A DNA stretch of 64,000 nt from Tautonia rosea. Lineage in GTDB: Bacteria; Planctomycetota; Planctomycetia; Isosphaerales; Isosphaeraceae. Every line of letters begins with the position of its first letter. Within the stretch, counting starts at the first letter, position 1. The position numbers and the translations under genes are program-made. Below the pieces are notes generated by a model, which was not told the DNA's origin, ran no database searches, and was given only the letters and a program-made list of their open reading frames with translations. The stretch lies in the NCBI RefSeq assembly GCF_012958305.1, contig NZ_JABBYO010000008.1, positions 1 to 64,000 of the forward strand, written 5' to 3'. Shown here one piece after another: positions 1-64,000 of this stretch.

Positions 1-75
1 TCGGCCCTTGCTGGTTACTCGGACGGTTACTCTCGGCGGGGTGGTCCGCTGAGCTTGGTCGTTCTGCCCTGAAAC

Positions 76-741
76 TTGATGCCCGCAACCATCGAATCAA
101 TTCGCGATGATCTTGAACGGTGCCGAACTGCCAAGCGGGCACCTAAAGTGTTTGGTGCCGAAGTACATGGCTTCAAGCTGAACCCCGTGGTTCGGAAATC
201 GGTCATAGCCAACTTTGAATCAAAGCACGAAATCATACTTCCGGAAGATTATCGTCGCTTCATCACGGAGCTTGGAAACGGAGGTGCGGGACCGTATTAC
301 GGAGTATTCAAGTTTCATGAAATGGATGATTGTGATTCGTTCCAACGCTGGAAGGAAAACGATGGCTTCGTGGGAACGCTCAGCAAGCCGTTTCCGCATA
401 CAAGGGCATGGAATGATGTTCCGCCATTTCCCGAAGATCAGGATGATGAATCGCTTTACGATGCTGCAATGGAACGGTTTTACGAGATTTACTGGAACAC
501 CGAGAACGTAAACGGCGCAATACCGATTTGCCACCAAGGTTGTGCATATCGGAACTGGCTTGTTGTCACGGGCCCCGAGGCTGGGCACATTTGGGAAGAC
601 CTACGCACCGACCAAGAGGGGCTGAAGCCCACGCAACTGAAACGCAAGAAACGCGTCACGTTCTTAGAATGGTACAATGACTGGCTGCAACAAGCAGTCG
701 TCAAACTTCCTGAATCCAAGACGGGCAGAACCAAGCGGTGA
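76..741 (+). CDS. SMI1/KNR4 (SUKH-1) family protein, immunity-protein-like
   Basis: 221 aa ORF with coding-like GC3. Length and sequence pattern are typical of SMI1/KNR4 (SUKH) proteins: aromatic/acidic patches EMDDCDSFQRWKENDGF and ICHQGCAYRNWLVVTG. Family assigned from memory, not a search. Confidence 0.5.
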   Translation: MMPATIESIRDDLERCRTAKRAPKVFGAEVHGFKLNPVVRKSVIANFESKHEIILPEDYRRFITELGNGGAGPYYGVFKFHEMDDCDSFQRWKENDGFVGTLSKPFPHTRAWNDVPPFPEDQDDESLYDAAMERFYEIYWNTENVNGAIPICHQGCAYRNWLVVTGPEAGHIWEDLRTDQEGLKPTQLKRKKRVTFLEWYNDWLQQAVVKLPESKTGRTKR

Positions 742-782
742 ACCGGAGCCGCCGAGCACGCCCATTTTGAACTCAAAGCACC

Positions 783-1433
783 TTGGCGGCGGCCCGGTTA
801 CCGCGGTCGTTAGGCGTCACACAAGTGTCCAAACTCCGCATCGCCGCATCAAGCATCCCTCACTGGGTATCTGAACTACGGTGGGCGTACTTCTTTTGGA
901 CCGCTGCCCTCTTCCCAATAGCAACCTTGTTGCACGAAGTCGGGCACCTCGTCGTCGCAGTAAGCTTCGGTTTCCCTGCGCAGCTGCACTATGCAAGCGT
1001 GAGCGGGGTTCCCGAAACTCCACCCTTTGGCGGAGAGCCTCTCTATGTTGCGGCTGCAACTCTCGCAGGGCCGGCAGTGACAGCTTTGCTCATGACGATC
1101 GGTGCTATGTTTCGCACGCAGCAATGGGGTCTTCCGCTCATGGCGGCTTGCCTCCCGCGATTCGTCATCAATGTCGTATTCATGTTTCAACAATCACTTG
1201 TTGCAGTGGGAATTGCTGAGCCCGCCAAGCCCAGTTTTGACGAAGTTACTGCGGCTTATGCACTCGGCTGGCCTGCGCCTCTATTGGCGTCAGCCGGGGC
1301 ACTGGTCTTTCTTGCAGGCCTTGTATTGATTTGGCGGTGGGCGGGAAGGCTTGGCTTTCTAATACTTGCAATCGGCGCTGCTGTCGGAATGGTTACTTGG
1401 CTTGGTCTGCTTGGGCCACTGCTATTGGCATAA
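783..1433 (+). CDS. polytopic membrane protein with HExxH motif (putative membrane metalloprotease)
   Basis: 216 aa with several hydrophobic helices. LLHEVGHLVVAVSFGFP contains HEVGH inside a predicted TM segment. Family unknown and start uncertain. Confidence 0.4.
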   Translation: MAAARLPRSLGVTQVSKLRIAASSIPHWVSELRWAYFFWTAALFPIATLLHEVGHLVVAVSFGFPAQLHYASVSGVPETPPFGGEPLYVAAATLAGPAVTALLMTIGAMFRTQQWGLPLMAACLPRFVINVVFMFQQSLVAVGIAEPAKPSFDEVTAAYALGWPAPLLASAGALVFLAGLVLIWRWAGRLGFLILAIGAAVGMVTWLGLLGPLLLA

Positions 1434-1468
1434 CGCGCCGATGACGGCTAACCCCTCGCTCAAGCTGA

Positions 1469-1552
1469 CCCGCGGAGGCAGGTGCTGTAAGCCCGGCCTG
1501 AGCCAGAGGTACTATCGTCTCAGTCCGGGCTTACAGCACCTGCCTCCGCGGG
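1469..1552. repeat. 28-bp perfect inverted repeat (hairpin) with 28-nt spacer, intergenic
   Basis: CCCGCGGAGGCAGGTGCTGTAAGCCCGG at 1469-1496 and its exact reverse complement at 1525-1552. The spacer itself is nearly palindromic (cctgag...ctcagt). Confidence 0.8.
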
Positions 1553-1821
1553 CAGCTTAGCTCGAACGACTATGAAGCCGGGGGTGGGTCAAGCGGGAGG
1601 CGGACGGTTTTTTGGGGCAGTGGCTCAGCTCCTTTGCCGGGGGCGGTCGCATCGAGGTTCGCCGTTGGATGCATTCGACTCTCCGAGGTCTCGACCCGGG
1701 GGTCGGCCTCACTCATCCGATACGGCCCAAACTCTATCACGACATCACGATTGAGGACGTGACCATTGAGTAGCATCGCAACGGGGCGGCGATCCAACTC
1801 GGCTGGGGTGGAGAAACCGGC

Positions 1822-2178
1822 GTGGCAACCGCGAGGATCAAGCGCCTCATGATCAAGGGCGTTGATCCCGAGGGGCGCTACAACATGGCCCCGTTCACCT
1901 GGGAACGCGGTGCCGAGGGGACCAGGAAACTGCTAATCGACGGGCTGTTCGTGAGGTTGGAGGGCTCGATGTACGACGAGGAGGAGGAAGAGTGGGTCCC
2001 TGCGGGCCTCTTCGAGCTGAAGCCAACCGCTTGCACCTTCGATCTGAAGGCGGACAACGTCGATATCCGCACTTCCGCTTATGGGAGGCGGGATACGCCG
2101 GGGACGGTGATCATGTGCGGGAGCGAGACGCCGCGCGATCGGTATCGGTGCGGGAACCCGCCCCGACCCGAGCCTTAA
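1822..2178 (+). CDS. hypothetical protein
   Basis: 118 aa ORF with strong third-position GC bias and no recognisable domain. Confidence 0.3.
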   Translation: MATARIKRLMIKGVDPEGRYNMAPFTWERGAEGTRKLLIDGLFVRLEGSMYDEEEEEWVPAGLFELKPTACTFDLKADNVDIRTSAYGRRDTPGTVIMCGSETPRDRYRCGNPPRPEP

Positions 2179-2625
2179 CGAAGGGCCGGCGTATCCTCCC
2201 CATGTGCTGATCGGGGCACGCCGCCTCACCGGGCTCATGGCCTCTGCTGTCACGGTGCTCAAGAGTCGGCACGCGGGGGAATGATGGGCGGCGTCGGGGC
2301 GTGGTGGTTGTTCGGGAGTCGGAGACGCAGTGAGGCTCTTGAACGGGCCAGGATTGAGGCCGATGATGGTCGTGGTGGTTATGGGGCTCCTCGGGGCGGT
2401 GTCCGGGGAGTTCGTTTCGTCACCTCAAGGTTCCTGTCGGGGGACCCTCGGCGTTCATGGATTCTTGAGGCGTCTGCCCTGGCCGCGCGTCTGCTCAAGG
2501 TGTTGCTCATGATGTGGGACAGGTGGCTGGCCTCGGGACAACCGCAGGGCACCAAAGCCTGTCAGTCACGGGCTTCCTCTCGAGAATTCGGCCGCGCATT
2601 GCCCAAAACGTTTCCGAGAAATTTG

Positions 2626-4053
2626 ATGCGTTACGTCCCGCACTGGAGCGTGTTCGCGCTGGTCCTGTTGGTCCTCACGACCTTTGGAGGGAGCCAGGCG
2701 GCGGAGTTCGAGGTTGGCTTCGCGACCGTCGACATTACCCCTCCGGTCGGCTGGCGCCGCGCCGGCGGGTACGGGGAGATGATCAGCACCGGTGTGCGTG
2801 ATCCGCTTCAAGCAAAGGCGATGGCGTTCTCGCAAGGGGACGTCGAGGTGGTCCTGGTCGGCAACGACCTGTGCTCGGTCCCGCGAGCGCTGACCGATCG
2901 GGCCCGCTCGCGGGCCGGCGAGCGCATTGGCATCCCTCCGGCGAACATTATCATCACGGCGACGCACACCCACGGGGGGCCGGAGTACCATGGCCCGTTG
3001 CGCGATGTCTTCAGTGCTCGGGCGGCTGAGGAGAACGGCGGCCGCGACCCGCGCGAGCCGATCGACTATCAGGCGCTGCTCGTCGAACGTTGGGTGGAAG
3101 TCATTGCCGAGGCCCACGCCAATCGTCGAGGCGCCGCGCTGTCGGTCGTGGTCCCGCTGCAACCCGGACTGGCCTTCAATCGCCGCTTTCTGATGAAGGA
3201 TGGCTCCACCGGGTGGATTCCGGGGAAGCTGAACCCGGAGATTGTCCGGCCTCTCGGGCCGACGGACCCGGAGTTGCCGTTCGTGCTGGCGCGCGACGCC
3301 GAGACCGGCCGACCTCTTGGGGGCCTGACCGTCTTTGCGATGCACACGGCGATCTACGGCGATCCGCCCTTCGGCGCCGACTACCCCGGCCATCTTCAAG
3401 CGCACCTGCGTCGGCAACTTGGGGAGGGGGAGTTCGTCTCACTCTTCGCCCAGGGTTGCGCCGGGGACGTCAACCACATCGACGTGAACACGAGCGATCC
3501 CCAGGACGGCGAGACGTACCCGCCGTACGTCGGCGCCCGCCTTGCCGCGACGATCGCCCGCGCCCTGCCGCTGTCACGGCCCATTGCGGGCGATCAGCTC
3601 GCGATCCGCTCGGCCACTGTCGCCGCGCCGATCCTACCGATCAGTGAGGCAGAATATGAGCAGTCGCGGCGAATTCTGGAGGAGCCCGACGACGGGGGCC
3701 GGCCGTTCCTGGAGCGAGTGGCCGCCTGGCGGACGATGCTCGGGCACCGGTTCCGGGAGGAGCACGGCGACCGGCTTCCACAGGAGGTCCAGGTAATCCG
3801 CCTCGACGAGGACACGGCGGTCGTCGCACTGCCGCACGAGGTCTTCGTCGAGCTGGGGATGGCGATCAAGTCGGCCTCTCCGTTCCGGACGACGATCGTC
3901 ATCTCGCTGGCCAACGACATGGATTTTTATATCCCCACCCGACGGGCATTCGAGGAGGGCCACTACGAACCGACGACCTGCCCACTTGAACCGGGTTGTG
4001 GCGAACGGCTCGTCGCCACGGCGGTTGAGTTGCTCCAGGGGTTGAAACCTTGA
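2626..4053 (+). CDS. neutral/alkaline ceramidase family hydrolase, secreted
   Basis: Signal peptide MRYVPHWSVFALVLLVLTTFGGSQAAEF. Matches the ceramidase N-terminal domain: GYGEMISTGVRDPLQAKAMAF and ITATHTHGGPE (THTHSGP-like). Start moved to the ATG at 2626 inside the longer predicted ORF. Confidence 0.75.
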   Translation: MRYVPHWSVFALVLLVLTTFGGSQAAEFEVGFATVDITPPVGWRRAGGYGEMISTGVRDPLQAKAMAFSQGDVEVVLVGNDLCSVPRALTDRARSRAGERIGIPPANIIITATHTHGGPEYHGPLRDVFSARAAEENGGRDPREPIDYQALLVERWVEVIAEAHANRRGAALSVVVPLQPGLAFNRRFLMKDGSTGWIPGKLNPEIVRPLGPTDPELPFVLARDAETGRPLGGLTVFAMHTAIYGDPPFGADYPGHLQAHLRRQLGEGEFVSLFAQGCAGDVNHIDVNTSDPQDGETYPPYVGARLAATIARALPLSRPIAGDQLAIRSATVAAPILPISEAEYEQSRRILEEPDDGGRPFLERVAAWRTMLGHRFREEHGDRLPQEVQVIRLDEDTAVVALPHEVFVELGMAIKSASPFRTTIVISLANDMDFYIPTRRAFEEGHYEPTTCPLEPGCGERLVATAVELLQGLKP

Positions 4054-4178
4054 CGGAAGCGATCCTCAAGAGCTGGAGGAGAGAGCCATCGTGTCGGGGG
4101 CTGACCGGCGGATAAGGCCGGCTTACCGGGTTCACTCGGCGGGACGGTCCGCAGAGCCTGGGATGGGGGCGGAGAGGG

Positions 4179-4553
4179 ATGCGAGCAGCCTCGGTCGAAC
4201 TGGAGCGGCGCCGACCTGTCTGGGACGCCCTCTCGGATCTGTTCCTCGACCGGGAGCTTCAGCCCGACGACCATCGGCGGATCGCTGATGTTCTTGCGTC
4301 TTCCGGATACTCTGAAGCCGAACTGGAGGAGATCCTTTGCCGAGAGGTCGGCCCCGTCCTCTGGCCGAACCTCCTGTCGGTCGCCGGGGTGTGGACCGGA
4401 TTCGATCGTGACTGGCTGGAGGGCGAAATTCTGCGAGCGGAGAATCGACCGTGGTTTCGAGGGCCTCCCAGGGCCGTTACGATGACGCTGGTGCGTCACG
4501 ATTGGGAGCAGATCCGTGCTCAGTTGAATCCCGGCCGGGCTGCCTCACAGTGA
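4179..4553 (+). CDS. hypothetical protein
   Basis: 124 aa, coding-like codon usage, no domain recognised. Confidence 0.4.
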   Translation: MRAASVELERRRPVWDALSDLFLDRELQPDDHRRIADVLASSGYSEAELEEILCREVGPVLWPNLLSVAGVWTGFDRDWLEGEILRAENRPWFRGPPRAVTMTLVRHDWEQIRAQLNPGRAASQ

Positions 4554-4685
4554 CCGTCAAGGGGTGCCGGCCAGCCGCGGCGATTCGACTGGTGCACCGT
4601 GTTCGCTCGGAAGAACGGCCTTCTGCGCTGGGTCAGGGTGATGACGGGGGAGTTTGTCATATGAAGGCGAGACGGGCGCCGTCTG

Positions 4686-5192
4686 TTGAAGGGGAATTTT
4701 CTGGCACTTGTCGTGTGCCTGATGTTCTGTCCGTCTGCCTGGGCTGCCCGCCTTCTTCAGGTCCACGTGTATGCCAGCGACACGCTCGTTCTGCGCAGTT
4801 CTAATGATGATCGAGGGACCGAGGACGCTGCGACCGTGTGGCGGTCATTGCAGCAGGCACCGATCATGTTGGACGAGGACTTTCCATCGTTCACGGCCGA
4901 TTCAATCGATCCGCTGAGAACGAGCCTCGACGGTGATGTTCGCCTTACGATCAGTCATGTGAACCGTATTTTGGCAGAAGCAACCGTTTCAGGGCTGACG
5001 CTGATCCGCAACGATGCGCAGGACGAGCGGTGGTTCCTTCCCCTGAAGGAGGTGGAGCGAACGGCTGCCGCTGCGGGGCTTCCGCTGAAGCCGGAGGGGA
5101 TCGGCGCGGAGGGGGTTGGACTTCTGAGCGTGCTGGTCCTGGGGGTTTTTCTCTGTGTCGGGCTAGGGTGGGCCGTATGGCGGCGGGGTTGA
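4686..5192 (+). CDS. exported hypothetical protein with C-terminal membrane anchor
   Basis: TTG start. N-terminal signal peptide FLALVVCLMFCPSAWAARL and C-terminal TM helix LLSVLVLGVFLCVGLGWAVW. Confidence 0.4.
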   Translation: MKGNFLALVVCLMFCPSAWAARLLQVHVYASDTLVLRSSNDDRGTEDAATVWRSLQQAPIMLDEDFPSFTADSIDPLRTSLDGDVRLTISHVNRILAEATVSGLTLIRNDAQDERWFLPLKEVERTAAAAGLPLKPEGIGAEGVGLLSVLVLGVFLCVGLGWAVWRRG

Positions 5193-5321
5193 GCGAGTTC
5201 GATGGGGGAGTTGTCCACTTGCCCTGGCTACACTGGCGCGGGGCGTTGATTTGCGTTTTCTAGGCTCGCAGGCTTTCCGGCAGACGGCGCATGAGAGCTC
5301 AATCGTGAGGACCCCGCAATC

Positions 5322-5861
5322 GTGATCAACCGATTTACATTCGAGCATATCGGAATGGCATTGAAACCAATGATCCTGGCCACAGTCGGGATCATGGTGC
5401 TGACCGTTCTTGCGTATGTGGAGTTCCTCGTGGAATCGTCCGGGGGACACCCCTTCCCGTGGTGGCTTTACCTAGGGGTCGCGCTGCTGGCGTGCTCGCT
5501 GCTGTTTGTTCGGTATCGGCTCAAGTCTCTCCCGATCCGGCTGTTCCTTTGCGCGATGGTCGTTTTGGTCGCCGCCCATTACGGCAAGCAGGGATTAGTG
5601 TCTCGGAAGCCGTTCCTCCAGACGCTATACCGCATCGAGGCGGGGATGTTGGAAGCTGAGGTCGACCAGATCATGTCCGACTTCGTCAAGCTTACGAACG
5701 AGGAGGGAGGCACCTCGACGAGGGGTTCCGAGGGTTCGGGGGCTCTGACCGGAACCGTTCGTTATCGGCGTCCACCGCAAGGACCGTCTAACGACGCGGA
5801 CCGTGGTATCGTCCACTTCCGGGAGGGACGGGTCACTCACGTCAATTTCGTGCCGGATTGA
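5322..5861 (+). CDS. membrane protein, hypothetical
   Basis: Three N-terminal TM helices followed by a soluble C-terminal region. No motif recognised. Confidence 0.4.
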   Translation: MINRFTFEHIGMALKPMILATVGIMVLTVLAYVEFLVESSGGHPFPWWLYLGVALLACSLLFVRYRLKSLPIRLFLCAMVVLVAAHYGKQGLVSRKPFLQTLYRIEAGMLEAEVDQIMSDFVKLTNEEGGTSTRGSEGSGALTGTVRYRRPPQGPSNDADRGIVHFREGRVTHVNFVPD

Positions 5862-6462
5862 GATCGCTTCCCGGCGAACGTCGGGGGGGGAAATCTTCGC
5901 GGCTTCGTCTTTCGTACGAGCGGTCGCTCCTGTTCCTGGTATTATCAGAGAGAACCCCGGCGGGCTGGTCCGAGGGGCTGAGTCGGTGAGACGGCGGAGG
6001 CAATCTGATGGAAGACTGGTCACCGCTTGATGATTTGACGTCGTTTGATGCCAAGGGCCCCTTGCAGCGTGATGTGCTGTTGACGGGCTCGCTCCTGATT
6101 GTTGTTCGTGGCCAGGACGGTTCGCCGTGCGCGGGCGAGCGCGTAATGATTCGGGGCTGCGGCTTTGTCTGAGGGAAGACCTCAGCCGTCACCGACCGTG
6201 ATGGTGTGGCCTCGGTCGAGGCCCCGATCGGACGAGTCGAGATCGAAGTGGGATCGATTCACGAGGAGGCATGGGTTGCACTCGACCGCGAGACCGTGGT
6301 CGAAATCACGACTTGAGCGGCGAGCGGCCTTCGCCGTGCCTTACACGGTGGGCGACTGGGCTTGGCGGATCGGGTTCGGGTCTCATGGGGAAGGAGGCTC
6401 GGCGGGCCAATTCGCGGAGCGTTTGGCGTGTGAGGCAGTCTGACGACATGGGAGGCGGTGCG

Positions 6463-6840
6463 ATGATTAAGCAACTTCAGACCGATTCCCCGAGGCTTCT
6501 CGCCTTCCGATTGAGCGGGAAACTGCACGACGAGGATTATCAGCACTTTGTACCCACGGTCGAAGCGGCCCTGGCGGAGGCGGGTGGTAAGGTCTCGCTG
6601 CTGGCGCAGTTCGAAGACTTTCATGGGTGGGACATGCACGCCGCCTGGGACGATCTCAGGTTCGGAATGAAGCATTACGCCGATTTCGATCGGATCGCGA
6701 TGGTCGGTGAATCGACATGGCAGGAATGGATGACGCGGTTTTGCAAACCGTTTACCCAGGCAACTGTGAAGTACTTCGATGCATCCGAAGTGGATGCCGC
6801 CTGGGACTGGTTGCGCGGAAGCAACGAATCACGCTCATAG
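6463..6840 (+). CDS. STAS/SpoIIAA-like domain protein
   Basis: About 125 aa. LLAFRLSGKLHDEDYQHF...SLLAQFEDFHGWD...IAMVGESTWQEW is typical of the SpoIIAA-like (STAS_2) small-protein family. Start set at the internal ATG at 6463. Confidence 0.5.
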   Translation: MIKQLQTDSPRLLAFRLSGKLHDEDYQHFVPTVEAALAEAGGKVSLLAQFEDFHGWDMHAAWDDLRFGMKHYADFDRIAMVGESTWQEWMTRFCKPFTQATVKYFDASEVDAAWDWLRGSNESRS

Positions 6841-6975
6841 CCTCTGATGTCAATCTCACTGCCTTGACGCGCCGTGGCCAGTGAGCGAGCGATTGGTTCT
6901 GCGGTGGCTCATTTCCTTCGTGAGGCCGGCTGATCAGGGAACCGCGATCGTTCGTCATGTGATCGGAGGTGGCCA

Positions 6976-7287
6976 ATGCCTGTCCGTGACCGGGTGATGT
7001 GGGGCGCGAGCAACCCATTCAGCGATCCGAGGCTGGCGAATCTTCCCGAATTGGTCCGTGACTTCCGAGCCGGGCGGCTGCCCCAGGGTTGGCGCGGACA
7101 CAGGCTCTGGGAGAATCGCTGGCTCGACCTGCCGGTGAAGCCGGGCGACTACTACCGGGAATACTACGTCGGCACGTCGGCGGAGTCGGGCGATCTGCGA
7201 GTCGTGCTTGGGCGCGGCGGGGAAGTCTACATCTCGGGCAATCACCACCGCGATTGGCGGCAGGTCATCGGCATGCCGATTGGATGA
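6976..7287 (+). CDS. guanyl-specific ribonuclease of the barnase / RNase Sa (N1/T1) family, no signal peptide
   Basis: WENRWLDLPVKPGDYYREYYV aligns with barnase FSNREGKLPGKSGRTWREAD and RNase Sa FQNRESVLPTQSYGYYHEYTV (catalytic Glu). GNHHRDWRQV aligns with TDHYQTF / GDHYATF (catalytic His). Size is 103 aa, equal to the barnase fold. Confidence 0.65.
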   Translation: MPVRDRVMWGASNPFSDPRLANLPELVRDFRAGRLPQGWRGHRLWENRWLDLPVKPGDYYREYYVGTSAESGDLRVVLGRGGEVYISGNHHRDWRQVIGMPIG

Positions 7288-7349
7288 GGCTGGTGCCGAC
7301 TCCTTCGCTGCGGCGGAGCCAGTCCGCCTCGGTGGTTACAGGACGTTCG

Positions 7350-7877
7350 ATGACGGTCAGGTTCGGGCGGGCTGGTCGGCAACGCGAGGTCGTGAAGCGG
7401 CAGGAGAGGATCGTGGAGGGGTACTCGATTTCATGCCATGACAGCCACCCGACTGAGGAATCCTCTCGGATTGACCGGGGTTTGGGGGAGGCGAATGAGT
7501 CGATGGCCCCGCTCCACGAAGTCGAGCCGATTGCGTGCTTCGTTCATGGGGAGTCTGGGGAGGTGATCGGCGGAGCGATTGGCCGCCGATGGGGTTCCTG
7601 CTGCGAATTGCAACAGCTCTGGGTCGACCCGAGGTATCGCCGCAGGGGAATCGGATCGCGACTGGTCCTGGCGTTCGAGGCACACGCGCAAAGTCGCGGA
7701 TGTTCCTCGTTCTCGCTGGAGACGTTCAGCTTTCAGTCACCGCGATTCTACAGGACGCTCGGCTATGAGGTCGCATACGATCATCCGGTGTATCCGCACG
7801 GGATCGTGAAATCGATCATGGTTAAACATGTTGGTGAGAGTGAGCCCTCCGCCTTGCCACGTTCATCACCTTCTTGA
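7350..7877 (+). CDS. GNAT family N-acetyltransferase
   Basis: CCELQQLWVDPRYRRRGIGSRLV is the acetyl-CoA binding motif A (Q/RxxGxG/A). Start chosen at an internal ATG; the upstream part of the ORF overlaps the RNase gene in another frame. Confidence 0.55.
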   Translation: MTVRFGRAGRQREVVKRQERIVEGYSISCHDSHPTEESSRIDRGLGEANESMAPLHEVEPIACFVHGESGEVIGGAIGRRWGSCCELQQLWVDPRYRRRGIGSRLVLAFEAHAQSRGCSSFSLETFSFQSPRFYRTLGYEVAYDHPVYPHGIVKSIMVKHVGESEPSALPRSSPS

Positions 7878-8443
7878 GGTCAAGGGCGATCCGGAGCGGG
7901 TGGGTGGCAAGGGATGAGGGGGTCCGAACAGGATCGAAGAGAGCGCGGCGCGGGGCATCGGAGCAGGATGACGCTGGTGGGGCCATGAAGGGTCGGGGCG
8001 TTCCTCGCCTCAAGAAACCTGACGGAGGGATGGTCATGCCACGAGATCAGGTGGAAGAATTGCTCTACGGGGGAGAGTCGCCACGCAACCGGATTGCGTA
8101 CTTGCAGTACCTGCGCGAGGTCCAGCGCGGGAAATCGTTGCTGCAACTGAAGGCGGTAGCCGCGGCGATCACCCCCGAAATTCGTCAGCGCTGGTCGGCG
8201 CGGTCGTTCACGCCGGTGCAGACCTCTGACGGCCGCTTCGACGAAATCGTTTGTAACATTTCGTACCATTTTCATAAACATGGACAGAAATACGGGACGA
8301 TTCAGAAGATGACGGACGAGGCATTCAATTACCTCTCTCTGCATCGGAGCGAGGCGAAACTTCGGACGTCTGATGGCTTGCTGGTCTTGCCGAACGGCAG
8401 CCTGTATGAACCGGGAGGGCGGATCGTGACGTTTGTGGGATAG
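7874..8443 (+). CDS. hypothetical protein (start uncertain, possibly MVMPRDQ at about 8027)
   Basis: Coding-like ORF. The conserved-looking patch ISYHFHKHGQKYG was not assignable to a family. Confidence 0.35.
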   Translation: MRSRAIRSGWVARDEGVRTGSKRARRGASEQDDAGGAMKGRGVPRLKKPDGGMVMPRDQVEELLYGGESPRNRIAYLQYLREVQRGKSLLQLKAVAAAITPEIRQRWSARSFTPVQTSDGRFDEIVCNISYHFHKHGQKYGTIQKMTDEAFNYLSLHRSEAKLRTSDGLLVLPNGSLYEPGGRIVTFVG

Positions 8444-8496
8444 TCTTGGGTGGGTTGGCGGATCGCGGCAACGAAGAAGACCTCCGGAGAGAACGA

Positions 8497-8841
8497 ATGA
8501 CGCTGTTTCGCGTGTACCTTATCGGGGTGATGGTGTGCCTTTCCGGCTACACGGTTGTTGTCGGAATTCAACACGGTTGGAACCTGCTGCCGCTGTTCTT
8601 TTCGAGCATCGCGGAAATGTCGTGGCCGGGGCAGTTCAACCTCGACTTCATGACCTTCCTCGGGTTGTCGGGCATCTGGGTGGCGTGGCGTCACGAGTTC
8701 ACCGGGAGGGGGATCGCGCTGGGGATTGTCGCCTTCCTGGGCGGCATGATGTTCCTGGCGCCGTATCTCCTCTGGGCGAGTGTGCAGGCCGAGGGCGACA
8801 TGAAGGTGCTGCTGCTGGGGAAGACTCGGGCGGCCGTCTGA
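8497..8841 (+). CDS. small membrane protein, hypothetical
   Basis: 114 aa with three or four TM helices. Confidence 0.4.
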   Translation: MTLFRVYLIGVMVCLSGYTVVVGIQHGWNLLPLFFSSIAEMSWPGQFNLDFMTFLGLSGIWVAWRHEFTGRGIALGIVAFLGGMMFLAPYLLWASVQAEGDMKVLLLGKTRAAV

Positions 8842-8967
8842 GTTCGCCGAAAATCGCAAGACCGGATGATTCACGGGCACCAGGGCGGGCGGTGAGGTAG
8901 ACTGGGGCGAGGCGAGGCGCAGGTAAGGCGAAACAAAGGCGGCGGTCGGCCCCGGAGTGCGTGGAGG

Positions 8968-9612
8968 ATGGAAACAGGCTGTCGGGATCTCCTGGAGTTT
9001 GCGGGGGAGAACCGGTTTCGGACGGTGCTGGCAGACCCGCCTTGGCAGTTTCAGAATCGGACGGGAAAGGTGGCGCCGGAGCATCGGAGGCTGAACCGGT
9101 ATGAGACCATGACCCTGGACGAGATTGCAGCCCTACCGGTGGATCAGGTGGTGGAGGAGCCGGCACATCTGTATTTGTGGGTGCCGAATGCGCTTTTGCC
9201 GGACGGCTTGAGGGTGATGCAGGCGTGGGGGTTTCGGTACAAAGGGAACCTCGTCTGGCACAAAGTCCGCAAGGACGGGGGGAGCGACGGGCGGGGGGTC
9301 GGGTTTTACTTTCGGAATGTGACGGAGCTGCTCCTGTTCGGCGTTCGAGGCCGAAGCGCGAGGACGAGAGAGGCGGGCAGGCGGCAGGTCAACCTGTTTG
9401 CATCGCGGAAGCAGGAACATAGCCGGAAGCCGGACCATCAGTATGCGATCATCGAGTCGTGTTCGAGTGGTCCGTATCTGGAATTGTTCGCGCGAGGAAC
9501 CCGGGCGGGCTGGTCGAGCTGGGGACTCCAGGCGGTTGCGGGGTACGAACCGACCTGGCCAACCTATGCCGATCATTCCGGATCGAACGGAAAGGCCGCG
9601 GGCCAGGGGTGA
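8968..9612 (+). CDS. MT-A70 family N6-adenine DNA methyltransferase (orphan)
   Basis: Catalytic motif IV DPPW in TVLADPPWQF. The MT-A70 fold continues through HLYLWVPNALL...GFRY...VWHK. No restriction endonuclease gene is adjacent. Confidence 0.7.
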   Translation: METGCRDLLEFAGENRFRTVLADPPWQFQNRTGKVAPEHRRLNRYETMTLDEIAALPVDQVVEEPAHLYLWVPNALLPDGLRVMQAWGFRYKGNLVWHKVRKDGGSDGRGVGFYFRNVTELLLFGVRGRSARTREAGRRQVNLFASRKQEHSRKPDHQYAIIESCSSGPYLELFARGTRAGWSSWGLQAVAGYEPTWPTYADHSGSNGKAAGQG

Positions 9613-9773
9613 AATGGAGGAGCGTGCTGGGCGTTGTGCGTTTGCAATTTTTTTCTGTTGACGATGGTGGAGGATCGCCCGTACGATCAGGAGACGTGGT
9701 GATGGGAGGTCAGGCGAGCTGACTTCATCCACGTTTTCTTTAATTTGAATCACGAGCGATCGACGTGATCCTG

Positions 9774-9860
9774 ATGCAGACGCCCTCCATTCTCCTGCTG
9801 CTGGGCCTTCGACTGAGCCTGGCACTCGGCCTGTTGCTTACGGGCCGGGTGGGGGAGTAG
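9774..9860 (+). CDS. candidate leu leader peptide, 28 aa with 11 Leu
   Basis: ATG at 9774 to TAG at 9860 encodes MQTPSILLLLGLRLSLALGLLLTGRVGE. It lies between an upstream gene and leuA, and the terminator hairpin follows 43 nt after the stop. Confidence 0.35.
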   Translation: MQTPSILLLLGLRLSLALGLLLTGRVGE

Positions 9861-9902
9861 GGAGCGTCGTCGGAACGAGTCGCACAGGACACGAGACTCG
9901 AC

Positions 9903-9948
9903 GAAGCCCCGAGACCCACCCGGCCGGTGGATCTCGGGGCTTTTTTTT
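9903..9948 (+). terminator. rho-independent terminator / putative leuA attenuator
   Basis: GAAGCCCCGAGAcccacccggccggtggaTCTCGGGGCTT followed by T9, about 100 nt upstream of the leuA start codon. Confidence 0.7.
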
Positions 9949-10046
9949 TGCGTTCTCGCATCGCCCTTTGGTTCGGTTCGATCGACCCCGCCGGCCGTTG
10001 ATCGTTTCAACACACTCCGAGCACGACGAGAGAGGATAGGCCCCCC

Positions 10047-11621
10047 ATGGCCGACGACGCACGTATCCGGATCTTCGACACCACGCTCCGCGACGGCGAG
10101 CAATCGCCCGGCGCGAGCATGACCCACGCCGAGAAGCTGGAACTGGCCCGGGCGCTGGCCGACCTGGGGGTCGATATTATCGAGGCCGGGTTCCCGATCG
10201 CCTCGGTCGGCGACTTCGAGGCCGTGCGGGCCATCGCCACCGAGGTGGCCGGGCCGACGATCTGTGCCCTGGCCCGCTGCAATGATCGGGACATCGACCG
10301 GGCGTGGGAGGCGATTCGGTTCGCCCAGAACGGGCGCATCCACGTCTTTCTCGCCACGTCGGCCATTCACCGCGAGCACAAGCTGCGGATGACCACCGAG
10401 CAGATCATTGACCGGGCCGTGGCCGGGGTGAAGCGCGCGGCCGGCTACTGCGCCGACGTCGAGTTCAGCCCCGAGGACGCGGCGAGGACTGAGATCGACT
10501 TCCTGTGCGCGGTGGTCGAGGCGGCAATCGACGCCGGGGCGACCACGGTGAACATCCCTGATACGGTCGGATACGCCACTCCTCTGCAGTTTGCCAAGGT
10601 GATCCGGACGCTGAAGGAACGAGTGCCGAACATTGAGAAGGCGATCATCAGCGTGCACTGTCATGATGACCTGGGGATGGCCGTGGCCAATAGCCTGGCG
10701 GGGGTGGAGGCTGGGGCAAGGCAGGTCGAGTGCACGATCAACGGGATCGGCGAGCGGGCCGGGAACGCGGCGCTCGAAGAAATTGTGATGGCCCTGAAGA
10801 CCCGGAAGGATGTGTACGGGGTCGAAACCGGGGTGAAGACCGAGCGGCTTTTCCCGACGAGTCGGTTGCTGACCACGATCACCGGGCTGGCCGTGCAGCG
10901 GAACAAGGCGATCGTGGGGCGCAATGCGTTCGCCCACGAGTCGGGCATCCATCAAGACGGCATGCTGAAAGAACGATCGACGTATGAAATCATGAGGCCC
11001 GAGGAGGTCGGCGTACCGAAGACCGACCTGGTGCTGGGGAAGCACTCGGGCCGGCATGCGTTGAAGGACCGGGCGGTGGAGCTGGGCTTCCACCTGACCG
11101 AGGAGCAGCTCAACGCGCTGTTCGAGGACTTCAAGGCGCTGGCCGACAAGAAGAAGGAGGTCTACGACGAGGACCTCGCGATCCTGATCGAGAAGCAGAT
11201 CGGGGATGACGTGCCCAAAGCCTGGGAGCTGATCAGCGTGCAGACGACGACCGGCACGCACACCCTGCCGACGGCGACCGTTTGCATTCGCAACCCGGCC
11301 GGGGAGATTGTGCAGGACGCGGCGATCGGCGCCGGGCCAGTCGACGCGATCTTCAAGGCGGTCGAGCGCGTGACCGGGGTGCGTGCCTCACTGCACGACT
11401 TCGCGATTCGGAGCGTCTCGCGCGGGAAAGACGCCCAGGGCGAGGTGACGCTCGAACTGGCGGTTGAGAGCGACGCGCACGACTTCCGCGGCCGGGCGGC
11501 CTCGACTGATATCATCGAGGCCAGCGCACTCGCTTATATCAATGCTGTCAACGCCATTGCCTCGCGCCGCCAGCGCGGTCGGGTGCGAGAGGTTGCCGGC
11601 AGGCCAGGCGCGGGGGCCTGA
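10047..11621 (+). CDS. leuA: 2-isopropylmalate synthase
   Basis: N-terminus RIFDTTLRDGEQSPGASMT plus the HxH metal site (SVHCHDDLGMAVANSL) and a C-terminal LeuA dimerisation/regulatory domain. 524 aa. Confidence 0.9.
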   Translation: MADDARIRIFDTTLRDGEQSPGASMTHAEKLELARALADLGVDIIEAGFPIASVGDFEAVRAIATEVAGPTICALARCNDRDIDRAWEAIRFAQNGRIHVFLATSAIHREHKLRMTTEQIIDRAVAGVKRAAGYCADVEFSPEDAARTEIDFLCAVVEAAIDAGATTVNIPDTVGYATPLQFAKVIRTLKERVPNIEKAIISVHCHDDLGMAVANSLAGVEAGARQVECTINGIGERAGNAALEEIVMALKTRKDVYGVETGVKTERLFPTSRLLTTITGLAVQRNKAIVGRNAFAHESGIHQDGMLKERSTYEIMRPEEVGVPKTDLVLGKHSGRHALKDRAVELGFHLTEEQLNALFEDFKALADKKKEVYDEDLAILIEKQIGDDVPKAWELISVQTTTGTHTLPTATVCIRNPAGEIVQDAAIGAGPVDAIFKAVERVTGVRASLHDFAIRSVSRGKDAQGEVTLELAVESDAHDFRGRAASTDIIEASALAYINAVNAIASRRQRGRVREVAGRPGAGA

Positions 11622-11718
11622 TGCGGGCCATTACGCCGTGATCGCGACAGGTCTCAGCAGGGGCACGAGCGATGGGGCTCGTGCTCCGTCCCACCTGGGA
11701 TAAGCACACAGCCATCGA

Positions 11719-12843
11719 GTGAGCATTATGAGATGTGATTGCATTGTGGCGATGATCTTGATGATCCTTGCGACCCAGGCAAGGGCGCAGCCGATCGAGG
11801 GCGGGCCGGTCGTCGCGGAGGTCGAATTTCTCGGACAGGCGACGGTGGCCGGGAATGCGACGGTGGAAGGGACGCGGGTCGGGGGCTTGTCGGGGATCGT
11901 CTTTGACGAGGTGAAGGGGGAGTACCTGGCGATCTCGGACGACAAAGGGGGTCCGGGAATGGCGGCGCCGAGGGTGTATCGCCTGACGATCGGCCTGGAA
12001 GACGGACGGCTGAGGCCGAGGGGGGTTCGCCTGGAAGGGATGCTGGAGTTGACGAGGGCGGACGGATCGCGCGTTCCGGAAGGGTCGGTGGACGCGGAAG
12101 GAATTGCGCTCGGCGAGAATGGAGACATCTTCATCAGTGCGGAAGGGATGCCGAATGCCTCGTCTCCGGTGCCGCCCTCGGTGGATCGGTTTGACGGGAC
12201 ATCCGGCAGGTATCGCCGAAGCATGGAGGTGCCGGAGGCGTACTTGCCGGCATCGACGCCGAGGCGAGGGGTGCGGAGTAACCTGGCGTTCGAGTCGTTG
12301 ACATTGACGCCGGGGGGGCGGTTTCTCGATACAGCGACCGAGAACGCCCTGCATCAGGATGGACCGGCGGCAAGCGTCGAGCGCGGCTCGCCCTGCCGGG
12401 TGTTGAGGTTCGAGACAGATTCAGGAATGCCGGTTGCCGAGTTCGTTTATGAGGCCGATCCCATTGTGGGGAAGAACGGTGCGAACGTCGCGGGGCTGGT
12501 GGAGTTGCTGGCGATCGACGAATCGCGATGGCTTGCGCTGGAGCGGTCGTTCTCGACGGGTTCGGGGTTTTCCGTGCGGCTTTATGAAGTGTCGAGCGCG
12601 GGGGCGACGAACGTGCTTGGGGCCGATCGGCTGGCGGGTCGAGCGGATGTGGTGCCGGTGACGAAGCGGTTGGTGCTGGATCTGGGGACGATCGAGGGGT
12701 TCATTCCGACGAATCTGGAGGGGATGGCGTTCGGGCCGGATCTGGAAGATGGGCGAAAGCTGGTGATCCTGATGGCGGATAATCAATTGATGGCATTCTT
12801 TCCCTCCCAAGTTGTGGCGCTGGGGGTGACGATCGGTCCTTGA
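11719..12843 (+). CDS. secreted esterase-like activity of phytase family protein
   Basis: Signal peptide MSIMRCDCIVAMILMILATQARA. The repeated GLSGI...AISDDKGG and ...EGIALGENGDIFISAEG pattern resembles the phytase-like esterase beta-propeller family. Assignment from memory. Confidence 0.5.
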   Translation: MSIMRCDCIVAMILMILATQARAQPIEGGPVVAEVEFLGQATVAGNATVEGTRVGGLSGIVFDEVKGEYLAISDDKGGPGMAAPRVYRLTIGLEDGRLRPRGVRLEGMLELTRADGSRVPEGSVDAEGIALGENGDIFISAEGMPNASSPVPPSVDRFDGTSGRYRRSMEVPEAYLPASTPRRGVRSNLAFESLTLTPGGRFLDTATENALHQDGPAASVERGSPCRVLRFETDSGMPVAEFVYEADPIVGKNGANVAGLVELLAIDESRWLALERSFSTGSGFSVRLYEVSSAGATNVLGADRLAGRADVVPVTKRLVLDLGTIEGFIPTNLEGMAFGPDLEDGRKLVILMADNQLMAFFPSQVVALGVTIGP

Positions 12844-12877
12844 TTCCCCGTCGCGAGTCGTTCCTGCGTCTGCAGGT

Positions 12878-12986
12878 CGTCCCCCTCACCCGGCCTGCGG
12901 CCACCTGCTCCCCCACGACCCGGGGAGAGGGTTGATTGTCCGTCTCCCTCTCCCTGCGAGCGGGGAGAGGTCCGGGGTGAGGGGAG
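12878..12986. repeat. GC-rich nested palindromic intergenic element
   Basis: CCCCCTCACCCGGCC...GGTCCGGGGTGAGGGG with inner CCCTCTCCC/GGGAGAGGG. A related copy (same 15-mer plus GGGAGAGGG) lies at 28638-28695. Confidence 0.4.
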
Positions 12987-13166
12987 CATCGCATGAGGGG
13001 GCGACGGTAACGACGAGCAGGCCCCGCGAGAAGCTCTGGGGAGAGCCTCGCGCGGGGCCTGCGGGAAGGATCAGGATGAGAGCGGGACCGATGGGGGCCG
13101 CCGGGGTTCGGAGGCCGCATCGGCCGGAACAGGATGAGATACAGAACGGGACCAAGGGATGAAGGA

Positions 13167-13943
13167 TCAGGTGCCGAACTCGGGTCGGCGGCCATTCAGT
13201 TGGGACTGAAGGCGCAGGATGATCGAGGAATGCATCTGAGAGACGCGAGACTCGGAGAGATCGAGGGTCGCACCGATCTCCTTCATCGTGAGTTCTTCAT
13301 AATAATACAGGATAATAATGAGGCGTTCATTACGGTTGAGGCCTTTGGTGACCATGCGCATGAGGTCTTTGCGCTGGAGTCGGCCGGTGGGGTCCTCGCC
13401 CTTTTTATCTTCGAGAATGTCGATTTCGCGGACGTCTTTATAGCTATCGGTCTCGTACCATTTCTTGTTCAGGGAGATGAGGCCGACGGCGTTGGCGTCC
13501 ATCGCCATTTTTTCATATTCGGCCATGCTGAGGCCGAGCTTTTCGGCAAGCTCGCGGTCGGTGGGGGGTCGGCCGTGCTCGGCTTCGAGCGACTTGCGGG
13601 CCTCCTCCATCTTGGTGGCCTTGGCCCGGACGAGCCGGGGGACCCAGTCCATCGTGCGAAGCTCGTCAAGCATCGCACCGCGGATTCGGGGAACGCAGTA
13701 GGTTTCAAACTTGACGCCTCGGGTCAGATCGAAGGCGTCGATGGCGTCCATCAGGCCGAAGACGCCGGCGGAGATGAGGTCGTCGAGATCGACCCCCTCG
13801 GGCAGGCGCTGCCAGATACGCTCGGCGTTGTACTTGACCAGCGGGAGATAGCGCTCAACGAGCCGGTTCCGCAGGTCGGTGGTCGGGTGTTCCTTGAATT
13901 GCCGCCAGAGTTCAGCGACATCCACGTCCACCTTGGCTGTCAT
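13167..13943 (-). CDS. fliA: RNA polymerase sigma factor FliA (sigma-28, flagellar)
   Basis: 258 aa sigma-70 family protein with region 2 (DLISAGVFGLMDAIDAFD), region 3 and region 4 (ELTMKEIGATLDLSESRVSQ). It sits immediately downstream of flhF-flhG. Confidence 0.85.
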   Translation of the reverse strand: MTAKVDVDVAELWRQFKEHPTTDLRNRLVERYLPLVKYNAERIWQRLPEGVDLDDLISAGVFGLMDAIDAFDLTRGVKFETYCVPRIRGAMLDELRTMDWVPRLVRAKATKMEEARKSLEAEHGRPPTDRELAEKLGLSMAEYEKMAMDANAVGLISLNKKWYETDSYKDVREIDILEDKKGEDPTGRLQRKDLMRMVTKGLNRNERLIIILYYYEELTMKEIGATLDLSESRVSQMHSSIILRLQSQLNGRRPEFGT

Positions 13944-14359
13944 CCTTGACCTCCGTCGGGGGTCTGCGGAGAGGCCCGGGCGCCGTCCTGGCCGCCGGGG
14001 TCAGCCCGCCTGATCCACCCCGCCACTGCGGGGCGTCGAGGCGGGAGGTGCATTCGAACCGAATCGTGAGGGGATCCACAGCCGAGCCGAACCGGGGCGG
14101 GGCAAGCCATTGCCAGAGGGGTTTCGAAGCCCTCCGTTGCTGCTCACCTCGCGAGCCGACTGCTACAGATCACTTCACTCCTCCGACCCAATCCGAACGA
14201 TCCGCTCTCACGCGTTATATCGGACAACCGGACGAACCGGCTTGAACCTCTCACTCAATTCTTTTTTTGGCAAGATCGCTTTCGCGAAAATCCGACAGCA
14301 AGACTCAGTCAAGCTCGCCAACAAAGGGCGGCCTCCCGAGATTACCGACGGGGTTCGGC

Positions 14360-15298
14360 TCAGCGAACCGCCATTTTGGGCGTCTTGCGGCCGGTGAGGG
14401 CCGACAGGAAGCCGGGACGTTGGGGGGCCAGACCGAGGGCCTCGTCGGCCTCGGCGGCCAGGGCGCGGGCCAGGCGCTTGATGCAGCGCGAGGCTTCGCA
14501 GCCGGGGGCATCGAGCAAAAACGGTCGGCGACGGCGGACGGCCGTCGGCACTTTCGGGTCGAATCGGACGAAGCCGGGGCCGATCGGCCGGACGGCGGCG
14601 CCGAGGAACGACCGGCAGGCTGAGGCGAGGCGGTCGAGGGCTTCGATCGCCTCGGCGCTCGATCGGGCCTGGCCGATCACGGATCGGATCGGCGGACCGC
14701 CGCCGGGTCGGCGTCGCAGGCGGGCGACGACGGCCTGGGCGTCGGCCAGGGCGGTGGGTTCGGGAGAGGCAACGACGACGACCTGATCGACCACGTCGGC
14801 CAGGGTCGAGCCGCTTGGGCCGAGGCCGGAGCCGCCGTCGATGAGGATGAAGTCGGCCTCGGTTTCTCGGGAGATGTCGGGCAGCTCGGCCGCGAGGCGG
14901 TCTCGGGCGCGATCGACGGCCTCGTCACCGGCTCGGGCAGCGTGGACGCCGGAGAGGAATCGGATCGATTCGGGTCCGTCGACGATGGTTCCGGCCAGCG
15001 GGCGATCATCGGTCATGGCATCGCCGAGGTCGCGGTCGAGGGCCAGGCCGCAGAGGAGGTCGAGGTTGGCCAGGCCGGCGTCGGCGTCGATGAGGACGAC
15101 CCGGCGGCCCATCGCGCCGAGGGCAACGGCGAGGTTCAGGGTCAGGTTCGAGGTGCCGACCCCGCCTTTGCCGCTGGTGATCAGGAGGGTCCGCGCCCGG
15201 TGCGGAGGCGCGGGCAAGGCGGCCTGATCGGCGCGGAGGCCGGGGGGGGTGGCGCGGTTCTTGAACAGGGAGCGGAGGCCATCAGCTTGATCCGACAT
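14360..15298 (-). CDS. flhG: flagellar number regulator FlhG/FleN (MinD-like ATPase)
   Basis: Deviant Walker A LITSGKGGVGTSNLTLNLAVALG. N-terminal MSDQADGLRSLF is the FlhG DQAxxLR activator motif. Start set at the ATG at 15298. Confidence 0.8.
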   Translation of the reverse strand: MSDQADGLRSLFKNRATPPGLRADQAALPAPPHRARTLLITSGKGGVGTSNLTLNLAVALGAMGRRVVLIDADAGLANLDLLCGLALDRDLGDAMTDDRPLAGTIVDGPESIRFLSGVHAARAGDEAVDRARDRLAAELPDISRETEADFILIDGGSGLGPSGSTLADVVDQVVVVASPEPTALADAQAVVARLRRRPGGGPPIRSVIGQARSSAEAIEALDRLASACRSFLGAAVRPIGPGFVRFDPKVPTAVRRRRPFLLDAPGCEASRCIKRLARALAAEADEALGLAPQRPGFLSALTGRKTPKMAVR

Positions 15299-15414
15299 GA
15301 GCGATCCCTCGGACTGGGGGTTGAGATCAGGGTGAGTCGTGCTTCCGATCGGGCGGGGACTGGGATTCGGGAAGCCGGACGGAACAGGGAGTGAAGGCGG
15401 TGTGTGTTCTGGGG

Positions 15415-16587
15415 TCATGCGAAGACGGCCTCCTGCCCGAGGATCAGGGCGGCGAGGCGGTCGCGGTCGGCGGATTCGATGTCGTCGGGAACCCCCTGGC
15501 CGATGGTCAGGTAGCTGACGGGTCGGCCGGCTCGGGAGACGACACCGAGGAGCGCTCCGAGGCGGTCGGCCTCGTCGAGCTTGGTGAGGATCAGGCGGTC
15601 GAAGCCGAGCGGTGCGAAACGCTCGACAACCGCGTGGAGGCTCTTTTCGCCGGAGACGGCCGAAAGGACAAGGTGGATTTCGTCAGGACGAGCCATTGCG
15701 AGGAAATCGGCCAGCTCGCGGATCTTGACCTCGTCGCGCGGGGAGCGTCCGGCGGTGTCGATCAAGGCCAGATCGACCGGGCCGAGGTCGGAAAGTGCGC
15801 CGAGAATGCGGTCGGGGGCGTCAGCGACGGCGAGGGGAAGGTCGATGATCTCGGCGTAGGTGCGAAGCTGCTCGACGGCGGCGATCCGGTAGGTATCGAC
15901 CGTGACCAGGCCGACCCGCAAGCCGAGCGAGAGTTTGGCGTTGGCGGCGAGCTTGGCCACGGTGGTCGTCTTGCCGACGCCGGTCGGACCGACGAGGGCA
16001 ACAACGCGGCGGGCTCCGGGCACACCGGCGATGGGAGGGGCGACCGAGAGGTTCAACGCGACGGCTCGGCGGAGGGCGGCGTCGATGGCCTCGGGCTGGT
16101 GGGCCTCGTCGGGCTCGACGGAATCGGCCACGATGCGGACGAGGCGACGGGCCATCGGCTCGGGCACGTCGAGATCGAGCAAATGGGCGTAGGTGCCGGC
16201 CAGCCAAGCGGGCACGTCGACCACGAGGTGTTCAATGCGTCCGGCTCGGCTCAGCTCATCGACCGATTCGTGCAGGCGGCCAAGGCGATCATCGAGCGCG
16301 GGTCGAGTCGGGCGAGGGGGGTCGGTTTCGTGAAGGGCGGCCGGAGCGACCGGGGATCGGGGCATCGAGACGGCTCGGAGCGGAGCACCTTGCGGCGGGT
16401 GGGTGCGGTCGTCGGGCGGGGCGGCCGTCACCTCGATCAGCTCTCGCTCTCCGAGTCCGAGCAGGCGTCGGCGGCGGACCTCGCGTGTCCCCAGGATGAC
16501 CGCCGAACCGCCCAGGTCGCGGCGGACCCGGGACAGGGCCTCCTTCAGCGTACCGGCGCGATAGGTGCGGGGGGTGGTCGGGGACAT
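15415..16587 (-). CDS. flhF: flagellar biosynthesis GTPase FlhF (SRP-type)
   Basis: SRP-GTPase G-domain VALVGPTGVGKTTTVAKLAA...LVTVDTYRIAAVEQL...DTAGR. Positioned between flhA and flhG. Confidence 0.8.
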   Translation of the reverse strand: MSPTTPRTYRAGTLKEALSRVRRDLGGSAVILGTREVRRRRLLGLGERELIEVTAAPPDDRTHPPQGAPLRAVSMPRSPVAPAALHETDPPRPTRPALDDRLGRLHESVDELSRAGRIEHLVVDVPAWLAGTYAHLLDLDVPEPMARRLVRIVADSVEPDEAHQPEAIDAALRRAVALNLSVAPPIAGVPGARRVVALVGPTGVGKTTTVAKLAANAKLSLGLRVGLVTVDTYRIAAVEQLRTYAEIIDLPLAVADAPDRILGALSDLGPVDLALIDTAGRSPRDEVKIRELADFLAMARPDEIHLVLSAVSGEKSLHAVVERFAPLGFDRLILTKLDEADRLGALLGVVSRAGRPVSYLTIGQGVPDDIESADRDRLAALILGQEAVFA

Positions 16588-16782
16588 TTGAAGGACCTAA
16601 TGGGGGGCTGAGAATGTTCGATCGGGCGAACGAGGAGAAACGGGGCTTAAATGAACGAATGGAGAAGCACCAATCGGATCACAACGGGTCCGGGCGCACC
16701 CGAGAGGCCTGGGCGATTGTCTCGCCAGGTGAGACGACCCCCAAAGGTGGCATGCGCGAACAATGTCCCAGGTTTGGGGTAG

Positions 16783-16884
16783 CCCCGGTTGCTCGCCAAC
16801 CGGGGTCGCGGAGCGACGAGAGGTCTCGGTGCGGCCTCCCGCATCCTCGTGCGGCTGTGCCGCCCCGGTTGACGAGCAACCGGG
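16783..16884. repeat. two related hairpins in the flhA-flhF intergenic region
   Basis: CCCCGGTTGctcgcCAACCGGGG at 16783-16805 and CCCGGTTGacgagCAACCGGG at 16863-16884. Confidence 0.5.
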
Positions 16885-16939
16885 ACCACCCAGAGGCCTC
16901 GCTCAATCCTCGGACAGTGTTGTTGGATGCCCTCAAAGG

Positions 16940-19297
16940 TCACGGCCGATGACCTCCCGACCAATGGTCCGGGGGGGTGTCTTCCGAAGCCGATGAGCCG
17001 GCCCCGACCGCGGAGGAGCGAGGGGTGATGGCCACGTGGGGGCCTCGGAGGATCGGGCTGGAGCTGGCGGGATGCGTGTGCATCGATTCGGAAAGCACCG
17101 GGGGATGGTCGGAGACGTCGGTCTGTTCGACGACGGTGCCGATGATCTCGATCGGCGTGTCTCGGGGGACCTCGCGTCGGCTGAGGACGACGAGCCGGGG
17201 CAAGTCGGCTCGGGTCAAGTCCTTGAGCACGGGGCGAGACTCGGCCGAGCAGAGGATGACCGGGGGGACTCCGCCGGCGACGGCCGCGGCAACGCCATCG
17301 GCCACGGCCCGGACGACGCCTCGGGCGGCATCGTCGCCAAGGGCCTCGGCGGGACGGTCGTTCTCTCGGGCGGCGAGTGAGAGCCGGGCATCGAGCGGGG
17401 CATCGACGGTGACAACCCGCAAGCGGCCGTCGAGGCCGAGATATTGCTGGGTGATCCGACGGCCGAGGGCTCGGCGGACGCACTCGGTCAACTCGTCGAT
17501 GTCTCGGGTCCGGCCGGCGTGCTCGGCGAGGGCTTCGAGAATGGTTTCGAGGTCTCGGACGCTGACTCGTTCGCGGAGGAGGTTTTGCAAGACGCGCTGA
17601 ACTTCTCCGGCGCGGAGCATGCCGGGGACGACCTCGATGACCAAAGCGGGGGAGGTTTCCCGGGCGCGGTCGAGGAGTCGGCCGACCTGTTCGTGGGTCA
17701 TCAGCTCGTCGGCGTGCCGGGTGACGATCTCGCCGAAGTGCTCGGCAATGGAGGCCGAGGGCTCGATGATCCGGCATCCGGAGCGTTCGGCGGCGTCTCG
17801 GCCGTCGGAGTGAATCCAGACGGCGGGGCGGCCAGTGGCAGGGTCGATGCCGTCTCGACCGTGGACCTGAGGGCCGGTCAGGCCGGCGGGAGGCACGGCG
17901 AGCAATCGGCCGACGAAGGCGGTCCCCTGCCCCACGACGACGCCTCGGATCTTGATCCGGTAGTCGTTCGGGGTCAGGCCCATCTCGTCTCGGATGCGGA
18001 CCTGAGGGACGATGAGGCCGAGCTCTCGGGCGACTCGGTGGCGGACGTGTCGGATGCGGTCGAGCAGGTCGCCGCCTCGGGTCGGGTCGGCCAGGGCGAT
18101 GAGGCGGAAGCCGATCTCCAGCTCCAGCGGATCGACGTGCAGGAGGTCTTCCATCCGTTCGCCGGGGCCTTCGACCACGGTGGCAGCGCCTTCGGTGGTC
18201 CGGTGGGGGAGCGGCTCGGATCGGGTCGAGGAGTCGGTCGATCGGGATTCGGAGAACGAGGAGCGGGACGGATGGGGGGCAGGCTCGTCGGTTGGCTCGT
18301 CCGCCTCGTTCCGGGATCGGGAACCGATGAACGCTCCGGCCCCGAGGGCAGCGGCGATGGTCAGGAGCGGGAGCATCGGCAGCTCGGTGAAGGCCAGCAG
18401 GGCGAGCGATCCGGCCGAGATGGCCAGCACCTCGGGCCGACCGAGCAACTGGCCGACCACATCCTGGCCGAGGTCGGTTTCGCCCGACGACCGGGTGACG
18501 ATCAGGCCGGCGGCCAGCGAGGTGAGGAAGGCGGGGACCTGGGCGACCAGACCGTCGCCGATGGTCAGTTTCGTGAACACGTCGACGGCTTCCATCGGGG
18601 CCATGCCCGATCGGGCAATGCCGATGACCAGGCCGCCGAGGATGTTGATGACCGTGATGACGAGGGCCGCGACGGCATCGCCCCGGACGAACTTGCCGGC
18701 ACCGTCCATGCTGGCGAAGAAGTCGGCCTGGCGCTGGACGTCGAGGCGGCGGCGGGCGGCCTCGGAGGCGTCGATGACCCCGGCGTGCAGGTCGGCATCA
18801 ATGGCCATTTGCTTGCCGGGCATGCCATCGAGCATGAAGCGCGCGGCGACCTCGCCGATCCGCCCGGCTCCCTTGGTGATCACCAGGAACTGGATGGCGA
18901 CGAGGATGAGGAAGATGACGGCGCCGACGATCACCTCGTCTCCGGCGACGAACCGGCCGAAGGCCCGGATGACCCCGCCGGCGGCGTCGAGGCCGTGCTC
19001 GCCGCCTCGGGTCAGGATCAATCGGGTCGTCGCCACGTTCAGGACGAGGCGAGAGAGGGCGGTCGTGAGCAGGATGGTCGGGAAGGCGCTGAATTCGAGG
19101 GGAGACCGGACGGAAAGGGTGGTCAGCAGGACGAGCACCGCCAGGGCGATGTTGCCGGCGAGGAGGAGATCGAGCGCACCGGGAGGCAAGGGAACGATCA
19201 GGACGAAGATGGCCCCGACGATCGCCACGGGCAAGGCGGCATCGGTCAGGGCCGATCGGCCGATCGAGCTCTTGCGAAGCGGGGCGGTCGCGGACAT
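16940..19297 (-). CDS. flhA: flagellar export apparatus protein FlhA
   Basis: Conserved FlhA TM region (LLTTALSRLVLNVATTRLIL, FVAGDEVIVGAVIFLILVAIQFLVITKGAGRIGEVAARFMLDGMPGKQMAID) and a C-terminal cytoplasmic domain. The predicted 1171-aa ORF was trimmed to the ATG at 19297 (MSATAPLRK...) because the upstream part overlaps the divergent nfeD gene. Confidence 0.85.
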   Translation of the reverse strand: MSATAPLRKSSIGRSALTDAALPVAIVGAIFVLIVPLPPGALDLLLAGNIALAVLVLLTTLSVRSPLEFSAFPTILLTTALSRLVLNVATTRLILTRGGEHGLDAAGGVIRAFGRFVAGDEVIVGAVIFLILVAIQFLVITKGAGRIGEVAARFMLDGMPGKQMAIDADLHAGVIDASEAARRRLDVQRQADFFASMDGAGKFVRGDAVAALVITVINILGGLVIGIARSGMAPMEAVDVFTKLTIGDGLVAQVPAFLTSLAAGLIVTRSSGETDLGQDVVGQLLGRPEVLAISAGSLALLAFTELPMLPLLTIAAALGAGAFIGSRSRNEADEPTDEPAPHPSRSSFSESRSTDSSTRSEPLPHRTTEGAATVVEGPGERMEDLLHVDPLELEIGFRLIALADPTRGGDLLDRIRHVRHRVARELGLIVPQVRIRDEMGLTPNDYRIKIRGVVVGQGTAFVGRLLAVPPAGLTGPQVHGRDGIDPATGRPAVWIHSDGRDAAERSGCRIIEPSASIAEHFGEIVTRHADELMTHEQVGRLLDRARETSPALVIEVVPGMLRAGEVQRVLQNLLRERVSVRDLETILEALAEHAGRTRDIDELTECVRRALGRRITQQYLGLDGRLRVVTVDAPLDARLSLAARENDRPAEALGDDAARGVVRAVADGVAAAVAGGVPPVILCSAESRPVLKDLTRADLPRLVVLSRREVPRDTPIEIIGTVVEQTDVSDHPPVLSESMHTHPASSSPILRGPHVAITPRSSAVGAGSSASEDTPPDHWSGGHRP

Positions 19298-19870
19298 CCG
19301 AGTCTCCGTTCCGAATCCGTTCGGGAACCGAATCGCCAACATGGGCAAGGCCCGATCTACCTGGAAGAATCCGCGCGAACCGCGATCGCCCCGCGTTGCG
19401 CCGAACAGGATGGCCGCGCACTGCGACCTTCCGAAGGCGGGTGGCGGGCCGTCTCGGTGGCGAAGACTCCTGGGGGCGGGTGGCCTGGCCGGATGTGTGC
19501 GGGGACGATACATCGAGGCGGCGAGGCTGTCCAGTCGGATCAAGGACGATTGCAAGGACCGAGGAGGGAGGCGGGGCGGGCCGGGTGCCTCAAGTTGTTT
19601 CGCGATCAGGGTCAGCGAGCCTCGTCTCTGTTTCGGGATCGAGGGGGCCGAAGGGCGGGCGAAAAGGGGGCTCGACCCGGGAGGTCCGGGGACCGGAACG
19701 CACGGGGCGATTGTATCAGCTATGCTTAGGAGATCGCCTGGAGCGATTCCCGAGGTGGGGAACGCGGTGCAAGTTACGAAAGATCTGGGCGGGCGAGGCG
19801 AAGATCCTTCCCAAGTCACCTCAAAGGGAACCGATGATCCCGGCGTTCTGATTGGTTTGGAGCAAGGACG

Positions 19871-20494
19871 ATGAGCACCTTTTTCCTGTTCTGTGCAATC
19901 GTGGGCGGGACGATCCTCGCGCTGCAACTGCTGCTCACCCTGTTGGGGGTCGGCGGCGACCTGGGGGGCGAAGGGCTGGACCTCGACCTCCCTGATTTGC
20001 CCGATGGAGACACCGGGGAACCGACCGTCGGGCACGATGCGGGCGGGTTCTCGGACCTGGCGAAGCGGATCACGTTTCAGGGCGTGGTGTCGTTCATCAC
20101 GTTCTTCGGGGTCGGTGGACTGGCGGCGCAGGGTTCGGGCGTCTCGTCGGTGGGAAGCCTGGTGGCGGCGGTGGTCGTCGGGACGCTGGCGACGGCGGTG
20201 CTGGCGTTTGCATTCGCGGGCGTGCGGAAGCTCCAAGGGAGCGGCTCGCTGAGCATGAGCAACGCCGTGGGATCGATCGGCCGGGTGTACCTGACGGTGC
20301 CGGGGGGCAACGGAGGCGTCGGCAAGGTGTTCGTGACGGTTCAGGGGCGATCGGAGGAGGTCCGCGCCGTGACCCCCGGCCCCGAACTCCGTCCGGGAGA
20401 GGCGGTCGTGGTGGTGCATGCCATCGACGACCGCACGCTGGAAGTCGTTTCGCAATCGGCCTATGTGGCCAAGACCGCATCACTCGCAGACTGA
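19871..20494 (+). CDS. NfeD-like membrane protein (flotillin partner)
   Basis: N-terminal TM helices plus a C-terminal OB-fold-like beta domain (GRVYLTVPGGNGGVGKVFVTVQGRSEEVRAV). Immediately upstream of a flotillin gene. Confidence 0.6.
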   Translation: MSTFFLFCAIVGGTILALQLLLTLLGVGGDLGGEGLDLDLPDLPDGDTGEPTVGHDAGGFSDLAKRITFQGVVSFITFFGVGGLAAQGSGVSSVGSLVAAVVVGTLATAVLAFAFAGVRKLQGSGSLSMSNAVGSIGRVYLTVPGGNGGVGKVFVTVQGRSEEVRAVTPGPELRPGEAVVVVHAIDDRTLEVVSQSAYVAKTASLAD

Positions 20495-20556
20495 TCGATG
20501 GTCGGGTCGTCATCGACCGTTGACGAAACCGCATTGATCTTCACGACTGGCAACCT

Positions 20557-22323
20557 TTGACCCGGGGACTCGTCATCATGACGCTGCCGACTTCGATTCT
20601 CATCGCACAGGGTGCCTCGGGCACCAACCTGGAGGCGAACAACTGGTGGGTGATCGGCTTCGTGCTGTTTGCGATCGCCCTGTTTGGCATCGTGACGACG
20701 GCGCTGAGGTGCTACAAACGGTGCCCGTCGAACAAGATTCTGGTGAAGTGGGGTGCCGGTTCGGGCAAGCAGGCCGCCAAGTGCGTGCAGGGCGGCGGCG
20801 AGCTGGTCTTCCCGATCTTCCAGGATTACGACTACCTGAGCCTCGAACCGATCCAGATCGAGATTCCGCTGCGGGGGGCGTTGTCGTTCGAGAACATCCG
20901 GGTGAACGTGCCGAGTGTGTTCACGGTGGCGATCGGCTCGGACCCGCAGGTGCAGCAAAACGCGGCGATCCGGTTGCTCGGCCTGACCCGAGAGCAGATG
21001 AGCAGCCAGGCCAGCGACATCATCTTCGGCCAGCTTCGACAGGTGATCGCCTCGATGACGATCGAGGACATCAACCGCGACCGGGAGAAATTCCTGGAGA
21101 ACATTCAGCTCTCGCTCGAACCGGAGCTGAACAAGATCGGCCTGGTGCTGATCAACGTCAACATCACCGACCTGACGGACGACTCGGGGTACATCGAGGC
21201 GATCGGCCGGAAGGCGGCCAGCACGGCGGTCAACCAGGCCGAGATCGACGTGGCCGAGCAGCAGAAGAAGGGGTCGATCGGCGTGGCCCGCGCCGAGCAA
21301 GAGCAGGCCGTCGAGGTGGCCAATGCCGAGAAGATCCGCGAAATCGGCACGAAGACCGCCGAACGCGACCGGATGCTCGAAGTGGCCGAGCTGAAGCGGG
21401 CGCAGGAAGTCGGCGTCGAGACAGCACGATTCCAGCAGCAGGCGGGCATCAAGCAGTCTGAGCGAGACGTGCGCATTCAGGTGGCCGACGCCGACGCCCA
21501 GGCAATCGCCGGCGAGAACACGGCGAAGGCGAAGGTGGCCGCCTCGAACGCCGAGCTGAACGTCAAGCAGGCCGAAGCGTATCAGATCGGCGAGACCCGC
21601 AAGCGAGAGGCCGAGGCCGCCGTCATCGAGGCACAGTTCCGTGCCCAGGCGAAGGCCGCGTTGGCCGAGGCCGAGAAGGTCGAGGCCGAGCAGCGGGCGA
21701 AGCTCGAAGCCCAGGCGAAGGCCGAGAAGGCCCGCGTGATCGTCGACGCCGAGGCCGCCGCCGAACGCCGACGCCTGGAAGCCCGCGCCGAGGCCGACGC
21801 CATCTTCGCGCAGCTCGAAGCCGAGGCCCGCGGCCAGTACGAACAGCTTGCCAAGAAGGCCGAAGGGTTGAAGGCGATCGTCGATGCCTGTGGAGGCCCG
21901 CAGGCGGCCTTCCAGATGCTCATGCTCGAACACCTGGACAAGCTCTCCGAGACGGCTGCGCAGGCGATCTCGAACATCAAGTTCGACAAGGTCGTCGTGT
22001 GGGACTCGGGGGCCAACGGCCACAACGGCGACGGCACGGGCACGGGGGCCACGGCCGGATTCCTCCGGAACATGGCGCATACCCTACCCCCGATGCTCCA
22101 GATCATGCAGGAGATCGGTGGCGTGAAGATGCCGGATTACTTCGGCCAGGTCGTCAACAGCGACTCCGACCGCTCGGAGGAGGCCGGATCGGCCAATGGC
22201 ATCGCCCCTGAACCGGCCGGCGTCTCGGCGGGGTCGGGGTCCGAACCGAAGGGGAACCGCTCCGGCTCGGGTTCGAAAGGCTCGGGATCGGGATCGGGAG
22301 GCAATCGGCCGCAGAAGGGATAA
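20557..22323 (+). CDS. flotillin / SPFH (band 7) family protein, YqiK/FloT-like
   Basis: N-terminal TM helix and SPFH domain, then a long Ala/Glu-rich coiled-coil (AEAEKVEAEQRAKLEAQAKAEKARVIVDAEAAAERRR). 588 aa. Confidence 0.8.
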   Translation: MTRGLVIMTLPTSILIAQGASGTNLEANNWWVIGFVLFAIALFGIVTTALRCYKRCPSNKILVKWGAGSGKQAAKCVQGGGELVFPIFQDYDYLSLEPIQIEIPLRGALSFENIRVNVPSVFTVAIGSDPQVQQNAAIRLLGLTREQMSSQASDIIFGQLRQVIASMTIEDINRDREKFLENIQLSLEPELNKIGLVLINVNITDLTDDSGYIEAIGRKAASTAVNQAEIDVAEQQKKGSIGVARAEQEQAVEVANAEKIREIGTKTAERDRMLEVAELKRAQEVGVETARFQQQAGIKQSERDVRIQVADADAQAIAGENTAKAKVAASNAELNVKQAEAYQIGETRKREAEAAVIEAQFRAQAKAALAEAEKVEAEQRAKLEAQAKAEKARVIVDAEAAAERRRLEARAEADAIFAQLEAEARGQYEQLAKKAEGLKAIVDACGGPQAAFQMLMLEHLDKLSETAAQAISNIKFDKVVVWDSGANGHNGDGTGTGATAGFLRNMAHTLPPMLQIMQEIGGVKMPDYFGQVVNSDSDRSEEAGSANGIAPEPAGVSAGSGSEPKGNRSGSGSKGSGSGSGGNRPQKG

Positions 22324-22398
22324 GCCGATCGGCCTGTCCGACGGACCGCAATGATTGCCCCCGGGAGAGACGGCTCGCCGCTTTCCCGGGGGCTTTGT

Positions 22399-23070
22399 TC
22401 ATTTCGTGGCGATGTAGGCCCGGGTCCAGATCCGGTAAATCCCGGCGTACTGATTCTCGACGGAGAAGCCGAAGCCGAGGAACTCGCGGGCGAAGTCTCC
22501 ATCACCGCCGAGGAGCCCGTCGAGGGGGTAGCGTTTCTCCCGGTGGGCTTGCATAAAGTGGTCGACGAAGCGAGAGAGGACCTCGCCGAGCGGCAAGGGC
22601 TGCCGCCGCAACTCCTCGCCAAGCGGTCCCTCGGGGACCCGGAAGTGGTATTTCAGGGCGAACCTGGGGACGACCCGCAGTTGGGAGACATAGCGGTCGG
22701 CCGGGTCGGTCGATTCCCGGAAAAAGGCGGCGTAGTCGGTCGAGTCGAGCCACTTGACCCCCATCATGCGGAGCATCGCGGCGAAGTCGTCGGGCGAACG
22801 TCGCAGCGCGAAATAGACCGTCCCTCCCGCCGGTTCGTGCGACGGGGCTCCGGTGAAGGGGTGGCCGGAATGCGGCTGGACGCCGAGGTGTGAGGTCCGT
22901 TTCAGGGCGGTTGCGGGGGAGTCCCAGGGCATCACCGGGATCGGAGTGCCCGGAGGCAGACCGACGCCCATCGGGGCCCACTGGTCCAGATCACCCGGCT
23001 GGCACTGGGGAGCGCCCTCGGGCCAGACCTCGGGGGCGAGGCGGACGAACTCCTCGATCGCGTGGGGCAT
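22399..23070 (-). CDS. hypothetical protein
   Basis: The C-terminal 224 aa of a longer ORF look coding. Start set at the ATG at 23070 (MPHAIEEF). The N-terminal extension of the ORF is low-complexity shadow. Confidence 0.35.
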   Translation of the reverse strand: MPHAIEEFVRLAPEVWPEGAPQCQPGDLDQWAPMGVGLPPGTPIPVMPWDSPATALKRTSHLGVQPHSGHPFTGAPSHEPAGGTVYFALRRSPDDFAAMLRMMGVKWLDSTDYAAFFRESTDPADRYVSQLRVVPRFALKYHFRVPEGPLGEELRRQPLPLGEVLSRFVDHFMQAHREKRYPLDGLLGGDGDFAREFLGFGFSVENQYAGIYRIWTRAYIATK

Positions 23071-23173
23071 GGGTGGGCCTCCGCGCCGGCCCGGCGCTGG
23101 GAAGGGCGAAGTCGATCCGGATCGCCCGCGCGGGGCGAGGGGATCCGGAATCGGGAGCGGCTGTTGCCTCACC

Positions 23174-24199
23174 TCAGAACTGGTCGGCGCTGATGACCTC
23201 GCCCACCCTTCGGGTCGAGAGGGCCTGGTACACGGCGGGGAAGGCATTGCCGAAGATGTAGTCGCCGTCGCCGTTGAAGCTGACGCCGATCGGATCGTCG
23301 CAGCCGTTGCCGTTGGTCGGCCAGGTCTGGATGGTGTCCTTGATGAAGCGAACCGAGCCGTCGACGAAGGCATAGTTGCAGCCGCCGGGGTGGAAGCTGG
23401 CCGTGGCCTCGTACTTGACCCACCAGTAGACGCTGTCGTTGCAACGCTTGTAGGCGTTGGGCGGGAAGTTGGTGTCGAAGAAGGCGTCGGTCCAGAACCC
23501 GGCGTTCCACCAGAAGTAGCCGCCGTTGGTTTGCGGGAAGGCACTCACGGCTTTCTCGCCGAAGAGGAAGGTGTTGCTGGTGCCGTCTCGGATCTCGGCC
23601 AGCTTCACGGCGCTACCGTTGAAGAGTGTGCCGTTGTTGGCCTGGATGCGGCGTTGATAAAGCGCGGTGCCGTGCTGGGCGCTGAGGTGGGTCTGGTAGA
23701 AGGTGCCACGATTGCCGACGTAGCTGGTAAAGGCCTGCCGGGCCCCCGGGAACGACCAGTCGTAGTCGGCCGTGCTCAAGGGGGCGGAGTTGGCGGCGTC
23801 GGAGTCGCTCGGGCACCAGAGGGTCGAGATGCCGATGCCCGCGGCGGTGACGTTCGGCGGGTTCAGCCCGGCGACGGAGAAGTTATAGACATTGAATCCG
23901 CCCGCCTGCTCGAAGTAAGGGGCCATGATGACCAGGCTGTTCGCCCCCCACCAGAAGCCGCCGAAGGTCATGTCTCGGGCCGGCAGATGGCCCGGGGGCA
24001 GGCTGCCGAAGGTCGATTCGTAATTTGCCGCGGCCAGGGCAAGCTGCTTCAGGTTGTTGGTGCACTGCGCTCGGCGAGCGGCTTCACGGGCGGATTGCAC
24101 CGCAGGCAGCAGGAGCGCAATCAAGACGCCGATAATGGCGATGACGACGAGAAGCTCGATGAGGGTAAATCCGCGACGACGCGGAGAAGGCCGGAACAT
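23174..24199 (-). CDS. DUF1559 domain protein with prepilin-type N-terminal methylation motif (planctomycete H-X9-DG family)
   Basis: N-terminus [49 protein letters not shown] is the type IV pilin-like signal typical of DUF1559 proteins, followed by the conserved body. Confidence 0.8.
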
Positions 24200-24468
24200 G
24201 GAACGGTCCTTTCAGTGAGGACATCATCCGTGAGATGGAATCGAAACCAGGACGAAATGGGACACGAAGGTCCTTGAGGAAGATTGCGTCTTCCCATCGA
24301 GCACAACGCGCCGCGACACCCTCGTGGTGTCGGAACGATCGGGCCCGATCGGAGACGAAGCGTGGAGTTTCAAAGAGGGAGAGGTGAAGGGATCGGCAGG
24401 GTTGGCAGTTCGAACCGTTGTGGCCGAATGTCACGAACGGGTGTCACACGGTAAGGCCGTGGGAGCGA

Positions 24469-24747
24469 TCAGCGGCCGCCACGGCCGCCACGACCGCCGC
24501 CGCGTGCTTCTTCGCCGCCGCCGCCGAAATCGGCAGCACGGCCGCCCACCGGGGCATCGGCGGCAGGAGCGTCACCCGAGGCAGGTCCCGTGGCAGTTTC
24601 AGGAGCAGGGGCCGGGGCCGCATTCTCCTGAGCACATCCGCTGAAGATGCCGAGTCCGAGCACGGCCGAGAGAACCCAAACGCGGGACCAGAGAATTCGT
24701 CGAGCCACGGATGATACCTCCTGAAGCGATTTTCGCATGAATGTCAC
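24469..24747 (-). CDS. small Gly/Ala/Pro-rich lipoprotein
   Basis: Lipobox LGLGIFSGC followed by a low-complexity acidic/Gly-rich tail. Common partner of DUF1559 genes. Confidence 0.35.
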   Translation of the reverse strand: MTFMRKSLQEVSSVARRILWSRVWVLSAVLGLGIFSGCAQENAAPAPAPETATGPASGDAPAADAPVGGRAADFGGGGEEARGGGRGGRGGR

Positions 24748-25088
24748 ACACCTCGGAACCGCCTCGACCGGGAGCGCGTTCTTTTCTCATCTCGTCAGCA
24801 CAGGGGCCAGAGGCCCAACCGCTCACTGCGTTCGTTCCAGGCGGGATCACGAGGCCTTGATGCTGGGGAAAAAACGCGGACGTTGGCAGCAACGTGACCT
24901 CATCTTCTTCAAAGAGAGGACCGATTGACCAGAATACGCCGGTTCCCCCAGGTTCAATGAACCCCTCGATTATAGTGCAATCAACCAAGAACGCCAGCAC
25001 CTCTCAAATCTCTGGATGCTATTGCTTCGCGGCGAACCTGATCTTTCGTCCACTCTGAAGCAACCGGATCGAGACCGGCGCAATCGGC

Positions 25089-25874
25089 TCAGATCGGGTC
25101 GGCGGCCGAGGTGGGCTCGGTCTGCCGAGGGCTGAGCTGGCGCTCGCGGGCGGCTCGGCGTCGGGAGCGGAGGGAGGGGTCGCCGTCGTTCGAGCGTTGC
25201 TCCTCGCGGCGTTCCTCGGGGGTCATGCGGAGCTGGGCGTGAAGCCGACGGTACTGGATGGCGTAGTGAATCAGGCCGATGACGAGCATCGCCAGGCCGA
25301 GCTGCAAGAGGGCGCCGTGCAAGGCCGCCGCCAGTGACCGGAGCATCGCGGAACGATCGGCCGAGGCGGCCAGCGGATCGAACCGGGCGAGGATCGACCG
25401 GATCAGCCACCAGGTCAGCACGATCAGGACCGAGGCCCGGAGCACGATTCCGAGAGCCCGGCCGAGGCGATCGGCGGGCGAGCCGCCCCGGGCTCCGGAC
25501 CAGAGCCGAGCCGGATTGGGCAGCGCGAGCGACGGGACGAACAGCCCCCCCATCTGGAGTTGGTGCGCCAGCAGCGCCGCCAGAACCGGGGCAACGAGGA
25601 CCCCCAGCATCGGCACCGCCACCGCTCCGATCGCTGATCGGAGCTGGTGAACGAAGACCTGGGGATCGGCCAGCCCCGGAGTCTCCCCCGCCAGCGCGGT
25701 TTGCATCAGACCGAGAATGGCGTCGATCAAGGGGCCTCCCGAGGCTCCCAGCACCGCCACGGCGGCCAGAATGCCGACGCTGGCCGTCAGCTCGGGGCTG
25801 TGGGGCAGCATGCCTTGCTCGCGAGCCTCTCGGAGCCGCCGGGGAGACGGCTCAAGCGTGCGATCGTCGGACAT
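25089..25874 (-). CDS. flhB: flagellar export protein FlhB, N-terminal transmembrane domain only (C-terminal NPTH switch domain absent)
   Basis: N-terminal SDDRTLEPSPRRLREAREQGMLPHSPEL and four TM helices, then the linker RLHAQLRMTPEERREEQRSNDGDPSLRSRRRAARERQ. The ORF stops where the FlhB-C domain should begin. No NPTH-containing ORF was found in any frame of the window. Confidence 0.7.
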   Translation of the reverse strand: MSDDRTLEPSPRRLREAREQGMLPHSPELTASVGILAAVAVLGASGGPLIDAILGLMQTALAGETPGLADPQVFVHQLRSAIGAVAVPMLGVLVAPVLAALLAHQLQMGGLFVPSLALPNPARLWSGARGGSPADRLGRALGIVLRASVLIVLTWWLIRSILARFDPLAASADRSAMLRSLAAALHGALLQLGLAMLVIGLIHYAIQYRRLHAQLRMTPEERREEQRSNDGDPSLRSRRRAARERQLSPRQTEPTSAADPI

Positions 25875-25937
25875 GGCAGGAACCTCGATCGTCAGGACGA
25901 AACACGACAGCGGATCAACGGGCGAAGCACAGCCGCC

Positions 25938-26720
25938 TCAGGAGCCGGGAAGCAGGGTGAGCCAGGCCGAGGCCAGGCCCGAAAGGATCCAGGAGAGGCC
26001 GATCAGCAGGAGGATCAGGCCGAGGGTCACACGCACCGAAAGCCAGGTCGTGAAACTCGACAGAGCCGGAGCGCCTCGGATGAGCACGCCGACGGCGATC
26101 TGAGCCACCAGTAAGGACAGGGCGACCGGAGCCGCCAGCCAGAGGGCCAGCCCGAGCGCCTGGCCGATACTCTGAAACAGGGAGTGAACCAGCTCGGCCT
26201 CGATTCTGCCGGCCGGAGAGGCGGTCTCCCCCTCGGGCACAAACCCGAGGGCGTAACTGTCGGCCAGGGCGATGGTCAGTCGGATCGGCCCGTCGAGCGC
26301 GGCGAAGGTGGCCAGCGCGATCAGGCCGAAGAGGGTGGCCAGCGGCGTTTCCATCCCCTCGCTCGCTTCAGGAGCGAGCGAGGAGGCAGCCGAGAGGCCA
26401 GCCTGGGTACCGATCACCTCTCCCGCCAGCCGCGCCGCGGCGACGATGAGGCCGGCCCCCACCCCCAGCACGGCCCCGAGGGCCGCCTCGATCAGCACCG
26501 AACCTCCCAGTGCGAGCGCATCGGCCGGGGCAGCGATCCGAGGCCCGACCATCGGCACGACGGCCGAGGCAATGAGCACGGCGGCCGCCATCTTGGTGCG
26601 AACTCCCACCCCAGAGGCCACCGCCAGCCAGGCCAGTCCCCAGACCAGGCCGCTCGATCGGGCCAGCACCAGGACGAACGACGACGGCCCGCCGGTCATC
26701 TGAAGCAAGAGGTCGGGCAT
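25938..26720 (-). CDS. fliR: flagellar export protein FliR
   Basis: 260 aa polytopic membrane protein in fliPQR order, with FliR-like helices. Confidence 0.75.
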   Translation of the reverse strand: MPDLLLQMTGGPSSFVLVLARSSGLVWGLAWLAVASGVGVRTKMAAAVLIASAVVPMVGPRIAAPADALALGGSVLIEAALGAVLGVGAGLIVAAARLAGEVIGTQAGLSAASSLAPEASEGMETPLATLFGLIALATFAALDGPIRLTIALADSYALGFVPEGETASPAGRIEAELVHSLFQSIGQALGLALWLAAPVALSLLVAQIAVGVLIRGAPALSSFTTWLSVRVTLGLILLLIGLSWILSGLASAWLTLLPGS

Positions 26721-26795
26721 GGGAGCCTCGGGACCAGAAGAACGCTCGGGAGATCCGTCGGGAGGACCTCGACGGCAGGCAAAGGGAGGATGCGG

Positions 26796-27062
26796 TCAAA
26801 GCAGATCGGGGAAGCCACCGAAGGCCAGGGCCGCGAAGTCGAGCCAGCGCGCCAGCAGCCAGGGGAGCAAGAGGACCGAGACGGCGGCCACCCCGCCGAG
26901 CCGAGCGACCAGGCCGACCGTCGGCTCGTTCATCTGGGTCATGGCCTGGGCCATCGCGGCCAGGACACCGATGATGAGCGCCACCCCGAGCGGTCCGGCC
27001 GCAAGCAAGACGGCCACGCGCAAAGCTTCCCGGGTTGCGCCAAGCAGTACGGAATCGTCCAT
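26796..27062 (-). CDS. fliQ: flagellar export protein FliQ
   Basis: 89 aa with two TM helices. ALRVAVLLAAGPLGVALIIGVLAAMAQAMTQMNEPTV matches the FliQ signature (..QA.TQI.E.T.). Confidence 0.8.
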   Translation of the reverse strand: MDDSVLLGATREALRVAVLLAAGPLGVALIIGVLAAMAQAMTQMNEPTVGLVARLGGVAAVSVLLLPWLLARWLDFAALAFGGFPDLL

Positions 27063-27100
27063 CAGTTCATCCTCGACGGGTGAACAATTCTGGGAATCTT

Positions 27101-28075
27101 TTACCCACCGGCTCCCGAAGACCCCAGCGCGAAGGTCCGCAAGAGGCCATCGGCCACCAACCACCAGCCATCGACCAGCACGAACAGGGCCAGCTTCAAG
27201 GGCAAGGCCACCTGAGCCGGGGGGAGCATGATCAGCCCGGTCGCCGCCAGGACGGCCGAAACCACGAGATCGACCACCAGGAACGGCAAGTAAATGAGGA
27301 AGCCGATCCAGAGCGCCGTGGTGAGTTCGCTGATCAAAAACGCCGGGGCCACAACCCGCAAGGGAGGCGAAGCGACCGGCGAGGGGCTTCCGTCTCCGTT
27401 GGTCTCTGCCTCGGTCGCGATCGGGTCTGCGGCCGCATGGACGGAGAGGGCGTCGAGATAGTGACTGTGGCCGGTTCGGTGGATCTGATCGAGCATGAAG
27501 GTTTTGATCGGTCCGGAGCCGACCTGCCAGGCCTCCTCGACCGGCAGCTCGCCATCGGCGTAGGGGCGGATGGCGTCGCGATAGACGGACTCGGCGGCGG
27601 GAGCCATGACCATGGCCGTGAGGAGCAGCGAGAAGACCGTGAGCACCTGATTGCCGGGGACCTGAGGACTTCCGATCGCCTGACGCAGCAAAAGCAAGAC
27701 GATGTTGATTCGAACAAATGCCGTGGCCATCAACACCGCCACGGGAGCGAGCGAAACGGCGGCAAAGAGGCCGACCGTTCGGGCGACGCGCTCGACCTCG
27801 GCCCGAGCCGTGGGAGGGTCGGCCGACGTGTCGTCCGCAGGAGTTGAGGACGGATCGGACCCGGCGGCAGGATCGACGGTTGAGTCAACCGAGCCGGACT
27901 CGAAGGCGGGGGCCTCGGGGTCGACTCCGATCTGAAGGATCGCGGACGCCATCGGCGTGGTGTCGAGTGGCGAGGTGGCCGCCTCCTGTCCGGTGGAAGC
28001 GGACGAGAGCGCGAACAGCAAGGCCACTGACATGCACACACAGGCAGATCGAACGATGGTTCGTTTCATTTGCAA
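27101..28075 (-). CDS. fliP: flagellar export protein FliP
   Basis: Signal peptide followed by conserved FliP motifs LPLKLALFVLVDGWWLV and FLISELTTALWIGFLIYLPFLVVDLVVSAVL. Confidence 0.85.
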   Translation of the reverse strand: MQMKRTIVRSACVCMSVALLFALSSASTGQEAATSPLDTTPMASAILQIGVDPEAPAFESGSVDSTVDPAAGSDPSSTPADDTSADPPTARAEVERVARTVGLFAAVSLAPVAVLMATAFVRINIVLLLLRQAIGSPQVPGNQVLTVFSLLLTAMVMAPAAESVYRDAIRPYADGELPVEEAWQVGSGPIKTFMLDQIHRTGHSHYLDALSVHAAADPIATEAETNGDGSPSPVASPPLRVVAPAFLISELTTALWIGFLIYLPFLVVDLVVSAVLAATGLIMLPPAQVALPLKLALFVLVDGWWLVADGLLRTFALGSSGAGG

Positions 28076-28521
28076 TCGTCCTGCAATGCGTCGCCGGGGT
28101 GGTGCGAATTGGGCGTTGAGGGGGAGGGGTCGAGTTCCCCGAGGAGCGATGGGGCTCCCTGCGGGCCGACGCCGACGATCAGGGTCCGATCGCCGGCTCG
28201 GAGCAAATAGACCGCGTGCCTTCCCGTCAGATGAGCCCGGCCGACCACGCGCAAGACCCCCGCGGACCCTGTCGGTTTTCTCCGGGTCCCGAGCACGATC
28301 CCAACGCCGACGATCGCCAGGACGGCCGTGAGCACAAGGCTCACGGTGGCTGGGTCGCCAATCCCCCCCCTGCCCCGCAACGCCTCGGCGGCCGGAGCGC
28401 CGGGCTTGACCGCCGGTTCCTGAGCTGCCAGTGCTGGGGCAAGGATCAGGACCAGCAGGAAGACCAGACTCGGCCGGGCCATTCGGGTCGAAGATCCACG
28501 GTGGTCTGCGCCTTGCATCAT
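28066..28521 (-). CDS. fliO: flagellar protein FliO-like (start uncertain)
   Basis: Small single/double TM protein directly upstream of fliP, with VLRVVGRAHLTGRHAVYLLRAGDRTLIVGV resembling the FliO C-terminal region. Confidence 0.5.
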   Translation of the reverse strand: MMQGADHRGSSTRMARPSLVFLLVLILAPALAAQEPAVKPGAPAAEALRGRGGIGDPATVSLVLTAVLAIVGVGIVLGTRRKPTGSAGVLRVVGRAHLTGRHAVYLLRAGDRTLIVGVGPQGAPSLLGELDPSPSTPNSHHPGDALQDDCK

Positions 28522-28637
28522 CGTGCGCCGGTCGGTTCGGGGGAAAAACGGGCGGGGATGTCGCGATCGGGCGATGAAGACCATGATTGATTCGCGTCGT
28601 GCGGGCTCCGGTCGCTCGGCATTCTTCGACGATCGTT

Positions 28638-28695
28638 CGGCCCCCTCACCCGGCCTTGCGGGCACCCTCTACCCGGTGGGCGGGGGAGAGGGATG
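28638..28695. repeat. second copy of the GC-rich palindromic element
   Basis: CCCCCTCACCCGGCCTTGCGG...GGGGGAGAGGG. Similar to 12878-12986. Confidence 0.35.
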
Positions 28696-28731
28696 AGCAT
28701 GCGTAGGGTCCGTCGTGCAGGAGGTACCCTA

Positions 28732-29298
28732 CTAGACGAAGATGGACTCCCGGCCGGCGGGCTCGGGGAGGGTCAGTTGTCCTCGGTCGTGCAGGCGGCG
28801 GAGGTGCTCGGCCAGTTCGGACTGGGCCGACTCGGCATCGTCGAGCCGAAAGGGTCCAAGGGATTCCATGGTCTGGTGAAGGGCGGTGGACGACTCGGGC
28901 GGCAAGGCCTCAAGCACCTTCTGGCGTACGGGACGAGCGGCACCGGCGAGGGCCAGGGCCCAGACGGTCGCGTCTTCGTCGTGGTAGGCGGTCCGAAGGT
29001 CGCGGTCGCTGAGCTTGACCACGTCGTCGAAGGCGAACCAGAGTCGGCGGAGTCCGAGGTCGAAGAACTCGTCGAGCACGCGGCGCTGCTCGACCGGGTC
29101 GATGCGGTCGAGCCGGGCGATCTCGAGCGTGACAGCCTCGACGGCGGCGCGATCAAGCTCGGCGAGCAGTTTCGAGGCGAGGGGTTGTTCCAGGCTCACC
29201 ACGAGGATCGCCGCCTTGCGGATGGGGGGGATCGGATCGCCAGGGCGGCCAGAGGTTGCTGAGACATGCTCAGGACCGTCAAACGCGGTTGTGCTCAT
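28732..29298 (-). CDS. fliG: short FliG-like flagellar motor switch protein (188 aa, middle domain apparently missing)
   Basis: N-terminal AAILVVSLEQPLASKLLAELD (FliG-N helix) and C-terminal ...TVWALALAGAARPVRQKVLEALPPESSTALHQTMESLGPFRLDDAESAQSEL (FliG-C torque-helix region). Follows fliF with a 4-bp overlap. Confidence 0.5.
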   Translation of the reverse strand: MSTTAFDGPEHVSATSGRPGDPIPPIRKAAILVVSLEQPLASKLLAELDRAAVEAVTLEIARLDRIDPVEQRRVLDEFFDLGLRRLWFAFDDVVKLSDRDLRTAYHDEDATVWALALAGAARPVRQKVLEALPPESSTALHQTMESLGPFRLDDAESAQSELAEHLRRLHDRGQLTLPEPAGRESIFV

Positions 29299-30869
29299 GT
29301 GTCTGCTCCCTGTTCAACCCATCGTCGGAGCACGGCCGCGGCCGCGGAGGGATCACTCCTGACCAGTTCTCGGACACGATCGGCCGGGCCAGGAGTGTCG
29401 TCGTCTGGCATGGGAGGCAGATGCGGACGAGACGTGCCGGCCATCGCCGACGAGGCACGCAAGGCGGGCCGACGGCCGGAGAGCCAACCGCTGGCCGCGG
29501 CAATCAAAGCAAGCCCGGCCACGCCTCCGAGCACGGCCGCGGGGACCCACCAGAGGGCAGCTTCCTGGCGAGCCTCACGCACGATCGGGCGCGGCGTGTC
29601 GGGTTCATTGGGCAAGGGTTGCATGAGAATCTGCACACGTCCGAGCGATGTCTCGGGAATCACGTGAGCAATAATCGTGCGCACATAGTCCTCGGTGAAC
29701 GCGACGAAGCGATCAATCGCGTTTTGCTTTGGCTCGCGAGCGTTGAGAAACGCATCGTGCCGCGCCAGGTAGTACGAGGCCGGAACCTTGACCAGCACAT
29801 TCGCCCGAGCGGGAGGCGGCTCGGCGGGGACCGGGCTCGACGCGGCGGGGGGTTCGGAGGCCATCGATTCGGGGGGCGGATCGAGCGACAGCGGGCCGTT
29901 CGGAACCACCTTAACGATCATCGACGAGGAGGGGGGAGCGGGCGAAGCGAGCGGAGTCGGCTGAAACGTAGGGGCGTCCTCGTCGATCGTGGGGACGACC
30001 GGCGCGGGAGGATCGGAGTCGATCGGCGTGTCGAGGCGAACCTCAACCAAGGCGCCGTCGATGACTGGGGAGAGCTGTTCGGCAATGGCCGCTTCCCAGC
30101 TCCGGGCCAGGGCTTCGGCTCTCATGCTGCGGGCGAAACCGGGGTCTCCGGCCTTGAGCAAGGCGTCTCCCTGGGCGTCAATGATGGTCACGTCGTCGGC
30201 CTTCAACTGGGTGAAGGTGGCGATGACGTTGAGCACGCGATCGACGGTGGTGGGTGAGAGGGACCGGCTGCGATCGGCCCGGAGATGGACCCCAGCGCGG
30301 GCGGCTTCAGGTCGGGCGAAGGGGCGGCCGGGTTTCGGCATCAGGACGACGACGGCCGACTGGATGCCGGGGATTTCCTCCAGGGCACGTTCGATTTTGC
30401 GGGCCTCGGCGCGGAGATGGATCTCGGTCCGTTCGGTGGCGTCGGCCATGAGAGGGGGGCGAGTCGGGTCTTCCACTTCCTGAATCAAGGCACGGCGGCT
30501 CAACCCGAGCTGGTCGAGCACCTTGAGCGCCTCGGCGAGACGGGCGGGAGGAACGGAGACGCGACCCCGGTCATCGGCCTGAGCGTCGATTCCCTTGAGG
30601 GCCAGCTCGTTGAGCAGGGCCTCGGCTTGATCGGGAGGAAACGCTCGACCCTGATCGAGCCACTCGGTCTGATCGGCTTTGGGGGTGAGCAGCGACGAGG
30701 AGACCAGGGCAACGATGGCGACGAGAATGGCGAGCGCGGCCACGCGGTAGGGGGCCTGCTGTCGATCGCGGAGCCAGCCTGAGAGCCCCTTCAGCCGCTC
30801 TCCCAGCCGACGCCTCCCGGACCCCGGGGCTGATCTGGCCCCGCCCGGCTCGCGATCTTCGCTCCGCAT
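29295..30869 (-). CDS. fliF: flagellar MS-ring protein FliF
   Basis: 524 aa. N-terminal TM, YscJ/FliF ring-building motifs (IQSAVVVLMPKPGRPFARPEAARAGVHL, DDVTIIDAQGDALL) and a C-terminal TM. Confidence 0.8.
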   Translation of the reverse strand: MRSEDREPGGARSAPGSGRRRLGERLKGLSGWLRDRQQAPYRVAALAILVAIVALVSSSLLTPKADQTEWLDQGRAFPPDQAEALLNELALKGIDAQADDRGRVSVPPARLAEALKVLDQLGLSRRALIQEVEDPTRPPLMADATERTEIHLRAEARKIERALEEIPGIQSAVVVLMPKPGRPFARPEAARAGVHLRADRSRSLSPTTVDRVLNVIATFTQLKADDVTIIDAQGDALLKAGDPGFARSMRAEALARSWEAAIAEQLSPVIDGALVEVRLDTPIDSDPPAPVVPTIDEDAPTFQPTPLASPAPPSSSMIVKVVPNGPLSLDPPPESMASEPPAASSPVPAEPPPARANVLVKVPASYYLARHDAFLNAREPKQNAIDRFVAFTEDYVRTIIAHVIPETSLGRVQILMQPLPNEPDTPRPIVREARQEAALWWVPAAVLGGVAGLALIAAASGWLSGRRPALRASSAMAGTSRPHLPPMPDDDTPGPADRVRELVRSDPSAAAAVLRRWVEQGADT

Positions 30870-31091
30870 AATCGCCCCGCCCTTTTTTTTGCTCGATCCG
30901 CGGTGTGCAAGGCTCGAACCGAATCGAATGATTCAGAGCCAGGCCATCCGATCGGATGCGACCACAGCGATGCCTCGGGGTTGAAGGTGCTCATCGAGGA
31001 CGGCGAGAGCCGGCCGAGCGCCATTCATTCCGAGCGGAGCGAGTTATCCGACAAACCCCGGGTCTTGTCAATCGCGGCAGCAGGTCCGGGG

Positions 31092-31132
31092 AAAATGCGG
31101 GCGGGGCGGCCTCCCGGTCAGGAAGGCCGCCC
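31092..31132 (-). terminator. rho-independent terminator for the upstream minus-strand secreted-protein gene
   Basis: On the minus strand: GGGGCGGCCTtcctgaccgggAGGCCGCCCCgcccgcaTTTTcccc, about 100 nt after the stop at 31237. Confidence 0.5.
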
Positions 31133-31236
31133 CGTAGGTGCGGAATCAGGAAGGTGGGTTCATGCTCGATCACAGCGTCGGAAGCACTGCTGGCAGGGCT
31201 TTACGATGCGATCGCCCGAATCGTGGTACCACTCGA

Positions 31237-31845
31237 TCAGCGGGTGGTGCCGAACAGCGAGGAGCCGAGACGGCCGTAGGCGCTGGGGACAACCGGGGCC
31301 TCGGGGGCGATGTCGGTTTCCTCAGCAGGAGCCGGCTCCATCATGCCAGGAGCGGCAGGAGCAGCCTGGCCGGAGCCGTAGGCCTGGCCGGTGCCATAGA
31401 CAGCGCCGGTGTACTGAGCGGTCGGGGTGACGAGACCCTGGCCGGTCGGGTAAACGGCGTGGCCGTAGTCAACGACCTCAGGGGCGCAGCCCTTGTTGTG
31501 GTGGAGCATGCCGAGCAGGCCGCCACCAACGCGCTTCTTCTTCAGAACCCACTCGTACTCGTAGCACTTGGGCGGGATCTTGGGCAGTTCGATCTTCGGC
31601 AGGCAGATTTTCGGCAGGCTGATGTGGGGGAGCTTCAGCCCACAGTGCTTGGGGGCCGGAGCGCAGACATCACCATATCCCTGGGCCGTGGGAAGAACAC
31701 CCTGGCCGCTCGGGGCAACGTGCTGCGGAGCAGCCACAACCTGCGGAGAAGGCATCAGGCCGCCGTGGCCGCCAGCCAGGGCAACGCCACTCGTGGAGGC
31801 GAGAGCGAGGGCCAGGCAGACGCTCAAGGTCAAAAGCTTCGACAT
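31237..31845 (-). CDS. secreted repeat protein, hypothetical (LPKI repeats)
   Basis: Signal peptide MSKLLTLSVCLALALASTSGVALA. Short repeats KLPHISLPKICLPKIELPKIPPK, Gly/Gln/Tyr-rich. Codon usage differs from its neighbours, with more GTT/GCT/CCT/CTT codons. Confidence 0.45.
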   Translation of the reverse strand: MSKLLTLSVCLALALASTSGVALAGGHGGLMPSPQVVAAPQHVAPSGQGVLPTAQGYGDVCAPAPKHCGLKLPHISLPKICLPKIELPKIPPKCYEYEWVLKKKRVGGGLLGMLHHNKGCAPEVVDYGHAVYPTGQGLVTPTAQYTGAVYGTGQAYGSGQAAPAAPGMMEPAPAEETDIAPEAPVVPSAYGRLGSSLFGTTR

Positions 31846-32450
31846 GGGAGAGCAATCTCCTCAAAGATTCGGTCTGCACGCGATCAACATGGCCGATCGG
31901 TCGGTCGGCGTCATCGCGATGCAATTCGGTTCGAGATGGACTGGGACCTCACTTCGGCAGACGTTCCCGGCGTCTGGGGCCGACCGGCCCGACCGTCATC
32001 AGGTCACCCCCTGGGGTCTCGATGCTCCCGAGTCCTCGCCGCGGCGATCCCTTGGCGAGCCACCCGTTGTATCGTCATCCCCGGGCGGTCCCTTGAACGC
32101 CTTCCCCCTTTTCTGACAAGGGTTTAGGGCGAACGGACTTGCCGGTCGTCCCGGTCCGAGAGCCGCTTCCGCCTGGGTAAACCGTGACGCCCAATCAACC
32201 GAAACGACCGCGCAGACCGGAACCCTTTCGGCACCGCAATCCACAGGCTTTCGCCGATCCGTTGAGCTTCTCAGGGCTGGCTCGCAACGGAAATTCTTCA
32301 ACCCGCAGGAAGCCCCGACCCATGGTGAGGGCGAAACGGAACCAGGCCCCTGACCTCGCTCAGCCCGAGTGATCGGGATCGGAGGGAGATCAAGGGCCTG
32401 GCCGGTGAGTCGAAGGGGATCCGCTCGTCCGCGGAAGACCGCGACTTCGC

Positions 32451-34277
32451 TTACCGTCGGGAGGCGGGTTCGACTTGCTCATCGTGTCGAAGATCGGCCG
32501 AGGCCGACGCGAGCCCCTCGGCCGGATCGACCCGGAGCAGGATCAGCTCGTTGCGTTGGAGGTCGGGTTCGCGGTAGAGCTCGGTAACCTTGCCTTGCAA
32601 GGAGGGAGAGAAGCGATCGTAGACGCGGTCGCGGATCAGCATGTAACTGGTCGAGCGGTCGGGGTCGGCAATCCAGCCGAGCAGGGTATTCAGATCGCGC
32701 TGGATGCGAAGCTGAGGGTCTTCGATCAAAAGGCCGCGCTGGGCTTCCATGAACAGATCGTGCGCGTCGTTGGTTTCGGGCTGACTGCCGGGAACCGGGG
32801 CCAGGTTTCGATCGCGGAGATAGAACCAGAGCCCTTCATCCAGCTCGTGAAAGAACATGACGGTGGTCTGGTCTAGCGGAACGATCCGCTCGATGGTTGC
32901 GGCTAGCGGCCGATGACTCTGGTTCGAGACGACCGGCCGAGCAATGGCACCATAGATGATCAGCACACTGCACGACACCGCCCCGGCGATCGGGGCCAGC
33001 GCCATGCCTTCGGCTCCTCGACGCCAGGCCCAGGCCGAGCCGATCACTCCGATACTGACGACCACGGCCAGGCCCACCGCAGGAGTGACGAGATCGGGCA
33101 TGCGCTGCGAGAGCACCACCGGAGCGGCACAGGCAATGACGAACAGAGCCACCCAGGTCGTCTGCAACATGAGCCTCGGGCCGAAGGCTCCGGTCCGGGC
33201 CGCTCGGGCGAGGCGGACCCATTCGGATCCCGCCAGAAGGGCCACGGCGGGCAGACAGGGGACGTAATAGTTGGGTTTGGCCACCGACCAGGTGCTGAAC
33301 ATCAAGAGATTGGCGAAGGCCCAGAGCCAGGCGAACCAGATGGTCGGCCGGGTCGATCGCCCTTTCTTCGTGAACGGGAGGACCAGGGCCATCAGGGCCA
33401 AGGGGGTCCAGGGCATCGCCATCCAGAACCACTCGGCGGCCAGCGGAGTTCGGCGGCCATGATGCGTGACGCCGGCCGATCCGACCTTCTGGCCGATCTC
33501 CAGCCACCAGACGCTCAGGGCATCAAACCGAGCCACCAGCACCGGGACCGGCCAGCAAAGGCAAAGCCCCAGCATCAGGAGGATGCCTCGCCAGTCGGCC
33601 AGCGAGCGCACTCCCGGACCGAAGCGTCGCGAGAGCATGAGATAAGGCAGGACCGTCAGCCCGACCAGGACAAGAATCACCGGGCCTTTGGTGAGAAACC
33701 CGAGCCCGATCGCCGCGTACATGACCAGCGTCCATCGGGAGGACCCCCGCTCGTCGGCCGGCGCGGCCAGCTCGGCTCCCTCGCGATCACCGTGCAAGCG
33801 TCGCCAGGCGGCGTAGAGCGCGAGCGTGGTGAAGAAGGCGAGCGGGCCGTCGTTGCCCGCCTGACGGTGCTCGGTGATCACATAAAAGGTGGTACAGTAC
33901 GCCAGTCCCGCGGCAAGGCCGACCGATCGACCGCCGAGCCGACGGCCCAGCCCGTAGACGAGCAAGGTTACGCCGACTGCCGAGAGGGCCGAGGGCAGCC
34001 GGACCATCAGCTCATCGCTTCGGCCACTCACGAGCATCAAACTGGCGCTGACCCACCGGGGAAGGGGAGGCTTTTCGAGCCGGGGGCGACTCTGAATATC
34101 GGCGATGAGCCAGTGGCCGTGCTCGACGGTGTCAAGCGCCTCGGCCGCGGCTCGTTGCTCGCGTTTCCCCCAGAGATCGACCGCGCCGAGCAACCCGAGA
34201 AAGGTTGCCAGGGATGCAAGAGCCAGAACCGCCTCGGGCCCTCTCGAACGGATCCAATGCGAAAAACGAAGCGGCAT
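32451..34277 (-). CDS. GT39 family glycosyltransferase (ArnT / PMT_2-like, polyprenol-phosphate-sugar dependent)
   Basis: About 608 aa polytopic protein. WGKREQRAAAEALDTVEHGHWLIADIQSRPRLEKPPLPRW is the ArnT/PMT periplasmic-loop signature (DE...KPPL). Confidence 0.7.
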   Translation of the reverse strand: MPLRFSHWIRSRGPEAVLALASLATFLGLLGAVDLWGKREQRAAAEALDTVEHGHWLIADIQSRPRLEKPPLPRWVSASLMLVSGRSDELMVRLPSALSAVGVTLLVYGLGRRLGGRSVGLAAGLAYCTTFYVITEHRQAGNDGPLAFFTTLALYAAWRRLHGDREGAELAAPADERGSSRWTLVMYAAIGLGFLTKGPVILVLVGLTVLPYLMLSRRFGPGVRSLADWRGILLMLGLCLCWPVPVLVARFDALSVWWLEIGQKVGSAGVTHHGRRTPLAAEWFWMAMPWTPLALMALVLPFTKKGRSTRPTIWFAWLWAFANLLMFSTWSVAKPNYYVPCLPAVALLAGSEWVRLARAARTGAFGPRLMLQTTWVALFVIACAAPVVLSQRMPDLVTPAVGLAVVVSIGVIGSAWAWRRGAEGMALAPIAGAVSCSVLIIYGAIARPVVSNQSHRPLAATIERIVPLDQTTVMFFHELDEGLWFYLRDRNLAPVPGSQPETNDAHDLFMEAQRGLLIEDPQLRIQRDLNTLLGWIADPDRSTSYMLIRDRVYDRFSPSLQGKVTELYREPDLQRNELILLRVDPAEGLASASADLRHDEQVEPASRR

Positions 34278-34952
34278 CGTGACTCGCCCTCCCTGGCCGT
34301 CGCAGACGCTGCTCAACCTGCCGCCCGGCGACACGGCGCGGCGCGGGCTGGTCTCTCGAATGATGTTTGGTGCACCATAGCCCAAGGCATCGCGGCCGAC
34401 AAGGGGAACCCTCTCGGCAAGGACGATGGGGATTGAAGCGGTCGGGAAATCGAGTGTCAGTAAAGTACCCGACCCGCTTGGCCTGACTCACATTGCGTCG
34501 ATTCGAGAAAAAAAACCGGGAATGCCAGGCAATCGGCCCGTGTTGACAGGGTTGCGGACCTTCGGGTATATCCCAGCCCCAATCAACTTGATGTGCGATT
34601 CGCGAGTCATCGTGCCGCAATCGCCTCTCAGGTTGACGACGTCCGGACCCTTCACGTCGACACTCGCTTCGGTGTGCTGGGGGTTTTTCGAGGCGTCGGA
34701 AGGACGCACGGATGCGATGGCAAGGGGGCATCAACGGGCACAGGGATGGCCCGGCCCCCTTGCATCACGACGCGTGTACACGTCTTTCCTCGGTCAGCCA
34801 ACGGGGAATGTTTTGGTCCGACGCACCGCTCCCCGTTTGTTTTTTCCGGAAGCGATCGATTGCGTCGAGCGTCTGTGATGATCGCCCATCCCGGCCGGTC
34901 CCGACGCACCCGAGGCCGAATCACACGTCCGCCATGGAAGGGGGATGGCCCC

Positions 34953-36353
34953 ATGCGGCTCGCCATGACCAGGATCGTCGCGCCACCCCGTGCGCCTCAC
35001 CGTCGGTTCGTTCGCGAGCGCACCGAAACGCAACCGCAACCCCAACCCCGATCGCCAGGACTGTTTCCTGGCGAGCCGGAAACCTGCCGACGGAGCCTCC
35101 GGCACTTTTTGCCGGTGATGCTTCAGCTTGGTTTGCTGGTTGGGCTTGCAAATGTGTACAACCTTGAAGGTCGGGGCTTCCACCTCTTGCTGGCGATCGC
35201 AACCGCGGCCCTCCCGATTCATTACGCCCTGCCATTTCGCTGGAAGAAGCCGTTTTTCGTGGGCGCTTCGATCGTGGGGCTTGTCTGGGTCTTCGGCGCG
35301 TCGACCGCAGTCGTGGTCTTGCCGATCGCACTGGGTCTGATCGGCCTTTGTCTGGCCCCCCTGCCCTGGCAGGCCAAGGTATTGGGGGTGCTTGGGGTCG
35401 GGGTTGGGCTGGGCCTGATTCAGGCGGGGGTAATCGAGTCGAGCCTGCCGTCGCCGGTGCTGCCCATTCTGGGAACGATGTTCATGTTCCGGCTCATCAT
35501 TTTCCTGTATGAGCTGAAGCATGCCCAGCAGGCCGAACCAACCAGCGATGTGCTGAGCTATTTCTTCCTGCTGCCAAATTACTGCTTTCTGCATTTCCCG
35601 GTTGTTGACTACCGGACCATGCAGCGCGGCTATTTCTCGGGCGAAGTTCACGCCGTGCAGCGCGATGGACTGAAGATGATGCTCAGGGGATTCGTCCACC
35701 TGATGCTCTATCGGTTCGTCTATCATGAATTGTTGATCAGCCCTGAGCAGGTGGCCGGACCCGGCAGTCTGGCACGATTCCTCACGTGCAATTATCTGCT
35801 CTACCTTCATGTCTCAGGGCAGTTTCACATCGCGTGCGGCATGCTGCATCTGTTCGGCTTCAAGCTGCCTGAGACGCATCATCATTATCTGCTGGCGACG
35901 AGTTTCACCGACTACTGGCGCCGGATCAACATCTACTGGAAAGACTTCATGGTCCGCGTCTTCTTCAATCCGGTGGCGTTCCGCTTGAAGCGCCGACCGC
36001 AGTGGCAGGCCCTGGCCGCGGCAACGACCGTGGTGTTTGTCGCCACGTGGTTCTTGCATGCGTACCAGTCATTCTGGCTGAGCGGTTCGTGGCACTTCAG
36101 CGTGCCGGATGCCCTGTTCTGGAGCATTCTGGGCGTGTTTGTGCTGATCAACGTGCAGCTTGACGCCCGGCGATCGCGGGTCCGCCGCAAGGCGAAGACA
36201 ATCCCTTCGACCTCGGCCCGAGTGCGGGGAGGACTGGTCTGGTCGGCCAAGGTGTCGGCGACATTCGTGACGATTGCCTTGCTCTGGTCGCTCTGGACCA
36301 GCCCGAGCCTCGATGCCTGGCTGGCGATGCTTCGCCGGGGGATGGGGTCGTGA
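34953..36353 (+). CDS. MBOAT family membrane O-acyltransferase (DltB/AlgI-like)
   Basis: Polytopic. MBOAT hallmarks FTDYWRRINIYWKDFMVRVFF (FWRRWHI-like) and conserved His in LHLFGFKLPETHHHYLL. Start uncertain (ATG at 34953 or 35118). Confidence 0.7.
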   Translation: MRLAMTRIVAPPRAPHRRFVRERTETQPQPQPRSPGLFPGEPETCRRSLRHFLPVMLQLGLLVGLANVYNLEGRGFHLLLAIATAALPIHYALPFRWKKPFFVGASIVGLVWVFGASTAVVVLPIALGLIGLCLAPLPWQAKVLGVLGVGVGLGLIQAGVIESSLPSPVLPILGTMFMFRLIIFLYELKHAQQAEPTSDVLSYFFLLPNYCFLHFPVVDYRTMQRGYFSGEVHAVQRDGLKMMLRGFVHLMLYRFVYHELLISPEQVAGPGSLARFLTCNYLLYLHVSGQFHIACGMLHLFGFKLPETHHHYLLATSFTDYWRRINIYWKDFMVRVFFNPVAFRLKRRPQWQALAAATTVVFVATWFLHAYQSFWLSGSWHFSVPDALFWSILGVFVLINVQLDARRSRVRRKAKTIPSTSARVRGGLVWSAKVSATFVTIALLWSLWTSPSLDAWLAMLRRGMGS

Positions 36354-37543
36354 ATGAGAACCTTCCCCCCCCCGCTCGCGCCCCGGAGCCTCGATCCTCT
36401 GCCCCTCGCGATGCGATCATGACGGTGAATCGTCCCTTGCTCTGCCAGTTCGCGCTAGCCGCCGCCCTGCTCTGCTGGGGGCTGGCACCCGAGGAGTTTC
36501 GTCCCGAGGCAGCCGAATCGCTCTTGCTTGCCGGCAAGAATACCGCCGACCTCGACCGCATGGAGGCCGGTTACTATGAACACCTGCTTGATACGGGACG
36601 ACGGCTCGACGGCGAGACTCTTGTTTCTTCTCCGCCCAAGCCGCCTCCGTTCAAGGTGACGGACCTGGCGCGGCCGGTCGACGATTTTCGAGAGTGTGTC
36701 CTTGAGCCGTCGTTCACGACGATTTTTCAACAGGCGCGATGGACGACCAATGCCCTGGGTCTGCGAGACCGGGAATACGAAGCACAAAAGCCGGAAGGAA
36801 CCTATCGAGCGGTTCTGATCGGTGATTCGATCGGCGTCGGCTGGGGCGTGCATGACGGCGAAGGCTTCGAACCGAGGCTGGAAAAGGCACTCGATACGCA
36901 ATCCTCGACGGTCGGCGGGCCTCGGATTGAGATCCTCAACCTCTGTGTTCCGGGTTATGCGCCGGCCCAACGGCGAGAGCATCTGGAGCGGCTTGGCTGG
37001 TCGCTCGATCCCGATCTGGTCATCGTGCAGGCGACCGCCGCCGACCTGGACTGGGACGAAGGGCGGCTTCGGCGCCTGCTTTCTGCGGGGTATGGCTGGG
37101 AGATTCCTATTTATCAAGATGCCATCAATGCCGCCGGCCTGAAGCCGGGTGCCAGTTCGTCGAGCATCAAGAAGGGGCTGGAGGCGCAGCAACTTCGAAT
37201 CCTGAGCGATGTGTATCGGGCGCTCGGCTCCGATTGCAGTCGCCGAGGGGTTCCGGTTGTCTGGATCTTGCTGCCTCGCGTGGGACGGTCGGTCAGCGCG
37301 ACCGAGCGACAGACCCTGGTTGACCTTGCGAAGGCCTCGGGGTTCGATCCGGTGCTCGATCTCTCCGACGCCTTCGACGGCCTCTCCCCCGCAACTCTGG
37401 CGATTGGCCCGAACGACTACCACCCGAACGCCCAAGGGCATGCGATCCTCGCCCAACGCCTGGAGGACGCGCTGGCCAATCGGCCGGGTGCCCCCTGGAC
37501 CCAACCGAGCCGGCCCGGATCGGCCGGGGGAGCCGCACACTGA
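36350..37543 (+). CDS. SGNH-hydrolase-like protein (DltD/AlgX/AlgJ-like), paralogue 1
   Basis: N-terminal TM/signal anchor, GDS block AVLIGDSIGVGWG, and C-terminal DxxH (NDYHPNAQGHAILAQ). Overlaps the MBOAT stop by 4 bp. Confidence 0.55.
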   Translation: MNENLPPPARAPEPRSSAPRDAIMTVNRPLLCQFALAAALLCWGLAPEEFRPEAAESLLLAGKNTADLDRMEAGYYEHLLDTGRRLDGETLVSSPPKPPPFKVTDLARPVDDFRECVLEPSFTTIFQQARWTTNALGLRDREYEAQKPEGTYRAVLIGDSIGVGWGVHDGEGFEPRLEKALDTQSSTVGGPRIEILNLCVPGYAPAQRREHLERLGWSLDPDLVIVQATAADLDWDEGRLRRLLSAGYGWEIPIYQDAINAAGLKPGASSSSIKKGLEAQQLRILSDVYRALGSDCSRRGVPVVWILLPRVGRSVSATERQTLVDLAKASGFDPVLDLSDAFDGLSPATLAIGPNDYHPNAQGHAILAQRLEDALANRPGAPWTQPSRPGSAGGAAH

Positions 37544-38784
37544 TGACCCGAAACCTCACCGTACGAGCCCCCTTGCTGTCGGCCCTCCTGCTTTCGGCCG
37601 CGCTGCTCGCTGTCGGCCTGATTGACTGGCCGGCGGGTCGAGCACGATCGGCCATGCAGTCGCTGCGATCGACCGAGGGCAACAACGCTGACCGCGACGC
37701 CAACGCCGGCGGGTACTATGAGGGACTCATCAACCGCGGTGATCCCGAGGACCGGGCCTCGGATGAAGTTGCCTTGCGATTGCTGGGGAAGCCCGGCCGC
37801 TGGGTGAGCTTCCACGATATGGGGGCCACGCACTACATTCCCGATTCGTTCATTCAGTTCCAGCTTTATCCGAACATTCGCAAGCCGGTGTTCGATCATG
37901 AGTTCACCACAAACGAGCACGGCCTGCGCGATCTGGAAGGCTATCAGGTCGCCAAGCCTCCAGGAACGTTCCGGATCGTCTTGCTCGGCTCGTCGATCGA
38001 CATGGGCTGGGGTGTCGACGTTTCAGAAACGTACGAGAACTGGCTCGAAGAATGGCTCAATGCCCGGGCGGTGAAGATCGGGCTCGATCGCAAGTTCGAG
38101 GTGCTCAACTTCGCCATGGCCGCTCACGGACCAGCGCAACGCCTGGAACGGTTCCGCACCTTCGCGAGCACTTTTGATCCTGATCTTGTGCTCTACTCGG
38201 GAACGATGCTCGACCCGAGGCTCTCGGAGATCCACCTTTGCGACCTCCTGCGCTATCGAGCCGACCCGACGTACGACTTTGTGCGGGCGGTGCTTGAGGT
38301 CGCTGCCCTGACCGACGACGATCTTGCGCTGACCTCCGAGGGCCAGCTCAAGCGCCGAGGCCGCCTGAAGGCGAAACTGGCGCCGCACCTCTGGACGGTC
38401 GGCGACGGCGCGGTCGGCATGCTGGCCGCCGAATGTCGATCCCGGCGCCTGCCCTTGGTGTATCTGATCATTCCTCGGGCCGGCCTGTCGGATCTTCCCG
38501 GCAACCGGGACGAAGGAGTTTATCGGCATCAGGAAATGGCTCGTCGCCACGGCATTCGTTTAATTGACCTGACCGGAGCGTTCGACGACGAGGATCCCTC
38601 GTCGCTCGCGCTCGCCCCCTGGGACGACCACCCGAACGCCGAAGGCCATCGGTTGATCTTTCTCGAACTGGCCCGAGCCCTCGTGGCGGATCCCGAGCTT
38701 TCGATGCTCTTGCTCAATGCCGAAGGCGGTGGGCGTCTGTTGACGGCTCACCCGCTCGATGAGTTCGATGACTCGCATCCGTAA
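37543..38784 (+). CDS. SGNH-hydrolase-like protein (DltD/AlgX/AlgJ-like), paralogue 2
   Basis: Same architecture as the upstream gene: signal anchor, IVLLGSSIDMGWGV, WDDHPNAEGHRLIF. Collinear similarity to paralogue 1 (YYEHLL/YYEGLI, LGLRDRE/HGLRDLE, PDLV). Confidence 0.55.
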   Translation: MTRNLTVRAPLLSALLLSAALLAVGLIDWPAGRARSAMQSLRSTEGNNADRDANAGGYYEGLINRGDPEDRASDEVALRLLGKPGRWVSFHDMGATHYIPDSFIQFQLYPNIRKPVFDHEFTTNEHGLRDLEGYQVAKPPGTFRIVLLGSSIDMGWGVDVSETYENWLEEWLNARAVKIGLDRKFEVLNFAMAAHGPAQRLERFRTFASTFDPDLVLYSGTMLDPRLSEIHLCDLLRYRADPTYDFVRAVLEVAALTDDDLALTSEGQLKRRGRLKAKLAPHLWTVGDGAVGMLAAECRSRRLPLVYLIIPRAGLSDLPGNRDEGVYRHQEMARRHGIRLIDLTGAFDDEDPSSLALAPWDDHPNAEGHRLIFLELARALVADPELSMLLLNAEGGGRLLTAHPLDEFDDSHP

Positions 38785-38907
38785 TCGTTACCAATCGACC
38801 GAAGCGGCCGGGGTGGCCTGCGTCTCGCTCGCACCGGCTTGACCGCCTTTCGATCACATCTGCGGCTCGTGACCCTTCCTGTGATGACCGTCAAAGGACT
38901 GACGACC

Positions 38908-40626
38908 ATGCAACCTCACCGAATCGCTCCACCACGGACCACCAGCGAACGTTCGACCTCGGCTCCGACCGGTTCTTCGATTCGCTTCCATCCCGATCGC
39001 CGGATCGATACGGGACATTCCGCGCACCGGCCGGCGCTGGCTCCTCGGGAGACGATCCACCTGGCCCAGTTGCTCGATCGCGCCGCCAGCCGATGGCCTG
39101 ATCGGGTCGCGGTCGAGACCGAAGACGGTCAGACGATGACCTATGCCCAGCTCGACCACGCCGCCGATCGGCTCGATGCCCGCCTGGCGCGTTATGGTGT
39201 GGGCCGAGGGGACCGTGTGGGGGTGATGCTGCCGAAGTCTCGGGAAGCTGTCGCGGCCATTCACGGCATCCTTCGTGCGGGGGCTGCCTATGTACCGGTC
39301 GATGCCACCGCTCCGGTCGCCCGGGGAGCCGGGATTCTGGCCGACGCCTTCGTCAAGACGATCGTGATCCATGCGTCTCTGGTCGCCTCCCTGCGCAACG
39401 CCTGGCCCGGCCCTGGCCCGCTGCCCAAGTTGATCGTTGTGGGAGAGACCGGCGACGACGATTGCGCGACCTGGGACGAGGTGATGGCCGACGAGGCTCC
39501 CACGCCCGATCCGTCCCCTCGGTTCGATGGCGATGTGGCATACATTCTGTATACCTCGGGATCGACCGGCACGCCCAAAGGGGTGACCCTGACGCATCAG
39601 AATGCGTTGTCGTTTCTCGACTGGTGCGTCTCGACGTTCGGCCCCGAGCCGGGTCGACGCTTTGCCTCGCATGCGCCGTTTCATTTCGATTTGTCGGTCT
39701 TTGATCTCTACGCCTCGTGCCGGGCAGGGGGAACGCTTGTTCTTGTGAGCGAGGCGATGGGGAAAGACCCGGCTCGGCTGGGCGATTTCCTGGCCGAAGG
39801 TCGGATTGACGTCTGGTATTCTGCGCCGTCGATTCTCGGCCTGCTGGCCGAGTTCGGCCGCCTCGATCGCCCGGAATTTCACGCGCCGTCGCTCGTGCTG
39901 TTTGCGGGAGAGGTGTTCCCGATCACGCAGCTCAAGCGGCTTCGGAAGCTCTGGCCATCGGCCACGCTCTGGAACCTTTACGGGCCGACGGAGACGAACG
40001 TTTGCACGGCGTACCGGATTCCCGCCTCGATCAACGACGACCGGACCGAGGCCTTCCCAATCGGCCCGGTCTGCCCCCCGCTTGAGGCGCGAGTGGTGGA
40101 TGAGCAAGGCGACGACGTTCCCGAAGGAGACGAGGGGGAGCTTCTCATTTCCGGGCCGGGCGTGATGCGTGGTTACTTCGGGCGCGATGATCTGACGGAA
40201 TCAGCCTTCATGGAAGGCCCCGACGGCACCCTCTGGTATCGGACCGGAGACCTTGTCGCAGACCAGGGCGGCGGTTGCTTTGCCTATCACGGGCGTCGCG
40301 ACCGGATGGTGAAGAAGCGAGGCTACCGGATTGAGCTGGGAGAAATCGAGGCGGCGCTCGATCGCCTCGACGGCATCTCCCGAGCCGCGGTGGTTGCCGT
40401 ACCGGGCGACGCCGGTCTGACGATCACGGCGTTCGTTGCCATGAAACCGGGGCAGAAAGGCTCAATCATCGCGGTCAAGCGGCATTGCACCGCGCACTTG
40501 CCTGCCTACATGATTCCTGATGCCATCCGGTTTCTGCCCGCTCTGCCGTCAACCTCGACGGACAAGATCGACTATCCCCGGCTGATGGCGATCGCCTCAG
40601 GCGAGGCCTCGTCCGAGGCGGCCTGA
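38908..40626 (+). CDS. stand-alone adenylation (AMP-binding) enzyme, DltA/AlmE-like, no carrier domain
   Basis: Adenylation core motifs: A3 YILYTSGSTGTPKGV, A5 NLYGPTETNV, A7 YRTGDL, A8 GRRDRMVKKRGYRIELGEIE, A10 PALPSTSTDKIDYPRL. The ORF ends after A10 with no LGGDSL/PCP motif. Confidence 0.75.
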   Translation: MQPHRIAPPRTTSERSTSAPTGSSIRFHPDRRIDTGHSAHRPALAPRETIHLAQLLDRAASRWPDRVAVETEDGQTMTYAQLDHAADRLDARLARYGVGRGDRVGVMLPKSREAVAAIHGILRAGAAYVPVDATAPVARGAGILADAFVKTIVIHASLVASLRNAWPGPGPLPKLIVVGETGDDDCATWDEVMADEAPTPDPSPRFDGDVAYILYTSGSTGTPKGVTLTHQNALSFLDWCVSTFGPEPGRRFASHAPFHFDLSVFDLYASCRAGGTLVLVSEAMGKDPARLGDFLAEGRIDVWYSAPSILGLLAEFGRLDRPEFHAPSLVLFAGEVFPITQLKRLRKLWPSATLWNLYGPTETNVCTAYRIPASINDDRTEAFPIGPVCPPLEARVVDEQGDDVPEGDEGELLISGPGVMRGYFGRDDLTESAFMEGPDGTLWYRTGDLVADQGGGCFAYHGRRDRMVKKRGYRIELGEIEAALDRLDGISRAAVVAVPGDAGLTITAFVAMKPGQKGSIIAVKRHCTAHLPAYMIPDAIRFLPALPSTSTDKIDYPRLMAIASGEASSEAA

Positions 40627-40665
40627 CGGCGGGGGCGTCTTCCCTGGACTCCGGAACGTTCCGAG

Positions 40666-41712
40666 GTGCTCGTGCGGCTGATTCCCGGTCACCTGACGAG
40701 CTGGAAGCCCTGGTATTACCGGGCCTTGATCCCGGCACTGCGGCGGCTTGGCCCCGAGCAGTCGGATGCCGTCCTGGAATCCCTCGGCCGTCTCGTGGCT
40801 CGCTCGCCGTACCGAGCCCGGCGGATCGCCGCTCGACTGGCCGACGCTCGCGAAGGGCTTCAGGCCGACTGGGATCTCGACGCGGCCCGACGGGCGCTTG
40901 CCGGTAATCTCGCGCGGTTCTCGGCGCGTGATTGCCTTCTCTCCGGGCTGTCGGACGAGGCCGCCCTGAGCCGGTTCGACGTGACTGGAGCCGAGCACCT
41001 TGATACGGCGATCGGATCGGGATCGGGCCTGATCCTGCTCGGGTCGCACTTCGGCGCCTACCTGGCGGCAATGCACTGGCTCGTCCGTCGTCGGGTCCCC
41101 TTGCGGATGATGCTGCAACGTCCCCACCATGTCTCCGATGAGCTGTCACGCTGGTTCGACCTGGCTGGAACGCTCGACGACCCGAACGGCCTGCCCCGCC
41201 ACCCGCAATCGGCCTTGTTTCTGAGACGAGCCATGCCGTCGGGAGACGGGGTGTTGCGTGTGCTTCGAGCGCGATCGGCCCTGGTCGAGGGCCTGGCGGT
41301 CTTGATCAACGGTGATGTCGCCTGGGACTCCCGCTGTGCTCGACCGGGTCGATTGCTCGGGCGTCGGGTCCAGATTCAGTCGGCCTGGGCCGATCTGGCC
41401 GTGGTGACGGAGGTGCCCGTCGTACCGATCTTTTGCTCGCACCGGCCCGCGGGGCGATTCGCGATGACGATTGATCCCCCCTGGTGGATCGCTCCGGGGA
41501 GTCAGCAAGACGCGGTAGACCACTACCTTGCGCGACTCGACGCCATGATTGCGAACGAACCGGCCGAGGCCATCTCGCATCTCCTCTGGCCGACCGATGA
41601 TCGTCCGAGCATCCCCGGCCCTGCTGCCCCTCGGCTGCGATCGACCGCCCCGGGCATCCCCTCCCGAACAATCGAGCAGACGACATCCGTGCGCAGGCTC
41701 CCTGGAGCCTGA
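40666..41712 (+). CDS. LpxL/HtrB-family (lipid A biosynthesis-type) acyltransferase, AlmG-like
   Basis: GSGLILLGSHFGAYLAAMHW matches the lauroyl/myristoyl acyltransferase family block (G.ILL..H.GN.E.). Size 348 aa. Confidence 0.55.
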   Translation: MLVRLIPGHLTSWKPWYYRALIPALRRLGPEQSDAVLESLGRLVARSPYRARRIAARLADAREGLQADWDLDAARRALAGNLARFSARDCLLSGLSDEAALSRFDVTGAEHLDTAIGSGSGLILLGSHFGAYLAAMHWLVRRRVPLRMMLQRPHHVSDELSRWFDLAGTLDDPNGLPRHPQSALFLRRAMPSGDGVLRVLRARSALVEGLAVLINGDVAWDSRCARPGRLLGRRVQIQSAWADLAVVTEVPVVPIFCSHRPAGRFAMTIDPPWWIAPGSQQDAVDHYLARLDAMIANEPAEAISHLLWPTDDRPSIPGPAAPRLRSTAPGIPSRTIEQTTSVRRLPGA

Positions 41713-41764
41713 ACATGCCCGTGACGGAGGGAACGCACGAGCCGACCCTTGCCGGCGGATCGAC

Positions 41765-43510
41765 TCAGTGGGGCCTGGTTTTCGAGGCGAGCCGGGTGCG
41801 GTCGGGCCGCAGTTCGAGGGCAAGCATCCGATCGGGCTCCCCTTTTCTCGGATGGATCGACGTGGCGCGATCGAGCAGGCGCACCCGTCCCAGATGCTCC
41901 AGATCGTCGAGAATCCACTGCGGACCCACGACGTAAACCCGTTCCTCGTCCGAATCGAACTCGATGACGAGCCGATCCGCAAACGACGCCACATCATCGT
42001 GTCGCCGAACCGGAATGGGCAGATAATAGGTGATCTGGGGATCAGGAATCCCGACGACCGAGAGATCGGCGTCGGGAGGCAACTCGGCCGAGAACCGCGT
42101 GGCCAGCTCCGATTGCCCGCGATAATCGTCGACCTCGGGCATCGCGAGCGATTGCACCAGGACAAAGGCTCCCCAGACCACCGCGAACGTGCCGGCAACG
42201 GCCGCTCGGGGCTGACCCGCGTGCCAAAGTCGATCGGTGATCGTCAGCCCCAGGCCGACCAGCGTCGCAATACTCGCCCCGGCCAGGGGCAATCCCGACC
42301 TACCGCTCGCGGCAAGGCCAAGCACACCCACGATCCCGAGAAGGCCAAGCAACGGCATGGTCAGTCGGGAGATGCGGGCGATCGGCCAATGTCGGAGACG
42401 ATCGGGGATCGCTCCGGTCATGATGCGAATCAGGCCAAGCGCCGCCCAGATCGACAGCGGAGGCAAGGCCGGAATGATGTAGTGCTTGTGCTTCCAGGCC
42501 GAGAGGGAAAGCACGAGCATCATGCCGAAGGTCCAGCAGAGCAGGAACCGCCCTCGAGGATCGCTCGTCTTCTGCGCTCGAACGGACTTCGCGTGGGTCA
42601 AGGCTCCGAAGATCGCCAAAGGGGTCCAGGGCAAGGCGAGCCAGGCCGAGGTGTAGCCATAGAACATCGGGTCCTTGCCACCGCCGCCCAGATCGCCGCT
42701 GAAGCGTTCCACATTGTGCCGCCACCAGACATCGAGCAGGCCCGGTTCGCGAAGCATCGCCGCCGCCGGCCAGGCAACGACCAGGGCCAGCATGACCATC
42801 CAGCCGATGGGGTCGAGGAGCAATCGCCAGGCAAGCCACTTGCGTTCCGCGATCGCAAACAGGCCGCTGCCCACGGCGACCAGGACCAGGCCGACCGGCC
42901 CCTTGACCAAAAACGCCAGGCCCGCCGCCCCGAAATAGGCCAGACGCCAGCCGATCGGAGGCCGGTCGCCGTTGCGATCGAGCACGCCGGCCGCGAAGGC
43001 CGCCATTGCCATCGTCACGATGGCGCAGAGCATCATGTCTGCTTCCGCCAGCCGCCCCTGCATGAACACATAGACTGAGCTGGACTGAATCAGACCCGCC
43101 AAGAGGCCGACGCGGTCGCCATACCAGCGAGCCGCCAGCCAGGCGATGACCAGACTGGTCAGGACGGCCGAGACCATTGCCGGAAGCCGAGCAGCCCATT
43201 CGGCCTCGGTGTCGAAGACGAGCAGCGAGGCGGCGATCGACCAGTGCATCAAGGGGGGCTTGTCCCAGATTGGCATCCCCATGATCCGGGGAACCAGCCA
43301 GTCGCCCGATTGCAGGAATTCCCGCGCGGGTCCGGCAAAGTTCACCTCATGGAAGGTCAACGCCCAGGGCTGACCGAAATTGACCAGCAATAACGTCAGA
43401 CCATAGAACGCGACGACCAGCGCGGAACGGACGGAAAGGGGGTCGGTCGACGTCGAACCGACCGAGGGTAAGGTCTTCGAATTAGCAATGACCGCAGAGG
43501 GTTCCATCAT
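41765..43510 (-). CDS. GT39 family glycosyltransferase (ArnT / PMT_2-like), second copy
   Basis: FAGPAREFLQSGDWLVPRIMGMPIWDKPPLMHW plus about 12 TM helices. Confidence 0.7.
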   Translation of the reverse strand: MMEPSAVIANSKTLPSVGSTSTDPLSVRSALVVAFYGLTLLLVNFGQPWALTFHEVNFAGPAREFLQSGDWLVPRIMGMPIWDKPPLMHWSIAASLLVFDTEAEWAARLPAMVSAVLTSLVIAWLAARWYGDRVGLLAGLIQSSSVYVFMQGRLAEADMMLCAIVTMAMAAFAAGVLDRNGDRPPIGWRLAYFGAAGLAFLVKGPVGLVLVAVGSGLFAIAERKWLAWRLLLDPIGWMVMLALVVAWPAAAMLREPGLLDVWWRHNVERFSGDLGGGGKDPMFYGYTSAWLALPWTPLAIFGALTHAKSVRAQKTSDPRGRFLLCWTFGMMLVLSLSAWKHKHYIIPALPPLSIWAALGLIRIMTGAIPDRLRHWPIARISRLTMPLLGLLGIVGVLGLAASGRSGLPLAGASIATLVGLGLTITDRLWHAGQPRAAVAGTFAVVWGAFVLVQSLAMPEVDDYRGQSELATRFSAELPPDADLSVVGIPDPQITYYLPIPVRRHDDVASFADRLVIEFDSDEERVYVVGPQWILDDLEHLGRVRLLDRATSIHPRKGEPDRMLALELRPDRTRLASKTRPH

Positions 43511-43688
43511 GCGGCCAACCATGCCTCTCACCCATCCCTGTTCCGAAACTCAATCGGTTCCTCCGATCGGGCAATCTGCTCGAACACGGGGGAATCCGCC
43601 ACCTGAAGCACTCTCGATCATGACCGCAACCTTTTCCATCGACAAGGGTGCGACAGCACTTGAGGCGATTGGAGGCGGTTCGCTCGCC

Positions 43689-44978
43689 TCAAGACGGATC
43701 CATCTCGTCGTTGGTGCTGCCAATCCCCAGGCATCGGGGAAGCCAGGCGCGGGTCGATCGGCTCGCGGCGATCAGGAAGGGAACCTTGGGTAAGGCGGCC
43801 ACCATGCGGAGGTCGTCGGTCAGCGTGCTCCGGTCGCTTAAAAAACGGACCAAGGGGTCGGCGTCCACCCCGTCGAACATCCGAGCGAACAAATCGGGAG
43901 CGCGGGAGGGTCGATCAAGGAGCGCCCGAAGGAACACGGCGTCAAAGAAATCATATTTCCGATCGGCGATTGGTGCATCGAGCCGTGCGCGGGTCGATCT
44001 GTTGCCCGCGATCTGTTCCGCGATCCGCCGACACTGCCGCTGGATCCGGACGAAGGCATACCCGCTGGATGGCCTCGCCGCTCCTCCAGCCAGGCCAATC
44101 GGCACGATCCGGGCTCCTGGCGCGGTGTTCGGCCGATGGGTTGTCATGGGAATGCGTCCGGCTTCTTCTTCGATCACCTCGTACCGCTCGACGTCGAAGC
44201 AGCGATCGAGGTAGGAGGCAATCTCCTCTCGGTGTCGACTCGCCGAAACCGGATCGGGAAAGAGGTACGTGTTCTCGACCAGCGCTTCGCGATCGGACAG
44301 TGGAAGGACATAGACGAAATGAGGCCCATCCGACTGATCGACACGGAAGTCCATAAGGATTGGACAGGCGGGATCAAACACCGAGTGCTCGGTCCGAACC
44401 GTCTGGCCGAGGAAGTGCTGGACCATGGCGGCCTCTCCCGAACGCGCGGCTTCGGCCAGGGCTGCCGGTCGCCGAGCACTGGTATAGGCCCGGACACCGC
44501 GAATCGTCTCCTGAGCCAGATCGACCGCAACGGTCTCGGCTTCGAGGGTCGTCGCTCGGATCGACGCGCCGAGGTACGGGTCGATCGCGTCGTCCCCGGC
44601 CAGGCGATCGAGAATGCGGCGGTAGACGTCGATCGACCGCAAGCGTCGGTATCGGTAGCGCGTCGACTGCGATTCGATCCAGTTCCCCCGCTCATCCACG
44701 ACGGCCCATCGAGTCCAGGCGTGGGTGGCGAGGTCGTCAAAGGGGGTCGGCTCCACATCCCAGTAGCACCAGGTACGGTCGTTCGCGTACCCCGGCCGCC
44801 GATCGACCAGCGCCATCGACCCGCGATCGCCGAGCGACCGCAAGTGCCAGGCCAGGCTCAGCCCGGCACATCCGGCTCCGAGGATCACATGATCGTAGGT
44901 CGTCGTCGACGGCCGCGGCGTTCGGTGCCGGGGCACGAGGATCGAGTCGCGGGAATCACTGATCGCGGTTTGGGGCAT
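43689..44978 (-). CDS. crtY: lycopene cyclase family protein (CrtY/CrtL-type, FAD-dependent)
   Basis: Rossmann motif YDHVILGAGCAGLSLAWHL at the N-terminus. Lycopene-cyclase family blocks (RTWCYWD, FVYVLPLS, ENTYLF). Start set at the ATG at 44978. Confidence 0.65.
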   Translation of the reverse strand: MPQTAISDSRDSILVPRHRTPRPSTTTYDHVILGAGCAGLSLAWHLRSLGDRGSMALVDRRPGYANDRTWCYWDVEPTPFDDLATHAWTRWAVVDERGNWIESQSTRYRYRRLRSIDVYRRILDRLAGDDAIDPYLGASIRATTLEAETVAVDLAQETIRGVRAYTSARRPAALAEAARSGEAAMVQHFLGQTVRTEHSVFDPACPILMDFRVDQSDGPHFVYVLPLSDREALVENTYLFPDPVSASRHREEIASYLDRCFDVERYEVIEEEAGRIPMTTHRPNTAPGARIVPIGLAGGAARPSSGYAFVRIQRQCRRIAEQIAGNRSTRARLDAPIADRKYDFFDAVFLRALLDRPSRAPDLFARMFDGVDADPLVRFLSDRSTLTDDLRMVAALPKVPFLIAASRSTRAWLPRCLGIGSTNDEMDPS

Positions 44979-44992
44979 CCTGGGTGGACTGA

Positions 44993-46063
44993 TCACGACC
45001 GCACCTCCCCTGCCCTCGGCCGATCCCAGACCGCCTGCATGCGGTCCATCCCCAGCACGACGATGACGTGAGGCAGTGTCAATGCGCTGACCATCGCCAA
45101 CGCTGCCAGGCCGAAATCGGCCACGTCTCCGGTTCTGGCTCGCACGAACCACCAAAGGCCCCCCATCATGGCCAGGGCGATCAACGTGGTCGGCAGGGTG
45201 GAACGATGGAACCGGGCCAGTGCGGTGAGCCATTGGCCGGCACGGGCCGCCGATCGGGTGGGCTCGGCCACCGGCAGCAAACGCACGACATGCCGAACCG
45301 AATGCCAGGCATTGAAATAAACTCCCATCGCCAGAACCGGCGGCACGACCGAAAACAGGACGACCAGCAACGCCGAACCCGCCGCCTCGCTCAGCGCAAC
45401 GGCTCGGCGATCGGGACGTCGCCAGGCTTCCACGGCGAGCGTTGCCAGATGAAAAGCAACGAGAAGTCCCACCGCGACCAGACCGGCTTTCCGAATCGAT
45501 TCCGGAATGGCCCAGCGGGCCGAATCGCCAAAGAGACGGCCGGTGAGGGCATTGGCCGCCTCGGCGAACATGGCGTCGAAGACCAGCACCGGAAGGGCGA
45601 TGGGCACCACCCCCCGAACCAGAAGCAGCAGCACCGACCGCCAGGCCGGCCATTCGCCGGTGTGGTCAGGCGAATCATCTCCCTCGACTTGCAGCCCGAA
45701 CCGGTCGACTCGGCTCCAGTAGAGATCGCCCTGGCCAAAGTGGAATGCTGCCACGACCAGAAACCCAATCAGAGCCGCCATGGGCGCGATCCACCAAAGC
45801 ATCAAGACAACCGCGATTGCCCCCAAATACCCCGCAAGAAACCCCAGGCCGCCCGGCGACCGATCGCTCTCGGTAGGAATCCGATGATCGAGCGCTCCGT
45901 GGGGAATCCCGAACACGAGGAGCCCCACCCCCCAGGGTGCCCACTGCACCGCCGGCCACTCGGCAACCTCAGGGGCAAGTGCGACCAGCCCCAGCGCAGC
46001 GGTACAGGCCAGAATCCCTGGAACCGATGCCATCAGGCTCATCGACGCAGATAGATATGACAT
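44993..46063 (-). CDS. blh: Brp/Blh family beta-carotene 15,15'-dioxygenase (retinal synthesis)
   Basis: Polytopic membrane protein with conserved His clusters FGIPHGALDH and AAFHFGQGDL, typical of Blh/Brp. Adjacent and divergent to a rhodopsin gene. Start set at MSYLSASM (46063), because the annotated upstream start lies inside a tandem repeat. Confidence 0.65.
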   Translation of the reverse strand: MSYLSASMSLMASVPGILACTAALGLVALAPEVAEWPAVQWAPWGVGLLVFGIPHGALDHRIPTESDRSPGGLGFLAGYLGAIAVVLMLWWIAPMAALIGFLVVAAFHFGQGDLYWSRVDRFGLQVEGDDSPDHTGEWPAWRSVLLLLVRGVVPIALPVLVFDAMFAEAANALTGRLFGDSARWAIPESIRKAGLVAVGLLVAFHLATLAVEAWRRPDRRAVALSEAAGSALLVVLFSVVPPVLAMGVYFNAWHSVRHVVRLLPVAEPTRSAARAGQWLTALARFHRSTLPTTLIALAMMGGLWWFVRARTGDVADFGLAALAMVSALTLPHVIVVLGMDRMQAVWDRPRAGEVRS

Positions 46064-46187
46064 GTGACCCTCAACTCGGGTCGGGGAACCCCATAAAGAA
46101 TCCGGTCGTTCAATGGAAGTGGCTGCATCCCCGGCGATGTTGTAGACATGACTCCGTCGTCGTCGAGCCTTGAGTCGAAGCGAACGC

Positions 46188-46220
46188 AGAAACATGTCCC
46201 CTTGAGAAACATGTCCCCTT
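46188..46220. promoter_or_regulatory. exact tandem direct repeat 2 x AGAAACATGTCCCCTT (1-bp spacer) in the blh/rhodopsin divergent promoter region
   Basis: agaaacatgtcccctt g agaaacatgtcccctt. Each copy contains the palindrome ACATGT. Confidence 0.6.
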
Positions 46221-46526
46221 CTGTCTGCAACCGCACGCTCATCACAATTCAGCCGGGTTTTCCCGGCGATTTTCTCTTGACGACGGATTCCCCTCGACTA
46301 TGCCACCCTGTAGGAAGTGCAACATACCGGCGACCACTCCGGACGAACGTCTCGCACGGCGTGGGTTCCGCCCATCACATTATCGCCGGAAGCCTTCCGC
46401 ATCGACCAACGACATCTCGGCGAGTCTTGAAACGTTCCGACTGTGCGGACCGGGTGGTTCTCGGTCTGCGCACGTTCGCCCTTGTCGTGAACGGTCACAT
46501 CTTCCCGCACCCGGAGGAACGACGCC

Positions 46527-47315
46527 GTGGAACTGTCCCTTTCCCAGTTCGAGCTGGTCTCGAACATGTTTTCCTTTACGATCGCCGCGATGGGAGCGGC
46601 GGCCCTGTTCTTCTTCTTCACCAGCTTTCAGATCCACCCGAAGTACCGGCTCGCCGTCCTGGTCTCGGGTGTGGTCGTCGCCCTGGCGTGTTACCACTAC
46701 GTCCGGATCTACGATAGCTGGCACGACGCTTATGCCCTGACCGAGACCGAATCGGGCGTGGTCTTCCAGGAAACGGCCACGCCGTTCAACGACTACTACC
46801 GCTATGCCGACTGGATCTTGACCGTGCCGTTGCTTGTCATCGAGCTGATTGCCGTCATGGCCCTGGCGGCCCCCGTGGCTCGCTCGCTCTCGTGGCGGTT
46901 GGGCGGGGCGGCTGTCTTGATGATCATCCTCGGCTACCCTGGTGAGATTTCCAGCGACAATGGGACACGATGGCTCTTCTGGGGCCTGAGCATGCTCCCA
47001 TTCTTGTATATCCTGTTTGTCCTGCTGACCGAGCTGTCGACCTCGCTCGAACGCCAACCGAGTGAGGTCCGGGGACGAATCAGCTTTGCTCGATACTTGA
47101 TTGTGATCACCTGGTCGTTCTACCCGATCGCCTACCTCGCCCCGATGATCGGCCTCTCGGGAGCAAGCGCGGAAGTCGCCTTGCAGGTGGGCTACTCGAT
47201 TGCCGACGTGCTGGCCAAGGCTGCGTTTGGTCTGTACATCTACTCGATTGCCGCGACGAAGTCGGAGCTGGAGACGGGCGAGGCTCTCTCGGCACACTCC
47301 GAGTACGCCGCCTGA
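46527..47315 (+). CDS. microbial rhodopsin, xanthorhodopsin-like DTE proton pump
   Basis: Helix C RYADWILTVPLLVIEL gives D/T/E at BR positions 85/89/96. Helix G SIADVLAKAAFG carries the Schiff-base Lys. The N-terminus LVSNMFSFT...ACYHYVRIYDSWHDAY resembles the xanthorhodopsin/actinorhodopsin clade. GTG start at 46527. Confidence 0.85.
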   Translation: MELSLSQFELVSNMFSFTIAAMGAAALFFFFTSFQIHPKYRLAVLVSGVVVALACYHYVRIYDSWHDAYALTETESGVVFQETATPFNDYYRYADWILTVPLLVIELIAVMALAAPVARSLSWRLGGAAVLMIILGYPGEISSDNGTRWLFWGLSMLPFLYILFVLLTELSTSLERQPSEVRGRISFARYLIVITWSFYPIAYLAPMIGLSGASAEVALQVGYSIADVLAKAAFGLYIYSIAATKSELETGEALSAHSEYAA

Positions 47316-47669
47316 GCATCGGGTAAACCGGGAGCGGTTCCGGGGGGTGGCCTACGCCCCCCGGTACTCAAGCCAGCTTGGGTTGCATGATTCCCCGCAC
47401 ACGTTGTGCTGTGACATCTGCATCTGTCGAACGCTGCTTCACCTGATCGTGAATCCGGGACGCACCGGGGAGAGGCAATCCCCGGTTTCCGATCCCTCGA
47501 CCGTGCGGCAAACCGACTCAAGGGCAATGGCACCCGGAGGACCGGCCAATCATCCGATCTGGGACGGATCGCGGCGAATCGCTACACTGGGCGTACCGTG
47601 GTTCGTTGAGCGATCGGGCCGGCCCTGGCCTGGTGCAGACGCCCTGCTCGTCGAGAGATCGTTGTTGCC

Positions 47670-49058
47670 ATGCCCGGTCCGTCGCTGTTCGATTCCCTGC
47701 CTGATCCTCATGACCGTGATCCAAAGGCGACCGCCGGGGGAGTTGGTCTGCCCAGCGCTCCACCGGTGCTCAGTGTCACCGAACTGACCAGCTTGATCCG
47801 CGAGCTGCTCGAATCGGCATTTGCCGAGGTGGCCGTATGCGGCGAGATCTCCAACCTTTCCCGCCCGAAGTCGGGCCACGTCTACTTCGACATCAAGGAC
47901 GAAGGGGCCCGCATCCGGGCCGTCCTCTGGCGGACTCAGGCCGCCCGGGTTCCTTTTGATCTGGAAAACGGCCTGGCAGTGCGAGCATGGGGCAGCGTCG
48001 ATCTGTACCCGCCGCACGGCTCGTATCAGATCAATGTTCGGACCATCGAGCCGGAAGGGATTGGGCCGCTCGAACTGGCCTTCCGGCAGCTCTGCGACCG
48101 CCTCCGGATCGAAGGTCTGTTCGACCCGGCCCGCAAACGCCCCCTTCCGAAGTTTCCCCGGCGAATCGTGGTCGTCTCCAGCCCGACCGGCGCGGCGGTC
48201 CGAGACATCCTGACGATCACCGGTCGGCGCTGGCCGTCGGCCGAGATCCTGATCGCCCCGGCCAAGGTTCAAGGCCAGGGGGCGGCCGAGGAAGTGGCCG
48301 CCGCCATCGCCATGGCCAATCGCCTCCGCCAGGTCGATCTGATCCTCGTCGGCCGAGGCGGCGGCAGCCTGGAAGACCTCTGGGCATTCAATGAAGAAGT
48401 GGTGGCGCGGGCAATCGTTGCTTCCCGCGTTCCGATCGTTTCCGGAGTCGGGCACGAGACCGACCTGACGATCGCCGACCTCGTGGCCGACTTGCGCGGC
48501 CCGACCCCCAGCGGCGCGGCCGAACTGGCCGTGCCCGACGCTCGTGATGTGCTGGATCGGCTTGAAACGCTTTCTGGTCGAATGGCCCGCGCGCTGGCGC
48601 TCCGATCGAGCGACGCTCGATCGCGGCTCGAATCGCTGGCTGATCGGTCCGATCGGGCGATGGCTCGCCTGCTCGATCGTCGCCGCGATCGCCTGGCCGC
48701 CCTGGCCGGTCAGCTTGATGCCCTCAGTCCGCTCGCCGTTCTTTCCCGAGGCTACAGCCTGACGCAACGGCTCGACGACGGCCGAGTCGTGCGAGCGCCC
48801 GACGATGCCCGGCCCGGGACGGTGATCCGGACTCGGCTCGCCTCGGGATCAATCCTCAGCAGGGTCGAAGCGAGCCCAACCGACGGGGAACCCGCGCACG
48901 ACGAGCTGAACGCCTCTTCGGCCGACACCAAGCGGCCTGCCCGCCGCGACCGCCGCCCCGCCCCAGGTGCCGCGGCCCCCGTGCCGACTGATCGCCCCCG
49001 CAAGCGCCTCGCCCCCGGAGGCTCCGGCCCCTTCCGCACCGATCCCGAACGGAGCTGA
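47670..49058 (+). CDS. xseA: exodeoxyribonuclease VII large subunit
   Basis: N-terminal OB-fold (LSVTELTSLIRELLESAFAEVAVCGEISNLSRPKSGHVYFDIKDEGARIRAVLW) and catalytic region. xseB follows. Confidence 0.85.
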   Translation: MPGPSLFDSLPDPHDRDPKATAGGVGLPSAPPVLSVTELTSLIRELLESAFAEVAVCGEISNLSRPKSGHVYFDIKDEGARIRAVLWRTQAARVPFDLENGLAVRAWGSVDLYPPHGSYQINVRTIEPEGIGPLELAFRQLCDRLRIEGLFDPARKRPLPKFPRRIVVVSSPTGAAVRDILTITGRRWPSAEILIAPAKVQGQGAAEEVAAAIAMANRLRQVDLILVGRGGGSLEDLWAFNEEVVARAIVASRVPIVSGVGHETDLTIADLVADLRGPTPSGAAELAVPDARDVLDRLETLSGRMARALALRSSDARSRLESLADRSDRAMARLLDRRRDRLAALAGQLDALSPLAVLSRGYSLTQRLDDGRVVRAPDDARPGTVIRTRLASGSILSRVEASPTDGEPAHDELNASSADTKRPARRDRRPAPGAAAPVPTDRPRKRLAPGGSGPFRTDPERS

Positions 49059-49062
49059 TCTG

Positions 49063-49359
49063 ATGCCCGACGACCCTCAGACCTCCCCAACGGCTTCTGA
49101 ACCGAATCCCCCGTCCTTCGAGGTCGCCCTGGGACAGATCGAGGCGATTGTCTCCGATCTGGAACGGGGAACGCTCGACCTTGATGCCTCGCTGGAACGC
49201 TACGAACGCGGAGTCCGCCTGCTCGCGCAGTGCCGCACCACGCTCCAAACCGCCGAGCGGCGGGTCGCCCTGCTCACCGGCACCTCTGAGGAGGGAGACG
49301 CCCTGACCACTCCCTTCGACGATCCCTCCGCCCTGGCGGCCGACCCTGACGACGATTGA
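49063..49359 (+). CDS. xseB: exodeoxyribonuclease VII small subunit
   Basis: FEVALGQIEAIVSDLERGTLDLDASLERYERGVRLLAQC is the canonical XseB helix-hairpin. Start set at the ATG at 49063. Confidence 0.75.
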   Translation: MPDDPQTSPTASEPNPPSFEVALGQIEAIVSDLERGTLDLDASLERYERGVRLLAQCRTTLQTAERRVALLTGTSEEGDALTTPFDDPSALAADPDDD

Positions 49360-49458
49360 ACGCTTCCGATCTCCTGACGCAACGTCGGTGATTCGCTGAC
49401 GACCGTCCCTCCCCTTGCCGGAGTGCCTCCATCCGGTTTCCCCCAACCACCCCCAACC

Positions 49459-50583
49459 ATGCAGCTCCGCCGTATCGACCTGAAGCTTGTCCGTCTTCCG
49501 CTGGTTCGTCCGTTCCGAACCAGCTCGCATGTGAAGGATCATCTTGCACATATTCTTGTGCGCGCCGAGTCGGCTGATGGACTCGTTGGCTGGGGCGAAT
49601 GCGCCAGCCCGTCCGACCCGTACTACTGCCCCGAAACGACCGAAACGTGCTGGCACATCCTGCGCGATTTTCTCGGGCCGCTCGTGCTGGGCAAGGACTG
49701 GGAGACGATCGACGATCTCACCGCCCTGTATCGCCTGGTGAAGGGGAACAACTTCGCCAAGGCCGGCCTGGAGATGGCCTGCTGCGACCTACTGGCCCGG
49801 TCGCAAGACATCTCGCTTGCCCGGTTCATCGGTGGCGTGCGGCCGAAGATCGCCTCGGGGGTGAGCCTGGGAATCGAGGATGACCTGTCCGCCCTGCTTG
49901 ATACGATCGAGCGGCATCTCTCGGCTGGTTACAAGCGCATTAAGCTGAAAATTGGTCCCGGGCGTGATGTCGAGGTGGTCCGAGAGGTCCGTCGCGTCTA
50001 CCCTGGCATCTTGCTTCAGGTCGATGCCAATTCCGCGTACACACTCGACGACATTGACATGCTGCGTCGTCTTGATGAGTTCGATCTCCTCCTCATCGAG
50101 CAGCCGCTGGCGCACGACGACATCATCGACCACGCCCGACTCCAGGCTGCCCTGCAGACGCCGATTTGCCTCGACGAGTCGATTCACTCGGTCGATGATG
50201 CCCGCAAGGCGCTTGAACTTGAGGCCTGCCGGGTCATCAACATCAAGGTCAGCCGGGTCGGCGGCTTGATGGAAGCTCGCCGCATTCATGATTATTGCTT
50301 CACGCGATGTGTTCCCGTCTGGTGCGGCGGCATGCACGAGTTCGGCATCGGCCGCGCCGCCAATGTCGCACTGTCGAGCCTTCCCGGCTTTGTCTTCCCG
50401 GGAGATGTGTCCGGTTCCGACAAGTACTACCTTCAGGACATCGTCGATCCCCCCGTCCTCGCCTTCGACGGCGACGTACCCGTTCCCAAAGGTCCGGGAC
50501 TCGGTCACGAACCGGTCGAAGAAATCATCATCGGCAACACCCGGCGTGAGGTGACGCTCGACGCGAACGAGGTCGATCGGTAG
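49459..50583 (+). CDS. enolase-superfamily o-succinylbenzoate synthase / N-succinylamino acid racemase
   Basis: MR/MLE catalytic set: KxK (RIKLKIGPG), metal ligands D (QVDANSAY), E (LIEQP) and D (CLDES), and the second Lys (NIKVSRVGG). Confidence 0.75.
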   Translation: MQLRRIDLKLVRLPLVRPFRTSSHVKDHLAHILVRAESADGLVGWGECASPSDPYYCPETTETCWHILRDFLGPLVLGKDWETIDDLTALYRLVKGNNFAKAGLEMACCDLLARSQDISLARFIGGVRPKIASGVSLGIEDDLSALLDTIERHLSAGYKRIKLKIGPGRDVEVVREVRRVYPGILLQVDANSAYTLDDIDMLRRLDEFDLLLIEQPLAHDDIIDHARLQAALQTPICLDESIHSVDDARKALELEACRVINIKVSRVGGLMEARRIHDYCFTRCVPVWCGGMHEFGIGRAANVALSSLPGFVFPGDVSGSDKYYLQDIVDPPVLAFDGDVPVPKGPGLGHEPVEEIIIGNTRREVTLDANEVDR

Positions 50584-50616
50584 GCCCCGACTCACTCGGC
50601 CTACAAGTCACAACAC

Positions 50617-51807
50617 ATGATCGAATCACCCTCTCCTCGGAACCCGACCTCCATGCCACCTCACGACCTTCTCCCTCACCTTTCGTCCCGGCTCGACGAC
50701 ATCGTGATGCTGTTGCGGACGCTTGTCGAACATGAATCTCCCAGCAAGGACAAGGGCGCACTCGACGCCCTCGCCGATCGTCTAACCGGGTTTCTGCACC
50801 ATGCTGGAGCATCGTCCGTCGATCGGATCGCCAACGTCGAGGGGGGCGATCATCTCCTCGCGCGTTTTGACTTCGGCCACACTGCACCCGATGCCCCCAG
50901 GCCCGCCCTCCTGATGGCACACTTCGACACGGTCTGGCCTGTGGGAACCCTGACCACCATGCCCTTTCGGGTCGAGGATGGTCGCGTGCATGGCCCCGGA
51001 ACCTTCGATATGAAAGGAGGGCTCACGCTCCTGCTCACCGCCCTCACGGCGCTGCGCGATCTGAATCTGAGCCCGCCTCGTCCGGTCGAGTTCCTCCTCA
51101 CCTCCGACGAGGAAATCGGCAGCCCCAACTCGCGTTCCCTGATTGAAGCGACGGCTCAGAACGCCGCTTATGCCCTGGTGCCCGAACCTCCCTTGCCTGG
51201 AGGCGGCCTGAAAACGGCCCGAAAAGGGGTCGGACGCTACACCTTGAACGTCAGCGGCATTCCCGCCCATTCCGGCATCGAACCCGAAAAAGGCAGAAGC
51301 GCCCTGCTCGAACTCGCTCATCAAATCATCGCCATCCACGCGATTGCCGACCCTTCCCTCGGCACCACCCTGACCGTCGGTCGCGCGGAAGGAGGAGGAG
51401 CCGTGAACGTCGTTCCCGCCTCCGCCACGGCCGAGATCGATGTGCGCGTTTCTACCCTGGACGAGGCCGACCGGGTGGACCATGCCTTACACGCCCTCAC
51501 TCCCACCCTCGACGGCACTACGCTCACCCTCACTGGTCGGCTCAACCGCCCTCCGATGGAGCGTACCGCTGCCACGGCTTCACTCTTCGAGCGTGCCCGA
51601 GAGGCGGCACAACCGCTTGGCCTTGACCTCACCGAAGGCTCCACGGGGGGAGGCTCCGACGCCAACTTTACCTCGGCAATCGGCCTGCCCACCCTCGACG
51701 GTCTTGGCCCCCTGGGAGCGGGTGCCCATGCCGTTCACGAGCACATCGAGGTCGATTCCCTCCCCCTCCGCGCCGCGTTGATCGCAAGCTTGATTCAGTC
51801 TCTTTAA
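50617..51807 (+). CDS. M20 family peptidase/deacylase (ArgE/DapE/CPG2-like; candidate N-succinyl-amino acid desuccinylase)
   Basis: M20 metal-binding blocks LLMAHFDTVWPVG, GTFDMKGG and SDEEIGS. C-terminal dimerisation domain. Confidence 0.7.
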   Translation: MIESPSPRNPTSMPPHDLLPHLSSRLDDIVMLLRTLVEHESPSKDKGALDALADRLTGFLHHAGASSVDRIANVEGGDHLLARFDFGHTAPDAPRPALLMAHFDTVWPVGTLTTMPFRVEDGRVHGPGTFDMKGGLTLLLTALTALRDLNLSPPRPVEFLLTSDEEIGSPNSRSLIEATAQNAAYALVPEPPLPGGGLKTARKGVGRYTLNVSGIPAHSGIEPEKGRSALLELAHQIIAIHAIADPSLGTTLTVGRAEGGGAVNVVPASATAEIDVRVSTLDEADRVDHALHALTPTLDGTTLTLTGRLNRPPMERTAATASLFERAREAAQPLGLDLTEGSTGGGSDANFTSAIGLPTLDGLGPLGAGAHAVHEHIEVDSLPLRAALIASLIQSL

Positions 51808-51814
51808 TCTGAGC

Positions 51815-52660
51815 GTGTGGAGTACGAGACGGATGAGCGACCCCACCATTGAACCGATCGTGATCCGCCGCGCTGAAAGCCCTGCCGACTATATTGCCTG
51901 CCAGGATGCCCAGCGCCGATCGTGGGGCCTGGTTGATGAGTCGTACGTCGTGCCGGTGGCGACCCTGGTGGGCGCGAACCTGCATGGAGGGTTGGTCCTG
52001 GGTGCCTTCCTGGACGACGGCACCGCAGCGGGTTTGTCGTTTGCGTTTCTCGGGAAGATCGACGAGAAGCTCGGGCTTTACTCGCAATTGACCGGCGTCG
52101 TTCCCGAGTATCAGGGACGAGGTCTCGGGCGTCGGATGAAGCAGGCTCAGTTCATGATTGCCGAGGCCGAAGGGCTGGCCTGTGTTGCCTGGGCGTTCGA
52201 TCCGCTCCAGGCCGGCAACGCTCGGTTCAACCTCGATACCCTGCACGCCACGGCATCGCATTATTTGGTCGATATGTACGGTCCCCGAACCGACGACCTG
52301 AACGCAGGCATTCCGACCGATCGGCTCATCGCCGTCTGGGAGCCAAAGCAGTTGACTCGCCCGACACTCCCGGAGCACCCCTTTGGAGAGTTGCCCTTGC
52401 TGATTGATCCTGATGGTCCCACCGCAAAGCCAATCGATCCGAGCGTACCGATCGTCTTGCTCGAAATCCCGGGCGACCTCGCCGCACTCCGCGCCTCGTC
52501 TCCCGAACGGGCGAACCGCTGGCGACTGGCCGCTCGGGAGGCATTCGAATCGGCCTTCCGCAACGGCTACCGGGCGGTCGGAACCGTCAGAACCGGAGAG
52601 GGTCAGGAACGTCGGCAGGCGTACGTCCTGCATCGCCCGTTGGCCGACGCGTCGGCCTGA
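51815..52660 (+). CDS. GNAT-like acyltransferase (candidate amino acid N-succinyltransferase)
   Basis: VVPEYQGRGLGRRMKQAQF is the GNAT acyl-CoA motif. Sits in an operon after the enolase-superfamily and M20 genes. Confidence 0.5.
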   Translation: MWSTRRMSDPTIEPIVIRRAESPADYIACQDAQRRSWGLVDESYVVPVATLVGANLHGGLVLGAFLDDGTAAGLSFAFLGKIDEKLGLYSQLTGVVPEYQGRGLGRRMKQAQFMIAEAEGLACVAWAFDPLQAGNARFNLDTLHATASHYLVDMYGPRTDDLNAGIPTDRLIAVWEPKQLTRPTLPEHPFGELPLLIDPDGPTAKPIDPSVPIVLLEIPGDLAALRASSPERANRWRLAAREAFESAFRNGYRAVGTVRTGEGQERRQAYVLHRPLADASA

Positions 52661-52815
52661 TCGGGACTGGAGGCCCAGCCGGGGGGTGGGTAAGATCCGT
52701 TTCAAATCATTCGAGCCCGGCCGGGGCCGGCACGGCGAGCCCTCGGCGCGGCATCGCCTCCCGAAATGGTTTCGGGGCTGGCCCCTGCTCCGGAACAGAA
52801 AAAGGCCCGGAACCC

Positions 52816-53805
52816 ATGACGAGCAACGACGCGACGGCACCATCGGGGTCGCGAACCCTTTCGAGGCGCCAGTGGATTCAGGGAACGCTCGGTGCCCTCG
52901 CCGGGACGGCAATGGTTCCGGCCGCGGCTCGCACCCTGCTGGCGACCCCAAAAGGGGCCCCCCTGAACCCCCCTCGCTACTGCCTGAACACCAGCACGAT
53001 CCGGGGGGCCAATTCCGAGGTCGGTCTTGTCGATCAGATTCGCATCGCGGCCGAAGCTGGTTACGACGCGATCGAACCCTGGCTCCGCGACATCAACCGA
53101 TTCAAGGATGAGGGCGGTTCCGTCCGTGATCTCGGGCAGCAGATTGCCGATGCAGGACTGGCCGTGCCCAGCGCTATCGGCTTTGCCCGGTGGGCGGTTG
53201 ATAACACCGACGAACGGGCCGCCGGCCTGGAGGAAGCCCGACGCGACATGGCCACGCTGGCCGCGATCGGCGGCACCCGGCTGGCCGCCCCTCCTGTCGG
53301 CCTGACCGATCAACGCTACGGCGATTTGCTCACCCTGGCCGAGCGCTACGCCACCTTGCTCGAACTGGGCACCGAGTTCGGCGTGGTCCCCCAACTGGAG
53401 GTCTGGGGTTTTTCCCAAACCTTCCAGCGGCTTGGCGAGGTGGCGTTTGTCGCGGTCGAAAGCGGCCGACCCGACGCCTGCATCTTGCCCGACGTGTATC
53501 ACTTATATAAAGGTGGATCAAGCCTTGAAGGGCTCTTGTACCTCAACGGAGCCTCGATTCATGTCTTCCATCTGAACGATTACCCCGCCGAACCCCCTCG
53601 GGAGTCGATCAGTGATGCCGATCGCGTGTTTCCGGGAGACGGCGTTGCCCCCTTTGATCGATTGAGGGAGATCCTCAGTGCGATCGGCTTCAACGGCACC
53701 TTCTCGCTCGAACTGTTCAATCGTACGTACTGGACCCGTGATCCGCTTGAGGTTGCCCGCGAAGGGCTTCGCAAGATGAAGGCCGTCACCGGCGATCCCG
53801 CCTGA
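52816..53805 (+). CDS. TAT-signal sugar phosphate isomerase/epimerase (xylose isomerase-like TIM barrel)
   Basis: TAT motif SRRQWIQGTLGALAG, then TIM-barrel blocks (GYDAIEPW, HVFHLNDYP, FSLELFN). Confidence 0.65.
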   Translation: MTSNDATAPSGSRTLSRRQWIQGTLGALAGTAMVPAAARTLLATPKGAPLNPPRYCLNTSTIRGANSEVGLVDQIRIAAEAGYDAIEPWLRDINRFKDEGGSVRDLGQQIADAGLAVPSAIGFARWAVDNTDERAAGLEEARRDMATLAAIGGTRLAAPPVGLTDQRYGDLLTLAERYATLLELGTEFGVVPQLEVWGFSQTFQRLGEVAFVAVESGRPDACILPDVYHLYKGGSSLEGLLYLNGASIHVFHLNDYPAEPPRESISDADRVFPGDGVAPFDRLREILSAIGFNGTFSLELFNRTYWTRDPLEVAREGLRKMKAVTGDPA

Positions 53806-53934
53806 CAACCTCGCTCGGCGAAATTCGGAAGACACATCAACACCAGGCCCCGTTCTTCCTGCCTCTCCTCTCCTCGGTTCGGAAGAACGAACTTGGTCCG
53901 GTTGGTCGCGTAGCAACGGCCCACAATCGCCGAA

Positions 53935-54939
53935 TCAATCAATTTTTATAACAATTTTTCCGAATTGTTCAGAGTGCTCCATGCGTCGAAGGGCATCGCG
54001 TAAATCGTCCAGGAAGTAGGTCTGGTCGACGACGGGCTGAATTCCACGGTCCTCGACGAGTTCGAGCAACGCGGCGAATTCAGCCGGGGTGCCCATGGTG
54101 GTGCCCAGCAACTGGAGTTGCTTCCAGAAGATTGGAAACACGTTGAGCGAGGGGACCGGTCCGGTGGTGGTCCCGAAGTTGACCAGCCGACCGCCGGGCC
54201 GGAGCAGGTCGACGGCATGGGCAAAGGTTTCTCCGCCGGCGCTGTCGATGACCACGTCAGGCCTGCCCCCAAGCGCCCGAAGCGTGTCGGGCCAGTTCGG
54301 ATCTCGATAGTTGACGCCGCCCTCGGCTCCCAGCTCTTTTGCTCGTTCGAGCTTCGCGTCACTTCCCGACGTAACGAAGACCCTCGCTCCCAGGGCTCGG
54401 GCGATTTGCAAGGCATGGATCGCCGTCCCGGCGCCGATGCCGGTCACGAGCACCACCTCACCGGGCTGGACCTGCCCCTTGGTCACCACGGCCCGATACG
54501 CCGTCAACCCGGCCAGGGGCAGTGCGGCCGCCTGCTCGAAATGCAGCCCGGCCGGTTTGGGGAAGACATTCTCCAGGGGCACGACGATCAGTTCGGCAAA
54601 GGTCCCGTGATCGGGCATGCCGAGAATCCGGAACCGTTCTCCCTGAACACGTTCATTCCGGCCCCAATCGAGACTCGGGTTGATGATCACATCTTGCCCA
54701 ATCCGGAGCCCCTCGACTCCGTCTCCCAACCCTGCAACCTGCCCGGCACCGTCGGAACCGAGAATCGCGGGCAAGGTCACATTCGGGTACATGTTCCGCG
54801 AAATCCAGAGATCGCGGTGGTTCAGCGCCGCCGCCCGGAGCCGGATGACGACCTCGCCGGGACCGGGGGATGGGTCGGGCACCTCTTCAAGGTGGAAGTG
54901 CTCAATCGACCCAAACTCTCGGAGGACCATCGCCTTCAT
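53935..54939 (-). CDS. zinc-type/MDR alcohol dehydrogenase or quinone oxidoreductase
   Basis: MKAMVLREFG...GEVVIRLRAAALNHRDLW, Rossmann GIGAGTAIHALQIARALGARVF. Confidence 0.75.
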   Translation of the reverse strand: MKAMVLREFGSIEHFHLEEVPDPSPGPGEVVIRLRAAALNHRDLWISRNMYPNVTLPAILGSDGAGQVAGLGDGVEGLRIGQDVIINPSLDWGRNERVQGERFRILGMPDHGTFAELIVVPLENVFPKPAGLHFEQAAALPLAGLTAYRAVVTKGQVQPGEVVLVTGIGAGTAIHALQIARALGARVFVTSGSDAKLERAKELGAEGGVNYRDPNWPDTLRALGGRPDVVIDSAGGETFAHAVDLLRPGGRLVNFGTTTGPVPSLNVFPIFWKQLQLLGTTMGTPAEFAALLELVEDRGIQPVVDQTYFLDDLRDALRRMEHSEQFGKIVIKID

Positions 54940-55340
54940 CTGCTCCCTCCCGACCTCAAAGAACCGCGCAGCCTGCTCACAAATCCGGCTTTGCGAGAAC
55001 GACACCCCTTCAGCCTACGCCGTTTTGGACTCCCGGCTCAAGTGCCGCGGAACCTGGCAGCTACGACAGCAACCACCAGGTGGCACCATGTCCGAGCAAA
55101 TTCCGATCCAATCGGCAGTTCGGTCCATCGACAAACCGAACCGACTGACAACGGTGCCATCGGGCCGTCACGACCGACGAGTTGTTCGCGCGCCCCAAAC
55201 AACCAAGGCACCCGAGCGCAGACCCATCAGGAAACCGCTCACCCACCCCTCGATCTGGTTGCTCCCAACAGGAAGTTGGACGAGGGGATTCAAGTTCGTT
55301 CTCGATTGACTCCGACAACCTTGACAGATAAGATCCTGTA

Positions 55341-55877
55341 TTGCCAGGGTTCGCGATGTTCCACATCTCCCTGGTCGAGGAAACTCGCATGATTCGAGGC
55401 GATCGGAAACGGGATCGTGGCTGGATCGGCCTGGGCATTCTGCTCGGGTTGATGATCGGTGGTTTGCCGACCGTCGACGTTTGCCCGTTGCCAGCCGGCG
55501 CCCGTTCGACGCATCACTGCGAGCCGTTGCCGGAGCCTGAGCCGTCAAAGCACCACTGCTGTCACACTGTTCCAGGGGTTCCGAACGCCCTTCCCACCCG
55601 ATCAGCGGTGCCGGTTCCCGTCTCCCCAGCGGCTGACGGACACTGTCGGACGCGAACCAACTCCTGTTGCTGCGTGACGAACGTCGCGCAACCGGTGGTC
55701 GATCGCTCGGTTCGTTCCAGCATTTCGCGCGATCAGTCCCGCACATCCCACTCCTTCGAGCCGACGCTCACGCTTCCAAGCTCGCCGTCGGCGTCCCTCC
55801 TTCTCGCGAGCGGTCTCCCCCGACCGGCTCCATCCTCGGTTCCCCTCATTCTGACGACCTCTCGGTTGCGGAATTAG
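55341..55877 (+). CDS. hypothetical membrane protein with His/Cys clusters
   Basis: One TM (WIGLGILLGLMIGGL), then STHHCEPLPEPEPSKHHCCH and NSCCCV. Coding status uncertain. Confidence 0.3.
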   Translation: MPGFAMFHISLVEETRMIRGDRKRDRGWIGLGILLGLMIGGLPTVDVCPLPAGARSTHHCEPLPEPEPSKHHCCHTVPGVPNALPTRSAVPVPVSPAADGHCRTRTNSCCCVTNVAQPVVDRSVRSSISRDQSRTSHSFEPTLTLPSSPSASLLLASGLPRPAPSSVPLILTTSRLRN

Positions 55878-56278
55878 CAAGGCCTCGCCCCTCGCTCATT
55901 GAGGCCGGCGCATTCCGTTCGTTGTTGTTGTCTGGCGTTCTCCATCCGCCCCGTGATCTTCCCTGGTCGCGTTCTTCCAGGGTCGACGGATCGGATCAGG
56001 TGCCTCTCTACAACGATCCCTGAACTGCCGCTGCCCCGTGTGTTTGCCAACGCCGACGGGTCGCGAGTGATCGCGCGCCATCCGACCGGGCGCGCCTCGC
56101 ATCACCGTTCCCTCACGCGACACTCGCCGCCGAGATCGCCGAGCGATTCACCCTTGAACCGAACCGGTTGAGGTGTTGATCGATCGGTGACCGGCCCGCG
56201 TCCCGTCTGCGGTCGGAGAGCGTCCATCACGTGCATTTCATGTTCGGAACCGAATTCGACTGATCTTTCCTGAGGAGT

Positions 56279-56971
56279 TTGAGACCCATGACGCGCCGAT
56301 CGAATCTGTTCGCCCTGGGTGCCTGGCTTGTTGCCATGGCCCTTGCGGCCGTACCCGCTTCTGCCGACACACCCGCCGCCGCGTGCGCCCTAAATCAAGG
56401 GGCAGCGAAGGCTTGCTGCGCCACCGATGTGAAGGTCACGCTTACCTCCACCACTGTCACTGAAGCCAAGGCTTGCTGCGCCGACGCCAAGGCTTGCTGC
56501 GCCGAGGCTAAGGCTGCCGAAGCCAAGACCTGCGACGCCTCATGCTGCAAGGATCAAGACGCCTGCAAGGCTTGCTGTGCCGACGCCTGCGCCTCCTGCT
56601 GCGACGCCGCAAAGAAGGCCGCTGAAGCCAAGGCTTGCTGCGCCGACGCCAAGGCTTGCTGTGCCGAGGCCAAGGCTTGCTGCGCCGACGCCAAGGCCTG
56701 CTGTGCCGAGGCTAAGGCTGCCGAAGCCAAGACCTGCGACGCCTCATGCTGCAAGGATCAAGACGCCTGCAAGGCTTGCTGTGCCGACGCCTGCGCCTCC
56801 TGCTGCGACGCCGCAAAGAAGGCCGCTGAAGCCAAGGCTTGCTGCGCCGACGCCAAGGCTTGCTGTGCCGAGGCCAAGGCTTGCTGCGCCGACGCCAAGG
56901 CTTGCTGTGCCGAGGCTAAGGCTTGCTGTGCCGACGCCAAGGCCTGCTGCGCTGCAACGAAGGCGTCGTGA
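56279..56971 (+). CDS. signal-peptide cysteine-rich heptad-repeat protein (about 60 Cys), candidate metal-binding/storage protein
   Basis: TAT-like signal MTRRSNLFALGAWLVAMALAAVPASA (T-R-R-x-x-L-F). The body is almost entirely KACCADAKACCAEA heptads plus TCDASCCKDQDACKACCADACASCCDAAKK blocks. Confidence 0.6.
   Translation: MRPMTRRSNLFALGAWLVAMALAAVPASADTPAAACALNQGAAKACCATDVKVTLTSTTVTEAKACCADAKACCAEAKAAEAKTCDASCCKDQDACKACCADACASCCDAAKKAAEAKACCADAKACCAEAKACCADAKACCAEAKAAEAKTCDASCCKDQDACKACCADACASCCDAAKKAAEAKACCADAKACCAEAKACCADAKACCAEAKACCADAKACCAATKAS
56440..56945 (+). repeat. intragenic tandem repeats: 21-nt (7-aa) units nested in a duplication of about 250 nt
   Basis: gccaaggcttgctgcgccgac / gccaaggcttgctgtgccgag units. 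The large segment aaggctgccgaagccaagacctgcgacgcctcatgctgcaaggatcaagacgcctgcaaggcttgctgtgccgacgcctgcgcctcctgctgcgacgccgcaaagaaggccgctgaagcc occurs twice. Confidence 0.85.
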
Positions 56972-57347
56972 GTTAGGTTGAGCCGTCTCGCTTGGGAGCG
57001 TGGTTCCCGGACGGTTGGATCAGTCTCACCGTGATCTTCCAATGCCCGGGTGATGGGAGCGCGGGTGGCCGAAGGCCAGGGAATGGGTCCAATCCGCAGT
57101 CAACTCGCAACGGAACTTCGAAACCACGCTGAGCCAGAGCAATTACACCACAACCGGCCCGCGATCCTGTTCCCCGGAGGAACGATCGCGGGCCATTCTT
57201 GTGAACGCAACGGTCGAGATCAGCAAAGACGTCCGCACCCTCACGCCGTCATGACACAGGCTCTGGGGAGCGAAAGTCCTGCCATGCAGATGCGGGCCAC
57301 GGGCTTTCTCATGTCATGGTGCAGACATGAGATCGCCCTCTTGGGCA

Positions 57348-57788
57348 TCAGGCACGCTCGCCCATCACGCTCACCGTCACGCGACGACGATGGGGATGGG
57401 TCCGATGCTCCCAGAGAAAGATTCCCTGCCAGGTCCCCAGGTCGCAGCGGCCTCGGGCGATCGGAACAGAGAGCGACGTCTGCGTCAGAATCGATCGGAC
57501 ATGAGCCGGCATGTCGTCCGGGCCTTCAAGCGTATGCCGAAAAATCGGATCGCCATCGGGCACCAGGCGGGCCGTGTAGCGCTCCAGGTCAGAGCGGACA
57601 CTCGGATCGGCGTTCTCGCAAATGATCAGCGAGGCGCTCGTATGATGCACAAACACCGTGCAGAGCCCCTGATCGATGCCAGACTCGGCCACAATTGCCT
57701 GGATCTGGTCGGTCAGTTCAACCGTGCCCCGCCCCCTCGTCACAACCTCGATCGAGTCCGAGTGAATCATGGCCGCCATCGCTTTCAA
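57348..57788 (-). CDS. yjbQ: YjbQ/UPF0047 family protein (secondary thiamine-phosphate synthase-like)
   Basis: 146 aa. GLCTVFVHHTSASLIICENADPSVRSDLE...GPDDMPAHVRS is the YjbQ family signature. Confidence 0.65.
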   Translation of the reverse strand: MKAMAAMIHSDSIEVVTRGRGTVELTDQIQAIVAESGIDQGLCTVFVHHTSASLIICENADPSVRSDLERYTARLVPDGDPIFRHTLEGPDDMPAHVRSILTQTSLSVPIARGRCDLGTWQGIFLWEHRTHPHRRRVTVSVMGERA

Positions 57789-57989
57789 TCCCTGCGCGAC
57801 GCCCTGAAACGCCGTCTGAGTTCAGCCCCGCTGCCGAATCGCCATCGGTCACGGAGCCGGCATCCAATACTGGACTGGCGTTTCAGGGAAGACTCCGAAT
57901 GAAGTTCCCATCCGGCGGCATGAACCAATGATCCACCGGACGCAGCGTTCTCAACGCGATTCCAGACGATCTGGAAGCGAGCGATCCGC

Positions 57990-58334
57990 TCAGGAATTCG
58001 GCTCTTCGAGACCGGGATCCGCCGGCTCGGTCTCGATCGGGGCCGGTTCATCGGCCGGAGGCTCAATCGTGGTCGGCTCGTCGGCAGGAACCGGCTCGTC
58101 GGCAGGAGCGGTCGACTCTCCGCCAGGGGTCGCGACCGCGTCGCCGGGCATACCGCGCATCAGGCCGGAGCGGTCCATTCCACCCATGTCGTCGCCGGGC
58201 ATTGCCGGAGCGGCGGGCTCAACGGGCGTCATTGCAGGATCATCGCCAGGGCCGGCATCGCAGCCGGTCACGAGCAAAGCGCCGCACAGGGCGAAACCGG
58301 TCATCCAGGCAAGTCGAGTCTTCAATGCGGACAT
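57990..58334 (-). CDS. Met-rich, Pro/Asp/Glu-rich lipoprotein
   Basis: Lipobox ALLVTGC. Met cluster PAMPGDDMGGMDRSGLMRGMPGD. Acidic Pro-rich tail. Confidence 0.4.
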   Translation of the reverse strand: MSALKTRLAWMTGFALCGALLVTGCDAGPGDDPAMTPVEPAAPAMPGDDMGGMDRSGLMRGMPGDAVATPGGESTAPADEPVPADEPTTIEPPADEPAPIETEPADPGLEEPNS

Positions 58335-58845
58335 CGTGTTGCAGCTCCTGGTTTGAATGCTCAACGAAGGATCGACCACCGCGAATCCCGGAACCAGCCG
58401 GGCCTTAGAGCGTTTTTTGATTGCCTGTGAAGGGTCAGGGAAATGGGGACTGGCTCCGAGTCTTCGAGGTGCCTGTCCCCCATTTCCCGGCGAGCCGCTC
58501 CGCTCAATCGATAACCACTCTAGGCGGTCGTAAGCGTCTCAAGTCGGGGAGACCGACTCCACACTCTTCTCTCTCCTGTACGCAAACGGCATCCCAATCT
58601 GTTGGTTTTCTCGAAGAGGTTCGAAACGGTTCTCGATCGTGCAAGGCCTCTTGATCAAACCCGTCGCCGGGTGCATCAGGTTGCCCAGACGACTCGCGGC
58701 CGTCAGAATGCAGACATCTCTACCGACCGACGAATCTGCCACCCCGATCCGTTCGATTCCTCAGCCGCCCTCGCCCTGCCCCGAACCGAACCGAACCGAA
58801 CCTCGGCGAGGCCGCCACAGGCAACCCCCGGGAGCTCATCGAGCA

Positions 58846-59571
58846 ATGGATTTTCAGAACGTCCGCATCACCTGGCTCGGCCACTCGACCTTTCTCATCA
58901 CCTCGCCCGAGGGCCAGACCCTGCTGGTTGACCCGTTTCTGGCCAACAACCCGAAATGCCCGAAAACGCTGCACGACGTCAGTTGCGACGCGATCGCCAT
59001 CACCCACGGCCACGCCGACCACCTGGCCGATGTGTTCTCGGCAGCCAAACGCTGCTCGGGCAAGATCGTCGGCATGTACGATCTGACCGGCTGGCTCGGC
59101 TCCAAAGGAATTGATCAATCAAAGCTGCTCGGCATGAACAAAGGGGGCTCCGTCTGCCTCGGCTCGCCGAACATTGCCCTGACGATGACCGACGCACGCC
59201 ACTCCTCCTCGTGGACCGAGCAGGACGGCACGATCGTCTACCTCGGCGAGGCGGCCGGCTACGTGGCCACCTTTTCCAACGGCTTCAAGCTCTACATCGC
59301 CGGCGACACGTGCCTCTTCGGCGATATGTCGTTGATCCGGGAACTTTACGCCCCCGACCTCGCCATCCTTCCCATCGGCGACCACTTCACCATGGACCCC
59401 CGCGCCGCCGCCTTCGCCTGCCGTTTGCTCGGCGTCAAGGCGGTGATCCCCTGCCACTACGGCACCTTCCCCCCCCTGATCGGCACCCCCGAGCAGTTGC
59501 GGGCCCAGATCGACCACCTCGGCCTTTCGACCGAAGTCTTTGCTCCCGAACCGGGCGAGACGGTGGGCTGA
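58846..59571 (+). CDS. UPF0173-type metal-dependent hydrolase (metallo-beta-lactamase fold)
   Basis: MBL motif ITHGHADH, plus WLGHSTFLI. Start set at the ATG at 58846. Confidence 0.7.
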   Translation: MDFQNVRITWLGHSTFLITSPEGQTLLVDPFLANNPKCPKTLHDVSCDAIAITHGHADHLADVFSAAKRCSGKIVGMYDLTGWLGSKGIDQSKLLGMNKGGSVCLGSPNIALTMTDARHSSSWTEQDGTIVYLGEAAGYVATFSNGFKLYIAGDTCLFGDMSLIRELYAPDLAILPIGDHFTMDPRAAAFACRLLGVKAVIPCHYGTFPPLIGTPEQLRAQIDHLGLSTEVFAPEPGETVG

Positions 59572-59583
59572 GAAGTATTCCGG

Positions 59584-60297
59584 TCAGCCTCGGAGGCGAT
59601 CGACGAACGCCGCGTGCTCAGGGCTGGCCAGGCCGGCTCCGAGCGCCGCAAGCACGGCGTTCAGGTCTCCCCGCAGCAACGCCGAGGGATCCAGCCAGAG
59701 GCCAGGGAAAACCGCGCTTCGGAGTCGGCCCTGCTCGTCGGCCGAGATCAGCTCGTAGCGGTCGTCCTGAAGGACTCGCCAGTCAATCGCACCGTCAAGC
59801 ACGCGCCAGGTGAGGTACTCCCGGACGTTGCTGCGACGATAAACATTGAGCTTGGCGTTCAGATCAAGGCTGACACTGCTGGAGGCGATCTCGACAACCA
59901 GTTCCGGAGCGCCTTCGATGTAATCGTCGTCCGAGATCCGGGCCTGGCCCCCTCGGGCGGGGTCGATCATCAAGAGGATATCGGGCTGGGGCTCGTTGTC
60001 GAGGTCAAGCCGGACGGTGGCGTTATCAGCGACGAAGACGCCCTGCGTCGCGGCTTCGTAAGTCCCTAGCCAGGTAACAAGGTGGGAGTGGGGGCGCCCA
60101 TGGTTTCGGAGACGGACGGGGGATCCCATGTAAACGACTCCCTCAATCAGTTCGGCCTTCTTCAGTTCGGGCATCGCATCGTAGCGGCGCTCGAACTCGG
60201 CGCGAGTGAGCCGGTCACCATTCTCGAGGGGAGGGAGTGGTCGGACCGATGCCCCGGTCTGGCGATGGCTGGCGGTTGTGCTCGATGCGGAGGCCAT
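59584..60297 (-). CDS. Uma2 family (DUF820) putative restriction-endonuclease-like protein
   Basis: PD-(D/E)xK-like core PELVVEIASSS...D...EY, typical of Uma2 proteins. Start set at the ATG at 60297. Confidence 0.55.
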   Translation of the reverse strand: MASASSTTASHRQTGASVRPLPPLENGDRLTRAEFERRYDAMPELKKAELIEGVVYMGSPVRLRNHGRPHSHLVTWLGTYEAATQGVFVADNATVRLDLDNEPQPDILLMIDPARGGQARISDDDYIEGAPELVVEIASSSVSLDLNAKLNVYRRSNVREYLTWRVLDGAIDWRVLQDDRYELISADEQGRLRSAVFPGLWLDPSALLRGDLNAVLAALGAGLASPEHAAFVDRLRG

Positions 60298-60427
60298 GAT
60301 CGCGGCTCCCCCGGACGGTCGTCCTTCGTGAACGCAGATTCTCCGGCGCAATTGTACCGGCCCGAGGGCGTCGGGGCGAAGACGCCTCCGGGCGGGCGAG
60401 AGACCTGCAACGGCCCGGCCCGATCCA

Positions 60428-62389
60428 TCAGCCGGCCGAGCGGCCTGAGGCGGCGGTCGATTCGTCGGCCTCGCCGGTGATGCCCAGATGCTGGACAAGG
60501 TCCAGGCAGGCCCGGACGATGCCATCGACGTCGAGGCCGACCTCGGCAAGCTGCTCGTCGCGCTCGGCGTGCATGACAAATCGATCGGGCAAGCCGAGCC
60601 GGCGGACGTGCGAGGTGTTCCGACCGGCCTCGTTGGCGGCTTCCAGCACCGCCGAGCCGAAGCCGCCCATCAGGCAGCCTTCCTCAACCGTGAGGACGAA
60701 GCCGCATTCATCCAGGGCCTTGAAAACGGTCGCCGTGTCGAGCGGCTTGGCAAAGCGGGCGTTGATGACGCCGATCCGAAGGCCGTGCTCGTTGCGAAGT
60801 CGTTCGGCCGCGCGGAGGCAGTCGGGGACCTGGGCACCGAGGGCGAGCAACATCCCATCGGTTTCCCATTCGAGGACCTCGGCCTGGCCCAGCTCGATCG
60901 GCTGCGGGTCGCGCTCGACTTCTTCGAGGTTGGCCTTCGGATAGCGGATTGAGACGGGGTGATCGTGTGCCAGGGCCCAGTCGATCATCGGGGCCACGTC
61001 TCGGGCATCGCCGGGGGCCATCACAACCATGTTCGGGAAAGGACGCATGTAGGCAAGATCATACGATCCGTGGTGCGTCGGGCCGTCCGAGCCGACCAGG
61101 CCCGCGCGGTCCATGCAGAAGACGACCGGCAAGTCCTGAAGGGCGACCTCCTGGAAGATATGGTCATATCCGCGCTGGAGGAAGGTGCTGTAAATGTCCA
61201 CCACCGGCCGGGCGCCGGCCTTGGCCATGCCGGCGGCGAAGGTGACGGCGTGCGCCTCGCAGATGCCGACGTCGAAGAAGCGGTCGGGGAACGTCTCGCG
61301 AATCTTCTGGAGCTTGTTCCCCTCGCACATGGCGGCGGTCAACACGGCAACCTTCGGATCACGGCCGAGGGCCGTGTAGAGCGCGTCGGCCACGGCGTTC
61401 GTGTACGCCTTGGTCGAGGAGGTTTTCAAGGGAATGATCCCCTCCTCGCAGCGCTGGAAGGGAGCGGGAGCGTGGAAGGAGACGGGGTCCTTCTCCGCCG
61501 GTTCGAACCCGCGGCCCTTGTCGGTCAACACGTGCAGGAGGATCGGCCCCTCCATCGCCTTGACCTTTTCCAGGTACGACTGAAGTGTCTTCAGATCGTG
61601 CCCATCGACGGGGCCAAGATAGGTAAAGCCCAGTTCCTCGAAGATCATGCCGCCGTGGAAGCTCGCTTTCACCGCGTCCTTGAACTGCTGGAGCATCCGA
61701 TCGGCCTGGTCGCCAACCAGCGGAATGCTGGGCAGGAGCTTGCGGACCAGCTTGTTGGCCCGGTTGTACTCAGGGGTCATGCGGGCCTTGTCGAGGTAGT
61801 AGGCAATGCCCCCCACTCGCGGACAAATCGACATCTTGTTATCATTCAAAATCACAAGATAACGCTTGCCGTGGCTGTGGCCTGCGGCGTTGTTCAGGGC
61901 CTCGTAGACGACTCCCGAGGGGAAAGCGCCGTCGCCGATCACCGCCACGCTGTAACGATCGGGGTGGCCGGTCACGATGTCGCCGGCGTGCAAGCCCAGG
62001 GCCGTCGACGGGGCGCAGCCGGCGTGGCCGGTCATGAACAGGTCGTAGGGGCTCTCACTCGGGTTGGGGTAGCCCATCAGGCCGCCTTTGGTCCGAATCG
62101 AGTGGATCTGATCGGCGCGTCCGGTGATGAGCTTGTGGGGGTAGATCTGATGGCCGGTGTCCCAGATGAGCCGGTCCCGGGTAAAGTCGAAGGCCAGGTG
62201 CAGGGCAAGGCACAGTTCGACAACACCGAGATTGCTGGCGAAGTGGGCCGAGCGGCGTCCGACGACGCCGATGAGCTCCTCGCGCATCTCGGAGGCCAGG
62301 CGCTCGAGGTCGTCCTCCGAGAGCCTGTGCAGGTCGGCCGGCGATTGGATGCGGGGGAGGATCGGACTCGGGGGGGTGCTCATCGTCAA
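60428..62389 (-). CDS. dxs: 1-deoxy-D-xylulose-5-phosphate synthase
   Basis: TPP-binding GHAGCAPSTALG and GDGAFPSGVVYEALNNAAG, plus transketolase pyrimidine-binding and C-terminal domains. 653 aa. Confidence 0.9.
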   Translation of the reverse strand: MTMSTPPSPILPRIQSPADLHRLSEDDLERLASEMREELIGVVGRRSAHFASNLGVVELCLALHLAFDFTRDRLIWDTGHQIYPHKLITGRADQIHSIRTKGGLMGYPNPSESPYDLFMTGHAGCAPSTALGLHAGDIVTGHPDRYSVAVIGDGAFPSGVVYEALNNAAGHSHGKRYLVILNDNKMSICPRVGGIAYYLDKARMTPEYNRANKLVRKLLPSIPLVGDQADRMLQQFKDAVKASFHGGMIFEELGFTYLGPVDGHDLKTLQSYLEKVKAMEGPILLHVLTDKGRGFEPAEKDPVSFHAPAPFQRCEEGIIPLKTSSTKAYTNAVADALYTALGRDPKVAVLTAAMCEGNKLQKIRETFPDRFFDVGICEAHAVTFAAGMAKAGARPVVDIYSTFLQRGYDHIFQEVALQDLPVVFCMDRAGLVGSDGPTHHGSYDLAYMRPFPNMVVMAPGDARDVAPMIDWALAHDHPVSIRYPKANLEEVERDPQPIELGQAEVLEWETDGMLLALGAQVPDCLRAAERLRNEHGLRIGVINARFAKPLDTATVFKALDECGFVLTVEEGCLMGGFGSAVLEAANEAGRNTSHVRRLGLPDRFVMHAERDEQLAEVGLDVDGIVRACLDLVQHLGITGEADESTAASGRSAG

Positions 62390-63300
62390 CGGTCCCTTTC
62401 CAGCAGGTCCAGGGCCAGGGCCCTCAGTCGGGTGCCGCGGTCGCCCAGCGGCTCCAGTGCCGCGACGGCGTCCTCGGCAACCTGGCGGGCTCGGCGGCGG
62501 CTGCCCTCAATGCCGAGCAGGCCGGGGTAAGTCCACTTACCCAGGCCAGAGTCTTTGCCGACACGTTTGCCCAGCTTGGCCTCGTCGCCTTGCACGTCGA
62601 GCAGATCGTCGATGATCTGGAAGGCCAGGCCGACCCCTCGACCGTAGCGGTCGAGCGCGAGCAACTCCTCCTCATCGGCTCCGATGGCAATGGCCCCCAT
62701 GCGAAGGCTCGCCCGGAGCAAGGCGCCGGTCTTGCGGCGGTGAATGGCTTCCAGCGCCTCGACGGTGGCATCAGAGCGCCCTTCGGCCTCCAGGTCGGCC
62801 ATCTGGCCACCCACCATGCCGCTCGGTCCGCAGGCTTCGGCCAGTTCCAGGCAGCAGCGGGCCGCGGCCTCGCCGGGCTGGATGTCTCGGGCGATGACCT
62901 CGAAGGCGAGCGCCTGCAGGGCGTCTCCGGCGAGGATCGCGGTGGCTTCGTCAAAGGCGCGATGGCAGGTCGGGCGGCCTCGGCGGAGGTCGTCGTCATC
63001 CATCGCGGGCAGGTCATCGTGGATCAAGGAATACGTATGCACCATCTCCAGGGCACAGGCCACGGGCATCGCCTGATCGGGTTCCCCCCCAACGGCCTCG
63101 GCGGCCATCAAGGCGAGAATGGGGCGCAACCGCTTGCCGCCTCCAAGCAGGCTGTACCGCATGGCCAGCAGGAGCCGAGAGGGGCATTCGGCGTCGGACA
63201 GACGGTCGTCGGGCAGGTAGCGGTCCAATGCCTCGTCCACTCGCCGCCGGGCATCCCCGAGGAACGCGGCGAGGTCAACGGCGGTGCTCGGGCTACTCAT
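62386..63300 (-). CDS. ispA: polyprenyl diphosphate synthase (farnesyl/geranylgeranyl diphosphate synthase)
   Basis: FARM LIHDDLPAMDDDDLRRG and SARM FQIIDDLLD. Start set at MSSPST (ATG at 63300). 4-bp overlap with dxs. Confidence 0.85.
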   Translation of the reverse strand: MSSPSTAVDLAAFLGDARRRVDEALDRYLPDDRLSDAECPSRLLLAMRYSLLGGGKRLRPILALMAAEAVGGEPDQAMPVACALEMVHTYSLIHDDLPAMDDDDLRRGRPTCHRAFDEATAILAGDALQALAFEVIARDIQPGEAAARCCLELAEACGPSGMVGGQMADLEAEGRSDATVEALEAIHRRKTGALLRASLRMGAIAIGADEEELLALDRYGRGVGLAFQIIDDLLDVQGDEAKLGKRVGKDSGLGKWTYPGLLGIEGSRRRARQVAEDAVAALEPLGDRGTRLRALALDLLERDR

Positions 63301-63710
63301 GGGCGGAAGGTTCTGAAGCGAGAGGGGAACGACCCGCCGGTCGACCGGCCCTTGGGTCTTGTGCCTGTTGCGAATCGACTTCCCATCGGGATCGCGCTTC
63401 GGCGGGCTTCCGGACATTGTTGGCATTCGTGCCTCGATTGTCCACCCGCCAGCGGCACCCGCCCCGGAGGAATCTTTCCCGACCGATCCCCCCCAGCCTT
63501 CCCAGAAGGCCGGAGCCTCGGCCCAACCGGCAAACTCGTCTTGGATTCGCGTCCTTGGGCCGGCACACCTCCGGATCAAGACCGCCGGGAAGGGCCGCAA
63601 TCCCCCACGAGTGAGTTGCTTGACCACCCCAAGAGCCGATCGCTACAGTCAGGCAAACGGGCGGCGGGATCGGTTCGACGCCGCGATCCGCAACGCTGCG
63701 AGGCCCCGAC

Positions 63711-64000
63711 GTGACCGATGCCCCCGCTCCTGCACCGCTCGACCCCGACTTCAAGCCCCGGACCGTCCACGTCCCATTGGGAGAGCGGTCGTACGACATC
63801 CGGATCGTCTCCGGCGCTCCCGAGGGTTTCGGCCCCTTCGCCCGATCGGCTCTGGAGGCGACCCGAGCCGGCCGAGGGTGCCGCGTTGCCCTGGTCATCA
63901 CCGACGCGAACGTCGAGCCGATCGCCGAGCCCTTCGCCCGGGCCTTGACGTCCGAGGGAATCGCCATCGAGACGGCCGTGATCCCTCCGGGAGAAGCGAG
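63711..64000 (+). CDS. aroB: 3-dehydroquinate synthase, N-terminal fragment (runs off the window)
   Basis: GTG at 63711: VTDAPAPAPLDPDFKPRTVHVPLGERSYDIRIVSGAPEGF...RVALVITDANV matches the AroB N-terminus (VxLGERSYxIxIGxG...). Not in the ORF track because it is incomplete. Confidence 0.55.
   Translation, partial: MTDAPAPAPLDPDFKPRTVHVPLGERSYDIRIVSGAPEGFGPFARSALEATRAGRGCRVALVITDANVEPIAEPFARALTSEGIAIETAVIPPGEA

Follow-up and report, generated by a model that had tools for sequence, protein, structure and literature searches.

We found that a Cys-rich ORF in Tautonia rosea is a real gene for an exported protein with a metallothionein-like composition, and that the ORF directly 5' of it is also a real gene and its conserved companion. 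The two genes form a cassette of a membrane-anchored Cys partner and an exported hyper-cysteine protein, which is so far known from the genus Tautonia alone (family Isosphaeraceae, Planctomycetota). We tentatively propose, with somewhat less than even confidence, that the Cys-rich protein is an exported metallothionein-like thiolate sink. The features of the locus, numbered along the whole stretch of DNA analyzed (64,000 nucleotides; hereafter the window), are as follows.

55306..55334, forward strand: sigma-70-like promoter match (TTGACT-17-TAAGAT), just 5' of the partner gene
55389..55877, forward strand: partner gene, 162 aa, with a homologous ORF in four related genomes or contigs
56076..56222, forward strand: conserved non-coding leader (alignments A2 and A3 of five genomes)
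56288..56971, forward strand: gene for the hyper-cysteine exported protein, 227 aa (45 Cys, 82 Ala, 27 Lys, 28 Asp+Glu, no His)
56288..56365, forward strand: signal peptide MTRRSNLFALGAWLVAMALAAVPASA with AxA-type cleavage ahead of DT, read from the sequence
56462..56923, forward strand: tandem array of a 204-nt (68-codon) unit in 2.2 copies, made of 21-nt heptad units (TRF)
56531..56602, forward strand: nine-Cys core module, copy 1, aa 82-105, CDASCCKDQDACKACCADACASCC (alignment A4)
56735..56806, forward strand: nine-Cys core module, copy 2, aa 150-173 (alignment A4)
56834..56959, forward strand: longest unbroken heptad run, 6 x KACCA[DE/A][A/T], aa 183-224
57990..58334, reverse strand: small lipoprotein, 114 aa, lipobox LVTG/C, RefSeq WP_169977511.1

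The full ORF of the Cys-rich gene spans 56279-56971 on the forward strand and carries the Cys-rich heptads reported in a preliminary description of this DNA. The best start is the ATG at 56288, 10 nt downstream of a Shine-Dalgarno sequence (GAGGAG, 56272-56277), and the stop is at 56971; the gene is apparently unannotated in T. rosea. The protein had been described as containing about 60 Cys in 230 aa and consisting almost entirely of heptads; the actual count is 45 Cys in 227 aa. KACCA[DE]A heptads dominate the sequence that follows the MTRRSNLFALGAWLVAMALAAVPASA N-terminus and its DT; however, the 15 KACCAxx units cover 105 of the 227 residues (46%), and the protein is thus not almost entirely heptads. 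The remainder comprises the signal peptide, a non-repeat N-terminal stretch, and the two nine-Cys modules, which are not heptads. Cysteine accounts for one-fifth of the whole protein and 22% of the 201-aa mature part, which contains no aromatic residues; Ala, Lys, and Asp+Glu account for 37%, 13%, and 14%, respectively. The peak Cys density of the ORF was 15 per 50 aa, and the next-best value in any frame of the 64-kb window was 9 per 50 aa.

TRF detected 21-nt and 42-nt units in addition to the 204-nt unit (2.2 copies, 56465-56923, 98% matches, score 904). The 204-nt units are in frame with an identity of 98-99%, and the two full copies (56462-56665 and 56666-56869) differ at three sites, all of which are synonymous third positions. 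The longest exact repeat in the gene is 197 nt. The internal repeat with 21-nt sub-units was as previously described, whereas its unit is 204 nt and near-perfect rather than about 250 nt and perfect. Shorter heptad runs are located at 56468-56509 and 56630-56713.

The signal peptide, the Shine-Dalgarno site, the third-position substitutions, and the orthologues in the same slot indicate that the Cys-rich ORF is real. The ATG and signal peptide were kept across five genomes, and a GGAG-type Shine-Dalgarno site was kept ahead of the gene in five related genomes. T. rosea and Tautonia sp. JC769 differed at 13, 6, and 35 sites in the first, second, and third codon positions, respectively, of the first 61 codons. 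It is extremely improbable that the ORF is not a functional gene, whether it arose by chance over GC-rich, tandemly repeated DNA or through the collapse or expansion of repeats during assembly. There are three open frames over the repeat, including an antisense QQALASA frame, and one gene caller chose the antisense frame in metagenome contig L079; the exact protein was not found in a collection of 15 billion sequences, although a T. rosea neighbor protein is present there; and the JC769 assembly breaks inside the gene. Against these points, only the sense frame runs continuously from the conserved Shine-Dalgarno site, ATG, and signal peptide to the stop, in five genomes with unrelated repeats, and the antisense ORFs over the repeat are pieces of 51, 66, and 94 aa. 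The third-codon-position bias and the protein-level conservation of the non-repeat N-terminal region and the nine-Cys module also argue against a chance ORF. The copy number of the T. rosea repeat could be an assembly error, which would not affect the existence of the gene.

Four Tautonia genomes share the slot bounded by yjbQ and the Zn-ADH gene, and Cys-rich orthologues occupy it in Tautonia sp. JC769, T. plasticadhaerens, T. sociabilis, and contig L079. The orthologues contain 17-22% Cys, no His, 0-1 aromatic residues, and 11-19 CC pairs together with C-x2-CC and C-x3-CC spacings. The sole part that could be aligned in all Tautonia orthologues was the 24-aa nine-Cys module (consensus CDASCCxDExACxACCxDGCxxCC, alignment A4), the Cys of which are flanked by acidic residues. 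The repeats were entirely different between orthologues, with Cys density retained: the T. rosea unit is KACCA[D/E]A (7 aa), that of T. sociabilis is GDGCGDCC (8 aa), and Pro- and Gly-rich segments or (GDGCGDCC)n stand in orthologues where T. rosea has heptads. These results indicate that the heptad helix, which had been put forward as the functional principle, is not the conserved feature. The expected repeat-length variability was borne out, as the repeats are unstable and differ between Tautonia species.

In all five genomes (T. rosea, JC769, T. plasticadhaerens, T. sociabilis, and L079), the partner ORF lies directly 5' of the Cys-rich gene and shares its strand. The most likely start of the partner is the ATG at 55389 with the Shine-Dalgarno sequence GAGGAA (55376-55381), rather than the TTG at 55341. 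The N-terminus of the protein is basic and is followed by one TM helix (residues 13-24) and by a Pro/Ser/Arg-rich tail that is predicted to be disordered and would face the periplasm according to the positive-inside rule. Seven of the 42 invariant alignment columns are Cys (C32, CC57-58, C86, and CCC93-95), and the C-terminus is conserved as PAPxxxPLxLxTxRLRN. The HHCEP...HHCCH and CCC clusters of the preliminary description are present in this conserved gene, whereas the His clusters are not conserved. No Pfam or NCBIfam model matched the partner, and in its AF2 model (pLDDT 45) order was limited to the TM helix. The promoter consensus match at 55306..55334 is the sole one in 55000-58600 (0.3 expected from shuffles) and suggests a possible promoter for the two-gene cassette. 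The conserved leader sits within the 410-nt gap between the two genes. Its two invariant blocks, CCGACCGGGCG (56082-56092) and GGCCCGC..CCCGTCTGCGGTCG (56193-56215), are complementary to each other with a variable insert between them, and an inverted repeat joins 56076-56088 and 56210-56222. The folding z-score was only -1.8, and neither an Rfam match nor a recognised metal-responsive riboswitch was found in the leader.

The signal peptide of the Cys-rich protein appears more Sec-like than Tat-like, contrary to the Tat assignment made previously. The signal peptide is conserved in the orthologues; RR is present in four of five, T. sociabilis having a single Arg (MNRLMF), and a hydrophobic residue occupies the Tat-consensus Phe position in one of five. 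The n-region is just two residues and the h-region is strongly hydrophobic, whereas a canonical Tat signal in the same window (52816, SRRQWIQG) has a long n-region. RR is thus not conserved and the fit to the consensus is poor.

No Pfam or NCBIfam model matched the Cys-rich protein at E<=1 and no PDB sequence at E<=10; the family models for Csp, metallothioneins, YTV, and CopC/CusF were all without a match. A low-confidence AF2 model of the T. rosea protein contained helices at 55-81, 90-149, and 158-226 with a break at CCKDQDAC, and Foldseek with this model returned no Csp fold. The analogy with Csp1 drawn previously thus found no counterpart in family models, PDB sequences, or the predicted fold.

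The reverse-strand lipoprotein with MPGDDMGGMDRSGLMRGMPGD is present as described ('hypothetical protein [Tautonia rosea]' in RefSeq), and its Met-rich patch is conserved across four Tautonia species. The patch contains 8 Met in about 33 aa (AMTPVEPAAPAMPGDDMGGMDRSGLMRGMPGD) and is followed by an acidic Pro/Glu-rich tail; orthologues in three other Tautonia genomes carry Met patches such as MDDMGGM..EMDM and GGMMMEG. No Pfam or NCBIfam model, including those of CopC, CusF, and PcoC, matched the lipoprotein. The gene sits 5' of yjbQ on the same strand, and the yjbQ transcription unit is convergent to the cassette. Membership of the lipoprotein in the system is doubtful, the tie to the cassette being genus-level synteny. 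The neighbors are housekeeping genes (AP-endonuclease-2/TIM barrel, Zn-ADH, YjbQ, MBL hydrolase, Uma2, DXS, and exonuclease VII), and no metal-sensing regulator, metal transporter, P-type ATPase, RND pump, or chaperone was found near the cassette in the Tautonia loci compared. The three-gene metal patch that had been suggested was not supported.

Multiple metal-thiolate clusters are the defining feature of metallothioneins, which are small Cys-rich proteins, and an exported (periplasmic) copper/thiolate metal store has a precedent in the Cys-lined Csp1 (PMC7558416). The Tautonia protein resembles metallothioneins (SmtA/BmtA, MymT, and the large fungal repeat proteins) in its approximately 20% Cys arranged as CC, CxxC, and CxxCC, its lack of His and aromatics, its low complexity with modular repeated Cys segments, and the conservation of Cys density but not of fold. 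The metallothionein-like composition proposed earlier was thus upheld, and this composition suggests metal binding. In contrast to metallothioneins, the protein has no sequence homology with them and no Pfam match, is larger (about 200 aa mature), is strongly dominated by vicinal CC pairs, has a dedicated conserved membrane-anchored partner, and, as its signal peptide indicates, is exported rather than cytosolic. Several observations speak against a metal sink: the locus has no contextual link to metals and no recognised metal-responsive riboswitch; the protein has no homology with any known metal-binding family; its mature size of about 20 kDa is above that of classical metallothioneins; and 45 thiols exported by Sec would meet periplasmic disulfide oxidants, which would favor cross-linking over free thiolates.

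The main rival, which we consider rather unlikely, is that the protein has a structural role in the planctomycete envelope or extracellular matrix and is cross-linked by disulfides, much as keratin-associated proteins are. Disulfides between the CC pairs of different chains would then harden a layer of protein, with the membrane-anchored partner as a tether or assembly factor and with repeat turnover as surface-protein diversification. Export, low complexity, fast-evolving species-specific repeats, the contact with periplasmic oxidants implied by a Sec-like signal, and the absence of neighboring metal genes agree with such a role. Planctomycete cell-wall preparations contain cysteine-rich YTV-domain proteins, which are likewise exported and planctomycete-specific (PMC8567305, PMC12673574); however, the Tautonia protein lacks a YTV motif, Tyr, and any Pfam match, is much smaller, and occurs in one genus, which would be a strange restriction for a core component of the envelope. 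Moreover, it lacks an anchoring, beta-rich, or Pro-rich structural domain, its Ala-, Lys-, and acid-rich composition appears very soluble, and acid-flanked CxxCC without His or aromatics is typical of metal-thiolate proteins. A thiol protein without a metal role is improbable. It could act in the periplasm as a redox or electrophile/oxidant sink (HOCl, quinones, peroxides), or carry sulfane sulfur or polysulfide, and the Cys-bearing membrane partner would then relay reducing equivalents. The extreme thiol density of an exported protein and the invariant CC and CCC clusters adjoining the partner's membrane anchor fit this role, as does the Met-rich patch of the nearby conserved lipoprotein, since such patches are also known as oxidant scavengers. 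However, the adjacent genes include no thioredoxin-like, DsbD/CcdA, Msr, rhodanese, Sox, or Dsr gene, the context of a CxxC thioredoxin-fold motif is missing, and the sequence offers nothing to tell this role from metal binding.

The three-component buffer of the preliminary description, in which a Tat-exported, pre-folded Csp1-type copper store acts with a His/Cys membrane protein and a Met-rich lipoprotein, is highly improbable. Like Csp1, a Tat-exported Cys-lined four-helix bundle, the protein is exported and Cys-rich, and that of T. rosea is predicted to be largely helical with its Cys on a helical repeat. The RR in most signal peptides, the long AF2 helices, and the conservation of all three genes in Tautonia are in its favor, and we take the patch MDRSGLMRGM to resemble the Met-rich Cu(I) motifs (MDHSxMxGM type) of CopA/PcoA. 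However, neither the Csp/DUF326 family model nor the Csp1/Csp3 PDB sequences matched, the signal is not convincingly Tat for the reasons given above, and the Cys form adjacent pairs on a 7-residue repeat. Furthermore, Pro- and Gly-rich orthologues cannot form the same bundle, the partner His are not conserved, and the lipoprotein is part of the convergent yjbQ unit and has no CopC, CusF, or PcoC match.

Degenerate-pattern scans detected small signal-peptide or lipoprotein (KxCCAxx)n proteins in other Planctomycetota, Bacteroidota-like termite-gut contigs, and freshwater bacteria, the sources being Thermoguttaceae and Pirellulaceae MAGs and soil, termite-gut, and freshwater contigs. Like the T. 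rosea protein, they carry CC heptads (KKGCCAA, KACCADK, GKACCAE) behind an export signal, here a signal peptide or lipobox; unlike it, they measure 95-140 aa, with neither the nine-Cys module nor the partner gene. Their homology is unproven, and the similarity may reflect convergence on low-complexity sequence. The freshwater genes form a conserved cluster with a phasin, DUF6969, and a secreted YHS-domain (seleno)protein, the YHS domain being presumed metal-binding; the recurrence of such proteins and this YHS neighbor speak for a metal sink. The planctomycete-type CC-heptad genes in L002 and L003 likewise had no metal neighbors, which speaks against it.

As a metal sink, the Cys-rich protein would probably be exported by Sec, unfolded and metal-free, so that metal loading would take place in the periplasm. 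TRI/CoilSer peptides are de novo three-stranded coiled coils with core cysteines that bind Hg, Cd, As, and Pb. They are designed with Leu cores and one Cys per site, whereas T. rosea would have an Ala/Cys core and two Cys in each heptad; in both, heptads would place Cys at or beside the core of packed helices to give thiolate layers, which makes soft-metal coordination plausible in T. rosea. The Ala-rich heptads of T. rosea would form long helices. Each Cys pair would have one member within the contact between two helices and one next to it, so that tetrathiolate layers form where helices pair. The role of the partner is the weakest step of the proposed mechanism: it may maintain the protein in a reduced state, or serve in its loading, unloading, or tethering. 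Selection appears to retain Cys density, acidic neighbors, and export but no fold, which suggests that the protein most likely acts via its thiolates. Extracytoplasmic thiolate clusters of the sink would take up numerous ions of soft metals or metalloids (Cu(I), Cd, Zn, Hg, or As(III)), and the capacity of the sink in Tautonia would be tuned by the expansion and contraction of the repeats.

The open reading frame that the preliminary description placed at 56279–56971 on the plus strand is present in the sequence. The TTG at 56279 lies 1 nt past GAGGAG (56272–56277), and the ATG at 56288 lies 10 nt past it. Because of this 10-nt distance and because the ATG aligns with the ATG of every orthologue, we take the Cys-rich gene as 56288–56971, with a predicted product of 227 aa. 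The product contains 82 Ala, 45 Cys (the earlier figure of about 60 was an over-count), 27 Lys, 18 Asp, and 10 Glu, and the mature protein of 201 residues contains no His, Tyr, Phe, or Trp. The Cys density of the ORF peaks at 15 per 50 aa, compared with 9 in the runner-up among all frames of the 64-kb window. Fifteen KACCAxx heptads account for 105 residues (46% of the protein), which also carries the following features.

N-terminus: signal peptide of 26 aa, MTRRSNLFALGAWLVAMALAAVPASA
Non-repeat stretch: ...ACALNQGAAKACCATDVKVTLTSTTVTEA
aa 82–105 and aa 150–173: two copies of a non-heptad, nine-Cys module, CDASCCKDQDACKACCADACASCC

The tandem units detected in the gene by TRF were 21 nt, 42 nt, and 204 nt (2.2 copies at 98% identity). 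The two full 204-nt copies differ at 3 sites, every one a synonymous third position, and the longest exact repeat is 197 nt.

None of 8000 candidates from a word-indexed homology search with the Cys-rich protein reached E≤1e-3, and the exact T. rosea protein, with either start codon, is absent from a collection of 15 billion sequences that holds its neighbour. An exhaustive HMMER search of 1.84 billion representatives gave one true relative, a fragment of 61 aa with 70% identity; the remaining 24 of the 25 hits were spurious heptad or low-complexity matches, mainly eukaryote-like (DAKSSLG)n. The fragment is the N-terminus of the orthologue of Tautonia sp. JC769, truncated by the end of a contig (L004:10001–10183), and the C-terminus (...AKACCAEAKACCDEAKSCSDEAKACCDAKTAA*) lies at the end of another contig of the same assembly (L076/L001, JBFEFH010000029.1). 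The location of the two halves on two contig ends indicates that the repeat breaks the JC769 assembly, and for this reason the number of repeats in the T. rosea gene, on which there is less certainty than on the reality of the gene, is best regarded as provisional. In T. plasticadhaerens and T. sociabilis, the same slot, convergent with yjbQ and on the Zn-ADH side, holds a called gene (288 and 260 aa, respectively) with a signal peptide and 17–18% Cys. A fifth copy was found on the metagenomic contig L079.

Over the 61 codons shared by T. rosea and JC769, the numbers of differing sites at codon positions 1, 2, and 3 were 13, 6, and 35, a pattern that reads as the signature of a translated, constrained frame. 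The antisense frames over the T. rosea repeat are split into ORFs of 51–94 aa. Judged from these sequence comparisons, the gene is real, and it is very unlikely that an artefact has been taken for a functional gene. Of the two opposed frames on L079 (1170–1796 on the minus strand and 1320–1797 on the plus strand), JGI called the antisense one, QQAF.SA. The absence from the 15-billion-sequence collection, the lone HMMER match, the assembly break, and this antisense call indicate that standard pipelines overlook hyper-Cys repeat genes almost entirely.

The heptads are not common to the orthologues. The T. plasticadhaerens protein has isolated xCCA units separated by Pro- and Val-rich spacers, with few DNA repeats. 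The T. sociabilis gene contains about ten copies (10.2) of a 24-nt repeat encoding GDGCGDCC (L078:6326–6571); the encoded array is Gly-rich, non-helical, and metallothionein-like, and it shows that a repeat was invented independently at the same locus. Features common to the orthologues are the export signal, a predominance of vicinal CC pairs (11–19 in each), C-x2-CC and C-x3-CC spacings with Asp or Glu on the flanks, and a single alignable module with the consensus CDASCCxDExACxACCxDGCxxCC. The four Tautonia orthologues contain 17–22% Cys, no His, and 0–1 aromatic residues. Since these features are kept and the heptads are not, selection appears to be for the density of thiols and the local spacing of Cys rather than for a helical fold of heptads.

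The Cys-rich protein was compared with the copper storage (Csp) proteins. It matched no Pfam family at E≤1, DUF326 included, and no PDB chain at E≤10, which rejects membership in the Csp1/Csp3 family at the sequence level. AlphaFold2 without an alignment gave three long helices (55–81, 90–149, and 158–226) with a break at CCKDQDAC, at a confidence too low for a fold claim (pLDDT 55.7, pTM 0.42). A Foldseek search of this model against the PDB returned only generic long-helix bundles (best E = 0.69) and no Csp four-helix bundle, and the orthologues are Pro- and Gly-rich. In the Pfam and NCBIfam scans, no model was matched by the Cys-rich protein, its membrane partner, the neighbouring lipoprotein, the orthologues, or the metagenomic CC-heptad proteins described below. 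The family is an orphan and effectively unannotated, and its mode of action would at most be that of a kind of protein already known.

The export signals were compared by eye with the published Tat consensus S/T-R-R-x-F-L-K. The five signals contain TRRSNLF, TRRLSLL, NRRMSFV, NRRTLLV, and NRLMFAV; the RR pair is present in four and lost in T. sociabilis, and a hydrophobic residue occupies the Phe position in one. The n-region comprises 2 residues of the 26-aa signal, the h-region is strongly hydrophobic, and the c-region has no basic residue. The following protein of the same genome provides a contrast to this short RR signal.

52816–53805, plus strand: AP-endonuclease-2/xylose-isomerase-like TIM-barrel protein with a textbook Tat signal, a long n-region, and SRRQWIQG (MTSNDATAPSGSRTLSRRQWIQGTLGALAG...)

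The Tat signal proposed previously thus lacks the conserved motif, the long n-region, and the mildly hydrophobic h-region of the consensus, and the signal sequences make Sec the more likely route, roughly twice as likely as Tat.

In all five genomes, a partner ORF lies directly upstream of the Cys-rich gene on the same strand.

55306–55334: sigma-70-like match just upstream of the partner, the only match in 55000–58600
55389–55877, plus strand: partner gene, membrane-anchored Cys protein

The partner start was set at the ATG at 55389, behind GAGGAA, and the predicted protein has a basic N-terminus, one TM helix, and a Pro/Ser/Arg-rich region. AlphaFold2 predicted disorder everywhere but in the TM helix. 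The invariant positions include C32, C57-C58, C86, C93-C94-C95, and a C-terminal PAP...L.L.T.RLRN. The His residues (HHC, HHCCH) are peculiar to the T. rosea protein, apart from a partial occurrence in that of JC769. The Cys/His membrane protein noted upstream therefore stands as a genuine, conserved partner with invariant Cys; its His clusters are not conserved. A profile search with the partner alignment gave one extra homologue only, P0146, which is the L079 copy. Three assemblies lack the partner gene among their calls, have it shortened, or have a call on the wrong strand instead; the annotation gives a 72-aa fragment in T. sociabilis and the opposite strand in JC769. These results establish an exported, hyper-Cys, fast-evolving repeat protein with a conserved, Cys-bearing membrane partner.

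Two blocks inside 56076–56222, within the 410 nt that separate the genes (55878–56287), are invariant among the five genomes. The blocks, CCGACCGGGCG and GGCCCGC..CCCGTCxGCGGTCG, are mutually complementary (CCGACCG/CGGTCGG) and lie about 120 nt apart around a variable insert of about 100 nt. An Rfam scan of 54900–58600 gave a single sub-threshold, snoRNA-like chance match and none for the blocks. The folding z-score was modest (−1.8), and covariation was too sparse to judge. For the Cys-rich gene, the blocks could form an operator or belong to an RNA leader at the 5′ end.

On the other side, yjbQ is directly preceded by a lipoprotein gene of the same orientation in each of the Tautonia genomes, and this unit is convergent with the Cys-rich gene. 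The YjbQ protein next to the Cys-rich gene shows 100% identity to that of T. rosea.

57990–58334, minus strand: lipoprotein WP_169977511.1 of T. rosea, with the lipobox LVTG|C, a Met-rich patch, and then an acidic, Pro/Glu-rich tail

The patch and tail are kept in the orthologues of three other Tautonia genomes, where the patch reads PGMPGDPAMPGDEPGGMDRSGLMRGMPGD (JC769), STDMDDMGGMPAPSGEMDMETP (T. plasticadhaerens), and EGGMMMEG (T. sociabilis). The lipoproteins of T. rosea, JC769, and T. plasticadhaerens matched neither CopC, CusF, nor any other Pfam or NCBIfam model, and the short Met patch is embedded in acidic, Pro-rich sequence; membership in the CopC/PcoC or CusF families was therefore rejected. 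Cu(I)/Ag(I) binding by the patch, which resembles the MDHSxMxGM repeats of CopA/PcoA, is plausible. Genus-level synteny is the one thing that ties the lipoprotein to the cassette of the Cys-rich and partner genes.

The syntenic neighbours are a PMT glycosyltransferase, exonuclease VII, an enolase-superfamily enzyme, an M20 peptidase, the AP-endonuclease-2/TIM-barrel protein, and Zn-ADH, as well as YjbQ, an MBL hydrolase, Uma2, DXS, and a polyprenyl synthase. No metal transporter, chaperone, or sensor was found in the syntenic Tautonia neighbourhoods. The cassette is absent from beside yjbQ in more distant Isosphaeraceae-like contigs and is restricted to the genus Tautonia.

To find CC heptads elsewhere, we searched with the degenerate DNA pattern for KACCAxAKACC, which matched three species-representative genomes, all of Planctomycetota.

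Tautonia sp. JC769: the pattern match
Thermoguttaceae MAG: protein of 131 aa in which xxCCxxx heptads accompany a signal peptide
Pirellulaceae MAG, L003:1584–2951: protein of 455 aa in which a (GKACCAE/GKPCCAE)n array accompanies a signal peptide

In the Pirellulaceae protein, the array is followed by more Cys-rich sequence and then, at the C-terminus, by a segment resembling a coiled coil (ENAQLRARLEMMERLFEMQRDM...); the repeat is here part of a larger architecture. The looser pattern CCAxxKxCCAxxKxCC matched 71 metagenomic stretches. Many of these were junk repeats, and four coherent groups of small secreted proteins were recognized.

Freshwater group: about 95–100 aa, (KKGCCAA)n
Termite-gut group: Bacteroidota-like, (KACCADK)n (L009:3907–4257, L026:7704–8015, L073:872–1294, and L072)
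Soil group: proteins like the Thermoguttaceae one
Lipoprotein group: inside a decarboxylase operon

The copy at L052:1814–2254 lies within a Na+-pumping decarboxylase operon with an OAD_gamma neighbour; this copy and the termite-gut group are Bacteroidota-like, small secreted proteins or lipoproteins of (KACCADK)n or (ECCAEKK)n heptads, and no common metal context was evident for their genes. A context that is both conserved and suggestive was seen for the freshwater group alone, where the CC gene is clustered with phasin, DUF6969, and a secreted YHS-domain (seleno)protein (NF041384) (L062:1205–5561, also L055, L066, L046, and L017). YHS is a presumed metal-binding domain, and through this uncharacterised gene set CC heptads may be connected with the handling of metal or selenium. 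Because the metagenomic proteins may be convergent, they lend only weak support, by analogy. Two further contigs, from metagenomes or metatranscriptomes (L010 and L020), encode a eukaryote-like multicopper-oxidase C-terminal domain (HCHFQEHADE.CMAHM), a TM segment, and then CHKGCCASDKDCCASDKGCC. These oxidases with a CCASDKDCCASDKGCC tail were not counted as copper evidence, since the motif lies behind the TM segment and may serve for acylation and not as a metal site. A literature search on heptad Cys-rich planctomycete proteins, secreted bacterial metallothioneins, and DUF6969 returned nothing specific.

To our knowledge, bacteria seldom have metallothionein-type proteins, those they have are cytosolic, and no exported metal store lined with Cys is established apart from the Tat-exported Csp1. 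The Cys-rich protein resembles metallothioneins in its high Cys content, its CC, CxC, and CxxC motifs, and its lack or near lack of aromatic residues and His. It differs in that the mature protein comprises 201 aa behind a cleavable-looking signal peptide, whereas metallothioneins are under about 10 kDa and cytosolic. Homology to the bacterial metallothioneins SmtA/BmtA and MymT was rejected because no orthologue matched a Pfam or NCBIfam model and no PDB match was obtained, although SmtA is in the PDB. Because the composition fits the operational sequence criteria for metallothioneins (PMC7558416) apart from size and location, an exported soft-metal sink is, tentatively, the single best reading of the Cys-rich protein, which would function through its thiolates.

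The strongest rival, a disulfide-cross-linked envelope or matrix protein, seems unlikely to us: the cell walls of planctomycetes are known to contain Cys-rich YTV proteins (PMC8567305, PMC12673574), and export through Sec would bring a protein rich in thiols into contact with the oxidants of the periplasm, but the Cys-rich protein has no Tyr and no Pfam match, which rejects a YTV-domain protein, and it lacks structural-domain features. A redox or sulfur-carrier role, which is inseparable from metal binding by sequence, is quite improbable. A RiPP metallophore of the bufferin type or a Cys-repeat RiPP precursor was rejected, since no NCBIfam or Pfam model matched and no MNIO/DUF692 or radical SAM protein is encoded in the syntenic neighbourhoods. 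From the preliminary description, the metallothionein-like resemblance is retained; its Csp1-type, Tat-dependent copper buffer of three genes is very improbable, each membership that could be tested having given a negative result.

It is possible, though doubtful, that the cassette represents the founding exported thiolate "sponge" with a dedicated membrane-anchored Cys partner, and that the related or convergent (KxCCAxx)n proteins form with it one class, overlooked because of low-complexity filters and because gene callers miss the genes or call the antisense frame. Such a sponge would be the secreted counterpart of metallothionein, with a capacity that varies with the number of repeats and is tuned by slippage of 21–24-nt Cys-coding repeats, and the class would span Planctomycetota, Bacteroidota-like, and freshwater bacteria. 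If confirmed, a protein that carries 45 thiols, leaves the cytoplasm through Sec, has a conserved partner, and has expanded its repeats differently in each species would give bacteria a new means of buffering soft metals (or oxidants) beyond the cytoplasm. It would also be an example from nature of capacity evolving through repeat slippage, and the survival of its free thiols under oxidising conditions would call for an explanation. Under the structural rival, the protein would instead be a new Cys-rich component of the planctomycete envelope, distinct from the YTV proteins.
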